This document shows positions 1 through 64,000 of a stretch of 64,000 bases of DNA, one piece after another. The stretch lies in NCBI RefSeq assembly GCF_006345805.1, contig NW_021833746.1, positions 7,766 through 71,765 on the forward strand, given 5' to 3'. Source of the DNA: Octopus sinensis. Taxonomy: Eukaryota. The position numbers and the translations under genes are program-made. The notes beneath the pieces are model-generated. The model did no database searches. It was given only the letters and a program-made list of their open reading frames with translations, and was not told the DNA's origin. The number at the start of each line of letters is the position of its first letter. Position 1 is the stretch's first letter.

Positions 1-16
1 TCACACCTAATGCTCT

Positions 17-104
17 ATACATACATACATACATACATACATACATACATACATACATACATACATACACACACGCACACACATGCATACATACATACAT
101 ACAT
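17..104. repeat. (CATA)n microsatellite
   Basis: Direct tandem ATAC repeats. Confidence 0.95.
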
Positions 105-105
105 A

Positions 106-400
106 CTAGCTGGTGTACCAGGTAATTCCCGGGGGTAAAGATGTTCTATTTAAACACCTTATTACTCTGATATAAAAAAAAACCAATTTCGTTATAACTG
201 CCACAAAAAGTGTATTTTCTGTCCCGAAAAAGTACAAAAAACTGTCAGCTGAAGGAGGGAGAGATTGTTGGAGGTTGGCGAGTGAGGTTTTCAGAGGTTG
301 GCGAGTGAGGTTTTCAGAGGTTGGTGAGAAAGATTGTCAGAGGTTGGTGAGAGAGGTTTTCGGAGGTTGGCGAGAGAGGCCGTTGGAGATTGGCGAGAGA
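106..400 (-). mobile_element. Possible non-autonomous Helitron (second family) with internal ~26-bp repeats
   Basis: Minus strand ends CTAG|T at 109-105, preceded by an imperfect CCGGG/CCTGG hairpin; GAGGTTGGCGAG repeats at 270-400. The 5' TC/A-T junction is not clean. Confidence 0.35.
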
Positions 401-414
401 AATATATATATATA

Positions 415-806
415 CTAGCAGTATCGCCCGGCGTTGCTCGGGTTTGTAAGGGAAATAACTATATAAGCATTTTTAGAGATGTAAAGTATAATAGCTATCT
501 CAATATGGCTAACCACAAAGGGGGGGGGTGTTACTGTAGCTTTTTACCTGAGATTTAATAATACATTTTTAGAGAGTTACTTCCCTTATATAATAGCAAA
601 AAAATGCATTAAAAATGGGAAAAAATGATGGTAAACTTTTTTTTAAATAGTAGACTCGTAGACGCGCGCTAATACCCAGAAGGGCTCGATATGAATCACG
701 ACTATAAGATACCTGCTTTTGGTTACACTGCACCGCAAAATGTGGGAGTAGTTAGGAATCTAAATCGTAGGAGACAGACACACAACTTCACTTTTATATA
801 TAAAGA
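415..806 (-). mobile_element. Non-autonomous Helitron
   Basis: Minus strand reads A|TC...CCCGAGCAACGCCGGG hairpin...CTAG|T: 5' TC, 3' CTAG, subterminal hairpin, A-T target, no TSD. Second copy at 35161. Confidence 0.75.
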
Positions 807-834
807 TATATGTATACATTAATACATACAATGA

Positions 835-996
835 GCTTCTTAAAGTTTCCGTCTACCAAATCCACTCACAAGGCTTTGGTCAGCCCGAGGCTATAGTAGA
901 AGATAATTGCCCAAGGTGTTGAATTGTTCAACTAAAGGCGGTGCTCCATCATGGCCACAGTCAAATGACTGAAACAAATAAAAGAGTAAAAGAGTA
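835..996. mobile_element. SINE-A fragments (minus-strand core abutting plus-strand tail)
   Basis: Matches the SINE-A core in reverse at ~835-920 and the (TAAAAGAG)n tail forward at ~921-996. Confidence 0.75.
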
Positions 997-1173
997 AGTA
1001 AATAAATGGAAATCAAACTCGTGGGTATGTTAAATTAATAAAGCACTAAAAGAGAATGACCCTCCCCAGATACAATAAAAAATGCTTCAACACACAGATT
1101 CACATAAAGAATCCTGCAAACCAGTTGCAAAAATGAAATAATAATGTTATTTCTTTATTTTCTTCCATTGCAG

Positions 1174-1254
1174 TACATCGGTTCATTCTCAGTGATTGGA
1201 GTAGACCAAGGTATGAGAACTAATTTTGTGAAGAAGCATCTCGAAGACATGAGG
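1174..1254 (+). CDS. SH2D5: SH2D5-like PTB adaptor, coding exon A (YIGSFSVIGVDQGMRTNFVKKHLEDMR)
   Basis: Acceptor ttttcttccattgcag, donor AGG|gtgagt, 81 nt, phase 0/0. Resembles the PTB beta-1 motif YVGSF of SH2D5 as recalled. Confidence 0.85.
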
Positions 1255-1505
1255 GTGAGTCTGGGCTTTTTGGACATTCTCAATTCTGTGGTTGTTGTTT
1301 TTGTTGTTGTTGTTGTTATTGTTTGTTTCAGTTGTCAGTTTGTTGTTAGCCATGCTGGTGCCCCACCACGAAGGGTTTTTTTTGTCGAACAAATCTGTCC
1401 TGGTAATTATTGCTTCGGTGCTTATTCTGTCCGTGTCTATGCTGAACCACGGAACGACATGGACGTGAACAAACCATCACTGGTCTTTGAACAGTGAGTG
1501 AGACA

Positions 1506-1917
1506 AACAGTATAAACACAACAACCTACATACATACACTCACACACATTCACGCCCATACACACACATATACATACACACCCATACAGACATACACACA
1601 CATATACACACATACACACACTCATTCACACATATACACATATACACACATGCATACACACCCACACATACCCATACACACTCATACATAAACATACACA
1701 CATACACACACATATACATACACACATATACACACATACACACACTCATTCACACATACACACCCATACACACATACGCTCACACATACATACACATATA
1801 CATACACACCTATGCAGACATACACACATATACACACATGCACACCCACACCCACACACACCCACACACACACACATAAGCACACATACACATACACATA
1901 CATACACACACACACAC
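1506..1917. repeat. CA/CATA-rich compound microsatellite
   Basis: Low-complexity tandem repeats. Confidence 0.9.
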
Positions 1918-1984
1918 TTTGTAAGGAAGTTTTACTTCTTTCCGTTTTGTCTTTGGTCAGTGTTATTTCCTACGTGAAGGCACA

Positions 1985-2190
1985 TGGCCTAGGGGTCAGA
2001 GTCTTCAGCTCATGATCCTAAGGTTATAAGTTCAATTTCTAGCCAAGCAATGTGTCCTTGAGCAAGACTTTTTATTTTCACATTGCTCCAGTCCACTCCG
2101 CCGGCAAAAATGAGTAGTACCTGTAATTCAAAGGGCCAGCCTTGTCACATTCCATGTCACACTGAATCTCCCTGAGAACTACAAGAAAAA
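1985..2190 (+). mobile_element. SINE-C fragment (tRNA-like head, ccttgagcaag core)
   Basis: Similar to 38186-38515 (+) and to the reverse complement of 3874-4190 and 10800-10980. Confidence 0.6.
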
Positions 2191-2574
2191 TTGAAGTACG
2201 CCTTTGACAATTCTTGAACATAGGGAACTTCTGTTGTGTTTGACTTTTGGCCTACCCTTATGATTTTACTTCTCTTTCTTTTTACTCCCACCACCGCCAC
2301 CACCTCAGCCTCTGCTTCTCAGGGAGAGCTGAACAGTGTGTGGGGGGGGGGTTTGCATGTATGTGTGTATATATGTGTGTGTCAGAGAATCTTCAGGGAA
2401 GAAGCACCTCCAGTCCATCTCATGCAAGTGTCTTGGCCCTTAAAACTTTTGGGACACATGGTGTTTTGGTATGTGTAGCTGAAAAGACCCCAGTTTTTTT
2501 TTCAGTTGAGATTCAACTTGAGGGGTGCATGCAGAAAACAATGGATAAAGTGCCTAAAGCTACTTTATTAGTAC

Positions 2575-2575
<1 letters not shown>

Positions 2576-2607
<32 letters not shown>

Positions 2608-3855
2608 TTAACGTCTGCTTTCCATGCTAGCATGGGTTAGACGATTTGACTGAGGACTGGCAAACCAGATGGCTGCACCAGGCTCCAATCTTGATCTGGC
2701 AGAGTTTCTACAGCTGGATGCCCTTCCCAATGCCAACCACTCGGAGAGTGTAATGGGTGCTTTTACATGCCGTAGTATGGGTTGGACAATTTGACTGAGG
2801 ACTGGTGAACCAGATGGCTGCACCAGGCTCCAATCTTGATCTGGCAGAGTTTCTACAGCTGGATGCCCTTCCCAATGCCAACCACTCGGAGAGTGTAATG
2901 GGTGCTTTTACATGCCGTAGTATGGGTTGGACAATTTGACTGAGGACTGGTGAACCAGATGGCTGCACCAGGCTCCAATCTTGATCTGGCAGAGTTTCTA
3001 CAGCTGGATGCCCTTCCTAACGCCAACCACTCCGAGAGTATAGTGGGTGCTTTTACATGCCGTAGTATGGGTTGGACAATTTGACTGAGGACTGGTGAAC
3101 CAGATGGCTGCACCAGGCTCCAATCTTGATCTGGCAGAGTTTCTACAGCTGGATGCCCTTCCCAATGCCAACCACTCGGAGAGTGTAATGGGTGCTTTTA
3201 CATGCCGTAGTATGGGTTGGACAATTTGACTGAGGACTGGTGAACCAGATGGCTGCACCAGGCTCCAATCTTGATCTGGCAGAGTTTCTACAGCTGGATG
3301 CCCTTCCCAATGCCACCACTCGGAGAGTGTAATGGGTGCTTTTACATGCGTAGTATGGGTTGGACAATTGACTGAGGACTGGTGAACCAGATGGCTGCAC
3401 CAGGCTCCAATCTTGATCTGGCAGAGTTTCTACAGCTGGATGCCCTTCCCAATGCCAACCACTCGGAGAGTGTAATGGGTGCTTTTACATGCCGTAGTAT
3501 GGTTGGACAATTTGACTGAGGACGGTGAACCAGATGGCTGCACCAGGCTCCAATCTTGATCTGGCAGAGTTTCTACTACAGCTGGATGCCCTTCCTAACG
3601 CCAACCACTCCGAGAGTATAGTGGGTGCTTTTACATGCCGTAGTATGGTTGGACAATTTGACTGAGGACTGGTGAACCAGATGGCTGCACCAGGCTCCAA
3701 TCTTGATCTGGCAGAGTTTCTACAGCTGGATGCCCTTCCTAACGCCAACCACTCCGAGAGTATAGTGGGTGCTTTTACATGCCACCGGCATGAGGGCCAG
3801 TCAGGCGGTACTGGCAAAGGCCATGGTCAAATGGTTTTTACATGCCACCTGCACA
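2576..3855 (-). repeat. 145-bp tandem array (8 units) derived from an RTE LINE 3' UTR
   Basis: Units start at about 2632, 2777, 2922, 3067, 3212, 3356, 3498, 3644; the array begins at the (CAT)n tail; the unit matches the reverse complement of ~59375-59510. Confidence 0.9.
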
Positions 3856-3873
3856 AAGCTATATATATATCTA

Positions 3874-4190
3874 ACTAGCACTCCATCGGTTATGATGATG
3901 AGGGTTCCGGTTGATCCGATCACTGGAACAGCCTGCTCGTGAAATTAATGTGCAAGTGGCTGAGCACTCCACAGACATGTGCACCTTTAACATATTTCTC
4001 AGGGAGATGCAGCATGCTACAGAGTGTGACAAGACTGGCCCTTTTGAATTACAGGTACAATACATTGCTACCCAGCTGATTGGACTGGAGCAATGTGAAA
4101 TAAAGTGTCTTGCTCAAGGACACAAGACATTGCCAGAAATTGAACTCACAACTTTGTGATTATCAGCCAAATACCCTAACTACTGCGCCT
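3874..4190 (-). mobile_element. SINE-C copy
   Basis: Reverse complement carries a tRNA-like head and the gtgtccttgagcaagacactttatttcac core shared with 1985 and 38186. Confidence 0.65.
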
Positions 4191-4402
4191 TCACATATAT
4201 TATATAGTTTTATATTATATCTACTGAAGGATGATCTCTGATTGGCTCTTACACTTCAAAACCAATCAATCATGTTTGTTTGATCTGGCTGATGGATTGA
4301 CCTCAACTTGTATCACTTGGATGAGGGCTAAACCCCTTACACTCTAAGAAGAGCTGACCTATATCCAGGCCATGACCATGCTACATTTACTACATCATAA
4401 GC

Positions 4403-4580
4403 ACTACTACTACTACTACTACTACTACTATTACTACTACCACCACCACCACCACCACCACCACCACCACTACTACTACTACCACTACTACTACTACTAC
4501 AGCTGCTGCTGCTGCTACTACTACTGCGACTGCTGCTGTTGTTGCTGTTGCTACTACTACTACTACTACTGCTACTGCTG

Positions 4581-4660
<80 letters not shown>

Positions 4661-4796
4661 ACTACTACTGCTACTACTACTGCTGCTGCTACTACTACTA
4701 CTACTGCTGCTGCTGCTACTACTACTGCTACTACTGTGGCTGTTGCTGTTGTTGCTGTTGCTACTACTACTACTACTACTACTACTGCTGCTGCTG

Positions 4797-4846
<50 letters not shown>

Positions 4847-4860
4847 ACTACTGCTGCTGC
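4403..4860. repeat. (CTA/CTG/CAC)n compound trinucleotide repeat
   Basis: Direct; source of the poly-Y/C/V/S/L ORFs. Confidence 0.95.
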
Positions 4861-4987
4861 CAAAACCACCCACTCATCAATCCACCCATCATTCTTAATA
4901 GACCATTTTATACCATCTGTTGTCCTCATTAGCAAGGGACTTCCTGTACCAGCTGTATACAGGTGAAAGGTCAAGCTGTCATCTTAG

Positions 4988-5020
<33 letters not shown>

Positions 5021-5164
5021 ATGGTGGTTCTTGAATGGTGAAGATGGTGGTGGTCCTATTGGTAAGCCATATGGTTGCAGTGATGGTGCTGCAGTTGTGG
5101 TGGTGGTCACATGTGGAAGTAGTGATGGTTAGTGGTGCTGATAGTAATGGTGGTATTAGTAGTA

Positions 5165-5355
5165 GTATTTCGTCTGCCGTTGTTACGTTCTGTGTTCAAA
5201 TTCCGCCGAGGTTGACTTTGCCTTTCATCCTTTCGGGGTCGATTAAATAAGTACCAGTTATTCACTGTGGTCGGTGAAATCGACTTAATCCATTTGTCTG
5301 TCCTTGTTTGTCCTCTCTGTGTTTAGCCCCTTGTGGGTAGTAAAGGAATAGATAT
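5165..5355 (+). mobile_element. SINE-B body (head missing)
   Basis: gtatttcgtctgccgttacgttc...gcctttcatcctttcggggtcga...gccccttgtggg, shared with 22004, 23870 and 48850. Confidence 0.8.
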
Positions 5356-5736
5356 TAGTAGTAGTAGTAGTGGTAGTCATGAGTGGTGATGGTGGTGGTT
5401 GTGAGTGGTAACGATGATGGTGTTGGTGGTAGTGGGGATGATGATGGGGTGGTGAGAGTAGTAGCCCTGAGTAATGATGATAATGGTGATGATGGTGATG
5501 GTGATAGAGGTGGAAGAGATGATGGTCTTGGCAGTGGTGGAATGGTGATAATGCAACTATTTGGTGGTTGTGTTGGTAGTAGTATTAAATCAACACTGAA
5601 CTAACAAACCTATGATCAAAGGCGTTCCGGATGTGACCTTCCCATTTTTTTTTTTATCTAGATGGCAGGTGTGCTTTGAGGGAGATTTGGCTGTGATCTT
5701 TCCTGTTTGGTTGCCATTTATCAATTTCTTCAATTT

Positions 5737-5940
5737 TTATTCTTTTACTTGTTTCAGTCACTTGACTGCGGCCATGCTGGAGCACTGCCTTTAGTTGAAC
5801 AAATCAACCCCAGGTCTTATTCTTTGTAAGCCTAGTGGTTATTCTATCAGTCTCTTTTGCCGAACCGCTAAGTTACAGGGATGTAAACACAGCAGCATCG
5901 GTTGTCAAGTGATGGTGGGGCAACAAACACAGACACAAAT

Positions 5941-5960
<20 letters not shown>
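5737..5960 (-). mobile_element. SINE-A 3' half
   Basis: Reverse complement of the SINE-A tail region. Confidence 0.85.
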
Positions 5961-5976
<16 letters not shown>

Positions 5977-6039
5977 CTATATATATATATTGGTGTTTGG
6001 AAGGATATCTAGCTGTAAAGACCTTGCCAGAACTAACCT

Positions 6040-6210
6040 CGCCTGTGCTTGTGCCACTTAAAAAGCACCAAGTCCACTCTACTGAGTGGTTGGGGTTAGG
6101 AAGGGCATCCAGCTGTAAAAATCCCTGTCAAAACAGTCACAGAAGTCTGGTGCAGGCTTCTGCCTGGCCCTATCAAGCTGTCCCACCCATGCCAGCATGG
6201 AAGGCAGATA
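6040..6210 (+). mobile_element. 5'-truncated RTE 3' UTR copy
   Basis: gagtggttggggttaggaagggcatccagctgta...cccatgccagcatgg matches ~59390-59515. Confidence 0.7.
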
Positions 6211-6214
6211 TTAA

Positions 6215-6423
6215 CCCTTTAGCATATCTGGCCAAAAGTATTCTGCCTGTTTTATGTTCAAACAGGCCATATCTGGTCTCTCACACCAACCCTACAATAT
6301 TGTTTTAAAAATTAACAGCTACCTCATCAAAATCTCAAAAGCTACAAGATAATGCATGATTAGTTCAAAACAATGTGGATGAAGAAGCATTAATTTTGGC
6401 AGAATAATGCGAACACTAAAGGG
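6215..6423 (+). mobile_element. piggyBac-like MITE
   Basis: TTAA|CCCTTTAG...CTAAAGGG|TTGA: short TIRs and a near-TTAA target; family also at 26153 and 45325-46025. Confidence 0.7.
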
Positions 6424-6857
6424 TTGATGATGAATTATTCTCTAACCAATATATTTACATGACTGACAGGCAGGAACCTGTCCAGTTGCTTCCACCTACA
6501 TTTTGGCATAATTAAAATAATATTAGGTCATCAGCTAATATTATTTGATTTCCCTCTTCGCATATTTAATTTTTCGGTTAAGGTTTTTAATTACTCCATA
6601 CATTAATTAATTATGCACTAAGCATTAATTCTCTGATGTATCTGTAGTTTGATTATTTCACTCTTTGGAGGCATCAAATTGCATCAGACTGCCGATATAG
6701 TTCAGAAATTAATACTATGTTATGCATAATTAATTAATACATGGAGTAATTAAAAATCCTAACTAAAAAAATTTGATGTTTGGTGCATGATTAGTTAATT
6801 AATTTGAGCAAATTGCCAAATCTCGAACTAATCATTTTATATATATATATATATTTA

Positions 6858-7019
6858 GGCGCAGGAGTGGCTGTGTGGTAAGTAGCTTGCTTACCAACCA
6901 CATGGTTCCGGGTTCAGTCCCACTGCATGGCACTTCGGGCAGGTGTCTTCTACTACAGCCTCGGGCCGACCAAAGCCTTGTTAGTGGATTTGGTAGACGG
7001 AAACTGAAGGAAGCCTGTC

Positions 7020-7062
<43 letters not shown>

Positions 7063-7279
7063 TGCTTGTGTGTCTGTGTTTGTCCCCACAAAATCGCTTG
7101 ACAACCGATGCTGGTGTGTTTATGTCCCCCGTTACTTAGTGGTTCGGCAAAAGAGACCGATAGAATAAGTACTGGGCTTACAAAAAGAATAATTCCCGGG
7201 GTCGAGTTGCTCGATAAAAGGCGGTGCTCCAGCATGGCCGCAGACAAATGACTGAAACAAGTAAAAGAGTAAAAGAGTA
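6858..7279 (+). mobile_element. SINE-A full-length copy (tRNA-derived, CORE-like; possibly the octopus OR1/OR2 type)
   Basis: A-box TGGCTGTGTGG, B-box GGTTCAGTCCC, a gggcaggtgtc core, internal (TA)n(TG)n, (TAAAAGAG)n tail. Family name is inference. Confidence 0.9.
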
Positions 7280-7526
7280 CTATATTTTTATATATATAAA
7301 ATGCAAAAATGGGACAAGAACAAAAACATCCAGACACACGATAGAAGGAAACTTGGACAGGTCATTTGGAGTTTTCTTTCCTCAGTCATTAGACTGCAGC
7401 CATACATTTTGAAGAATTTTTAGTCGAATGTATCAACCTCCAGGGCTTATTTTTTTATACGCCTGGTACTTAGAGATGTAAACACACAGCATCATTTGTC
7501 AAGGGTTGATGGCAGGACAACCACCA

Positions 7527-7576
<50 letters not shown>

Positions 7577-7580
<4 letters not shown>

Positions 7581-7778
7581 TATTAGTGAATTGAAGAAAT
7601 GGAGCTGAACGAAGATTGAACAGAAATCGTTTTATTTCATTCTACACGTGTTTCGAAAGGCACAATTTACCAAAATCCGATTGAAACGTGTTTCTACATC
7701 GACACACGTGTAGAATGAAATAAAACGATTTCTGTTCAATCTTCGTTCAGCTCCATTTCTTCAATTCACTAATAATAT
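7577..7778. repeat. Perfect 75-bp inverted repeat with 52-nt spacer
   Basis: 7577-7651 is the exact reverse complement of 7704-7778. Confidence 0.95.
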
Positions 7779-7952
7779 TAAAATTCAATTATCCGCACCA
7801 ACGCACGGTTGCAACACCATATGGTTGTACCTCCAACCGTGCTGTCTTCTGCTGTGATTTTTGCTACCAAGGTATCGGTTAAACTTTTGATTAATCTGCT
7901 ACAAGATTATTCATCTTTCTATTTCACATAATATATATATACATATGTATAT

Positions 7953-8384
7953 ATTCTTTTACTCTTTTACTTGTTTCAGTCATTTGACTGCGGCCATGCT
8001 GGAGCACCGACTTTAGTCGAGCAAATCGACCCCGGGACTTATTCGTTGTAAGCCCAGTACTTATTCTATCAGTCTGTTTTGCCGAACAGTCTGTTTTGCC
8101 GAACTGCTAAGTGACGGGGACATAAACACACCAGCATCGGTTGTCAAGCAATGCTACGGGGACAAACACAGACACACAAACATATACACACACACGCATA
8201 TATAAATATATACATATATACGACAGGCTTCTTTCAGTTTCCGTCTACCAAATCCACTCACAAGGCATTAGTCGGCCCGGGGCTATAGCAGAAGACACTT
8301 GCCCAAGATGCCATGCAGTGGGACTGAACCCGGAACCATGTGGTTGGTAAGCAAGCTACTTACCACACAGCCACTCCTGTGCCT
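7953..8384 (-). mobile_element. SINE-A full-length copy (extra degenerate head at 8391-8503)
   Basis: Reverse complement of the 6858-7279 family. Confidence 0.9.
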
Positions 8385-8638
8385 ATATATGATAGGCTTC
8401 TTTCAGTTTCCGCCTGTCAAATCCACTCACAAGGCTATATAGTAAAAGACATTTGCCCAAAGTGCTGCATAGCAGGATTGAACCCAGAACCATGTGGTTG
8501 GGATTTTTTGTTAACATCTTCAACACTTCCAGCATTAAATGTGTTTGCTCTAACTTAACTGTTGTCTTTTATTTTTGTACTTGTTTCCAGATGCAGATGG
8601 CGTGTCTGAGTAAGCCATTTTCCACCCCCCACCCCCCC

Positions 8639-8672
<34 letters not shown>

Positions 8673-8705
8673 GCAATAATTCTTTTCATTGACTTCTCTT
8701 TCCAG

Positions 8706-8780
8706 GATGTGGTGAAGAGTATCAAAGTGTTGCTGGTCATTTCATTGTCTGGTGTGAAAGTATGTAGTAGCAAAGGGGAG
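8706..8780 (+). CDS. SH2D5: SH2D5-like PTB adaptor, coding exon B (DVVKSIKVLLVISLSGVKVCSSKGE)
   Basis: Acceptor cttctcttttccag, donor GAG|gtaagt, 75 nt, phase 0/0. Colinear with the recalled SH2D5 segment [25 protein letters not shown]. Absent from the ORF track. Confidence 0.85.
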
Positions 8781-9115
8781 GTAAGTAGACTTGTTTGCAC
8801 CAGAAGCAAATGCCTCTTTCTTACAGGTTCAGTAATCGGTTCAGTGAACTAAGGCGCTGAACCGTTGACCACATGATAAGTTATAGGGATGTAAATTCAC
8901 CAACACCATTTGTCAAGCGGTGGTGGTGGGGACACACACAAACACACACACACACACACACACAATATTTACACATACATACATACATACATACATGTAT
9001 ATATCATGTGACCGACCAGACCATCAGATGTTGCTACACATCGCTGGTCACAATGCGTTCGCATTGTTTTAGCCTGGTCGAAACATATCTACGTTTATCT
9101 AAGTTTACATATATA

Positions 9116-9510
9116 AAAATATATATTATATAATTAGGGCTTAGTAAAATAAATTACTTTGCCACATACTGAACTTTCTAGAAATAGCAGCCAAAAAGTT
9201 TTTTAGCCATTTCCACTACTTTAAGAAAAATTCTCCCAGATAATGTTTACTCAAAAATAAGTTATATTTGAGTAAACATTATCTGGGAGAATTTTTCTTA
9301 AAGTAGTGGAAATGGCTAAAAAACTTTTTGGCTGCTATTTCTAGAAAGTTCAGTATGTGGCAAAGTAATTTATTTTACTAAGCCCTAATTATATAATATA
9401 TATTTTGAATACGCCTTAAATGGTCCTTTTACATACTGAACACTACTTGGTGAAATTGATTAATAACTAATTAATTTACCCTCAATTATTGATATAAAAA
9501 TATATATATA
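9116..9510. mobile_element. Fold-back element: 140-bp perfect palindrome plus one-sided tail
   Basis: Arms 9116-9255 and 9267-9406 are exact reverse complements; unique tail 9407-9510 ends in (TA)n. Confidence 0.9.
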
Positions 9511-9519
9511 TGAGGATAC

Positions 9520-9818
9520 ACAGAATGGCATTTAAACGCCGACTTATACCAGGGGCTACCAAAAGTAACATTGAAGATACGGTATAGAAGGATGAGGCTG
9601 GCTGGACACTGCATCAGACATACCGATGAAATTGCTAACATGCTAGTGCTCAGGCAACCAACAGAAGGATGAGCAAGAAGGAAGACAACCTATATCAACA
9701 ACTTGGTGGAGGTTCCTGGTATGGAAGGGTTTACATGAGCTGAGAATCATTATGGAAGATCGAGATGAGTGGGGGAAATGTGTGGAAACAGTCTTGGGGC
9801 ATCCTGAGGGCCGACTTA
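9520..9818 (+). mobile_element. RTE-clade LINE C-terminal remnant
   Basis: Translates to KIRYRRMRLAGHCIRHTDEIANMLVLRQPTEG*...ELRIIMEDRDEW, typical of the RTE post-RT tail; contains a stop and a frameshift. Confidence 0.7.
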
Positions 9819-9839
9819 GATATATATATATATATATAA

Positions 9840-10371
9840 CAATTAAGGATAACTTCTTAATAAGGAATCTTAACAAGAAATTATCAGGTAGTTAGCGTGA
9901 AAAACCTCATAAGAGAAAAATTCGAAAATTATTTTTTTTCTTTTGAACATATTAATTTATATTGTATAGAGGGCATTATTACACATAAATGCCTCAATAA
10001 AAGGGTGAAATTAATTAATTTTACCAAGTATGTAAAAAGACCATTTATGGTATATTTAAAACATTATGTTATATAATTAGGGTTCAGTAAAATAATTTAC
10101 TTTACCACACACCAAACTTTGAGAAATAGCAGCCAAAAAATCATAGCTATTTCTTCTACTATAAGAATCTCCTAGACAATGCATACTCAAAAATAATTCA
10201 CACAGGTTATTTTTCCCTCCATACCTGTGTGAATTATTTTTGAGTAAGCATTGTCTGGGAGATTTTTCTTATAGTAGAAGAAATAGCTAAGATTTTTTGG
10301 CTGCTATTTCTAAAAGTTCGGTGTGTGGTAAAGTAAATTATTTTACTGAACCCTAATTATATAACGTAATG
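9840..10371. mobile_element. Fold-back element, same family as 9116
   Basis: Arms ~10062-10207 and 10223-10371 (a few mismatches, one small indel); one-sided tail 9840-10061. Confidence 0.85.
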
Positions 10372-10544
10372 CTTTATATATATATATATATATATATATG
10401 ATATATAACGTTCACATACATATATCTATAACGCTATGCATAAAAAAATAACATAAAAATAATATATATATATAAAAAAAAATATTTATAAAAGTATGAA
10501 AATTTCTAAGCTCATCACTAAAGTTCGTCTGTTTGTCATTGCAG

Positions 10545-10691
10545 AGTGTATACATGGCTCATGCCTTAAAACGAATATCCTTTGCGACCTGTGACCCGGA
10601 TTATTGCCAGTTCTCTTTTCTTGCCAGAGAGCCAAAAGGACAGATCAATGTTCAGTTCTGTCATGCTTTTGTCACCCGCAACTCTCCAGAA
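10545..10691 (+). CDS. SH2D5: SH2D5-like PTB adaptor, coding exon C (SVYMAHALKRISFATCDPDYCQFSFLAREPKGQINVQFCHAFVTRNSPE)
   Basis: Acceptor gtttgtcattgcag, donor GAA|gtaagt, 147 nt, phase 0/0. Strong match to the recalled SH2D5 segment [29 protein letters not shown]...LFCHLFV. Confidence 0.9.
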
Positions 10692-10980
10692 GTAAGTATT
10701 GTTTCCGTCTTTGTGGGTGGGTCATTGTGCCAATGATAAAACACACATTGGTTCAATTTCACTTAATTTTTTTTTTATTAGTCAATTGGTTGGTACTCCG
10801 TTGGCTAGGATGACGTGCATTTCAGTTGATCCGGTCAATGGAACAGCCTGCTTGTGAAAATAACATGCAAGTGGGTGAGTACTCCATATGCACCCCACAG
10901 ACATACAAACCCTTATGTAGTTCACAGGGAGATTCGGCATGGCACAGAATGTGACAAGGCTGGCCCTTTGAAATACAGGT

Positions 10981-11189
10981 ACTCTCTCTTTTACTTATTT
11001 CAGTCATTTGACTGCGGCCATGCTGGAGTACTGCCTTTAGTCGAGCAACTCGACCCTGGGACTTATTCTTTTTGTAAGCCCAGTACTTATTCTATCAGTC
11101 TCTTTTTGCCGTACCGCTAAGTGACGGGGACATAAACACACCAACATCGGTTGTCAAGCAATGCTAGGGGGACAAACACAGACACACAA

Positions 11190-11224
<35 letters not shown>

Positions 11225-11238
11225 CATATATACGACAG
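10981..11238 (-). mobile_element. SINE-A 3' half
   Basis: Reverse complement of the tail and internal microsatellite. Confidence 0.85.
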
Positions 11239-11399
11239 GCATATATACGATATGGCTGGTTTAAGCCCTTAACACTCAGATTACTCTCTCAAACATGAAG
11301 CTTATTCATGTTGTTTTGAATTAATCCTGCATTATCTCATTGCTTCAAGATTTCAATGATGTAATGGTTTTATTTTTAGAATTATAAATATATATATAT

Positions 11400-11911
11400 A
11401 ATTATATACATCAAAATAAGCAGCAAGAATGACTCCGGTGATTTGGTGCGATCGTTTCGTACTACATCATTTTATTAAATGTTGTATTACAACAGTTTTG
11501 GAATGCTGGGCACTCATCAGTCAGTTGTAGAGGTTTTCCATTAATACAAGAATTTTCATATCAAGTGGCAACATTGTAGAGAGGGTGGATACATGGACAG
11601 GGATGTGGATTTGAATTTTAGGAATATTTGGGGTGGTGGAGCCCATCAACTGACTGACTGAGATTCAGTTGTTCCAGACTACTGTAGGGTTCTGAGAGGG
11701 AAGAACAAATTTATGTCTATACTGGAAAAAAAATTTTCCAGCCTCCCATAAATATCATAAAATAATTTCTAAAAAATCAGTGAGAATTTCATATTCCACT
11801 CTCCCAAATATGGCTACCATAGTAGCTAGACTTAATAGTAAAAACATTAAGTTAGCCAGGAGTGGAATGAATAGTAACAACAATGATAGTAATAATAATT
11901 GTAAAAATAGC

Positions 11912-11949
<38 letters not shown>

Positions 11950-12610
11950 TAATAACATTGATGTAAATAGTGATAATAGCAATATCAATAATAGAGGTGG
12001 TATAGATAAAAGTATGGTAGGTGATAATAATGAAGATGAATTAATAATTAGTAACCCTAGTTTGCATAACAACGTAATTACTAATAGTGAAAATAATACT
12101 AATACTAACAATAATTTAAATAACAGTAATGGAAGTGAACTGTCCTTAAATAATTCCAGTACCGGACACTATCCCCCCAGTTGTAATTGTAGGATTAGAT
12201 CAAAATGTCCGTTATCTGGCCTTTGTTCTGTCCAAAACGTGATTTATAAATGCACGATAATAACTTCAAACAATAGCTTTCTTTCTTTATTTTGGTTCTT
12301 CGGTAGATTTTAAAAAACGTCTAAACAATCATTTTTCCTCTTTTAGACTCAAACATAAGGCAGGTTGCACAACATTATCTAGTAAAATTTGGGAACTAAA
12401 ATACAATAATATAGAATTCAACCTAAAGTGGGATATAGTTAGATGAGCGCAACCTTATAGAAATAATAGGGATGGTTGTCAACTTTGTTCTATGGAAACT
12501 TATGAAATTTTGAAATATCAGGGTAATACAAATCTGTTGAATAACCGTTTGGAGCTGGGAGTATCTTGTATACATCGTACGACCCGAACGTTTAAATACT
12601 TTAAATAATA
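11400..12610 (+). mobile_element. 5'-truncated Penelope-like element (GIY-YIG endonuclease pseudogene) with inverted upstream segment
   Basis: 11741-12606 reads ASHKYHKIISKKSVRISYSTLPNM...CNCRIRSKCPLSGLCSVQNVIYKC [frameshift] YFGSSVDFKKRLNNH...KIWELK...KW...*...CQLC...LLNNRLEL...C: PLE thumb/linker/GIY-YIG motifs. Confidence 0.85.
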
Positions 12611-13057
12611 ATTTTGTGAATATTCCTATATTTTTCAAATTTTAATTCTTTATAACCAAATAAAAAGGAATATACCATACTAGCTTTCAAATTAACATTT
12701 GTAGATGACTAAAATAACTTCACTGCAAACTTAAAATTGAATTCTTCTTTTTTTCTAAAATTAAACTGTATGAATCAAAATAGTTGGAATCCTAAATAGT
12801 ATGAATCCCAAATAGTAGGAATACTAAATAGTATGAATCCTATGTCCCTAAAGAAACTATTCAGTTCACCTTGATTATCTCACTTCTATTTCTTAATATA
12901 TAATTAGTCTAAGATATCTTTACAAAATATATTTAACCAAATAGGAACGAATATACCATACTGGTTTTAGTTTAACACCCATAAATGATTAAAAAACTTC
13001 ATTGCAAACTAAAATTAAATTCTTTTTTATAATGTTCTCCAATACTAAGTAGTACTG

Positions 13058-13250
13058 TGCAGGTGGCACGTAAAAAGCACCCACTACACTCACGGAGTGG
13101 TTGGCGTTAGGAAGGGCATCCAGCTGTAGAAACATTGCCAGATTAGACTGGAGCCTGGTGCAGCCTTCTGGCTTCCCAGAACCCCGGTCGAACCGTCCAA
13201 CCCATGCTAGCATGGAGAACGGACGTTAAACGATGATGATGATGATGATG
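13058..13250 (+). mobile_element. 5'-truncated RTE 3' UTR copy with (GAT)n tail
   Basis: Matches ~59360-59535. Confidence 0.85.
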
Positions 13251-13676
13251 AATGACATTGTAGGGGTAGGTGTGAGAAATCAGATCTGGTCAGTTTGGCC
13301 ATTAAAACAGGCAGAATATTTGTGTCTGATATGGTCAGTTTGAATGCTAAAGGGTTAATCAGTTGGTTAAACAATTGATCAGTTGTCTGTCAAAGATCTC
13401 ATCAATACCTTACCCACAGATTTGCTTTACACCTGGAGGAGAGAGGCATGCCATTGATGAGGTTACAAATGGCAACAAAAGGATTTTGACAAACTTAATT
13501 GCTTGATTGCTTAACAGACCTACTAAGCAAGCATTAGGTTATTGATTGATTACATTACTAACTAGTTGACTAATAATAAGTGATTGCTCAAGATACAAAA
13601 AGACTATTCTTTGTATGTCCGACAGGTTTTGAAAAAAAAAGAGGTTGATATAGTATATAGGTTGATGTAGTATATA

Positions 13677-14082
13677 GCCGCAGGAGTGGCTGTGTGGTAA
13701 GCAGCTTGCTAACCAACCACATGGTTCCGGGTTCAGTCCCATGTGTGGCATCTTGGGCAAGTGTCTTCTGCTATAGCCCCGGGCCGACCAATGCCTTGTG
13801 AGTGGATTTGGTAGACGGAAACTGAAAGAAGCCTGTCGTATATATGTATATATATATATATAAGTGTGTGTGTGTGTGTCTGTGTTTGTCCCTCTAGCAT
13901 CGCTTGACAACCGATGCTGGTGTGTTTATGTCCCCGTCACTTAGCGGTTCGGCAAAAGAGACCGATAGAATAAGTACTGGGCTTACATAGAATAAGTCCC
14001 GGGGTTGATTTTCTCGACTAAAGGCGGTGCTCCAGCATGGCTGCAGTCAAATGACTGAAACAAGTAAAAGAGTAAAAGAGTA
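13677..14082 (+). mobile_element. SINE-A full-length copy
   Basis: Same structure as 6858-7279. Confidence 0.9.
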
Positions 14083-15182
14083 TATGTGTGTGTATGTGTT
14101 TGGCTGTGTTGCTATGAAGAGATAGTGACCATAGCTTTGTTGTTGGTCATTGTTTGCATATTGTTTTTATTTTTAACCCTTTTGAGACACACAGTGTTTT
14201 GGTCTGTATATAAACTTAGATAAACTTAGATATGTTTCGACCAAAGATTGGTCCAGGCCATGTCTAACTTAATAGCACCACCTGATAGGATTATTTGAAT
14301 CCTGTTTAAGTCAAGTTTTGTTTATGGTCCATTCAAGTAGTGAGTTTTTGTTGGGTGAGTTGTATCCAATTATGGGTGGCTTATCTGGTATTCCTTGAAG
14401 GAATCTATCCAGACTCCGTTTAAAGTTGATGGGATCCTTTTCCTCTTTGATCTCTTTCTGGACAATGTTAAATAGGGCAGGTCCTGTTGAGGAAAAGAAA
14501 TCTGTGTAGCCCCAAACACCAAAATGTTTTCTGTTGATATTGGAAACGATGGGTGAATGCAGAAAACATTGGACAGAGTGCCTACAACCACTTTATTACT
14601 CTTTTACTCTTTTATTTGTTTCAGTCATTTGATGCTGGAGCATGGCCTTTAGTAGAACAAATTGACCCCAGGACTTATTCTTTGTAAGCCTAGCACTTAT
14701 TTGGTGTCTTTTGTCAAAGCACTAAGTAAACCCCACCCCATCTGTTGTCAAGCAATAGAGGGGGGGAACAAACACAGACACACAAGCATACACACACACA
14801 CTTCCTTTCCTCTGCCCCTCCCTCTTCCTCTCCCCATTTCCACATCACCATCAGGGTGTTGGTCAGCCATGAGGGCTAAAGCTTTGAAGTTAGTTTTCAG
14901 CCACTCCTTTATGTATTATTCCAACACACACACAACAGATGCATAAACTAACATAGATACATACACACTGGCACAAATAAACACATACAAGCAGGTACAG
15001 ACACATTTTGAAACACATACACACACACAAAGTTTGGTCAGCCCCAGGCTATAGTAGAAGACACTTGCCCAAGGTGCCATGCAGTGGGACTGAACATGGA
15101 ACCATGTGGCTGGTAAGCAAGCAACTTACCACACAGTCACTCCTGCACTCAGAGTCACATGTAAAACTATATATATATATAT

Positions 15183-15433
15183 ATTACTCTTTACTCTTTT
15201 ACTTGTTTCAGTCATTTGACTACAGCCATCCTGGAGCACCACCTTTAGTTGAGCAAATCCACCCCAGGACTTATTCTTTGTAAGCCTAGTACTTATTCTA
15301 TCGGCCTCTTTGCCGAACCGATAGGTTACAGTGACATGAACACACCAGCATCGGTTGTCAAGCGATTTTGGGGGAACAAACACAGACACACAAACACACC
15401 ACACATATAATATATATATATTATTATATATAT

Positions 15434-15487
<54 letters not shown>

Positions 15488-15652
15488 CATGACAGGCTTC
15501 TTTCAGTTTCCGTCTGCCACATCCTCTCACAAGGCTTTGGTCGGCCCGAGGCTATAGTAGAAGACACTTGCCCAAGGTACCACACAGTGGTGGACTGAAA
15601 CCGGAACCATGTGGTTGGTAAGCAAGCTACTTACCAGACAGCCACTCCTGCC
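15183..15652 (-). mobile_element. SINE-A full-length copy (partial copies at 14593-14790 and 15031-15147)
   Basis: Reverse complement of the family consensus. Confidence 0.9.
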
Positions 15653-16008
15653 TATTATATGGTTTTATATTATATCTATGGAATGACAATCTCTGATTGG
15701 CCTTTACACTCCAAAACTTTTGTCTTATCAGTCCAAGAGGTCCACCTCTAAGTCCTTTCCTCTTGTATCACTTGGGCTGATCAATCAGCCTGGGTGTCAC
15801 AAAAGGGTTAAAGTAGGCATAGGTATGGCCATGTGGTTAGGGTATAAGAAGCTCATTTTGCAACTAAGTGGCTTTACATTTGGTCCCACTGTGTGGCGCC
15901 TTCTGTGTCTTATACTATCACCCCAGGTTCATTAATGCTTCCTCAGTGAAATTGGTTGATACAAACTATTTGGATGCTCATCATGTGTGTATATATATAT
16001 ATATATAT

Positions 16009-16418
16009 AGGCGCAGGAGTGGCTGTGTGGTAAGTAGCTTGCTAACCAACCACATGGTTCCGGGTTCATTCCCACTGTGTGGCATCTTGGTCAAGTGTCT
16101 TCTGCTGTAGCCCCGGGCCGACCAATGCCTTGTGAGTGGATTTGGTAGACGGAAACTGAAAGAAGCCTGTCGTATATATGTATCTATATATAAGTGTGTG
16201 TATATGTTTGTGTGTCTGTGTTTGTCCCACCAACATCGCTTGACAACCGATGCTGATGTGTTTACGTCCCTGTCACCTAGCGGTTCGGCAAAAGAGACCG
16301 ATAGAATAAGTACTGGGCTTACAAAGAATAAGTCCCGGAGTCGATTTGCTTGACTAAAAGCAGTGCTCTAGCATGGCTGCAGTCAAATGACCGAAACAAG
16401 TAAAAGAGTAAAAGAGTA
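16009..16418 (+). mobile_element. SINE-A full-length copy
   Basis: Same structure as 6858-7279. Confidence 0.9.
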
Positions 16419-17083
16419 TATATATATATGTCTGTATGTGTGTGAGAAAGAGAGTGCTCATGTGAGCCTGTGCTTGTTTTGTTGTTTAGCCCCTAGCCAG
16501 ATCTGATTGCAGAGACCATTGGCCAAAGACATTCCATTCTTGACCACCACAACAATCCCCTATGTGTAGGAACCTCTGAGGCATTAACTAGCTTTTCCCT
16601 TTTCAAGCCTGTAGAGTATGGATTTGAGTGACATTGAACTGCAATTTCTAGCAGATTCAGTGACCGTGTAGAGGCTCCACTCTGTCTATGCTTATGGGTC
16701 TGTGTGTCAGTGTGTGTCATGGAGGATGAGGGGAGATGTGGTGTTCTTTTATTTTAGGATTGGTGCATAGATGGAGTTTGTTGGTGGTGGCCATCCTTTT
16801 TAAAGTGTATGGGTAGGGTGTAGGGTAGTGTAGGTGGTCAAGGCTAGGGATGAGAAAGAGAGAGAAAGTGAAGGAGAGAAAAGGAAAGAGTTGTGATGGT
16901 GATTTTGGTGCTGTACTAAAGGCAAAGACAATCCAAGGGGTGATCATCCATCCTCCATCATGTCTTTCTTGAAGTAGTCTTGGGAGATATATATCTTTAA
17001 TGAAGGTGTTAGGATGTGATTTGAGGCATATTTGCTTGCTGTTTCTAGCAGATCCAACTGCCACATAGAACTTAGGTATTTGC

Positions 17084-17621
17084 TCAGCTGATGGTGTTGG
17101 TGGTGGTGCTGATGATAGAAGTAGTGGTTTTGGAGGTGGTAGTGGTGGTGATGGTGGTTGTGGTTGTGGTGGTGGTAGTAGTAGCAGTTGCTGTAGTGAT
17201 GGTTATGGTGGTAGTGGTGGTGGTTGTGGCATGTGGCTGTAGTGGTTGGTGGTGGTTGTGGTGGTTGTAATGGTCATGGTGGTGATAGTAGTAGCTGGGT
17301 GAGGGTTTGGTAGTAGCTGTGGTCATGGTGGTGCTAACTGGTCACCAAAATATAATAGAAGGCTGAAGCTTTCTTCCTTTCTTTCATTTTCATTCTTTCT
17401 TTGTTTCTTTAATCTACCCCCCCCCGTATGTTCCCTCCTCATCCATCCTCCTCCTCCTCCTCCTCTCTCTCACTCTTCTCCTCCCCATCACCATCCACCT
17501 GTTGGTCAGTCATCAGTGCTAAAGCTTTGAAGCCAGTTTTCAGCCACTCTTTTATGCATTAGGCCAACAGACACACACACACACACTGGCGGACACACAC
17601 ACACTCACGCACACACACACT

Positions 17622-17652
<31 letters not shown>

Positions 17653-17972
17653 ACACACACACTCGCAGACACACACACACACACTCACACACACTCTCAC
17701 ACATTCATACACACACACTCACACACACACTCGCACACACACACGCACACACACACACACATTTACGCACACACACACACACATGCATAAGCTAACATAG
17801 ACACATACACACTCACACCGAGGAACATGTGTCAACAGGAATATATAAACACATACAAGCAGGCATAGACAACACACACACACACCACACACATTCTGAA
17901 ACACACATACATACACACACACACACACACATACATACATACATATATATATAAAATACACATATGCATGAA

Positions 17973-18015
<43 letters not shown>

Positions 18016-18076
18016 ACACACACATGAAGAGAAACAACAGGGACATAGTACTGGACACTGATATAGATTATTGAAA

Positions 18077-18117
<41 letters not shown>

Positions 18118-18180
18118 GATACACACATAAACACACTGAGATACAAAAGCACACACACACATATACATACATACAAAATC
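17084..18180. repeat. (GGT)n-rich, pyrimidine-rich and (CA)n-rich low-complexity tracts
   Basis: Direct; GGT tract 17084-17335, CA tracts 17570-18180. Confidence 0.85.
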
Positions 18181-18467
18181 ATTCACAGAAATTCTCATAT
18201 CACTGCAATACCACCCAGAGGCTGGTTCTGCTGACCACTGGCCATACAACAGCCTCAACAACAACAACAACAACAGTAATCATACCACTACCATCCATCC
18301 ATCCATCCACAGTAAACACACCATGACATTCTAGCCAGCAGAGTAGATGCTAGAATACCAGTGTCCATCTCAGGTAGGGATATCTTTAGATGACCATCAC
18401 CTGCCTTCCATCTCTCTCTCTCTCTCTCCCTTCACACATTCTCTCCCTTTCATTCATCTCTATCTCT

Positions 18468-18887
18468 CTCTTTTACTCTTTTACTTGTTTCAGTAGTCAT
18501 TTGACTGCGGCCATGCTGGAGCACCGCCTTTTATAGTCGAGCAAATCGACCCCGGGACTTATTCTTTTGTAAGCCCAGTACTTATTCTATCGGTCTCTTT
18601 TGCTGAACCGCTAAGTGACGGGGACATAAACACACCAGCATCGGTTGTCAAGCGATGCTAGAGGGACAAACACAGACACAAACATATACACACACACACA
18701 CATACATATATATTTACATATATATGACAGGCTTCTTTCAGTTTCCGTCTACCAAATCTACTCACAAGGCTTTGGTCGGCCCGAGGCTATAGCAGAAGAC
18801 ACCTGCCCAAGATTCTACGCAGTGGGACTGAACCCGGAACCATGTGGTTGGTTAGCAAGCTACTTACCACACAGCCATTCCTGCGCC
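18468..18887 (-). mobile_element. SINE-A full-length copy
   Basis: Reverse complement of the family consensus. Confidence 0.9.
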
Positions 18888-19161
18888 TGTCTCTCTATTT
18901 CTTTTACCTTTTCCCTCTATTTTTCATCGTTCTCTCTCTCTCTCTCACTATCTCTCTCCTTACCTTTGTTCCCCACTCTTTCTCTCCATATTTTCTCCCT
19001 CTATGCTTTAAGTGCCATTTCCCTCTCTTCTGCCCCTGTCTGTCTGTCTGTCTCTCTCTCTCATTCTCTCCCCCCCCCGTCTCTGCTCCTTCTGTCTCTC
19101 TTTTACACCTCTCTTCACTCTTTCCCCCTTCCTTTGTCCCCCATTCTCTCCTTCTATCTCC

Positions 19162-19195
<34 letters not shown>

Positions 19196-19453
19196 ACTCT
19201 ATCTCCTTCCTCTCTCTCTCTCTTTCACTCTATCTATTTCCTCTCCCTCTCTTTCACTCTATCTCTCTCTCTTTCCAAATGACATGTATGAGCATCCGCT
19301 CTGGGAGGTGGTTTGGAATGTGATGGGAAATTTACTTCCCAACCACATGGCTCTGGGTTCAGTTCCACTGTGTGGCACCTTGAACAAGTGTCTTCCACTT
19401 ATAGCTCCAGGCTTGTCAAGCGATGGTGGGGAACAAACAGACACACAAACATA

Positions 19454-19540
<87 letters not shown>

Positions 19541-19543
<3 letters not shown>

Positions 19544-19865
19544 GTCGAAAGACCCCTGTTGTTTTTGTCCTGTTATTATTATTGTTTTTTGTATTTATAT
19601 TCATGTGGCCATCCCGTTTTTCTGTCCTTGTTTCGTATACATTCGACCCTTTTTCCAAGAAATCTAATGCTCGTAGCTTAGTTTTCCCTTGGGGCTGGCC
19701 GGATCGGAGCGATCTCATGATTAATCAGCCGAAATTGCGAGGACGATCCGATTCTTGACTGAAGATTAGAGGCTTCGAATGACCCCTCTGTTTTTTTTTG
19801 TGTCTTCAATTTGAATGTTTTGCGTTCTTGTCCCATTTTGTATTTTTATATATATTTTTTATACA
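19541..19865 (+). mobile_element. Dispersed repeat in (TA)n, same family as the 56774 palindrome
   Basis: gaaattgcgaggacgatccgattcttgactgaagattagaggcttcgaatg shared with 56842-56895; tail also at ~7300-7350 in reverse. Confidence 0.7.
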
Positions 19866-20239
19866 TACATATATATATATATATATATGTTTATCAAAAT
19901 AAAAACATGATGCAAAGGATTTAGCGGTACATATGTTTCTGGCTTTTATTAGACGGTTTATATCAATGCATAATTGATGTAATTTATTTGTCATTAGCCT
20001 TCTTCATCCACGTACAATTACTACTTCAAGGACATGTATTACATTATAAGTTTGGGAAAAAGGCGATTTACGTTGGGGATGCAAATCCTCATAGTCGTAT
20101 ACAACAGAGCAAGGCACCAAAACAAAACCAAAGCGTCCATCTCGTTTTTCGCTCGACGTAAATATATATATATATATATATCTTCTTTCTGTCTTTAACT
20201 CTCCAACGCGGAGTATAGGCCACTTGTAATTGAATTCCA

Positions 20240-20505
20240 TGTCTCATAATTTTTCGCCTCTGTAGTTATACTCTGCCATGAATGTCCCCCTTTCTCTAGT
20301 CTCTTTTCTGTTGATCTATGCCATAAGCCTACCTTTCTTTCTATATCCATCCGAATTCCACTGTATAGCACTTTTCGCTACATTTTGTGTGTCTTTTCTA
20401 ATTGTGCTACCAATCCACTTCCACTTTTTCTTAACTTTCGAAACTTGATTTGTTCTTTGCCATAGCTCCATATTGCTTATGTGTTTGGGCCATCTAATCT
20501 TAAGT
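20240..20505 (-). mobile_element. RTE-clade LINE C-terminal remnant
   Basis: Minus strand reads RWPKHISNMELWQRTNQ...KWKWIGSTIRK...AIQWNSDGYRKKGR, a typical RTE tail. Confidence 0.7.
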
Positions 20506-20765
20506 ATACTAAGGCTATCGTAGAGGACACTTGCTCAAAGTGCCACACAGCAGGACTGAACCTGAAACCATGTGGTTGGGAAGCTAGCTTCTTACCACAC
20601 AGCCACCTTGTGTGTATGAATAGTTTTCTCTTTGTATAGTGGTTAAGCAACTACAGTACTTGGTAGTATTAGTAGTTGTGATGTGCAGAGCAAATTTAAG
20701 AAAAACTAAAATAAGCTGAAACACAAGTTTTGATTATTAGTTTCTCACCATTGTGGTTGCTATGT

Positions 20766-20808
<43 letters not shown>

Positions 20809-20995
20809 CACACATATATACGACAGGCTTCTCTCAGTTTCCGTCTACCAAATCCACTCACAAGGCATTGGTCGGCCTGGGGCTATAGCAGAAGACACTT
20901 GCCCAAGATGCCACGCAGTGGGACTGAACCCGGAACCTTGTGGTTGGTAAGCAAACTACTTACCACACAGCCACTCCTGTGCCTATATATATATA

Positions 20996-21035
<40 letters not shown>

Positions 21036-21036
<1 letters not shown>

Positions 21037-21345
21037 GAGGTGCAATGGCCCAGTGGTTAGAGCAGCGGACTCGCGGTTGTAGGATCGCAGTTTCGATTCC
21101 CAGACTGGGTGTTGTGAGTGTTTATTGAGCGCAAACACCTAAAGCTCCACAAAGCTCCAGCAGGGGGTGGTGACGATCCCTGCTGTACTCTTTCGCCGCA
21201 ACTTTCTCTCACTCTTTCTTCTGTTGGCCTGCTCGCTTACCCAGCAGTGTGGTGTCATTGGAAGGCTAAAACAATGCGAAGCGCATTGTGACCAGTGATG
21301 TGTAGCAACATCTGATAGCCTGGGCGGTCACGGTGATCACGGTGA
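21036..21345 (+). mobile_element. SINE-D (tRNA-derived) copy
   Basis: Head tggcccagtggttagagcagcgg...gtttcgattccc; 3' end also present in reverse at 9003-9075. Confidence 0.7.
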
Positions 21346-21500
21346 TATATATATATATATATATACATATATATATAAACACACACACACATATGTTTAT
21401 TCTGTCATAGAATATACCCAATGTTCACATACATCATGTTTACTTTCTACAAACTCAATTTTATTATCACATTGTGAAATTTAGTGTTACCTAACACAAA

Positions 21501-21540
<40 letters not shown>

Positions 21541-21954
21541 TATATATATATAATATATATATATATATAAAGGGAAAGTTTACGAAAATAAACAAAAGAC
21601 GAAGGCAGGAGGAGTACAAACAAACAAATGTATTAGTATAGCGTTCAGGAATAGAAAATGTCTTTTACGTTTTGAGCCTACGCTCTTCAACAGAAAGATA
21701 CACAAAAAAAAACAAGGAGAGAAAGTATGCGTGTAGGAGCTAACGATCTATCATGGCGTCCTGACTTCGGACAGTTGTCAGACGTGAGAGGGACAGTAGG
21801 GGAGATACACACACACATATATGCACTCATACACACATATATATATGTTTATGTGTATCGATACATTTATAGTGGTGTGGGTGATCACGGGGGAACACTT
21901 GGTTCGTCCGTCGATGAAGAGTGCGGCTATCCGCGTGAACTGATAGAAAATATA

Positions 21955-22555
21955 AGGCGGCGAGCTGGCAGAAGCATTAGCACGCCGGGTGAAATGCTTT
22001 GCGGTATTTCGTCTGCCGTTACGTTGTGAGTTCAAATTCCGCCGAGGTCAACTTTGCCTTTCATCCTTTCGGGGTCGATAAATTAAGCACCAGTTACACA
22101 CGGGTCGATGTAATCGACTTAATTCTTTTGTCTGTCCTTGTTTGTCCCCTCTGTGTTTAGCCCCTTGTGGGTAGTAAAGAAATAGGTATTTCATCTGTCG
22201 CTACGTTCAGAGATCAAATTTCACCGAGGTCGACTTTGCCTTTCATCCTTTCGGGGTCGATAAAATTAAGCACCAGTTATTCACTGGGGTCGATGTAATT
22301 GACTTAATACATATGTCTGTCCTTGATTGTCCCTTCTGTGTTTAGCTCCTTGTGGGTAATAAAGAAATAGGTATTTCGTCTGTCGCTACGTTCTGAGTTC
22401 AAATTCCGCTAAGGTCGACTTTGCCTTTCATCCTTTCGGGGTCGATTAAATAAGTACCTGTTACTCAGTGGGATCGATATAATTGACTTAATACCTATGT
22501 CTGTCCTTGATTGTCCCTTCTGTGTTTAGCCCCTTGTGGGTAATAAAGAAATAGG
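21955..22555 (+). mobile_element. SINE-B with triplicated ~183-bp body
   Basis: One head (aaggcggcgagctggcagaa) then three units starting ggtatttc at about 22004, 22186 and 22370. Confidence 0.85.
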
Positions 22556-22645
22556 TGTGGGTATGTACTTATATATCTGCATGCATGCATATATGTATTC
22601 TATTACCTATTTATTTCTTCACTTCTCGCTCCCTGTCGTTGCCAG

Positions 22646-22987
22646 GCTGAAGAACTTAACACTATCATCGGGAATGCTTTCAAGATGGCCTACGCACAGC
22701 AACGTCAACGGCAGCCAACATTCAATGAGCTGATCGAGCGCCAGATCCAGGAACAGAAGGCCAAGTTTGCTGAGGACCAGGAGCAGGCAGAGAGGGACCT
22801 CCAGCAGAAGCTCAACGAGATTGCCACTCCAACCCCGTTCTCAGAGAAGGCCATACAGAGGATGGAGATGAGACGACAACTGAGCGAAGAAACAGCGCAG
22901 GAGAGAGAGAAGGAACTTGCACAACAACATCACCAGCAGCAACAGCAGCAGCATTCAAGCACTGCCACACTGCGGAGCTGGCTTTGG
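22646..22987 (+). CDS. SH2D5: SH2D5-like adaptor, coding exon D (PTB C-terminal helix AEELNTIIGNAFKMAY, coiled coil, poly-Q)
   Basis: Acceptor ccctgtcgttgccag, donor TGG|gtaagt, 342 nt, phase 0/0. The IGxAFxxAY helix is a PTB hallmark. Confidence 0.9.
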
Positions 22988-23084
22988 GTAAGTACGGCCC
23001 TTGGCTCAGTGGACTTAATTTTGGCATGTGGGGGCTGGGGACTCAAAAGGTAAATGGCATAGATGAAGTTTATGATGTTAGTTT

Positions 23085-23366
23085 TGAATGAAACACTCAT
23101 GCTTTTGGAGGTGAATTATTCAAACCCCAAAGAATCCCTCTCAACACATGGCTATGATGCTCCCCCACTACTTCTGCTCGTGATCAGAGATGCACATATC
23201 GTCGGCCACTAAGGGACATGCTCAACTGTTTAAGGTCAAACAACTGACAAGCAAATCTGTGGTATTGAGCAGAATATTTGCTGTAGCCCATCTTTTTTAT
23301 ACCAATAAACTACGACATGATAACACTTCCAATCAGTTAAGATCAGGAGCCATGAGAGCCACTGTC

Positions 23367-23409
<43 letters not shown>

Positions 23410-24125
23410 GTCGTCATCGAGGGAGAGAGCGGTGCATGCCATCAAAGTGACACTGGGGTAAAATATACGAAGCCCTATATACCCGTCTGATAAGGGTACA
23501 CTAGGCACATGCATCACAACTATATGTGCGCGACATAGTTATCTCTTATCAAGATAAATGTCACATGACCTTGCAGGTGGGGCCCAGTTAGAATTTTCTT
23601 CTGGTCGAGTAGTCCATCCTGCTCAAAAGGTCCTTGAATAAGGATTGTTTAAGGATGTTGAACGAAACACCCATGCTTTCGGAGGTGAATTATTCAAACC
23701 CCAAAGAATTCCTTTCAACACATGGCTATGATGCTCCCCCCACTAATTCTGCTTGTGATCAGAGATGCACATATTGTCAGCCACTAAGAGACATGCTCAA
23801 CTGGTTATGGTCAAACAACTGACAAGCGAGCTAGCAGAATCGTTAGCATGCCGGGCGAAATGCTTAGCGGTATTTCGTCTGCCGTTACGCTGTGAGTTCA
23901 AATTCCGCCGAGGTCAACTTTGCCTTTCATCCTTTCGGGGTCGATAAATTAAGTACCAGTTAAGCACTGGGGTCGATATAATCGACTTAATACCTATGTC
24001 TGTCCATGTTTGTCCCCTCTATGTTCAGCCCCTTGTGGGTAATAAAGAAATAGGTATTGAACAGAATATTTGCTGTAGCCCATCTTTTATACCAAGACAA
24101 AACAATGTACATGATAACACTTCCT
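23085..24125 (-). mobile_element. Two copies of an (AAT)n-flanked ~620-bp element, the second interrupted by SINE-B (23826-24053)
   Basis: 23085-23367 and 23410-24125 are reverse-complement matches to 50669-51292, separated by (ATT)n. Confidence 0.8.
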
Positions 24126-24166
24126 TATTATTATTATTATTATTATTATTATGATTATGATGATTA

Positions 24167-24197
<31 letters not shown>

Positions 24198-24261
24198 TGT
24201 TATTATTATTATCATTATCCTTATTATTATTATCATTATCATTATTATTATTATCATTATC

Positions 24262-24320
<59 letters not shown>

Positions 24321-24590
24321 CATTATTATTATCTTTATCATTATTATCATTATCACTATTATCATTATTATTATTATTATTATTATCATTATTATTATTG
24401 TCATTATCATTATTATTATTATCATTATCATTATCATCATTATCATTATTATTATTATCTTTATCATTATTATTATCTTTATCATTATTATCATTATTAT
24501 TATCATTATTATCATTATTATTATCTTTATCATTATTATTATCATTATTATTATTATTATTATCTTTATTTTTATTATTATCATTATTCT
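24126..24590. repeat. (ATT/ATC)n microsatellite
   Basis: Direct; source of the poly-Y/I/L/N ORFs. Confidence 0.95.
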
Positions 24591-24614
24591 CCTCCTCCTC
24601 CTCCATTCCAACAG

Positions 24615-25013
24615 GGAAGGCAGACGACGGAACGTGTGAAACACCGGTCACCAGTTACGGAACTCCTATCGCTGACCTCTGACCGCGGCTCGCCGCCACC
24701 TGCCCTTATCAAGCCATCCTCTAGTCCCGCCCACCTGAGGCCACAGCCACACAACAGCACCGATCACAGCCTCCACGGCCAGCAGCGTAACTCTGTACCT
24801 CCTGGGGTGAGCAACTCCCACTCCTTGTCTGTTAGCGCTATCCAACAATGCTTTGAGAACTGTCAGGTGAAGGGGTCTCCCGTGACTGCTTTAAAAGATC
24901 AAATTGACAAACACTTCGGTGATTGCTCCCTTGAATCCTTAGATCTGGAATTTGGCCACCCTGACACATATCTATACCCTGCTTCTAAACTAAAGCAGAA
25001 AGATGGGGAAAAG
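24615..25013 (+). CDS. SH2D5: SH2D5-like adaptor, coding exon E (Ser/Pro-rich linker, GRQTTERVKH...KLKQKDGEK)
   Basis: Acceptor cctcctccattccaacag, donor AAG|gtacct (weaker), 399 nt open, GC-rich, phase 0/0 and compatible with exons D and F. Confidence 0.8.
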
Positions 25014-25105
25014 GTACCTCTGCTTTGTTCTTCTATTTTCTTTTCTTTTTTTTTTTTTCCTTTTTTTTCTTTTTCATTTTTTCTTCTCACTCACTCACTC
25101 ACTCA

Positions 25106-25141
<36 letters not shown>

Positions 25142-25339
25142 ACTTTTTCTCTCTCATTTTCTATTTTCATTGCATGCCCTTTGTTCTCTGTTCTCTTCTT
25201 TACACATCTAACTATCACTTTTAACATCTAACATTGCCATCACCTCTAAACATTACCTTAATCTCTAACTATAGCCTTGACCTTTAAACCTAATCTTAAC
25301 ATATAAAAAACCTAATCTTAACATATAAATCCAGTTTAA

Positions 25340-25560
25340 TCCTTTCATTACCAACCCGGCTGAAACCGGCTCTGGCTCTGAGTACAAATGTCTTGTTTTC
25401 ATAAGTTCCGAATTAAAATCTTCCACCAAACCTTAGTCACAATTTATGTTCCTAACACCAGCTTAATGATAACTAAGTTATTTTACTAAATTCTTTGTTA
25501 TATTTAAAATTAATTGAAAGGAACACAGAGCATTTCAAAATAAATACAGTAACGAAAGGG
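25340..25560 (+). mobile_element. piggyBac-like MITE (second family)
   Basis: TTAA at 25336-25339 and 25561-25564; TIR tcctttcattac / gtaacgaaaggg with 2 mismatches. Confidence 0.7.
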
Positions 25561-26152
25561 TTAACATCTAAAGCCAGCTTATCACTGTAAATTCAAAATG
25601 CTAAATTTGCCATAATACTTTAAACTTGGCCCTAACACTCTAAATTCACCATAGCACTCTAAACTTGCCATAACAATCTAAAACCTCCCCTAACATTAAA
25701 TTTGCCATAACACTCTAAACTCACCTTAGCATCTACTCACCTGCCTTAACATCTAAGCTTGATTTAGTATCAAAACAAGCAATCTACTATATTTTCTGGT
25801 ATACAAGTCAAAGTTTTCAGGCCAAAATTTATGACCAAAAAAGGTAGGTTGACTTACTCACCAAGACGACTTTGGAGGACCCCAAAATTCTATGTGAAAC
25901 ATAGCAGGAATTGGAAAGATGATGATGATGATGTTTGAATGGTTACGCAGCATACTGTGGTGACTCGTACGATGGACAAGGTGGTACTCCAATGATTATC
26001 TTGTACTTCAACTTTTACATAAGTCTCATGGAATGTAGAGTACAAGCAGCCGTACCACCATGGTTATCTTCCTTTACATACATCAGCCAATGCCTTTCAA
26101 TGCTCATCCACCTGTGACTCACATCATAATCATCATCATCATCATTGTTTAA

Positions 26153-26375
26153 CCCTTTAGCATTTAAACCGGCCATATCCGGCCAAAAGTATTCTGCCTG
26201 TTTTATGTTCAAACTGGCCAGATCTGGTCTCTCACAACAACCCTACAATGTCGTTTTAAAAATTTACAGCTACCTCATCAAAATCTCATAGCTACAAGAT
26301 TAATGCCTGATTAGTTCAAAACAATGTGGATAAAAAAAGCATTAATTTTGGCAGAATAATGCAAACACTAAAGAG
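26153..26375 (+). mobile_element. piggyBac-like MITE
   Basis: TTAA|CCCTTTAG...CTAAAGAG|TTAA; same family as 6215. Confidence 0.75.
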
Positions 26376-26527
26376 TTAACATCCGCCTTCCATGCTGACA
26401 TGGTTTGAGAGGGGTTGGCCTGGCAGAAGACTGCACCAGACTTCTGTCTGTTTTGACACGGTTTTTACGACTGGATGCCCTCCCTGACACCAACCACCCT
26501 GTAGAGTGGACTGAATGCTTTTTATGT

Positions 26528-27350
26528 GGCACCAGCTCAGGTGAGGTTAGTTTTGGCACAGTTTTTATAGCTGGATGCCCTTCCAAATGCCAACCACTTT
26601 ACATTGTAGACTGGATGCTTTTTATTTGGCACCAGCTCAGGTGAGGTCAGTTTTGGCATAGTTTTCTCAGCTGGATGCCCTTCCAAATGCCAACCACTTT
26701 ACATTGTAGACTGGATGCTTTTTATTTGGCACCAGCTCAGGTGAGGTTAGTTTTGGCACAGTTTTTATAGCTGGATGCCCTTCCAAATGCCAACCACTTT
26801 ACATTGTAGACTGGATGCTTTTTATTTGGCACCAGCTCAGGTGAGGTCAGTTTTGGCATAGTTTTCTCAGCTGGATGCCCTTCCAAATGCCAACCACTTT
26901 ACATTGTAGACTGGATGCTTTTTATTTGGCACCAGCTCAGGTGAGGTTAGTTTTGGCACAGTTTTTATAGCTAGATGCCCTTCCAAATGCCAACCACTTT
27001 ACAGTGTAGACTGGATGCTTTTTATTTGGCACCAGCTCAGGTGAGGTTAGTTTTGGCACAGTTTTTATAGCTAGATGCCCTTCCAAATGCCAACCACTTT
27101 ACAGTGTAGACTGGATGCTTTTTATTTGGCACCAGCTCAGGTGAGGTTAGTTTTGGCACAGTTTTTATAGCTAGATGCCCTTCCAAATGCCAACCACTTT
27201 ACATTGTAGACTGGATGCTTTTTATTTGGCACCAGCTCAGGTGAGGTCAGTTTTGGCATAGTTTTCTCAGCTGGATGCCCTTCCAAATGCCAACCACTTT
27301 ACATTGTAGACTGGATGCTTTTTATTTGGCACCAGCTCAGGTGAGGTCAG
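26528..27350 (-). repeat. 100-bp tandem array (8 units plus a partial unit), RTE 3' UTR-related
   Basis: ggcaccagctcagg recurs at 26528, 26628 ... 27328, an exact 100-bp period; contains agctggatgcccttccaaatgccaaccac. Confidence 0.95.
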
Positions 27351-28949
27351 TTACGTTCTGGCATTTGCTAAATTTTTCTTGAGAACATTCCTTTCTTAGT
27401 GGTAAGACCGTTGCGGATCTTCTTCTAGCATAATGGATGTCCACTTACAAGTCATCTCTCTTATATGTATGTAATATAATTTCTTTCTGAAACTTCAGAT
27501 TTTTAAATATGCTAGACCACTGGTTTTAAATTAATATTAATCAAATTAACATTCAAATTTTCGTCCTTAGTATTTTAAATTTATATAAATATACAAAATG
27601 GCTAAAAGCTATCCATTGAGAGTAACATATTTAAAATTAAAAGCAGAAAAATATAAATTTACACACAGTTCGTAACTGTGCTCTACAGCTATTTCATAGG
27701 GATTAAGCATCATTATATAACTATGTTTGATGCTAATGAAACAGCTGTCGAGTACAATTAAATTATAAACTATATGTGAAATTCTTACCCATGTATATAT
27801 TATATACTGTCCTAATCAGGTTCTACACAGCATATTTTTTTTTAAATAGTTATTTTATTAGATCCTACTAAATTCTTAATTTATCTCCAAAATTAATTAG
27901 AAACAAAATTTAGAGCATACATTTTATTAGAAATATGGCTGTGCTGAAAGCTAACATTGAAATTAAAGGTTCTGAGTTCAAACTCAGCCTAAAGAACTTG
28001 TGTGCACTTATGACAACAGACCACCTGATGACAGCCAGGGATTACACCAATTAAAATATAACAGAGGAAAGAAAAAAGAAAAAAAAAGGAAACGATGTTG
28101 GCATTGACAGACTTCTTCTTCTTCTTCTTCTTCTTTTTCTTCTTCTTCTTCTTCTCTTCTTCTCTCCTCCTCCTCCTCCTCCTCCTCCTTCTTCTCCTTC
28201 CTCTCCTTCGTCTTCTTCTTCTCCTTCTTTTTCTTCTTCCTCCTACACTTCTTCTTCTTCTTCTTCTTCTTCTCCTACTCCTCCTTCTTCTTCTTCTCCT
28301 TCTCCTCCTTCTTCTTCTTCTTCTTCTCCTTCCTCTTCTATTTTTGCATATCATTTGCATATTTCGCTGCATATAATTTTTCTTCTTCTTCTTTTGAGTT
28401 TGTGAATACAGTTTTTCCGTTGTCCAAGAATGAGGCTTATTTTTTTTTTGCTTTTATTGTTTTTATTCATTTGTTTATACCAATTAATTTTCCCTGATTG
28501 CAATTGTTTCGTTTGTATGTTTTTGCCTATTGTTTTTTGTTGTTTTTTCTTTTACCATTTATCCATTTATTTGTTTATTCATTCTTTTACATATTTCGCT
28601 TTTTATTTATTCTCCCTAAAATACATCTTCCTCTTCCTCCTCCTCTTCCCACCATGCCCACCTCTTCGCTGTTTCATTTCGATATTTTCCGTTCATCATT
28701 CAAAATTTGTTTACCTGCTCAACCCACCACCTTAGTCTTCTCACTTTTTTTTTTTTTTTTGGTTTTTCTTATGTTTATGAGGTTGGTTTTTATGCTTTTT
28801 GGGGTTTCCTTCTCCCACAGCATCTGCTTTGTATCCCCATTCCCCACCACACCTACCTCACCCTTTGTCCATATCTGCACTTGTACGGACGGGCACGCTC
28901 GGGCACACTCAAATGCGTATGCACACATAGGCATGCACACACACACAGG

Positions 28950-29470
28950 TATTCATGCCCACAGAGGCATACACAGACACACACTCTTATAATCATTAAT
29001 ATGCACATGCACAAAAACATTAACACACACACACACACACACATGCACACACACACACACACAACAGAAGCATGCATACACACGACACACACATACACAC
29101 ACACACCTTCTTAAAATCATTAGTATGCACATACATAGAAGTATTAACACACACACACACACAACACAAGCATGCATACACACACAACACAGGTACACAC
29201 ATACACATACACACACATACATGCACACACACAACACACACATACACACACATGCACCTTCTTAAAATCATTAGTATGCACATACATAAATGTATTAACA
29301 CACACACACACACAACACAAGCATGCATACACACACATACACACACACACAGACACATACATACACAGACACACAGACACACATACACTTAAAATTATTA
29401 ATATGCACATACATAAATGTACTAACACACACACACGCACACACACCTGCACACACACATACACACATTG
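28950..29470. repeat. CA-rich minisatellite with ~130-150-bp unit
   Basis: The motif ttaaaatcattagtatgcacatacata...tattaacacac recurs four times. Confidence 0.8.
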
Positions 29471-29584
29471 TTTGTAAAGCATTATGACTAACTTATGGCC
29501 TATCACTGGGTCCCTTTTTTTGTTTATAATCTCAGTATTCAGGCCCCTATTTATCTTTACATGCTATTAAATAAAGGGAGACTT

Positions 29585-29880
29585 CATCATCATCATCATC
29601 GTTTAACGTCCGCTTTCCATGCTAGCATGGGTTGGACGGTTCGACCGGGCTCTGGGAAGCCAGAAGGCTGCATCGGCCCAGTCTGATCTGGCAGTGTTTC
29701 TACAGCTGGATGCCCTTCCTAACGCCAACCACTCCGTGAGTGTAGTGGGTGCTTTTTACGTGCCACCTGCACAGGTGCCAGGGGGGTCTGGCAACGGCCA
29801 CGATCGGTTGGTGCTTTTTACGTGCCACCGGCACAGAAGCCAGCCAAGGCGGCGCTGGCATTGGCCACGACATCAGCATC
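29585..29880 (-). mobile_element. 5'-truncated RTE 3' UTR copy
   Basis: Starts with (CAT)n cgtttaacgtcc. Similar copies at 33496-33735, 37190-37268 (+), 39506-39765 and 63425-63570. Confidence 0.85.
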
Positions 29881-30523
29881 GGCATCGGCATCGTTGTTAA
29901 AATATTGTTTCTGTATCAAACTTCTGCTTCTTTCAAAGCAAATAAACTTACCCTCATAAATGTGATATTAAAGTTGTGGGGGGCATGGAGGGGAGACAAA
30001 AAAAAACCCCATGAAAATCCCAACAGAAATATTGTAAATGGTTTTGAAGTTGAAGAGGAAGATCCTAATTTTGGCCCAAGGCCAGCAATTTTGAGGAGAA
30101 TTGGGTGGGATAAGTTGATTACACTGTTCCCAATAGATGACTGGTACTTCATTTTATTAGTCCTGAATGGATGACCCCAGTGGTTTTTGAACATAATAAA
30201 CCTTTCTACAGTAGGAACAAGGCTTGAAATTTTGTGGGGAGATGAATCGATTATACCAAGGATGAAAGGCAAAGTTAACCTTAGTAGAATTTGAACTCAC
30301 CAAAATACCACCCCCCCCCGTCCCCAACTCTGCAGGTGTTGACATGCCCCAGTTGATGGCATCAATCTCAATTTTTTTAGGGGATCTGTGAATACCACTG
30401 TCCCTGCTCCTTCTAGAATCAGCTAGTAAAAAAAAAGAAAGAATGAGGGAAATTAAAAAAACCCTATAAAATCATATGACCCCTTTAAACACACAAGATA
30501 TGAAGGACATTACAAAACACACT

Positions 30524-30769
30524 CACTTCATCAGGAGATTTAAAAAGTAAAATTTTTGGACTGCAGTGTTTTATGACAAATCATGGAGTGTCAAATCCTG
30601 CTGGTCTGAAAGTAAAAGTTGTGATCTGTGCACAGCAGAGAAGAGTCCTTAAAACCCTAAACAAGGTTTCTGTGTAAATGCCAGATCAGAGATACTAAGG
30701 AAATGCAGACCGTTTGAAAAATACTTGTTATGCAATTGAAAGACTACCTTCAGTTGACTACAATCGCAT
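30524..30769 (+). mobile_element. Penelope GIY-YIG C-terminal fragment, copy 1
   Basis: Reads KSCDLCTAEK...KQGFCVNARSEILRKCRPFEKYLLCN*, the conserved PLE C-terminus; inverted copy at 34564-34811. Confidence 0.75.
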
Positions 30770-30840
30770 TTCATAAGACAAGGTTTCTCACTTACGTGTC
30801 TCATTACAATTTCTGGAAAAGATGTTGTGATTGGTTATTT

Positions 30841-31300
30841 CATCATCATCATCATCATCATCATTTAACGTCCGCTTTCCATGCTAGCATGGGTTGGACG
30901 GTTCAACTGGGGACTGCGAAGCCGGAAGGCTGCACCAGGCCAGTCAGATCTGGCAGTGTTTCTACAGCTGGATGCCCTTCCTAACGCCAACCACTCCGAG
31001 AGTGTAGTGGGTGATTTTATGTGCCACCGACACAGGTGCCAGACGAGGCTGGCAGACGGCCACGCTCGGATGGTGTTATTTATGTGCCACCGACACAGGT
31101 GCCAGACGAGGCTGGCAAACGGCCACGATCGGATGGTGTTTGTTACGTGCCCACAGCACGGAGGCCAGTCGATGCGGTACTGGCTACGGCCACATTCGGT
31201 TGGTTTTCTTGTGTGCCACCGGCACTGGTACCACCGGCACTGGTACCACAAAGATACAAATTCCATTGATGTTCATCTATTTTGATTTGTTTTGATTTTC
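30841..31300 (-). mobile_element. Long RTE 3' UTR copy
   Basis: Reverse complement of ~59040-59535, including the internal ~60-bp repeats. Confidence 0.9.
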
Positions 31301-31771
31301 CTTCTTTGGAAATTATCCAATCTTCTAGTTTCCTCCTTCTATCACTCACCTTCATTTTTATTTTCACTTTTCTGGCCTACACTCAATTTCTCCTTTCCCA
31401 CCAATGACGGTTAGTCTCCCTTTATTACATTTAATTTCAGTTATTCCCCTCCCCAGCCCCCAAATTAACAACAATCTATGTTATAACTTACGCCAACGAT
31501 TTAATGTCAAAATTAACGGGGAAGTAACTCACAAGCGCTCGAGGATGAGTTATTTACCTTGATCTAAGTGACCGCTTGGGAAGATTTTTTTTAAAACCAT
31601 TTCTTACATTTTTCATATGGAAATAAACAGGATCTGAAGACTGAACTATAGAAACGGCACATGTGATAAGTTCGCTTATATTGTTTTATAAATACACATT
31701 CATGCACACACACACACACCACACACACACACACATGCACAAGAAAAAACCCCACCTTTTATCAATTCAAA

Positions 31772-31927
31772 ATATAATAGAAATATTAAAATTAAAATAA
31801 AAAATGATTAAGTAAATTGCAAAAAAATAATAAAAACGTATATAATTTTTTATTATTATTTTTTTTTTGCAATTTACTTAATCATTGGTATTTTATTGTT
31901 ATTTTGATTTTAATATTTCTATTATAT
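31772..31927. repeat. AT-rich imperfect palindrome
   Basis: atataatagaaatattaaaat...atgattaagtaaattgcaaaa pairs with ttttgcaatttacttaatcat...attttaatatttctattatat. Confidence 0.75.
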
Positions 31928-31990
31928 GTAATTTTCTAGATGGTGTAATTTAATTGTTCATTTTGAATTGATATAAGGTGGGTTTTTGTC

Positions 31991-32025
<35 letters not shown>

Positions 32026-32054
32026 AGGTTTGGAGATGATGTACAGGTATTATA

Positions 32055-32271
32055 TATTAGAAGAAATGAGGTACTCAGAAGATCAGATGGTTTATATTTA
32101 CAGATATTTATTTATATATTACATTTTTTATATATATATCATATCACTTAGTTCATTAGTGCTTTCTCCCATTCTAGTGGGGTTTTCAAATCAAACTAAG
32201 TTTGTAATATATAAATAAATATCTGTAAATATAAACCATCCGATCTTCTGAATACCTCATTTCTTCTAATA
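32055..32271. repeat. 68-bp inverted repeat, 81-nt spacer
   Basis: 32055-32122 vs 32204-32271, 2 mismatches, flanked by (TA)n. Confidence 0.9.
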
Positions 32272-32380
32272 CATATATATATATATATATTAATTGTGTG
32301 AAATTTGATTTAGTATTTCTAAATTGAATTTTTTTCCCTGTAAGTTGGATTAATATTCCCTCAATAATTATATATATATA

Positions 32381-32416
<36 letters not shown>

Positions 32417-32419
32417 CAT

Positions 32420-33297
32420 ACATTCAGGGTTTTGCAAAGAAACTGAGACAATTTTTACGATACAATAAAGCAATTTATAAATACTAAGATAGCAGTAATA
32501 GACACAGATATTATTTTACTGTAACATTTATTACAACAAAAACAGTTATCACGCAGTATGGCTGCCCTTTTGGGAAATTTCTGCCTCCACACGAGAATGA
32601 AATTTTTGTGCTGCTGCTGCAGCCTCCACCGTTTTGATTTTGCATGTTGCACGCATGATGCAGATCTTCAAGCTGTTGACACTCGAGTGTGGTGAAGCAT
32701 TGGCCCTTGCTTGGTGTATGCCCCGTAAAAAGTAATCGAGAAGGTTGAGGTCTGGGTTACTGCCGGGCCAGATGCTGGCCCTCACAAAAAAAAATGGTGC
32801 TCTTTACTCTTTTACTTGTTTCAGTCAATTGACTGCGGCCATGCTGGAGCACCGCCTTTAATCGAGCAATTTGACCCCGAATTGTGTGGTAGGGAGCTTG
32901 CTTTCCAATGACATGGTTCCAGGTTCAGTACTGATGCATGGCACCTAGGGCAAGTGTCTCTTACTATTGCCTCAGGCACACCAAAGACTTATTCTTTTGT
33001 AAGCCCAGTACTTATTCTATCGGTCTCTTTTGCCAAACCGCTAAGTAACGGGGACATAAACACACCAGCATCGGTTGTCAAGCAATGCTAGGGGAACAAA
33101 CACAAACACACACATGCATATATATACATATATACGACGGGCTTCTTTCAGTTTCCATCTACCAAATCCACTCACAAGGCTTTGGTCGGCCCGAGGCTAT
33201 AGTAGAAGACACTTGCCCAAGGTGCCATGCAGTGGGACTGAACCCGGAACCATGTGGTTGGTAAACAAGCTACTTACCACACAGGCAGTCCTACACC

Positions 33298-33330
<33 letters not shown>

Positions 33331-33490
33331 TATATGAGAAGTCTGAGGAATGGTACTGTGGAATGGTGCAGCAATTCTTGATAAGCACACGTTGTCAAGC
33401 CCAAACTTTTGGTCTATCCAAGGTAAGAGAGAGTTCTTCAGGATGTCCAGATACTCCTCTGTGCCGATCTTCAAGCCAGACTCAATGAAG
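32420..33490 (-). pseudogene. Tc1/mariner transposase remnant split by a SINE-A insertion (~32790-33298)
   Basis: Minus strand: GLKIGTEEYLDILKNSLLPWI...(QD)xAPFH, then WPGSNPDLNLLDYF...LKICI...FHSRVEAEISQKGSH; the WPxxSPDLNPxD motif is recognisable. Confidence 0.8.
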
Positions 33491-33967
33491 TGTGCCCATC
33501 ATCATCATCGTTTAATGTCCGTTCTCCATGCTAGCATGGGTTGGACGGTTCGACCGGGGATCTGGGAAGCCAGAAGGCTGCATCAGGCTCCAGTCTGATC
33601 TGGCAGTGTTTTTACAGCTGGATGCCCTTCCTAACGCCAACCACTCCGAGAGTGTAGTGGGTGCTTTTTATGTGCCACCGGCACAGGTGCCAGGCGAGGC
33701 TGGCAACGGCCACAATCGGATGGTGCTTTTTACGTGGTGCCAAAACAGCAATGGCAGAACGATTCTCTTGACTTTCTGTTGTTGAATCAGTTTGCTATTT
33801 ACCTGAAAAATAAAAATGGGGATTAGATTTTCAAGCAAGCAAAGTTTCGTCAGAAAATGAAGTTTGAAACCCACTGCTTAAAATTGGTCTCAGTTTATCT
33901 ACAAGACTCTGTATAGTTTCACACACACATATACACTCGTGTATGCATGTGTGTATACACACATTTA

Positions 33968-34372
33968 CATACTCTTACTCTTTTACTTGTTTCAGTCATT
34001 TGACTGCAGCCATGCTGGAGCACCGCCTTTAATCAAGCAACTCGACCCCGGGACTTATTCTTTTGTAAGCCCAGTACTTATTCTATCGGTCTCTTTTGCC
34101 GAACCGCTAGGTAACGGGGACATAAACACACCAGCATCGGTTGTCATGCAATGCTAGGGGAACAAACACAGACACACAAACACACATGCATATATATATA
34201 TATATATACGATGGGCTTCTTTCAGTTTCCGTCTACCAAATCCACTCACAAGGCTTTGGTCGGCCCAAGGCTATAGTAGAAGACACTTGCCCAAGGTGCC
34301 ACGTAGTGGGACTGAACCCAGGACCATGTGGTTGGTAAACAAGCTACTTACCACACACTCACTCTTGCGCCT
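33968..34372 (-). mobile_element. SINE-A full-length copy
   Basis: Reverse complement of the family consensus. Confidence 0.9.
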
Positions 34373-34563
34373 ATACTTATATTTTGCTTACTCGTCTATA
34401 TGTTGCACTAGTTCATTCTCAGTTTTAACGTTAAAAAGTTGAGATGCAACGTAGCAAAGATATTTTGTACTGTGGTTCAACACTAAATAAGGTGTGTGAC
34501 TTATATACGCACCTGGTATATGTATTATATTTTGTCCGTTTATGCATACCCACTATATATTAC

Positions 34564-34811
34564 ATGCAATTGTAGCCAACTGAAGGTAGTGTCTTTCAAT
34601 TGCATAACAAGTATTTTTCAAACAGTCTGCATTTCCTTAATATCTCTGATCTGGCATTTACACAGAAACCTTGTTTAGGGTTTTAAGGACTCTTCTCTGC
34701 TGTGCACAGATCACAACTTTTACTTTCAGACCAGCAGGATTTGACACTCCATTATTTATCATAAAACACTGCAGTCCAAAAATTTTACTTTTTAAATCTC
34801 CAGATGAAGTG
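34564..34811 (-). mobile_element. Penelope GIY-YIG C-terminal fragment, copy 2
   Basis: Reverse complement of 30524-30769 with about 7 substitutions and one 2-nt indel. Confidence 0.75.
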
Positions 34812-35160
34812 TGTGTGTGTGTGTGTGTTTGAGTTTGTGAATGTTTGGGTTTGCTACTTTCAAATGTGTGTGTGTGTGTGAGTGTGTAATATATAATTAC
34901 GATTAAGTTGAATTAAGTACTTAATTGAGGTACCTTGATAGTTTGATATCGTATGTACAGGTGTCAATACATTGCGGCCGTTTCAAGTGGCTCCATTCAA
35001 TTAATCAATGAAGGCATTACATCATTTTGAAAGAAACCACTCTCTTCAGAAGCAGATGACCATATAGATTTCAATCACAAAGGAGAAACCATTTTTAGTA
35101 AATTTACATCAGTAATAGAGACCAAAATAATTACATTGTTTCCTTAGTTTTATGTATATA

Positions 35161-35730
35161 CTAGCAGTATCGCCCGGCGTTGCTCGGGTTTGTAAGGGAA
35201 ATAACTATATAAGCATTTTTAGAGAGTTATAGCCAAAAAATAGCAAAAAATGCATTAAAAATGGAAAAAAAAATGATGGTAAATTTTTTTTTGAATCGTT
35301 GACTCATCGTAGACATTTTTAGAGAGTTACTTCCCCTATATAATAGCGAAAAAATGCATTAAAATGGAAAAAAATGATGGTAAATTTTTTTTTAAATCGT
35401 TGACTCATCGTAGACGTTTTTAGAGAGTTACTTCCCTTATATAATAGCGAATAAATGCATTAAAATGGAAAAAAATGATGGTAAATTTTTTTTAAAATCG
35501 TTGACTCATCGTAGACATTTTTATATAATAGCGAAAAAATGGAAAAAAATGATGGTAAATTTTTTTTTAAATCGTAGACTCATCGTAGACGCACGCTAAT
35601 ACCCAGAAGGACTCGATATGAATCACGATTATAAGATACCCGGTTTTGGTTAAACTGCACCGCAAAATGTGGGAGTAGTTAGAAATCTAAATCGTAGGAG
35701 ACAGACAACACATAACCTCACTTTTATATA
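35161..35730 (-). mobile_element. Non-autonomous Helitron copy 2 with internal tandem expansion
   Basis: Same a|ctagcagtatcgcccggcgttgctcggg end as 415; an internal ~100-bp segment is repeated about 4 times (35220-35585); the 5' end is interrupted by SINE-A. Confidence 0.75.
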
Positions 35731-36137
35731 CTCTTTACTCTTTACTCTTTTACTTGTTTCAGTCATTTGACTGTGGCCATGCTGGAGCACCGCCTTTAGT
35801 CGAGCAAATCGACCCCGGGACTTATTCTTTGTAAGCCCAGTACTTATTCTATCAGTCTCTTTTGCTGAACCGCTAAGTGACGGGGACGTAAACACACAGC
35901 ATCGGTTGTCAAGCAAAGCTGGGGGGACAAACACAGACACACACAACATATACACACACTTATATATATATATCATATATACGACAGGCTTCTTTCAGTT
36001 TCCGTCTACCAAATCCACTCCACTCACAGGCATTGTCAGCCCGGGGCTATAGCAGAAGACACTTGCCCAAGATGCCATGCAGTGGGACTGAACCCGGAAC
36101 CATGTGGTTGGTTAGCAAGCTACTTACGACACAGCCA
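35731..36137 (-). mobile_element. SINE-A full-length copy
   Basis: Reverse complement of the family consensus. Confidence 0.9.
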
Positions 36138-36412
36138 TCAAGATTTGTGTCAGAATGAGTTTAGAAAATATTGCATATCTTATTAAGCCTATTATAATTT
36201 AGAGAGTAGCAGAGGAAAATAGTTGGGATCAAGATATAGGAGAGATGTAGTTGTTTATATTTAGAATATTTTATGCTGCTTGTAGCCCTCAACCATTTAG
36301 AATTAAATCCTTTGGCAGTTGTTAACTGTATTCTATCTAGTTGGTGGTGATAAATCAATTAATGCCACAAAATCTCCCTAACTCTTGCTGTACTAGAACC
36401 ATATGTCTAGCT

Positions 36413-37090
36413 CAGTGGTTTTCAACCAGGGTTCCGCGGAACCCTAAGGTTCGCGGAACCCTAAGGTTCCGCGGAACCTTAGGGTTCCGCCAGTACAGTC
36501 CAGGGGTTCCGCAAGAAGTTACAAAACTGCTAAAATCGGCAGTAATTTTTAATTCTCCTGTGCAGATATGTGTGCATAAGACTATTAAATTAGGCGCAGG
36601 AGTGGCTGTGTGGTAAGCAGCTTGTTTACCAACCACATGGTTCCGGGTTCAGTCTCACTGCGTGGCACCTTGGGCAAGTGTCTTCTACTATAGCCTCGGG
36701 CCGACCAAAGCCTTGTGAGTGAAATTGGTAGACGGAAACTGAAAGAAGCCCGTCGTATATATGTATATATATATATATAATGCGTGTGTATATATATATG
36801 CGTGTGTGTGTTTGTGTGAGTGTGTTTGTCCCCCTAACATTGCTTGACAACCGATGCTGGTGTGTTTATGTCCCCGTTACTTAGCGTTTCGGCAAAAGAG
36901 ACCGATAGAATAAGTACTGGGCTTACAAAAAGAATAAGTCCCGGGGTCGAGTTGCTCGATTAAAGACGGTGCTCCAGCATGGCCGCAGTCAACTGACTGA
37001 AACAAGTAAAAGAGTAAAAGAGTAGGGGTTCCTTGAGCCAGTGGAATGTTTTCTTGGGGTTCCGCTCCAGCAAAAAAGTTTGAAAAGCAC
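36413..37090 (+). mobile_element. hAT-like MITE with nested SINE-A (36592-37023)
   Basis: 36413-36591 plus 37024-37090 reconstitute the reverse complement of 43245-43445. Confidence 0.85.
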
Positions 37091-37659
37091 AACACACACA
37101 CATACACACACTCACTCACTCACAGACACTTATACATACACAGACATATTTAATGACTTACATCTGACTGGGCCTGATGAAGCCTTCCAGCTTCACAGAC
37201 CCCAGTTGAACCGTCCAACCCATGCTAGCATGGAAAACGGACGCTAAATGATGATGATGATGATGATGTAAGGGGGGAAGGACATTTTGGGGGCATCAAA
37301 CAGCCATTTTCCTATTTGGTGAACTTCATTCTTACAGCTAAACCCAGGAGCAAATATGAAATATCTCAGGACTATTCCAATGTTCTAATTTCCATGATTA
37401 CACACACACATACACACACACACACACATACACACACACACACACACTGCTTTCATGACATCTCCCAAATCCTGTGACATTTAAATGTCTCACTGCTTTT
37501 GAGATGAATTATTGATTTAGGCATGATTGACACAGCTTCACAATTTTTTTTGATCTCCTTAATTAAATGCCTAAATGTCTATAATGAGATTTATAATCTT
37601 TCCAGTTTGTAAACTAATCTTTACTGCATGTATTTAATATGTGTGTGTGCATATAGCAT

Positions 37660-37688
37660 TTAAAAATATTTATATATGTGTATATATG

Positions 37689-37730
<42 letters not shown>

Positions 37731-37745
37731 TATATAATGTATATG

Positions 37746-37776
<31 letters not shown>

Positions 37777-37893
37777 AGTATATATGACTATATATAATAT
37801 ATGTATATGTGTATATGTGTATATATGTATATGTGTATATATGTGTATGTGTATATATGTATATGTGTATATATGTATATGTGTATATATTAT

Positions 37894-37930
<37 letters not shown>

Positions 37931-38097
37931 GTATAATATATATGTAATGTATATATATATGTATATATATATATATGTATATATAATATAGTATGTATAT
38001 ATATATGTTATATATAATATATGTATATATGTATATGTATATATGTATATATATGTATATATGTATATATATGTGTATATATGTATATGTATATATG

Positions 38098-38149
<52 letters not shown>

Positions 38150-38150
38150 T
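37660..38150. repeat. (TA/TG)n compound microsatellite
   Basis: Direct. Confidence 0.95.
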
Positions 38151-38185
38151 ACAAACATACAATATATCTGTAAATGATAATATGT

Positions 38186-38515
38186 GACAGCATGGCTCAG
38201 TGGTTAGAGCGTCGAGCTTACGATCGTGAGGTTGTGAGCTCGAATCCCGGACCGGGCTGCGTGTTGTATTCTTGAGCAAGGCACTTTATTTCACGTTGCT
38301 CCAGTTCACTCACTGTAAGAAATGAGTTGCGACGTCACTGGTGCCAAGCTGTATCGACCTTTGTCTTTCCCTTGGATAACACTGGTGGTGTGAGAGGGGA
38401 GACTGGTATGCATGGGCGACTGCTGGTCTTCCATAAACAACCTTGCCCGACTTGTGTCTAGGAGGGTAACTTTTAGTGCAATCCCATGGTCATTCATGAC
38501 CGAAGGGGGTCTTTA
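38186..38515 (+). mobile_element. SINE-C-related copy (tRNA-derived)
   Basis: Head gcatggctcagtggttagagcg...gagctcgaatcccgg, then cttgagcaaggcactttatttcac. Confidence 0.75.
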
Positions 38516-38715
38516 TTACTTGGTAGCCACGATAAAATTCCGAGTTTCGGATGCCGAGGTGGAAATCCACCCCAGCTTGGCATCCAAAACTTGGAGCTTT
38601 ATCATGGCTACCGAATAATTGTCACATATTACATTTACAGATAAATTCCTCTATTTACATAATATCAAGGTCTCTTTCTTTGTTTTGTTGTCTTACCATT
38701 TTTATCAATATATAT

Positions 38716-39111
38716 ATACTCTCTTTTTCACTCTTTTACTTGTTTCAGTCATTTGACTGCGGCCATGCTGGAGCACCGCCTTTAGTCGAGCAATCGACCC
38801 CGGGACTTATTCTTTGTGAGCCCAGTACTTATTCTATCGATCTCTTTTGCCGAACCACTAAGTGACAGGGACGTAAACACACCAGCATCGGTTGTCAAGC
38901 AATGCAAGGGGGACAAACACAGACACACAAACACACACATACATATATATACAACAGTCTTCTTTCAGTTTCCGTCTACCAAATCTACTCACAAGGATTG
39001 GTCGGCCCGGGGCTATAGCAGAAGACACTTGCCCAAGATGCCACACAGTTGGACTGAACCCGGAACCATGTGGTTGGTTAGCAAGCTACTTACTACACAG
39101 CCACTCCTGCG

Positions 39112-39113
<2 letters not shown>
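38716..39113 (-). mobile_element. SINE-A full-length copy
   Basis: Reverse complement of the family consensus. Confidence 0.9.
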
Positions 39114-39147
<34 letters not shown>

Positions 39148-39460
39148 CACACACACATACATACATACATACATACATACGAGACAAATTGGAAATAATG
39201 GTTATTACATATAATTTCCTTTATTAGAGCAAAACTTGCAAAACTTGCTCTAATAACGGAATAATGTGTAATAACCGTTGTTTTAAACTTGCCTCTTATA
39301 TATCAGTCTGTAAAAAACCCATTTGTTTGCAGCCCATCCACAGACTTTATATATAGAATTGTGATGAACCCTAGTCTAAGTAGCGTTGTTAGCCTGGTGT
39401 GCCGACAGAGAGCTTAGGAAGTATTTTGCCCAGATAGATAATCTCTCACTATTTGTTCTA

Positions 39461-39507
<47 letters not shown>

Positions 39508-39789
39508 TCATCATCATCGTTTAATGTCTGTTTTCCGCGCTAGCATGGGCTGGACTGTTCGACCGGGGATCTGAGAAGCCAGAAGGCTGCACCAGGCTCC
39601 AGTCTGATCTGGCAGTGTTTCTACAGCTGGATGCCCTTCCTAACGCCACCAACTCCGTGAGTTTAGTGGGTGCTTTTTACATGCCACTGGCACAGGTGCC
39701 AGGGGAGGTTGGCAAACGGCCACGATCGGTTGGTGCTTTTTACGTGCCACTGGCACGGAAGCCACTCTCTCTCTCTGTATATATATATA

Positions 39790-40048
39790 TATATAATAAC
39801 AAAGGCTGAAATTAATTAATTAAGTAATCAGTAATTTCACCAAGTAGAATTCGACATGAAAAGGACCATTTCATGGTAAGCTTAAGTAATACTTTATAAA
39901 TAGGGTTCAGCAACGATTTGCTTCACCACATACCGAAGTTTAGAAATAGCAGTCAAAAAAGAAGGAATAGCTAAGATTTTTTGACTGCTATTTCTAAACT
40001 TCGGTATGTGGTGAAGCAAATCGTTGCTGAACCCTATTTATAAAGTAT
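39790..40048. mobile_element. Fold-back element, same family as 9116: perfect 72-bp arms
   Basis: 39889-39960 is the exact reverse complement of 39977-40048; one-sided tail 39790-39888. Confidence 0.9.
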
Positions 40049-40058
40049 ATATATATAT

Positions 40059-40482
40059 AGGCGCAGGAGTGGCTGTGTGGTAAGTAGCTTGCTAACCAAC
40101 CACATGGTTCCGGGTTCAGTCCCACTGCGTGGCATCTTGGGCAAGTGTCTTATGCTATAGCCCCGGGCCGACCAATGCCTTCTGAGTGGATTTGGTAGAC
40201 GTAAACTGAAAGAAGCCTGTCGTATATATGTATATATATATGTATATATATATATGTATGTGTGAGTGTGTTTGTGTGTCTGTGTTTGTCCCCTAGCATT
40301 GCTTGACAACCGATGCTGGTGTGTTTACGTCCCCGTCACTTAGCGGTTCGGCAAAAGAGACCGATAGAATAAGTACTGGGCTTACAAAAGAATAAGTCCC
40401 GGGGTTGATTTGCTCGACTAAAAAAAGGCGGTGCTCCAGCTTGACCGCAGTCAAATGACTGAAACAAGTAAAAGAGTAAAAG
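40059..40482 (+). mobile_element. SINE-A full-length copy
   Basis: Family consensus. Confidence 0.9.
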
Positions 40483-40881
40483 ATTGTATATAATCACAGC
40501 CTCAGAATTTTATTGCTGTCATATAGTCTGAGAGGGTTGAGAAGTTGTGATGTTGATGTTTTTTTTCCTGAAGCCTATATAACGCTGTATTGTCATAATT
40601 GTCTTTTGAATCTTGTTCTCTGATTAGAGTTATCTCCCTTGATCTATACCGCTGGAATATCCTCGGCTGACCTATGATCACCAAACACATTCGGGAATAG
40701 TGTATCTAGGACTAAATTCTTAACAGGTCGCCTTTGCCTTTCATGTTTTTTTTTATTTTTGGTTAGTGGGGGTAGGTGTCAGTGAGATAAGTACCAGTTG
40801 AGCTACTGGGGTCGATGTATTTGACTTGTCCCCTCGCCACAAAATACCAGCCCTTGTGCCTTTGATTGTACCAATATTGTT

Positions 40882-41290
40882 ATCCTCTTTTACTTGTTTC
40901 AGTCATTTGACTGCGGCCATGCTGGAGCACCGCCTTTAATCGAGCAACTCGACCCTGGGATTTATTCTTTTGTAAGCCCAGTACTTATTCTATCGGTCAC
41001 TTTTGCCGAACCGCTAAGTGACGGGGACGTAAACACACCAGCATCGGTTGTCAAGCAATGCTGGGGAGACAAACACAGACACACAAACATATACACATAC
41101 ATACATACATATATATATATACATATATACGATGGGCTTCTTTCAGTTTCCGTCTACCAAATCCACTCACAAGGCTTTGGTCGGCCCGAGGCTATAGTAG
41201 AAGACACTTGCCCAAGGTGCTACGCAGTGGGACTGAACCCAGAACCATGTGGTTGGTAAACAAGCTACTTACCACACAGCCACTCCTGCC
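40882..41290 (-). mobile_element. SINE-A full-length copy
   Basis: Reverse complement of the family consensus. Confidence 0.9.
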
Positions 41291-41942
41291 CCTATCATAG
41301 TTTTTTTTTAAATGCGGGCATGGCCGTGTGGTTAAGAAGCTTTCTTCCCAACCATGTGGTTTCAGGTTCAGTCTCACTGCACACATTTCAGGCTGGTGTC
41401 TTCTACTATAGTTCAGAGCCAACCAGTGTCTTGTGAATGAATTTGGTAGGCAGACAGAAACTGTGTGGAAAGTTATCATAGTCTATATTTGTTCCCACCC
41501 CCACTGCTGTGTTGGTTTGTTTGCATCCCTATAATCTATGGTTCAACAAAACAAGCTGATAGACGAGACTCAAAAAAAAAAATTTTTTTTAAACAAATAA
41601 ATATTGGGGTCAATTTGTTTGAGTAAACCCTTCATGGTGGTGCTCCAGCATGGCCCCAATCCAGTGACTGAAATAAATCAAAGATTATTATCAATGAATG
41701 CTTGTAGAAAGAGACAGAAACAAAATATTATGTTGCTTCTTTCTATATTCTGTTTCAATTCCTGTCTGGGTTGATTTTTTTTTTTTTTACCATTCATCAT
41801 GTTGTGATCATAAAATAAGTACCTGTAATATACTGGGGCATGACAAAATTTACTGTACACTCCCCCCACTCCACCCTGAAGTGTGTGGCCATGCGTCTAT
41901 GAGAAATCATTATTACCACTTCACAGACTGCTGGTTATTCTC

Positions 41943-42177
41943 TTTGAAGTGCTTTCATTTAATTTTCATCTGTTTTACATCTTTACATCTGTTGTGTGCA
42001 TTGTATATCTGTTGTGTGTTATACAAGTGGTTTATGCGGTGTATATATGTTGTGCACATTGTACGTATAATGTGCATGTTGCATTCCTACTATGTGTTTT
42101 TAGCATCTTTTATTATGTGGTTTACATCTGTTGTGTGTGTTTAACACCAGCTATCTGCATTCTACATCTGTTATGCT
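41943..42177 (+). repeat. Left arm (donor) of a 235-bp inverted duplication
   Basis: Reverse complement of 45703-45937 with 4 substitutions; part of a degenerate acatctgttgtgtg repeat region. Confidence 0.95.
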
Positions 42178-42296
42178 TGTTTTAATTCTACCCATTGTAT
42201 ACATTTTGCATCTGTTATGTGCATTCTACATCTGTTGTGTGTGTTTAGCATCTGTTTTTATACGTTTTACTTCTGCTCTGTGTGTGTACCATCTCT

Positions 42297-42891
42297 ATTA
42301 CTCTTTAACTCTTTTACTTGTTTCAGTCATTTGACTGTGGCCATGCTGGAGCACCGCCTTTAATCGAGCAACTCGACCCCGGGACTTATTCTTTGTAAGC
42401 CCAGTACTTATTCTATCGGTCTCTTTTGCCGAACCGCTAAGTGACAGGGACATAAACACACCAGCATCGGTTGTCAAGCAATGCTAGGGGGACAAACACA
42501 CACACACAAACTCACACACATACACATACATACCCTCTCTCTCTCTTTCGGAGAAGCACAAGCACCTACACGCACATATACACACACGGCAGTAACTTCC
42601 GCCTGCCAAATTCAATCACAAAGCTCCGGTCGGCTCGGGTCTATAGCAGAAGACATCTACCCAAAGTGCCACGCAGTGGGACTGAACCCGAAACCATGTA
42701 GCTAGGAAGCAAGCTCCCTAACAACACAAGACAGGCTTCTTTCAGTTTCCGTCTACCAAATCCACTCACAAGGCATTGGTCGGCCCGGGGCTATAGCAGA
42801 AGACACTTGCCCAAGATGCCACGCAGTGGGACTGAACCCGGAACCATGTGGTTGGTTAGCAAGCTACTTACCACACAGCCTCTCCTGCGCC
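42297..42891 (-). mobile_element. SINE-A with duplicated head/core
   Basis: Two successive head+core segments (~42730-42891 and ~42590-42725) precede one tail. Confidence 0.8.
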
Positions 42892-43244
42892 TGTGTATAT
42901 ACATATTTATAATATAAATCTGTTGCATCTATTATATTATATTATATATCAGTTTATATTATCACATATACTGTATATCCATTGTATATGTTGTACATTT
43001 GTTTATTGTTTACACCTATTGTATATTTATTCTGTGCATGCATTTTCCATGTTATTCATCTATTATGCATGTAGCACAACTGTTGTATATCTTTCTAATG
43101 CATTGCATAGTGTTTTGTCTGTATTATCTTATGCCTGTCCTTAAATCCATTGTACATCTGTTTGGTATAACATCTGTTGTGTGTAATACATTTGTAAAAT
43201 ACATGTGCTGTATTTTCTGGTATGCAAGTTGACATAGTATACAG

Positions 43245-43445
43245 CAGTGCTTTTCAAACTTTTTGCTGGAGCGGAACCCCAAGGAAACATTCCACTGGCT
43301 CGGGGAACCCCTGTGCAATAATTTAATAGTCTTACGCACACATATCTGCGCAGGAGAATTAAAAATTATTGCCGATTTTAGCAGTTTTGTAACTTCCTGC
43401 GGAACCCCTGGACTGTACTGGCGGAACCCTGGTTGAAAACCACTG
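43245..43445 (-). mobile_element. hAT-like MITE, intact
   Basis: TIRs cagtgcttttcaa / ttgaaaaccactg; exact 8-bp TSD gtatacag at 43237-43244 and 43446-43453. Confidence 0.9.
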
Positions 43446-43774
43446 GTATACAGTGTAAACATGTAGTGTAAACATGTAGCATAAACATTCAAACATTGTC
43501 ACTATCTTTCCAACTCCTGCTGCATTTCACATGGAGCTTTTGGCCCTTCAAAGTTGTCTTGGTGTGTTAGACAACCTTCTTTTATTTTTGGGTTTTAGGT
43601 TTTTTTGGTCTGAAAAATAAGACTTGCACATGTTGGAAAAGAGTTGGTTTATTGAGTAAATAAATGTGTCACTGTCACATACATTGTACATCTGTTGGTT
43701 ATATAGCACTTGATAGCCAAAGTCAGGACTTGAAATTCTTATCCCTTGGGTAGAAACTTCATATACTCTCTCTC

Positions 43775-44173
43775 TCTCTCTTTTACTCTTTTACTTGTTT
43801 CAGTCATTTGACTGTGGCCATGCTGGAGCACCGCCTTTAGTCGAGCAACTCAACCCCGGGACTTATTCTTTGTAAGCCCAGTACTTATTCTATCGGTCTC
43901 TTTTGCCGAACCGCTAAGTAACAGGAACGTAAACACACCAGCATCGGTTGTCAAGCAATGCTAGGGGGACAAACACACACACAAAAACTCACATACATAC
44001 ACATATATACGACAGGCTTCTTTCAGTTTCCGTCTACCAAATCCACTCACAAGGCATTGGTCGGCCCGGGGCTATAGCAGAAGACACTTGCCCAAGATGC
44101 CACGCAGTGGGACTGAACCCGGAACCATGTGGTTGGTTAGCAAGCTACTTACCACACAGCCACTCCTGCGCCT
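43775..44173 (-). mobile_element. SINE-A full-length copy
   Basis: Reverse complement of the family consensus; ~440 bp upstream of exon F. Confidence 0.9.
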
Positions 44174-44616
44174 ATATATTTTACTTGCTTCTCAAATCTG
44201 GAAAAAAAAACAACAACAACAATGCAGAAATCATGCCATAGTGCAATTTATCTGGCTGTTGTTGTTTAGCCCCAGGTCAGTCTTAGTCTTGATTTGATGA
44301 GATTATGCTCAGAGGCATTCCAGCCATGGCTGTCTCGTTTTATTTCTGCCGACATAAGGTATGATTTGAGTCTAATGACGGAAACAGTTTAAAGAATATG
44401 AGTATATTGTTGTTTTTAGTCATTGACTGGCTAATAGGAATTAAAGGGGTCCATAGGTAAAAGAAATAAGAATTAAAGGGGTCCATAGGCAGAAAAAAAA
44501 TATGGCTGAGAACCACAGAAGCAATAGGCTAAAAAGGTAAAAAATACAAATTTTCATTAAATTTAATGTTTTTGTTGCTGTTTTACTGAAATAAATTTTC
44601 TTCTCTTTTCCTGCAG

Positions 44617-45299
44617 CCCAAACTGTCCAGCATCCAAAACAGACCCCTTCCAGCCCTACCAATTGATAGAAATGGACATAGTAAATCTAGTATACAGCGA
44701 TCGTCGCTGCAGAATTTATCGTCGACGGACGATGGTGATCGCACGTCTTCAAGTTGTCACGTTCCTCTCAGAGAGTCAGTCCATCCGTATAACCCACGGC
44801 GGAGGGAGAGCTCTCCGAAGACTAAGGGTCAGAGGCCGCTGAGCGGAGCAGCATTTGATATAAAAAAAAGCTACAACGGTTACAGCCGGGCATTGTCATG
44901 CGATGCCTCGTACTACGGATACAGATCCAGCGTCCACTGCCCCCAGGCGTCGCCTCTAGTGAAGCAACAAAGCTTCCCAGAGACAGAAAGCACATCTCTG
45001 CAGCAGTTATATACGTTAGAAGGACATGGCAAACACATTGAGGAACCCTGCTTGCCTGCTAGTTGTCCAAACAACAGCAGCAGCAGCATCACTGACCACC
45101 AACATTGGCGACCGACACTTGACATTGGGAGGCACTTGTCGCCAATGGCACGTCATTCAAGAAAGGAGCCGCATGCACCTCAGCTCCCTATTTCCCAACC
45201 TGGACCAACATCATCTCCACAGTCGTCAAGGTACCAAAATGATAGTCTCTTTCAATACCAGGGTTATTATGATAGTTCCATACCGAATTCACCGTCAAG
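44617..45299 (+). CDS. SH2D5: SH2D5-like adaptor, coding exon F (PKLSSIQNRPLPALP...YYDSSIPNSPS)
   Basis: Acceptor ttttcttctcttttcctgcag, donor AG|gtaagt, 683 nt open, phase 0 in / phase 2 out, GC-rich. Assignment to the same gene rests on strand and phase only. Confidence 0.75.
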
Positions 45300-45324
45300 G
45301 TAAGTCCCAGCTTATTTCGTTCAC

Positions 45325-46025
45325 CTTTCAGTATTTAAACTGGTCATATCCAGCCCAAATATTTTCTACCTGTTTTATGTTCAAACTGGCCAGATCCAGC
45401 CTCTCACACCTACTCCACAATGTTGTCTTACAAACAATCACATTGTCGAAATATTTGGTCCCTCACACACCTACTCTACAAAATCAATATTAAAAAATAA
45501 ACAATCACATCATCAAATTCTCAAAGCTACAAGATGATCCAAGATTAATTCAAAACAACGTGAATAAATAAGTTCCACATTTGAGAGAGTAAACTGAATG
45601 ACAAAGGGTTACACTGGCCATATCGAACCCAGATATTGTACCTGTTATATGTCCAGCCTTTCACATCTATCCTACAATGTCATTCTAAAAATAAACAATC
45701 ACAGCATAACAGATGTAGAATGCAGATAGCTGGTGTTAAACACACACAACAGATGTAAACCACATAATAAAAGGTGCTAAAAACACATAGTAGGAATGCA
45801 ACATGCACATTATACGTACAATGTGCACAACATATATACACCACATAAACCACGTGTATAACACACAACAGATATACAATGCACACAACAGATGTAAAGA
45901 TGTAAAACAGATGAGAATTAAATGAAAGCACTTCAAAAGCTATGAGATAATGCATGATTAATTCAAAACAATGTGAATAAATAAGCATTGCATTTGACAA
46001 AATAATCTGGATGCCAAAGAGTTAA
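45325..46025 (+). mobile_element. Tandem piggyBac-like MITE copies, the second carrying the 235-bp inverted insert
   Basis: Family motifs ttttatgttcaaactggccagatc and aagcta...gataatgcatgattaattcaaaacaatg; ends aaagggttac (~45610) and aaagagttaa (~46025). Confidence 0.7.
45703..45937 (-). repeat. Right arm (inserted copy) of the 235-bp inverted duplication
   Basis: See 41943-42177. Confidence 0.95.
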
Positions 46026-46104
46026 TTTAGTTAATTTAGCCATTAGTTAATTTAGCCAAAGAGTTAATTTAGCCATTATTTCCTTTTGGTTTTGTCATTA
46101 AATT

Positions 46105-46810
46105 AATAAGATTGGCTGAGAGACCTTGCTGTTCTCCATGTAGCAGTGGGATAACAGCTGGGGTGACAGGATAGCAGTTGATGTAGTTGTAGATTGATTG
46201 CTAGGTTGGCAGTTGGAAAGCAGTTGATGTAGCTAGAGGAAGGCTGCTGGGATGGCAGAAAGAACACAGTTGATGTACATTGGCAGCAGGATAGCTGTTG
46301 GTGTTGCAGTGGAATGGCAGTAGGATAGCAGTTGGTATAGTAGTTGGAGTGGCAGTAGAATAGCAGTTGGTGTTGCAGTGGATTGGCAGTAGGATAGCAG
46401 TTGGTGTTGTAGTGGGATGGCAGTTGGATTGGCAGTAGGATAGCAGTTGGTGTTGCAGTGGAATGACAGCTGGAGTGGCAGTAGGATACCACTTGGTGTT
46501 GCAGTTGGATGGCAGTTGGTGTGGCAGTAGGATAGCAGTTAGTGTGGCAGTGGGATGGTAGTTAAAATGGCAGTAGGATAGCAGTTGGTGTTGCAGTAAA
46601 ATGGCAGTTGAATGGGCAGTAGGATAGCAGTTGGTGTAGGAATTGGAGTGGCAGTTGGTGTTGCAGTAGAATGGCAGTAGCATAGCAGTTGGAGTGGCAG
46701 CAGGCAAATAGTTGATAAAGCAGGAGGAGGTAGTTGTTATAGCAGTGGGATGGTAGCTGGATTGGCAGTAGGAAAACAGTTGCTGCTGCAGTAAGGTAGC
46801 AGCTGGGGTG
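46105..46810. repeat. Degenerate minisatellite (ggcagtaggatagcagttggtgttgcagtg units)
   Basis: The motif recurs more than 12 times with variable spacing. Confidence 0.8.
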
Positions 46811-47059
46811 ACAGTAGGATGGCAGCTGGAATGGTATGTTGTGCTTTCTTTTGACATTCAAACTAACTTTGGTGACATCATTTATTTCTCAAGAATTCCC
46901 ACCCTTAAAACAGCACAACACCCTACTAAAAAAAAAAAAACTGACCCTACCGCCATCACCACCACCGCTGCATTCTACAGAAACCCCTTTCTGTACTACA
47001 TCCCGAGCTGTTTCATCAATGATGTTCAAAGTACAGTACCGGAACTGACACTTCCGCCT

Positions 47060-47480
47060 TCTGTAGTGGTAGTAGCAGTTGTGGTGGTGGTGGTGGTGGT
47101 GGTAGTTGCAGTGGTGTTGGTGGTGGTGTTGGTGTTGGTAGTGGTTGTTTTTAATGGTGGTGTGGTGGTGGTGGTTGGTGGTCATGAGGTTGGTAGTGGT
47201 AGTGTTGTGGTGGTGGTGGTGGTGGTGGTGGTGGTAGTTGCAGTGGTGTTGGTGGTGGTGTTGGTGTTGGTAGTGGTTGTTTTTAATGGTGGTGGTGGTG
47301 GGTGTGTTGGTGGTCATGAGGTTGGTAGTGGTAGTGGTTGTGGTGGTGGTGGTGGTGGTGGTGGTGGTAGTTGCAGTGGTGTTGGTGGTGGTGTTGGTGT
47401 TGGTAGTGGTTGTTTTTAATGGTGGTGGTGGTGGGTGTGTTGGTGGTCATGAGGTTGGTAGTGGTAGTAGTTGTTGTGGT
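47060..47480. repeat. GGT-rich minisatellite, three ~132-bp units
   Basis: ggtagttgcagtggtgttgg...tttttaatgg...ggtcatgagg at about 47101, 47233 and 47366. Confidence 0.85.
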
Positions 47481-47722
47481 GCTGTTGCCAGTTCTGACGA
47501 TAGCGATAGTGGTGTTGGTTATGGTTGTGGTGTTGGTGGTAGTGGTGGTTGTCAATGGTCTTTTGTGGTGTCGGTGCAGCTGGTAGTTGCTGGGGGTAAA
47601 AAAAAATGGTAGGGGGGGTAGATCATCCTTAATGCAGAGCAGGTTGTGGTGGTGGAGGTGGGGGTGACAGTGGAATATATAATTTTTAGGTCAGACCCTA
47701 ACTTGGAATACATTTGGATGCA

Positions 47723-47758
<36 letters not shown>

Positions 47759-48084
47759 CGTGTGCCTGTGTGCGTATGTAAGTATGGATGTGTGTGTATA
47801 TATATATATATATATGTATATTGGTTACTTCATTTCACAGTTATGTGAGCATACATACATTTATTTATCCCTCTATACATGCCTACATATATGCATACAC
47901 GCACACATACACACACACATATACACACACATATTACTGGGTGAACACACACACACTCAAAATGGCTGTGTTTAAGAATTTCGTTTTGCAACCCCTGTGG
48001 CTTTACATTCAGTCCCACTGCAAAACATTTTGGTAGTGCCTCAACATGGCCACAGTTTAATAAATGATAGTCCAAAAGAAAGTT

Positions 48085-48494
48085 AAGGCGCAGGAATGGC
48101 TGTGTGGTAAGTAGCTTGCTAACCAACCACATGGTTCTGGGTTCAGTCCCACTGCGTGGCATCTTGGGCAAGTGTCTTCTGCTATAGCCCCGGGCCGACC
48201 AATGCCTTGTGAGTGGATTGGTAGACGGAAACTGAAAGAAGCCTGTCGTATATATGTATACATATATATATGTATGAGTGTGTATGTAGTGTGGTCTGTG
48301 TTTGTCCCCCTAGCATTGCTGACAACCGATGCTGGTGTGTTTACGTCCCGTCACTTAGCGGTTCGGCAAAAGAGACCGATAGAATAAGTACTGGGCTTAC
48401 AAAGAATAAGTCCCGGGATCAATTTGCTCGACTAAAGGCGGTGCTCCAGCATAGCCGCAGTCAAATGACTGAAACAAGTAAAAGAGTAAAAGAG
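48085..48494 (+). mobile_element. SINE-A full-length copy
   Basis: Family consensus. Confidence 0.9.
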
Positions 48495-48802
48495 TGTGTG
48501 TGTGTGTGTGTGTGTGAAGCACATATCATCATTTAGAATCTGTCTTTCTTGCTGGATTGGGGACCAAAGCCTTGTGAGTGGAGCCTAAATGATAAAGCTC
48601 TATGACCTATTGTTTGTGATTCCCAGATTGGCCAGAGGTACTCTAGATCTTCTGAACTATTTGCCTATACAATAAAGCATTGTCGCCTGTTGCTTGTGGT
48701 TAGTGGTACTGCAGGTCTTCTGAAGCCTTTCCCTATAATATAATGCACCGTTTCCTATAGCCTATGGTTCATACTATGGTTAGATATTCTATAGGTGTTC
48801 TA

Positions 48803-49243
48803 AGGTGGGGGAAATGGCAGAATCATTAGCACGCTGGGCGAAATGCTTAGTGGTATTTTGTCTGCCGCTACATTCTGAGTTCAAATTCTGCCGAGGTTGA
48901 CTTTGCTTTTCATCCTTTCGGGGTCAATGAACTAAGCACCAGTTACGCAGTGGGGTCGATATAATCGACTTAATCCATTTGTCCGTCCTTGTTTGTCCCC
49001 TCTGTGTTTAGCCCCTTGTGGGCAGTAAAGAAATAAGAACATTAGCACACTGGGCAAAATGTTTAGCGGTATTTCGTTTGTCTTTACATTCTGAGTTCAA
49101 ATTTTTCTGAGGTCAACTTTGCCTTTTATCCTTTGAGGGGGGTAATAAATTAAGTACCAGTTGCGTACTGGGGTTGATGTAATCGACTGCCCCCCCCCCC
49201 CCACTACCTCCATATTTCGGGCCTTGTGCCTAGAATAGAAAAG
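48803..49243 (+). mobile_element. SINE-B dimer with target-site duplication
   Basis: Two monomers (~48803-49035, ~49036-49243); attctataggtg at 48786-48797 and 49244-49255. Confidence 0.8.
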
Positions 49244-49694
49244 ATTCTATAGGTGCTCTGAAATCTCCTCCTCTGCAAAAAGGTTCTATATTAGTAATGT
49301 CTTCTGATTCAAATGAGTAATCAGTCAAAATTAGTCCACAACAGCAACAACAACAACAACTCACACACACATAGACATGTGCTTGCACACAGCATTTTTG
49401 TTTATCTTTATATAGAAAGCTGTTCCAATATATACACTTTGTGTATGTGGTGGGGGTGGGGGTGGGGGTGCATAGGTATGTTTGTGAACTTCATACAATT
49501 TTTTTCCACTTTTAATCAGAAGAGGTTACTGAAATCAGTCAAGGGTCTCGAGAGTTTAGTGCCTAACTTTTATCTCTTTCAGAAGTGCCATGCATGAAAC
49601 TCCTGACCCCTGAGTCATTTTTGTAATTTTTTGCTGATTAATAATAATAATAATAATAATTATAATAATAATAATAATAATGATAATAATAATA

Positions 49695-49843
49695 TTGTGG
49701 TAAGTAGCTTGTTTACCAACCACATGGTTCCGGGTTCAGTCCCACTGCTGGCACCTTGGGCAAGTGTCTTCTACTATAGCCTCGGGCCGACCAAAGCCTT
49801 GTGAGTGGATTTGGTAGTCGGAAACTGAAAGAAGCCCGTCGTA

Positions 49844-49893
<50 letters not shown>

Positions 49894-50119
49894 GCGTGTG
49901 TGTGGTTGTGTGTCAGTGTTTGTCCTCCTGGCGTTGCTTGACAACCGATGCTGATGTGTTTATGTCCCCGTTACTTAGCGGCTCGGGAAAAAGAGACCGA
50001 TAGAATAAGTACTGGGCTGACAAAAAGAATAAGTCCCGGGGTCGAGTTGCTCGATTAAAGGCGGTGCTCCAGCATGGCTGCAGTCAAATGACTGAAACAA
50101 GTAAAAGAGTAAAAGAGTA
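49695..50119 (+). mobile_element. SINE-A copy inserted in (AAT)n
   Basis: Family consensus, head slightly truncated. Confidence 0.9.
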
Positions 50120-50668
50120 ATAATAAAAATCATACCTCCTCATTGATATGACTGTCCCAATCGATCTAAACGTACCTGTCAAGACCTACCAAAAACTGAG
50201 CAAATGTAAAGATCTTGAAATAGAAATCAGCAAAATGTGGAACCTGAAGACTAAAACAATACCTGTTGTCATAGATGCCCTGGGAGTGATAGCAAAAGGG
50301 GCTGATTGCTACCTAACTCAGATACCAGGAAACCCCAAAATGGCAGAAATTCAAAAGATAGTGCTCATGGGAACTGTTCATATCCTATGCAAAATACTTA
50401 CTATGTAATCTCAAGTTTTAAAACAAACATAATTTTCTTATGGTTTTTTTAAACATTCACTAGTACAACACTGAGTACAAAACCAAATATATGGCACCCT
50501 AGGCATAACACCAACACGAACTTCCAACTTGTTGTCTCTTGAGGTCTCTGGGTGAGACTTGGAGCTGACTTGTACAAATGTAAAGTAAAAGTCAAACATA
50601 GAATAATAATAATAATAACAATAACAATAATAGTAATAATAATGATAATAATAATAATAATAATAATA
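50120..50668 (+). mobile_element. R4/Dong-like RLE non-LTR retrotransposon 3' end with (AAT)n tail
   Basis: LIDMTVPIDLNV...QKLSKCKDLEIEISKMW...IPVVIDALG... is the restriction-like endonuclease C-terminus; stop at 50408, then UTR and (AAT)n. Confidence 0.8.
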
Positions 50669-51292
50669 AATGCCCTGATGCAGTACATGCCCTGATGCAG
50701 TACATGCCCTGATGCAGTACCAGGCAGTGGTTCTCATGCCCTGATGCAGTACCAGGCAGTGGTTCTCATGGCTTCTGATCTTAACTGATTGGAAGTGTTA
50801 TCATGTACATTGTTTTGTCTTGGTATAAAAGATGGGCTACAGCAAATATTCTGCTCAATACCACAGATTTGCTTGTCAGTTGTTTGACCGTAACCAGTTG
50901 AGCATGCCCCTTAGTGGCTGACGATATGTGCATCTCTGATCATGAGCAGAAGTAGTGGGGGAGCATCATAGCCATGTGTTGAGAGGGATTCTTTGGGGTT
51001 TGAATAGTTCACCTCTGGAAACATGGGTGGTTCTTTCAACATCCTTAAACAACCCTTATTCAGGGACCGTTTGAGCGGGATGGGCTAACTCAACCTGAAG
51101 AAAATTCTAACTGGGCCCCACCTGCAAGGTCATTGCTGTTTATCTTGATATGAGATCACCATGTCGCGCACATATGGTTGTGATGCATGTGCCTGGTGTA
51201 CCTTTATCAGACGGGTAGTCATGATGGGTATATTGGGCTTCGTATATTTTACCCCAGTGTCACTTTGATGGCATGAACTGCTCTCTCACTCA
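50669..51292 (+). mobile_element. Full copy of the (AAT)n-flanked ~620-bp non-coding element
   Basis: Bounded by (AAT)n on both sides; terminal motif tgccctgatgcagtac repeated four times; matches the copies at 23085-24125. Confidence 0.8.
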
Positions 51293-51559
51293 ATAATAAT
51301 AATAATTAGGTGGCGAACTGGCAGAATTGTTAGCAAAGCAAAATGCTTAGAACCATTTCTTCCCGACTTTACATTCTGAGTTCAAATTTTGTGTTTACGT
51401 CCCCCGTAACTTAGCAGTTTGGCAAAGACACTGATAGAATAAGTACTAGGCTTACAAAGAATAAGTCCTGGGGTCGATTTGCTTGACTAAAGGCGGTGCT
51501 CCAGCATGGCCACAGTCAAATGACTGAAACAAGTAAAAGAGTAAAAGAATATATATATA

Positions 51560-51970
51560 TAGGAGTGGCTGTGTGGTAAGTAGCTTGCTTACCAACCACA
51601 CAGTTCCGGGTTCAATCCCACTGCGTGGCACCTTGGGAAAGTGTCTTCTACTATAGCCTCGGGCCGACCAAAGCCTTGTGAGTGGATTTGATAGACGGAA
51701 ACTGAAAGAAGCCCGTCGTATATATGTATATATATATATATGTGCGTGTGTGTTTGTGTGTCTGTGTTTGTCACCCTAGCATTGCTTGACAACCGATGCT
51801 GGTGTGTTTACATCCCCATCACTTAGCGGTTCGACAAAAGAGACCGATAGAATAAGTACTGGGCTTACAAAGAATAAGTCCCGGGGTCGATTTGCTTGAC
51901 TAAAGGCGGTGCTCCAGCATGGCCGCAGCCAAATGACTGAAAGAAGTAAAAGAGTAAAGAGTAAAAGAGT
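51560..51970 (+). mobile_element. SINE-A full-length copy (extra tail at 51390-51548)
   Basis: Family consensus. Confidence 0.9.
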
Positions 51971-52429
51971 ATACAGATATACGTGTATATACAAATACAT
52001 TTACATACATTCACACATATGCACAGATATATATGTGTGTGTGTATACATATATATGTATATATGTACATATATGTGTGTGTATGTGTATGCACATATAT
52101 ATATATATATGCATGTATCAGAAAACCCTCCTCTCTCACGCACCCACACACACACACAATGCACGTGTAACATATTTATAATCATTCAAGTATGTGCATA
52201 CGCATGTACTCATTCATATACAGACACATCTTGTCCTCAATTCTTTCCCTCCGCCCCCAGAGGGGCAGGGCATGCCACCATCCAACGCCCCCCCCCGTCC
52301 TCCGTTCTCCGCGTGTTCCGCTCCAGCACTGGAGTGTATCATAGCTGTAATTGATTTCACTTCGTTCACAACACACTGTAATTCATTACTGTGCATTAGC
52401 ACGCATGCAGACACATGCGCGCGCACACG

Positions 52430-52530
52430 CAGAGGCATATGTATATACATACCTATATACATATATATAAATATACTTACATACATACATACATATATAG
52501 ATATATATTATAACATATATATATATATAT

Positions 52531-52596
<66 letters not shown>

Positions 52597-52634
52597 CAAT
52601 ATATATATCTATATATATATATATATATATATAT

Positions 52635-52728
<94 letters not shown>

Positions 52729-52979
52729 TATACATATATTATAATATAAATATATATACAGATATATACATACATACATATATATATATGTACACAGATA
52801 TACATACATTATATATATATATACAGATATACATATATATATATATATATACATACATACATATATATATATGTACACAGATATACATACATATATATAT
52901 ATATATATATATGTATGTAATATTATATATTAAATATATATATATTATATACAGATATATACAGATATATATGTATATA

Positions 52980-53054
<75 letters not shown>

Positions 53055-53801
53055 ATATATTATATGCACACGATAACCTGCCATAATTCTTTGGGCTGAC
53101 ACCCAGCTCAATGTGTGCGAGTATTTCTCTCTCCCCCCTCCTTTCCTTTTGTGTATATGTTTACATATATCTGTATGCATATACGTATACGTTGGTATAC
53201 GTTTATATATGTATATGTGTGCATACACACACACACAACACTCACATGTATACATACATGCACAAACATATGCCTATGTAGTTAGCTGACTATATAATTC
53301 TTTAATTTTCATCAATATATTCGTGTGTGTGTGTGTGTGTATGCATGCATATATATATATATAACGCGTATGTGCATTATGTGCGTGTGTGTGTATATAT
53401 AATACAACACACATGCACACACACACACGTACTCATATATATATTATATATATATATATATATAATATATATCTCCTACATATATTACCTACTCACAAAC
53501 ACTGAAGCCTATTTAGACACAGACATACAGAACTTTACCCTAATTCTTTAAAACACCTCAGCTATGTTAATAGGACTCCACCCCCCACTTCTGTTTCACT
53601 AGAACTCCTCCCTCTCCCCTCATTATATATATACATATATATATATATACATATATATATACATATACATACATATATATGTTATATAATATATATATAT
53701 ATAATATAGATATATATATATATATACACATATATATATATGTCCATATATATTATATTATTTATATATATATATACACATATATATATATAACATACAT
53801 A

Positions 53802-53837
<36 letters not shown>

Positions 53838-53935
53838 TATACACATATATATATATATGTACATATGTAATATATATATATATATATATATATACATATT
53901 ATTATGTATGTATATATATATATTTATATCCTCAC
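52430..53935. repeat. (TA)n-rich tracts
   Basis: 52430-53065 and 53625-53930. Confidence 0.9.
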
Positions 53936-53959
53936 AGTTATGAAGTGTACAGATGGTTT

Positions 53960-54595
53960 TTCTTAAGTGTGCAATGTCTCTCTCTCTCTCTCACACACTC
54001 TCTTTTTCTCTCTCTCTCTCTTTATTTCATTCCCTCTCTTTCTCTTGTCTGCCTCTCTCCTCTGTCTGTCTCTCTCTGTCTTTCTATTTAACTTTCCTTT
54101 TCTTCCTTCTTCTGTCTGTCTGTCTGTCTCTGTTTTTCTCTCTTCTAAATTCTCTGTCTTTGTCTCTCTCTCTCCTTCTCTCTCTTTCACTGTCTCTGTC
54201 TTTGTCTCTCTCTCCTTCTCTCTCTCTCTCTTATTCATTCCCTCTCTTTCTCTTGTCTGCCTCTCTACTCTGTCTGTCTCTCTCTGTCTTTCTATTTAAC
54301 TTTCCTTTTCTTCCTTCTTCTGTCTGTCTGTCTGTCTCTGTTTTTCTCTCTAAATTTCTCTGTCTTTGTCTCTCTCTCTCCTTCTCTCTCTTTCACTGTC
54401 TCTGTCTTTGTCTCTCTCTCTCCTTCTCTCTCTCTCACTGTCTCTGCCTTTGTCTCTCTCTCTCCTCTCTCTCTCACTGTCTCTGTCTCTCTCCCTCCCT
54501 CTCTCACTGTCTCTGTCTCTCTCCCTCCCTCTCTCACTGTCTCTGTCTCTCTCCCTCCCTCTCTCACTGTCTTTGTCTCTCTCTCTCTCTCATAT
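53960..54595. repeat. (CT)-rich tract with a ~208-bp duplication and 36-bp units
   Basis: ttcattccctctctttctcttgtctgcc at ~54026 and ~54234. Confidence 0.85.
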
Positions 54596-55129
54596 CTTGT
54601 TTTATGTATGTAAGAAGTTAAGTAGGTAACAGATAACCACCCCAGAACTGCTACAATGCTACCACCACCACCACCACCACCACCACCACCACCACCACCA
54701 CACCACAACCACGACTACCACCGCCTCAACCACCAACACTAATGCTACACTATATCACCACCACCACCACCACAACTGACTGTCACCACCATCACCACCA
54801 CTATCAGCCACTGCCATCATTCCATGACCACCACTTCCCACAAGAGCCACTGCTACAGCCATCACCACAACCATCACCACCATCACTGCCTCCACCAGCC
54901 ACTACTGCCATCATTACTACCACCACCACCACCACCACCACCACCACAACCACTGCCGCCGCCACTACCACCTCCACCACCGCCGCCGCCACTACCACCT
55001 GCACCGCCGCCACAACCCCCCCTCCCTTTACAGGTTCAGGCCATAAAAACAACAACCTCTTTTCCCACCACTAACATCAATTTTCCACATTCAATTTCAC
55101 AGATGAGCTTCGAATAACAACAGCAGTAG

Positions 55130-56360
55130 TAGTGATGGTGGTGGTGGTGGTGGTGGTAGTAGTGGTGATTGATGGTGTTGAAGGGGGGTAATGATGGTAG
55201 TGATGGTGGTGGTATTTTTTTAGTGGTGGTAGTGATGGTGATGGTGGTGATGGTAGTGGTGGTGGTGATGGTGGTGGTGATTGATGGTATTGAAGGGGGT
55301 AATGTTGGTGGTGGTGATGATTGATGTGGTGGTCATAATGATAATGTTGGTAGTAGTAGTAGTAGTAGTAGTGGTAGTGGTAGTGATAGTGATGGTCACA
55401 GCAATTGTAATGGTAGTGGTGGTGGTGTTAATATCAGTGATGGTGGTGGTGGTGGTAGAGGTGGTTGTGATGGTGATGGTTGTGGTGATGATTGATGGTG
55501 GTGGTTGTGGTGGTAGTAGTAGTAGTGGTCATAGCGATGGTAGTGGTGGTGGTGGTAGAGGTGGTTGTGATGGTGATGGTTGTGGTGATGATTGATGGTG
55601 GTGGTTGTGGTGGTAGTAGTAGTAGTGGTCATAGCGATGGTAGTGGTGGTGGTGGTGGTAGAGGTGGTTGTGATGGTGATGGTTGTGGTGATGATTGATG
55701 GTGGTGGTGGTGGTAGTAGTAGTAGTAGTGGTCATAGCGATGGTAGTGGTGGTGGTGGTGGTAGAGGTGGTTGTGATGGTTGTGGGGGGGGGGGGTTGTG
55801 GTGATGATTGATGGTGGTGGTTTGGTGGTAGTAGTTAGTAGTGGTCTAGCGATGGTAGTGGTGGTGGTGGTGGTAGAGGTGGTTTGTATGGTGATGGTTG
55901 TTGGTGATGATTGATGGGGTTGGTGGTTGGTTAGTAGTAGTAGTGGTCATAGCGATGGTAGTGGTGTGGTGTAGTAGTAGAGGTGGTTGTGATGGTGATG
56001 GTTGTGGTGATGATTGATGGTGGTGGTTGTGGTGGTAGTAGTAGTAGTAGTCATAGCGATGGTAGTGGTGGTGGTGGTGGTAGAGGTGGTTGTGATGGTG
56101 ATGGTTGTGGTGATGATTGATGGTGGTGGTTGTGGTGGTAGTAGTAGTAGTGGTCATAGCGATGGTAGTGGTGGTGGTGGTGGTAGAGGTGGTTGTGATG
56201 GTGATTGTTGTGGTGATGATTGATGGTGGTGGTGGTGGTAGTAGTAGTAGTAGTGGTCATAGCGATGGTAGTGGTGGTGGTGGTGGTAGAGGTGGTTGTG
56301 ATGGTGATGGTTGTGGTGATGATTGATGGTGGTGGTAGTAGTAGTAGTAGTGGCAGTGGT
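55130..56360. repeat. GGT/GAT/AGT minisatellite, about nine ~103-bp units
   Basis: ggtagaggtggttgtgatgg...ggtcatagcgatgg recurs from ~55454 to ~56330. Confidence 0.9.
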
Positions 56361-56599
56361 GTTAATGTTGTTGGTACTTAATAAGTTACAGTATTGGCAC
56401 CAGCTGCAGTACAGGTTGTTTGATTAGACACACAGAACAGGCCCTGTAGTTGATAAGATCACCTTGCATCCACATGGTTTCAGGTTCAATCCCATTGTCT
56501 AGCAACTCAGGCCAAGTATTCCATTCTACAACCCCAGGTCAACTTAAGCATTGTGAGTGGATTTGGTAGACAGGAAATAAAAGAAGCCAATTGTGTTTT

Positions 56600-56672
<73 letters not shown>

Positions 56673-56773
56673 CATATGTACATACAAGACCAAAAAGGGT
56701 ACGGGCACCGCTATATATATATATATGTATATGTAAAAGAATACAAACTGAGACGATAGAAAAGACACAGACA

Positions 56774-56895
56774 GGACATTCGAAGCCTTCAATCTTCAGT
56801 CAAGAACCGGATCATCCTCGCAATTTCAAGATTAATGAGCCGAAATTGCGAGGATGATCCGGTTCTTGACTGAAGATTGAAGGCTTCGAATGTCC
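56774..56895. repeat. Perfect 54-bp inverted repeat, 14-nt spacer
   Basis: 56774-56827 vs 56842-56895; degenerate extension outward. Confidence 0.95.
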
Positions 56896-56994
56896 CGTCA
56901 GTGTTTTTTGTATCGTCTTCTAAATGTTTTGCGTTCTTGTCCCAGTTTGTATTTTTTTACATAAACAAACATATATATATATATATATATATAT

Positions 56995-57415
56995 AGGCAC
57001 AGCAGTAGCTGTGTGATAAGCAGCTTGCTTCCCAACCACATGGTTCTGGGTTCAGTCCGAATGTATGTCACCTTGGGCAAGTGTTTCCTACTATAGCCTT
57101 GGGCCGATCAAAACCCTGTGAATGGATTTGGTGGACGGATACTGAGAGAAACCCGTTGTGTGTGTGTGTATATCCTTGCTTTGACTTTGCATGATATTTC
57201 TGAATGAGTACCACTGTCGTACAATCTGTTGCCATTCATTTCCAATATCCTACCAGAGCATCTGTTCACAGGGAAATGTATTGCCTTCCTTGGAAACAGG
57301 CAAGTGTTGATGGCAGGAAGGACATTGTTCCATAGAAAACCCTCTTTAACAAATCCTGTCCAACCCATGCAAGTATGGACAAATTGATCTTAAAACAATG
57401 TTGATGATGATGAAC
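56995..57415 (+). mobile_element. SINE with SINE-A-type head/core but RTE-type 3' tail
   Basis: Head and core as in SINE-A; ends gtccaacccatgcaagtatgg...gatgatgatga like 59490-59535. Confidence 0.65.
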
Positions 57416-57770
57416 TAGTGTGTTTTGAGGTAGGGCCTTTCATATAACAGAGACAGTCCATCATGTACTGTTGTGTCACTGGCTGAGTATATCTGAGACC
57501 TTGCTTGTTTGCTTGGAAGTCCCTTGGCTCCAAAGAGACTAATGGCATCTCTTCAAGTTGGTACCTGACACATGCTTGATGAACATGCTTACGTGAGCAG
57601 AGCCTGAAAACCAAGTGGCAGAGTTTTCCATGGCTTGGACAAGGAACTGATGAGGTGCATGGTGTAGGCGATCTAGCAGCAGCTACAACACGCCTCACTT
57701 GGCACTCATTGACCCATTGACGACACCTTGTCTTCACGGCTTCACATGCCGGATGGCGGATGATCTGCTA
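57416..57770 (-). mobile_element. Degenerate RTE/BovB-like LINE 3' remnant
   Basis: Minus strand includes PTPCTSSVPCPSHGKLCHLVFRLCS, resembling the terminal Cys/His knuckle. Confidence 0.45.
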
Positions 57771-57999
57771 TCTGAGGGCTCAGTGTAATCTAATGGTTAA
57801 ATCAGTTCATATTGAGGCTTGATCTTTTAATTACAGGAACAGTCCATTTTGTATGATATTGTTAGTGGCTGAGTATACCTGAGACTTATTCACTTAATGT
57901 AATCTTCTGATAGAATCAGTATGTGTTGAGGCTGAATCTTTTAATAATAATAATAATATTAATAATAATAACAATAATAATATGCTGAGTCACTATCAG

Positions 58000-59532
58000 A
58001 ACTGGAGGAGAAGTTCCAGGTGTGGAAGGAGGGTTTAGAATCGAGGGGCCTTAGAGTCAACCTAGCTAAAACCAAAGTACTAATAAGTAGAAAGGTAGGC
58101 AATCCACAAATGTCCTCAGGAAGATGGCCCTGCTCGATCTGTAGAAAAGGTGTAGGTAGAAACTCTATAACATGTACCCAGTGTAAGCTATGGACACATA
58201 AGAGGTGCAGCAATGTCAAAGGTAGGCTAACTGGGAAGATAGTTTTATATGTGGCAGATGCTCGGGAGCATTGACCTCCGAAAATCTGCAGAAAACAACT
58301 TCCGTCACTTTCCAGGGGGAAAAATTAGAAGTAGTTGATAGCTTCCGTTATCTAGGTGACCAAGTCAGTAGTGGGGGTGGGTGCGCTGAGAGTGTAACTG
58401 CTAGAATAAGAATAGCCTGGGCAAAGTTTAGGGAGCTCTTACCTCTGCTGGTGACTAAAGGCCTCTCGCTCAGAGTAAAGGGCAGACTGTATGATGCATG
58501 TGTTCGAACTGCCATGCTACATGGCAGTGAAACATGGGCCGTGACTGCTGAGGACATGCGTAAGCTCATGAGGAATGAAGCCAGTATGCTCCGATGGATG
58601 TGTAATGTCAGTGTACTTACTCAACAGAGCGTTAGTTCCCTGAGAGAAATGTTGTACCTAAGAAGCATCAGTTGTTGCGTGCAAGAGAGACGATTGCGCT
58701 AGTATGGTCATGTGGCGAGAATGGATGAAGATAGGTGTGTGAGAAAGTGCCAATCCCTAGCAGTTGAGGGAACCCGTGGAAGAGGTAGACCCAGGAAAAC
58801 CTGGGACGAGGTGGTGAAGCACGACCTTCGAACGTTAGGTCTCACCATGGAAATGACTAGAGACCGAGACCTATGGAAGTATGCTGTGCGTGAGAAGACC
58901 CGGCAAGACTAGTGAAGCCATAACCCGTGGCCCCTACCTGGGACGTAGTCAGTCCACCTGTGCATACCTTCCTGCTTGTGACACTTGTGAAGACCTGTTG
59001 AGGCAAATCAAATCAAAGTCAAATCGAATCAAGTCAGACCAAATCAAAATAGATGAACATCAATGGAATTTGTATCCTTGTGGTACCAGTGCCGGTGGCA
59101 CATAAGAAAACCATCCGAACGGGACTGTAGCCAGTACCGCATCGACTGGCCTCCGTGCCGTGGGCACGTAACAAACACCATCCGATCGTAGCCGTTCGCC
59201 AGCCTCGTCTGGCACCTGTGTCGGTAGCACATAAGAAAAACACCGAAAACACCATATCCGAGCGTGGCTGTCTGCCAGCCTCATCTGGCACCTGTGTCGG
59301 TGGCACATAAAAAACACCATCCGAGTGTGGCCGTCTGCCAGCCTTGTCTGGCACCTGTGTCGGTGGCACATAAAATCACCCACTACACTCTCGGAGTGGT
59401 TGGCGTTAGGAAGGGCATCCAGCTGTAGAAACACTGCCAGATCTGACTGGCCTGGTGTAGCCTTCGGGCTTGCCAGACCCCAGTTGAACCGTCCAACCCA
59501 TGCTAGCATGGAAAGCGGACGTTAAACGATGA

Positions 59533-59535
<3 letters not shown>
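58000..59535 (+). mobile_element. 5'-truncated RTE-clade LINE (RT C-terminus, Cys-rich insert, long 3' UTR)
   Basis: WKEGLESRGLRVNLAKTKVL...LEVVDSFRYLGD...RRLR*YGHVARM...RGRGRPRKTW; frameshift ~58245, stop 58700-58702, ORF end 58912, UTR to the (GAT)-type tail. Confidence 0.9.
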
Positions 59536-59575
<40 letters not shown>

Positions 59576-59604
59576 TAATAATAATGATGATGATGATGAC
59601 GACG

Positions 59605-59953
59605 ACAAAAGCTCACAGAGAGCACAAACCTCTGTCAAGACAACACCAATGTCCTCTCAATGATTAGCCAGAGATGATTTTCAGAATGAGAATATCTGAA
59701 ATAAACTCGTCTGCTCTCACAAACGAGAATACTAAAAATGAACCTGACTGGTCTCAAAAATTAAGTAAAAAAACCGGAAAAATAATCCAGAATCCTTGTC
59801 TGGTACCGGATCGATCCCAAAATCTAATTAGTTTATGCTAGTCACAAGGCCAAACATCCCTGAAAGTTTCTTCTGAATCCATCCAGCAGTTCTTGAGATA
59901 TCTTGTCCATGGTCAAACAAGTAAATTAACACGACTGAAAACAAGACCTCCAC
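59605..59953 (+). mobile_element. Possible Helentron-associated (DINE/HINE-like) non-autonomous element, 3' end replaced
   Basis: Begins aagctcacagagagcacaaacctctgtcaag and ends aaaacaagacctccac; resembles recalled subTIR-bearing elements. Class is inference. Confidence 0.35.
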
Positions 59954-60310
59954 CTCGAGGAATGTGAAGACGCAGGCTGGAAAGCGGAACATTTTCCTAT
60001 CGAGGTCGGATGTAGAGGGTTTGTCGGACACAGCGTGAGACGACTGTTGTTATTGCTAGGCCTAACTCATCGTAAAGTCAATACCACCATGACTGATATC
60101 CAATCTACAGTGGAGAAGGCTAGCCACTGGATTTGGTTAAAAAGAGACGATGAGCGATGGCTAGAAGTATATTGAGTTCTTCATAACCAGCTGATCTAGC
60201 AAGCAGGGCCTCATATCAGTGAGGGGGGGGGCCGGTGCGCATTGATGCCGTCGAGAGGTAGGCCCCCGAAACGGCGCGCATTCTCTCCTGATGACCCCAT
60301 ACTGTTGCTG
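59954..60310 (+). mobile_element. HERO-like RLE non-LTR retrotransposon 3' fragment
   Basis: 59954-60175 reads LEECEDAGWKAEHFPIEVGCRGFVGHSVRRLLLLLGL...VEKASHWIWLKRDDERWLEVY*; the EVGCRGF and ASxWxW motifs are recognisable. No ATG, so absent from the ORF track. Confidence 0.75.
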
Positions 60311-60796
60311 GCTTCCTGTATGCGGAGTTCTCGACTGGTAGTACTTGCATGTTGAAGTGTGTACATGTGTGTGCGTACGTTTGCGTTTTCTCGTCTTCAA
60401 CATATTTCGTGTTACATCATTTCTTTTCAAGAAGTGTAATTTAATACGGAGCTTTTAACTTGCATGTGCAAGTTGTTTGCAAGATATCAACAGGTTCAGG
60501 TGTAGCTGTGTGGTAAGAAGCTTGTTTCATAACCATATGGTTCCGAGTTCAGTCCCACTGCGTGGTACCTTGGGCAAGTATCTTCTACTATAGTCTCAGG
60601 TAGACCAAAACCTTGTGAGAGGATTTGGCAAATGGAAACTGAATGAAGCCCATGTGTGTTTCTATGTCATTGTCCTCCGCCGCTTCTTGACAACCAGTGT
60701 TGGTGTGTTTATGTCCCTGTAACTTAGCAGTTCAGCAAAATAGATCGTTAGAATAAATACTAGGCTTTAAAAGCAGAAACAAAAAATTAAAAATAC

Positions 60797-61219
60797 AAGC
60801 AGGAGTGGCTGTGGTAAGTAGCTTGCTTACGAGCCACATGGTTCCGGGTTCAGTCCCATTGCGTGGCACCTTGGGCAAGTGTCTTCTACTATAGCCTCGG
60901 GCCCACCAAAGTCTTGTGAGTGGATTTGGTAGACGGAAACTGAAAGAAGCCCATTGTATATATGTATATATATATATATGTATGTATGTGTGTGTGTGTA
61001 TGTTTGTGTGTCTGTGTTTGTCCCCCAACATCGCTTGACAATCGATGCTGGTGTATTCACGTCCCCGTAACTTTAGCAGTACAGCAAAAGAGACCGATAG
61101 AATAAGTACTGGGCTTACAAAAGAATAAGTCCCGGGGTCGATTTGCTCGACTAAAGGCGGTGCTCCAGCATGGCCGCAGTCAAATGACTGAAACAAGTAA
61201 AAGAGAGAGTAAAAGAGTA
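60797..61219 (+). mobile_element. SINE-A full-length copy (older copy at 60495-60770)
   Basis: Family consensus. Confidence 0.9.
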
Positions 61220-61499
61220 AGTACTCTGGTTGATTTGTTTGACTGAAATTCTTCAAGGCAAGTGACTGCTCCAGCATGGCTGCTCTCTAGCGACTGAAAC
61301 CAGTAAAAGAAGATAAAAGTAATAATACCACTACAACAACACTGCAACATCAATAACACTGCAACCACAGCTACATGACCACCCTCTCTCCTCCACTCCA
61401 CTCCACTCCACTCAGCTGTGCTTTATAGAGGTCAACAGTGGTGTTAGCTAATATTAATTAATATTAATTAATGAAATGAATCTCTAAACACATTTGCTT

Positions 61500-61549
61500 C
61501 CTCCCACCCATCCTTCTGTCCTGCCACCCTTTCTTTCTTCCTTCCTTTC

Positions 61550-61581
<32 letters not shown>

Positions 61582-62395
61582 TTTCTCTTTCTTTCTTTCT
61601 TTCTTTCTTCCTTTCTTTCCTTCCTTTCCTTCTTTTTTCTTTCTTCCTTTTCTTTCTTCTCCTTCTTTCTTTCTTTCTTTCCTTTCCTTTCCTGCTTTCT
61701 TTCCTTTCTTTCCTTCTTTCCTTCCTTCCTTTCTTTCCTTTCTTTCCTTCCTTCCTTCCTTCCTTCCTTTCTTTCTCCTGTGCCTGCCCACCCCACCCTC
61801 TTTCCACCCCCAGTCTTCCTCCTTTTATTCTACTGTAGCTCCTTCCTACCTTCAAACTCCCACCACACACACACACACACACTCATACACACTCACACAC
61901 ACATACACACTCACACATGCACACACACACATACACACACATACACACACTCGCACACACATACACACTCACACACGCATACACACTCACACACACATAC
62001 ACACTCACACGCGCACACACACACTCACACACGCACATACACACACACTAACTATTGTTCTTCTCTCCTCTGCCTCCTCCTCTGCCACCTCCTCCTCCTC
62101 CTGTTGTAACTGTTTCTATTATGGTTACTCTTACATTTGTTGTTGTTGTTGTTACTGTTGTTGTTGCTCCCAGTGTCCGCTGCAACAACAGCAGCAGCGG
62201 TACTGCTGCTGCGGCTATTAATCTTATCCTAAACAGACCAAGACAGATTAACAGTCTAGTGAGCAGCAGAGGTGTCTGGAGACTTTACTGACCACTAGAT
62301 GGCCATTTACCGTCGTCCGACAGATCCAATCCGTGCAGCTTCATTGGCAACTCAAGGAAAGGATGGGATAGTTCTTGTTTTTTTGTTGCTTTATC

Positions 62396-62468
<73 letters not shown>

Positions 62469-62612
62469 TCCTTTTTGTTGTTTTGGCTTTCTTCCCCAAA
62501 CTTCTACATTACAATGCAGTTCACACTTTGTTGTTTATGGTCAGAAGAATTCGCTATGTGTGTGTATGTATGTATGTATGTATGTATGTATGTATGTATG
62601 TATCTATCTATC

Positions 62613-62648
<36 letters not shown>

Positions 62649-62680
62649 GTCTATCTATCTGCCTATCTATCTTCTATCTG

Positions 62681-62729
<49 letters not shown>

Positions 62730-62761
62730 GTCTATCTATCTGCCTATCTATCTTCTATCTG

Positions 62762-62793
<32 letters not shown>

Positions 62794-62933
62794 CCTATCT
62801 ATCCATCTATCTATCTATCCCTCAGTCAATCAATCAATCAACCGATCAAGCTATCTGTCTGTCTGTCTATCTATCTACCTATCTATCTATCCCTCTCTCA
62901 ATATCTCAATCAATCAAACAACCAATCACTCTA

Positions 62934-62964
<31 letters not shown>

Positions 62965-63100
62965 ATTTATCTCTCAATCAATTAATCAACCAGCCAATCA
63001 CTCTCTGTCTCTCTCTCAATCTATCTACACACGTGTGCACACGCACACACACACACACACACACACATTCTTACATATATATATATATATATATATATAA
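61500..63100. repeat. (CTTT)n, (CA)n, (TA)n and (TCTA)n microsatellite cluster
   Basis: Direct; interrupted by a GC-richer island at ~62170-62375. Confidence 0.9.
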
Positions 63101-63643
63101 AATCCTACCTTTATATAGACGCACACTCAGTTTATTCTCTCTTTCTCTTGATCTCTAAACCACCAACATTCTGTGAAACAGAAAACAAAAAAAAAAAAAA
63201 AAATTTCCACGAATTTCCTTCGGATTGTAAATAATTTCATTACTATTTTTAATGAAGCGTCACTCTTTGTCATATCTCTAACAAATAAATTTTCGGTTAA
63301 ATCATGCTGAAGATTTCAAAACAGAACGAAATAGTGCTATACATGAATACCACTGTCTAGAAATTGTAAGAACTTTGTAACAGAATATTCAGTATGAGAA
63401 CAGTTCCTCCTCCTCCTCCACATTGTCATCATCATTCAACGTCCATTTTCCATGCTGGCATGGGTTGGACGGTTCAACAGCTGGGGAGCTGCATTAGGAT
63501 CTAGTCTGATTTGGCTTGGTTTTTACTGCTGGGTGCCCTTCCTAACATCAACCACTTTACAGAGTGTACTTGTACCAGCAAGGGTGCTGACAGTGGGGAC
63601 AAACACACACATACACACATGAATATATACATGTATGTGTGTG

Positions 63644-63676
<33 letters not shown>

Positions 63677-63705
63677 AGAAATACATACATGTATACATAT
63701 ATAGA

Positions 63706-64000
63706 GCGGCTGTGTGGTAAGTAGCTTGTTTACCAACCACATGTTTCCGGATTCAGTCCCACTGCGTGGCACCTTGGGCAAGTGTCTTCTACTATAGCCT
63801 CGGGCCGACCAAAGCCTTGTGAGGGGGTTTGGTAGACGGAAACTGAAAGAAGCCCGTCGTATATATTTATATGGATATATTATGTGTGTTTTGTGTTCCT
63901 TATCTTGACCCCTGCATCGCTTGACAGCTGATGTTGGTGTGTTTGCGTCCCTATAACCTAGCAGTTCAGCAAAACGAGCGATAGAAAAAGTACTAGGCTT
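63706..64000 (+). mobile_element. SINE-A copy running off the window end
   Basis: Head and core match the family. Confidence 0.8.

What the first reader, a model, noticed from the sequence alone, without database searches (positions are those of the whole stretch)
41943..45937. Recent 235-bp inverted templated copy brackets the 683-nt coding exon F
Seen: 45703-45937 is the reverse complement of 41943-42177 with only 4 substitutions. The right copy sits inside a piggyBac-like MITE, replacing a ~10-20-nt stretch (aaacaatcac|insert|agctatgagataatgc), with short microhomologies at both junctions and no TSD. The donor is local degenerate minisatellite, not a recognised TE. The arms lie 2.4 kb upstream and 0.4 kb downstream of exon F. 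Known: templated insertions from nearby DNA arise by microhomology-mediated repair; flanking intronic inverted repeats drive back-splicing and exon skipping; long dsRNA is an ADAR substrate and coleoids edit heavily. Inference: one repair event created a ~98% duplex that could circularise or skip exon F (683 nt, phase 0/2, so skipping shifts frame) or be hyper-edited.
Basis: partly seen in the sequence, partly recalled or inferred. Interest (0 to 1): 0.7.

Follow-up and report, generated by a model that had tools for sequence, protein, structure and literature searches.

The report
Inverted repair-copied insert flanking an octopus exon
A 235-base stretch of intron in an Octopus sinensis signalling-adaptor gene was copied backwards into a decayed transposon in the next intron, probably during DNA break repair; it makes an inverted repeat around one coding exon, but that exon already has over a hundred such repeats around it and nothing shows an effect.

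Summary
45703-45937 is the reverse complement of 41943-42177: 235 nt, 4 substitutions, no gaps. These are the only two copies in the 2.72-Gb genome, which is Octopus sinensis, unplaced contig C10217.

The structural reading also holds. The left copy sits in its native setting, 21 nt of unique flank plus part of a degenerate ~20-nt periodic array. The right copy interrupts a 5'-truncated piggyBac-type MITE. There it replaces 13-16 nt that 11 paralogous copies and the adjacent copy keep. It has no target-site duplication, no terminal repeats and no poly-A. Junction microhomology is only 1 and 2 nt, which does not identify a pathway.

Exon F (44617-45299, 683 nt, phase 0/2) is a real exon of a PID+SH2 adaptor gene (LOC115230407, 'SH2D5'-like). 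Both arms lie in its long flanking introns.

The functional inference is untested and weakened:
- 118 other inverted pairs of at least 100 nt already bracket exon F.
- One SINE pair (412 nt, -746 kcal/mol against -405) wins in a nested fold.
- Exon F has consensus splice sites and is present in every annotated isoform and transcript found.
- Octopus circRNAs are reported as scarce.

Verdict: an ordinary, probably neutral, templated insertion. Editing of its double-stranded RNA by ADAR is the most plausible molecular consequence.

The parts
41943..42177 (+). Left arm, the donor copy of the 235-mer. It comprises 21 nt of unique flank plus about 214 nt of a degenerate ~20-nt periodic array, in intron E-F, 2440 nt upstream of exon F.
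   Evidence: (I1, D10)
41963..42262 (.). Degenerate ~20-nt periodic array (CATCTGTTGTGTG-type units). It continues 85 nt beyond the end of the copied segment, which marks the left copy as the native one.
   Evidence: (D10, D12)
45703..45937 (-). Right arm, the inverted templated copy of 41943-42177. It has 4 substitutions and lies 404 nt downstream of the exon F 5' splice site.
45319..45611 (+). piggyBac-type MITE copy 1, which carries an internal ~55-nt duplication. It holds the paralogous empty site AAACAATCAC-ATCATCAAATTCTCAA-AGCTACAAG at about 45499-45533.
45612..45702 (+). MITE copy 2 (5'-truncated), the part left of the insert, ending ...AAACAATCAC.
45938..46025 (+). MITE copy 2, the part right of the insert: AGCTATGAG...CCAAAGAGTTAA. 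It is 92-94% identical to many genomic copies (at least 1848 first-look candidates). It ends in the terminal inverted repeat plus TTAA.
44617..45299 (+). Exon F of the PID+SH2 adaptor gene LOC115230407. It is 683 nt, phase 0 in and 2 out, single copy in the genome, with consensus splice sites.
24614..25013 (+). Exon E, the upstream neighbour, with an alternative 5' splice site at 24806. It defines intron E-F as 19.6-19.8 kb.
43778..44173 (+). SINE copy 444 nt upstream of exon F. It is the upstream arm of the strongest competing exon-bracketing inverted pair.
48086..48494 (-). SINE copy 2787 nt downstream of exon F, the partner of 43778-44173 (412 nt aligned, 91.5%).

Best explanation
This is a single germline structural mutation in the Octopus sinensis lineage.

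Shown: a break occurred inside an already immobile, 5'-truncated piggyBac-type MITE in the intron just downstream of exon F. It was sealed with a 235-nt stretch copied, in inverted orientation, from unique or weakly periodic intronic DNA 3.5 kb upstream in the same gene. About 13-16 nt of the MITE were lost. The junctions share only 1 and 2 nt with the target.

Inferred: the copying step was either a replication or repair template switch to the opposite strand (MMBIR/FoSTeS-like or synthesis-dependent end joining), or capture of a locally synthesised fragment by end joining.

Consequence at RNA level: the product is a unique 98.3% inverted repeat whose arms sit in the two long introns flanking exon F. 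In the pre-mRNA it can form a 233-bp duplex. It is most likely selectively neutral. The most probable molecular consequence is that ADAR edits the duplex, not that exon F splicing changes. Exon F was already surrounded by many stronger or comparable SINE inverted pairs and behaves as a constitutive exon.
For: Identity and uniqueness:
- 235 nt, 4 substitutions, no gaps.
- Only two genomic copies.

Direction, left to right:
- The left copy continues into the same ~20-nt periodic array for 85 nt beyond the arm.
- The right copy interrupts a MITE.
- All 11 aligned paralogues and the adjacent copy carry ATCAT(T/C)(G/A)AA(A/T)TCTCAA at that exact site.

Not a mobile element:
- No target-site duplication, no terminal inverted repeat, no poly-A.
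- The junctions are unique.
- 1-nt and 2-nt microhomology, 13-16 nt lost.

Host is piggyBac-type:
- TTAA on both sides, terminal repeat CCCTTTAGCATT.../...AATGCTAAAGGG, about 230 bp, at least 1848 candidates.

Gene and exon:
- Octopus sinensis XP_029656464.2 lies on this 71,765-bp contig.
- The orthologue CAI9741590.1 is named 'SH2 domain-containing 5', with a PID domain.
- Exon F is conserved in octopod and more distant cephalopod transcripts.

Duplex potential:
- dG is -405 kcal/mol with 232 intermolecular base pairs.
- 233 of 235 bases pair in a 4.1-kb fold.

Neutrality and weak splicing effect:
- 118 cross-exon inverted pairs of at least 100 nt exist.
- The SINE pair has dG -746 and takes over in the 6.6-kb fold, where the 235 arms pair at 0 bases.
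- All annotated isoforms contain exon F.
- Octopus editing is concentrated in intronic hairpins, and circRNAs are low (PMC9699675).
- An inverted nearby template is the published signature of MMBIR-type templated insertions (PMC8421209).
Against: - No reads or orthologous introns could be examined. Neither the reality of the junctions in raw data nor the timing (O. sinensis-specific or shared with O. vulgaris) is shown.
- At 235 nt with the template 3.5 kb away, the event is larger and more distant than typical polymerase-theta or MMB-TI inserts, which are tens of nt from templates within about 100 bp. The microhomologies are too short to prove any template-switch pathway.
- The arms have no competing partner anywhere in the genome. 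The right arm is transcribed 2.4 kb before the SINE partner at 48086. Co-transcriptionally the 235-nt duplex could therefore form first and matter more than the equilibrium fold suggests.
Confidence: 0.72

Rival explanations
1. The new inverted repeat brings the exon F splice sites together in the pre-mRNA. It measurably drives back-splicing into a 683-nt circRNA, or skipping of exon F, which shifts the frame before the SH2 domain.
For: - The arms lie in both flanking introns and give the tightest cross-exon pair, a 3994-nt span.
- They have no competing partner in the genome.
- They pair at 233 of 235 bases when folded without distal SINEs.
- The right arm emerges 2.4 kb before the rival SINE partner.
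- Exon F is long (683 nt) with canonical splice sites. From memory of the circRNA literature, that is typical of single-exon circRNAs.
Against: - 118 other inverted pairs of at least 100 nt already bracket exon F, and 25 have higher alignment scores.
- The SINE pair 43778-44173/48086-48494 is stronger and crosses the 235-nt helix, leaving it unpaired in a nested MFE.
- The acceptor has a long polypyrimidine tract and the donor is AAG|gtaagt.
- No annotated isoform or assembled transcript lacks exon F.
- circRNAs are reported as expressed at low levels in octopus, and ADAR is reported to repress their biogenesis (PMC9699675).
Confidence: 0.1
2. Assembly artefact: the 235-nt inverted insert does not exist in the animal and was produced by chimeric long reads or by polishing.
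For: - C10217 is a 71.8-kb unplaced contig of a PacBio/Hi-C assembly with only 86% of sequence in chromosomes and 5.2% duplicated BUSCOs (PMC10700109).
- The gene is split between C10217 and C26.
- No independent sequence record of the junction-spanning ORF exists among 5.8 billion predicted proteins.
Against: - Missed-adapter chimeras give adjacent palindromes, not a clean 235-nt block placed 3.5 kb away.
- The block replaces exactly 13-16 nt inside another repeat.
- The two copies differ at 4 sites, which is not expected if one were a computational duplicate of the other.
- Exon F and the 235-mer have no second, haplotig copy.
Confidence: 0.06
3. The insertion is old and the arms only look young. 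Intrachromosomal gene conversion between the inverted copies keeps them at 98%.
For: - Inverted repeats a few kb apart are known substrates for gene conversion (general knowledge).
- The host MITE copy is 6-8% diverged from its nearest paralogues, so the site itself is old.
- A second local inverted pair at 95% identity lies in the same intron.
Against: - Nothing specific points to conversion.
- The identity boundaries are sharp and coincide with the MITE disruption.
- Four differences spread evenly along the arm fit simple divergence.
Confidence: 0.1
4. RNA-templated repair: the insert was reverse-transcribed from the gene's own intronic pre-mRNA or an antisense transcript and captured at the break.
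For: - Donor and target lie in the same transcription unit.
- Templated insertions from transcripts at breaks are described in the literature (from memory, not checked here).
Against: - There is no poly-A and no spliced structure.
- There is no cluster of A-to-G or T-to-C changes that an edited RNA template would leave. The differences are T>C, A>C, C>T, T>C.
- A DNA template 3.5 kb away is the simpler source.
Confidence: 0.05

Closest known systems
MMBIR/FoSTeS-type templated insertions (MMB-TI; PMC8421209)
   Same: An insert in inverted orientation copied from a nearby template on the same chromosome. It comes with a small loss at the target, no target-site duplication, and short junction microhomology.
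   Different: MMB-TIs as catalogued are about 10-100 nt with templates within about 100 bp. Here the insert is 235 nt and the template is 3.5 kb away, with only 1-2 nt of microhomology.
Polymerase-theta end joining / synthesis-dependent MMEJ with templated filler (PMC7165422, PMC2943611)
   Same: Break repair that combines a deletion with a templated insertion, direct or inverted, using very short primer-template identities.
   Different: The usual filler is a few to a few tens of nt copied from the immediate flanks. A 235-nt tract would need unusually processive synthesis, or a different polymerase.
Inverted Alu/SINE pairs that promote exon circularisation and serve as ADAR substrates in mammals
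   Same: Reverse-complementary sequences lie in the two introns flanking an exon, and intramolecular dsRNA of hundreds of bp is predicted.
   Different: The arms are not transposon copies but a unique two-copy sequence made by repair. No back-splice or editing data exist. The same exon also has ordinary SINE inverted pairs of the mammalian-Alu kind.
piggyBac-superfamily MITEs
   Same: The host of the right arm has TTAA target duplications, a terminal inverted repeat starting CCC..., a length of about 230 bp and thousands of copies.
   Different: The copy holding the insert is 5'-truncated and cannot move. The 235-mer has not spread with the family.

Membership tests
Templated insertion at a repaired break (not transposition) | The insert is identical or near-identical to another sequence in the genome that remains intact. 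| tested here: met
   231 of 235 nt identical to 41943-42177, and the donor is intact in its array.
Templated insertion at a repaired break (not transposition) | No transposon hallmarks: no target-site duplication, terminal repeats or poly-A, and no further copies. | tested here: met
   Junction analysis; only 2 copies in 2.72 Gb.
Templated insertion at a repaired break (not transposition) | The pre-insertion (empty) site can be shown, often with a small deletion. | tested here: met
   A paralogous empty site is present in 11 MITE copies and the adjacent copy, and 13-16 nt were replaced. The orthologous empty site could not be fetched because the O. vulgaris gene range was too long.
Microhomology-mediated pathway (MMBIR / TMEJ) specifically | Junction microhomology beyond what chance gives. 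| tested here: inconclusive
   1 nt (A) and 2 nt (AA). This fits MMBIR/TMEJ but also classical end joining.
Inverted-repeat-driven circRNA exon | Reverse-complementary sequences in both flanking introns and canonical splice sites on the exon. | tested here: met
   The arms lie in introns E-F and F-G, and the sites read cag|...|gtaagt. This is not specific to the 235-mer, because 118 pairs qualify.
Inverted-repeat-driven circRNA exon | Back-splice junction reads joining 45299 to 44617. | not testable with these tools
   No read-level RNA data were available. No assembled transcript or annotated isoform shows anything but linear inclusion.
ADAR hyper-editing substrate | Long, near-perfect intramolecular dsRNA. 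| tested here: met
   In silico only: 232-233 bp duplex, dG -405 kcal/mol, imperfections 2 G:U, 1 A:G, 1 C:A. It is outcompeted in the nested 6.6-kb fold.
ADAR hyper-editing substrate | Clusters of A-to-G mismatches in RNA relative to DNA. | not testable with these tools
   No RNA-seq reads could be reached.
piggyBac-type MITE (host element) | TTAA target-site duplication, a short terminal inverted repeat beginning CCC, small size without coding capacity, and high copy number. | tested here: met
   Alignment of 11 copies gives TTAA|CCCTTTAGCATT...AATGCTAAAGGG|TTAA over about 230 bp. There are at least 1848 and at least 2090 first-look candidates.

The most novel reading that the evidence does not exclude
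A repair-generated, non-transposon inverted repeat arose after or near the O. sinensis/O. vulgaris split. It acts as a lineage-specific RNA element in one of two ways. Either it forms first during transcription and drives back-splicing or skipping of a frame-shifting exon upstream of the SH2 domain, or it serves as an ADAR-recruiting 'editing inducer' for the neighbouring coding exon. That would be a natural with/without comparison between two sister octopus species.
Probability: 0.07. Interest if true: 0.55.

Novelty: new member of a known kind. Interest (0 to 1): 0.27.

Why it matters
If confirmed in reads, this is a clean germline example in a cephalopod of an unusually long (235 nt), kilobase-range, inverted templated insertion. 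Donor, target and lost target bases can all be reconstructed. That is useful for cataloguing break-repair signatures outside model organisms.

It also shows that exon-bracketing double-stranded RNA can arise without transposition. Its biological weight is small as it stands. The exon already sits among many SINE inverted pairs, and no RNA phenotype is known.

The only route to wider interest is a comparison between O. sinensis and O. vulgaris, if the insert is present in one species only.

Tried and rejected
1. Fetching the orthologous O. vulgaris locus through its protein. No DNA was returned because the gene spans 149 kb.
2. Looking for independent sequence records of the insert junctions through the 113-aa ORF that spans the right arm. 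There was no hit among 5.8 billion proteins.
3. Using Logan contigs of relatives. The genomic contig L015 ends about 40 nt into the intron, where the MITE begins, so it does not reach the insertion site. L016 is a spliced transcript.
4. A Pfam PID search of the genome to place the exons. It found nothing on this contig because the domain is split over small exons. The exons were placed with tblastn and blastn instead.
5. Rfam on 41000-47000. The only match was a sub-threshold miRNA hit outside the arms, so the arms are no known RNA family.
6. Mobile-element capture (MITE plus insert transposing). Rejected because only one MITE copy carries the 235-mer and that copy is 5'-truncated.
7. The reverse direction, right copy as donor. 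Rejected on the array continuation and the MITE empty sites.
8. An apparent 8-of-9 similarity between the donor flank AAACAAGCA and the target AAACAATCA. It is 3 nt out of register with the junction, so it is not counted as microhomology (by eye, checked).
Full report
**Observation**

The repeat finder reports arms 41943-42177 and 45703-45937, 235 nt, 98% complementary, 3525 nt apart (I1). A pairwise alignment shows four substitutions and no gap. Similarity ends abruptly at both borders. BLAST gives 98.3% identity and E = 1e-114.

The genome holds the window at C10217:7766-71765 and totals 2.72 Gb in 13,516 contigs. The 235-mer occurs only at these two places. A relaxed search with 591 nt of donor context adds nothing over the arm.

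**Where this is**

A search of 1.84 billion representative proteins with the exon F translation found one true hit, a 656-aa Octopus vulgaris protein. It is named 'SH2 domain-containing 5', CAI9741590.1.

Its 90%-identity neighbours include O. bimaculoides LOC106883979 isoforms X1-X5. They also include XP_029656464.2 of Octopus sinensis, whose contig is 71,765 bp, the length of C10217. The assembly statistics match the published O. sinensis assembly: 13,516 scaffolds and 2719.2 Mb (PMC10700109).

The protein has a PID/PTB domain. A full-length Logan transcript of a related octopus (P0072, 839 aa) adds an SH2 domain after exon F.

Mapping P0001 and the transcript L016 places the exons on the + strand:

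| Exon | Window coordinates |
|---|---|
| A | 1172-1255 |
| B | 8705-8780 |
| C | 10543-10692 |
| D | 22646-22992 |
| E | 24614-24806 (short form) or 24614-25013 (long form) |
| F | 44617-45299 |

The SH2 exons are not in the window. They lie on C26:19,243,194-19,247,815. Intron E-F is therefore 19.6-19.8 kb, and intron F-G is longer than 18.7 kb and broken by the assembly. Both arms are intronic.

Exon F details:
- It reads cag|CCC...TCAAG|gtaagt and is 683 nt, 227 codons plus 2 nt.
- It is single copy in the genome.
- It is conserved, at lower identity, in more distant cephalopod transcripts (P0004-P0006).

**Which copy is the original**

The left copy consists of 21 nt of unique sequence followed by a degenerate array with ~20-nt periodicity. 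The array continues for about 85 nt past the arm's end at 42177 (D10 and D12).

The right copy interrupts a repeat. The 88 nt to its right (45938-46025) match many genomic places at 92-94%, with 1848 first-look candidates.

I oriented and aligned eleven of these copies. They form a ~230-bp element bounded by TTAA, with terminal inverted repeats CCCTTTAGCATT... and ...AATGCTAAAGGG.

The window has two adjacent copies:
- Copy 1 is at about 45319-45611 and starts only ~20 nt after the exon F donor site.
- Copy 2 is 5'-truncated, at 45612-46025.

All eleven paralogues and copy 1 read AAACAATCAC-ATCAT(T/C)(G/A)AA(A/T)TCTCAA-AGCTATGAG at the insertion site. Copy 2 reads AAACAATCAC-[235 nt]-AGCTATGAG.

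The insert therefore replaced 13-16 nt. There is no target-site duplication, no terminal repeat and no poly-A. In-register junction microhomology is 1 nt (A) at one end and 2 nt (AA) at the other.

Microhomologies this short are close to chance and cannot by themselves assign the event to a microhomology-mediated pathway.

**How it probably arose (inferred)**

The event has four features: an inverted copy of a template a few kb away on the same chromosome, a small loss at the target, minimal microhomology, and an intact donor. This is the published signature of template-switch repair, the MMBIR-type templated insertions (PMC8421209). It also fits synthesis-dependent end joining (PMC2943611, PMC7165422, listed).

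The insert is longer and its template more distant than the typical catalogued cases. Capture by end joining of a fragment synthesised locally would give the same product.

An RNA intermediate is not excluded but has no support. The four differences (T>C, A>C, C>T, T>C) do not form an editing-like cluster.

**Age**

Four differences in 235 nt is 1.7%, with a Poisson range of roughly 0.5-4%. The event is younger than the host MITE copy, which is 6-8% from its nearest paralogues. It is younger than most local SINE pairs, which are about 8-20% apart.

O. sinensis and O. vulgaris are said to have split about 2.5 Mya, and O. bimaculoides about 34 Mya (PMC10700109). Without a calibrated neutral rate or the orthologous DNA, I cannot say on which side of the sinensis/vulgaris split the event falls. 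Gene conversion between the arms could also make it look younger than it is.

**What it could do in RNA**

The two arms alone give a predicted duplex of -405 kcal/mol with 232 intermolecular pairs. In RNA terms the four imperfections are two G:U wobbles, one A:G and one C:A. Folding 41900-45980 pairs 233 of 235 arm bases.

The pair is far from alone:
- 118 inverted pairs of at least 100 nt have one arm in intron E-F and the other downstream of exon F.
- Twenty-five of them have higher alignment scores than the 235-mer pair.
- The SINE pair 43778-44173 / 48086-48494 is the strongest nearby rival. It is 412 nt at 91.5%, lies 444 nt upstream and 2787 nt downstream of the exon, and gives -746 kcal/mol.

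The SINE helix and the 235-nt helix cross each other. In a nested minimum-energy fold of 41900-48520, the SINE pair forms 377 bp and the 235-nt arms pair at 0 bases.

- The 235-nt arms have no other partner anywhere in the genome.
- They have the smallest span (3994 nt), and the right arm is transcribed 2.4 kb before the SINE partner. Kinetically it could form first.

Four points count against a splicing effect:
- Exon F has a long polypyrimidine tract and a consensus AAG|gtaagt donor.
- Every annotated isoform in three octopus species contains it, as does every assembled transcript found.
- It has evidently tolerated flanking SINE inverted repeats for much longer than the insert has existed.
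- In O. vulgaris, circRNAs were found at overall low levels. Most A-to-I editing lay in introns and 3'UTRs, where hairpins are frequent (PMC9699675).

The best-supported expectation is that the duplex, when it forms, is edited by ADAR, and that exon F splicing is little affected. None of this could be measured with the tools available.

**Artefact?**

C10217 is a small unplaced contig of an assembly with known fragmentation. I found no independent record of the junctions.

Several things make an assembly artefact unlikely, about 6% by my estimate:
- The architecture is a clean block replacing 13-16 nt inside another repeat.
- The block lies 3.5 kb from its source.
- The block differs from the source at four sites.

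Only raw reads can settle it.

**Comparison and verdict**

Structurally this is a new example of a known kind of mutation, a templated inverted insertion at a repaired break. It landed in a piggyBac-type MITE.

Functionally it resembles the inverted Alu/SINE pairs that flank circularised exons and feed ADAR in mammals. Membership in 'IR-driven circRNA exon' or 'hyper-edited dsRNA' rests on RNA evidence that is not available.

The finding is accurate and carefully described, but ordinary. Interest is low to moderate. It could rise only if a with/without comparison between O. sinensis and O. vulgaris showed an RNA difference.

Noticed in passing
window 30517-30775 and 34558-34818: A second sharply bounded local inverted pair lies in the same intron E-F: about 260 nt, 95% identical, 3.8 kb apart. 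At high identity it is two-copy, with only 74-82% partial matches elsewhere in the genome. One flank of the second copy is a (CA)n run. It may be another local templated copy or two members of an old low-copy transposon. It does not bracket an exon.
   Followed up: partly
G000 C26:19243194-19247815 (+) versus window end at 64000: The gene is split by the assembly. The PID domain through exon F lies on unplaced contig C10217, while the three SH2-domain exons lie on chromosome-scale scaffold C26. The O. sinensis RefSeq protein XP_029656464.2 therefore ends 'SR*' by reading from exon F into the intron.
   Followed up: partly
window 45319-45611 and 45496, 45563, 45690, 45766, 45976: MITE copy 1 begins only ~20 nt after the exon F 5' splice site. 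The MITE copies and the insert carry five AATAAA motifs on the sense strand within 700 nt of the exon. O. bimaculoides isoforms show several alternative short 3' ends right after exon F. Intronic polyadenylation here may be worth a look.
   Followed up: no
window 46013-46080: Immediately at the 3' end of MITE copy 2 there is a small tandem duplication of the MITE terminus plus TTAA plus flank (GCCAAAGAGTTAATTTAGCC... repeated). This is another footprint of untidy repair at the same element.
   Followed up: no
window 24806 / 25013: Exon E has two alternative 5' splice sites 207 nt apart, both in phase 0. The O. vulgaris model uses the short form. The O. sinensis and O. bimaculoides models and the Logan transcripts use the long form.
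   Followed up: partly
window 46150-46850 and 47040-47560: Two long tandem arrays lie downstream of the right arm: a 23-nt period array (TGGCAGTAGGATAGCAGTTGGTG-like) and a GGT-rich array with a 133-nt higher-order period. Both are intronic and give long spurious ORFs on both strands.
   Followed up: no
window 2619-3783: A tandem array of ~145-nt units is 95-96% identical between units. It lies in the intron after exon A and produces repeated ORFs on the minus strand.
   Followed up: no
window 11696-12313 (+) and 58226-58702 (+): Two ORFs look like transposon remnants. One has a Cys-rich CNCRIRSKCPLSGLC...VIYKC motif. The other has a reverse-transcriptase-tail-like sequence. Neither matched Pfam at E <= 0.01.
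   Followed up: partly
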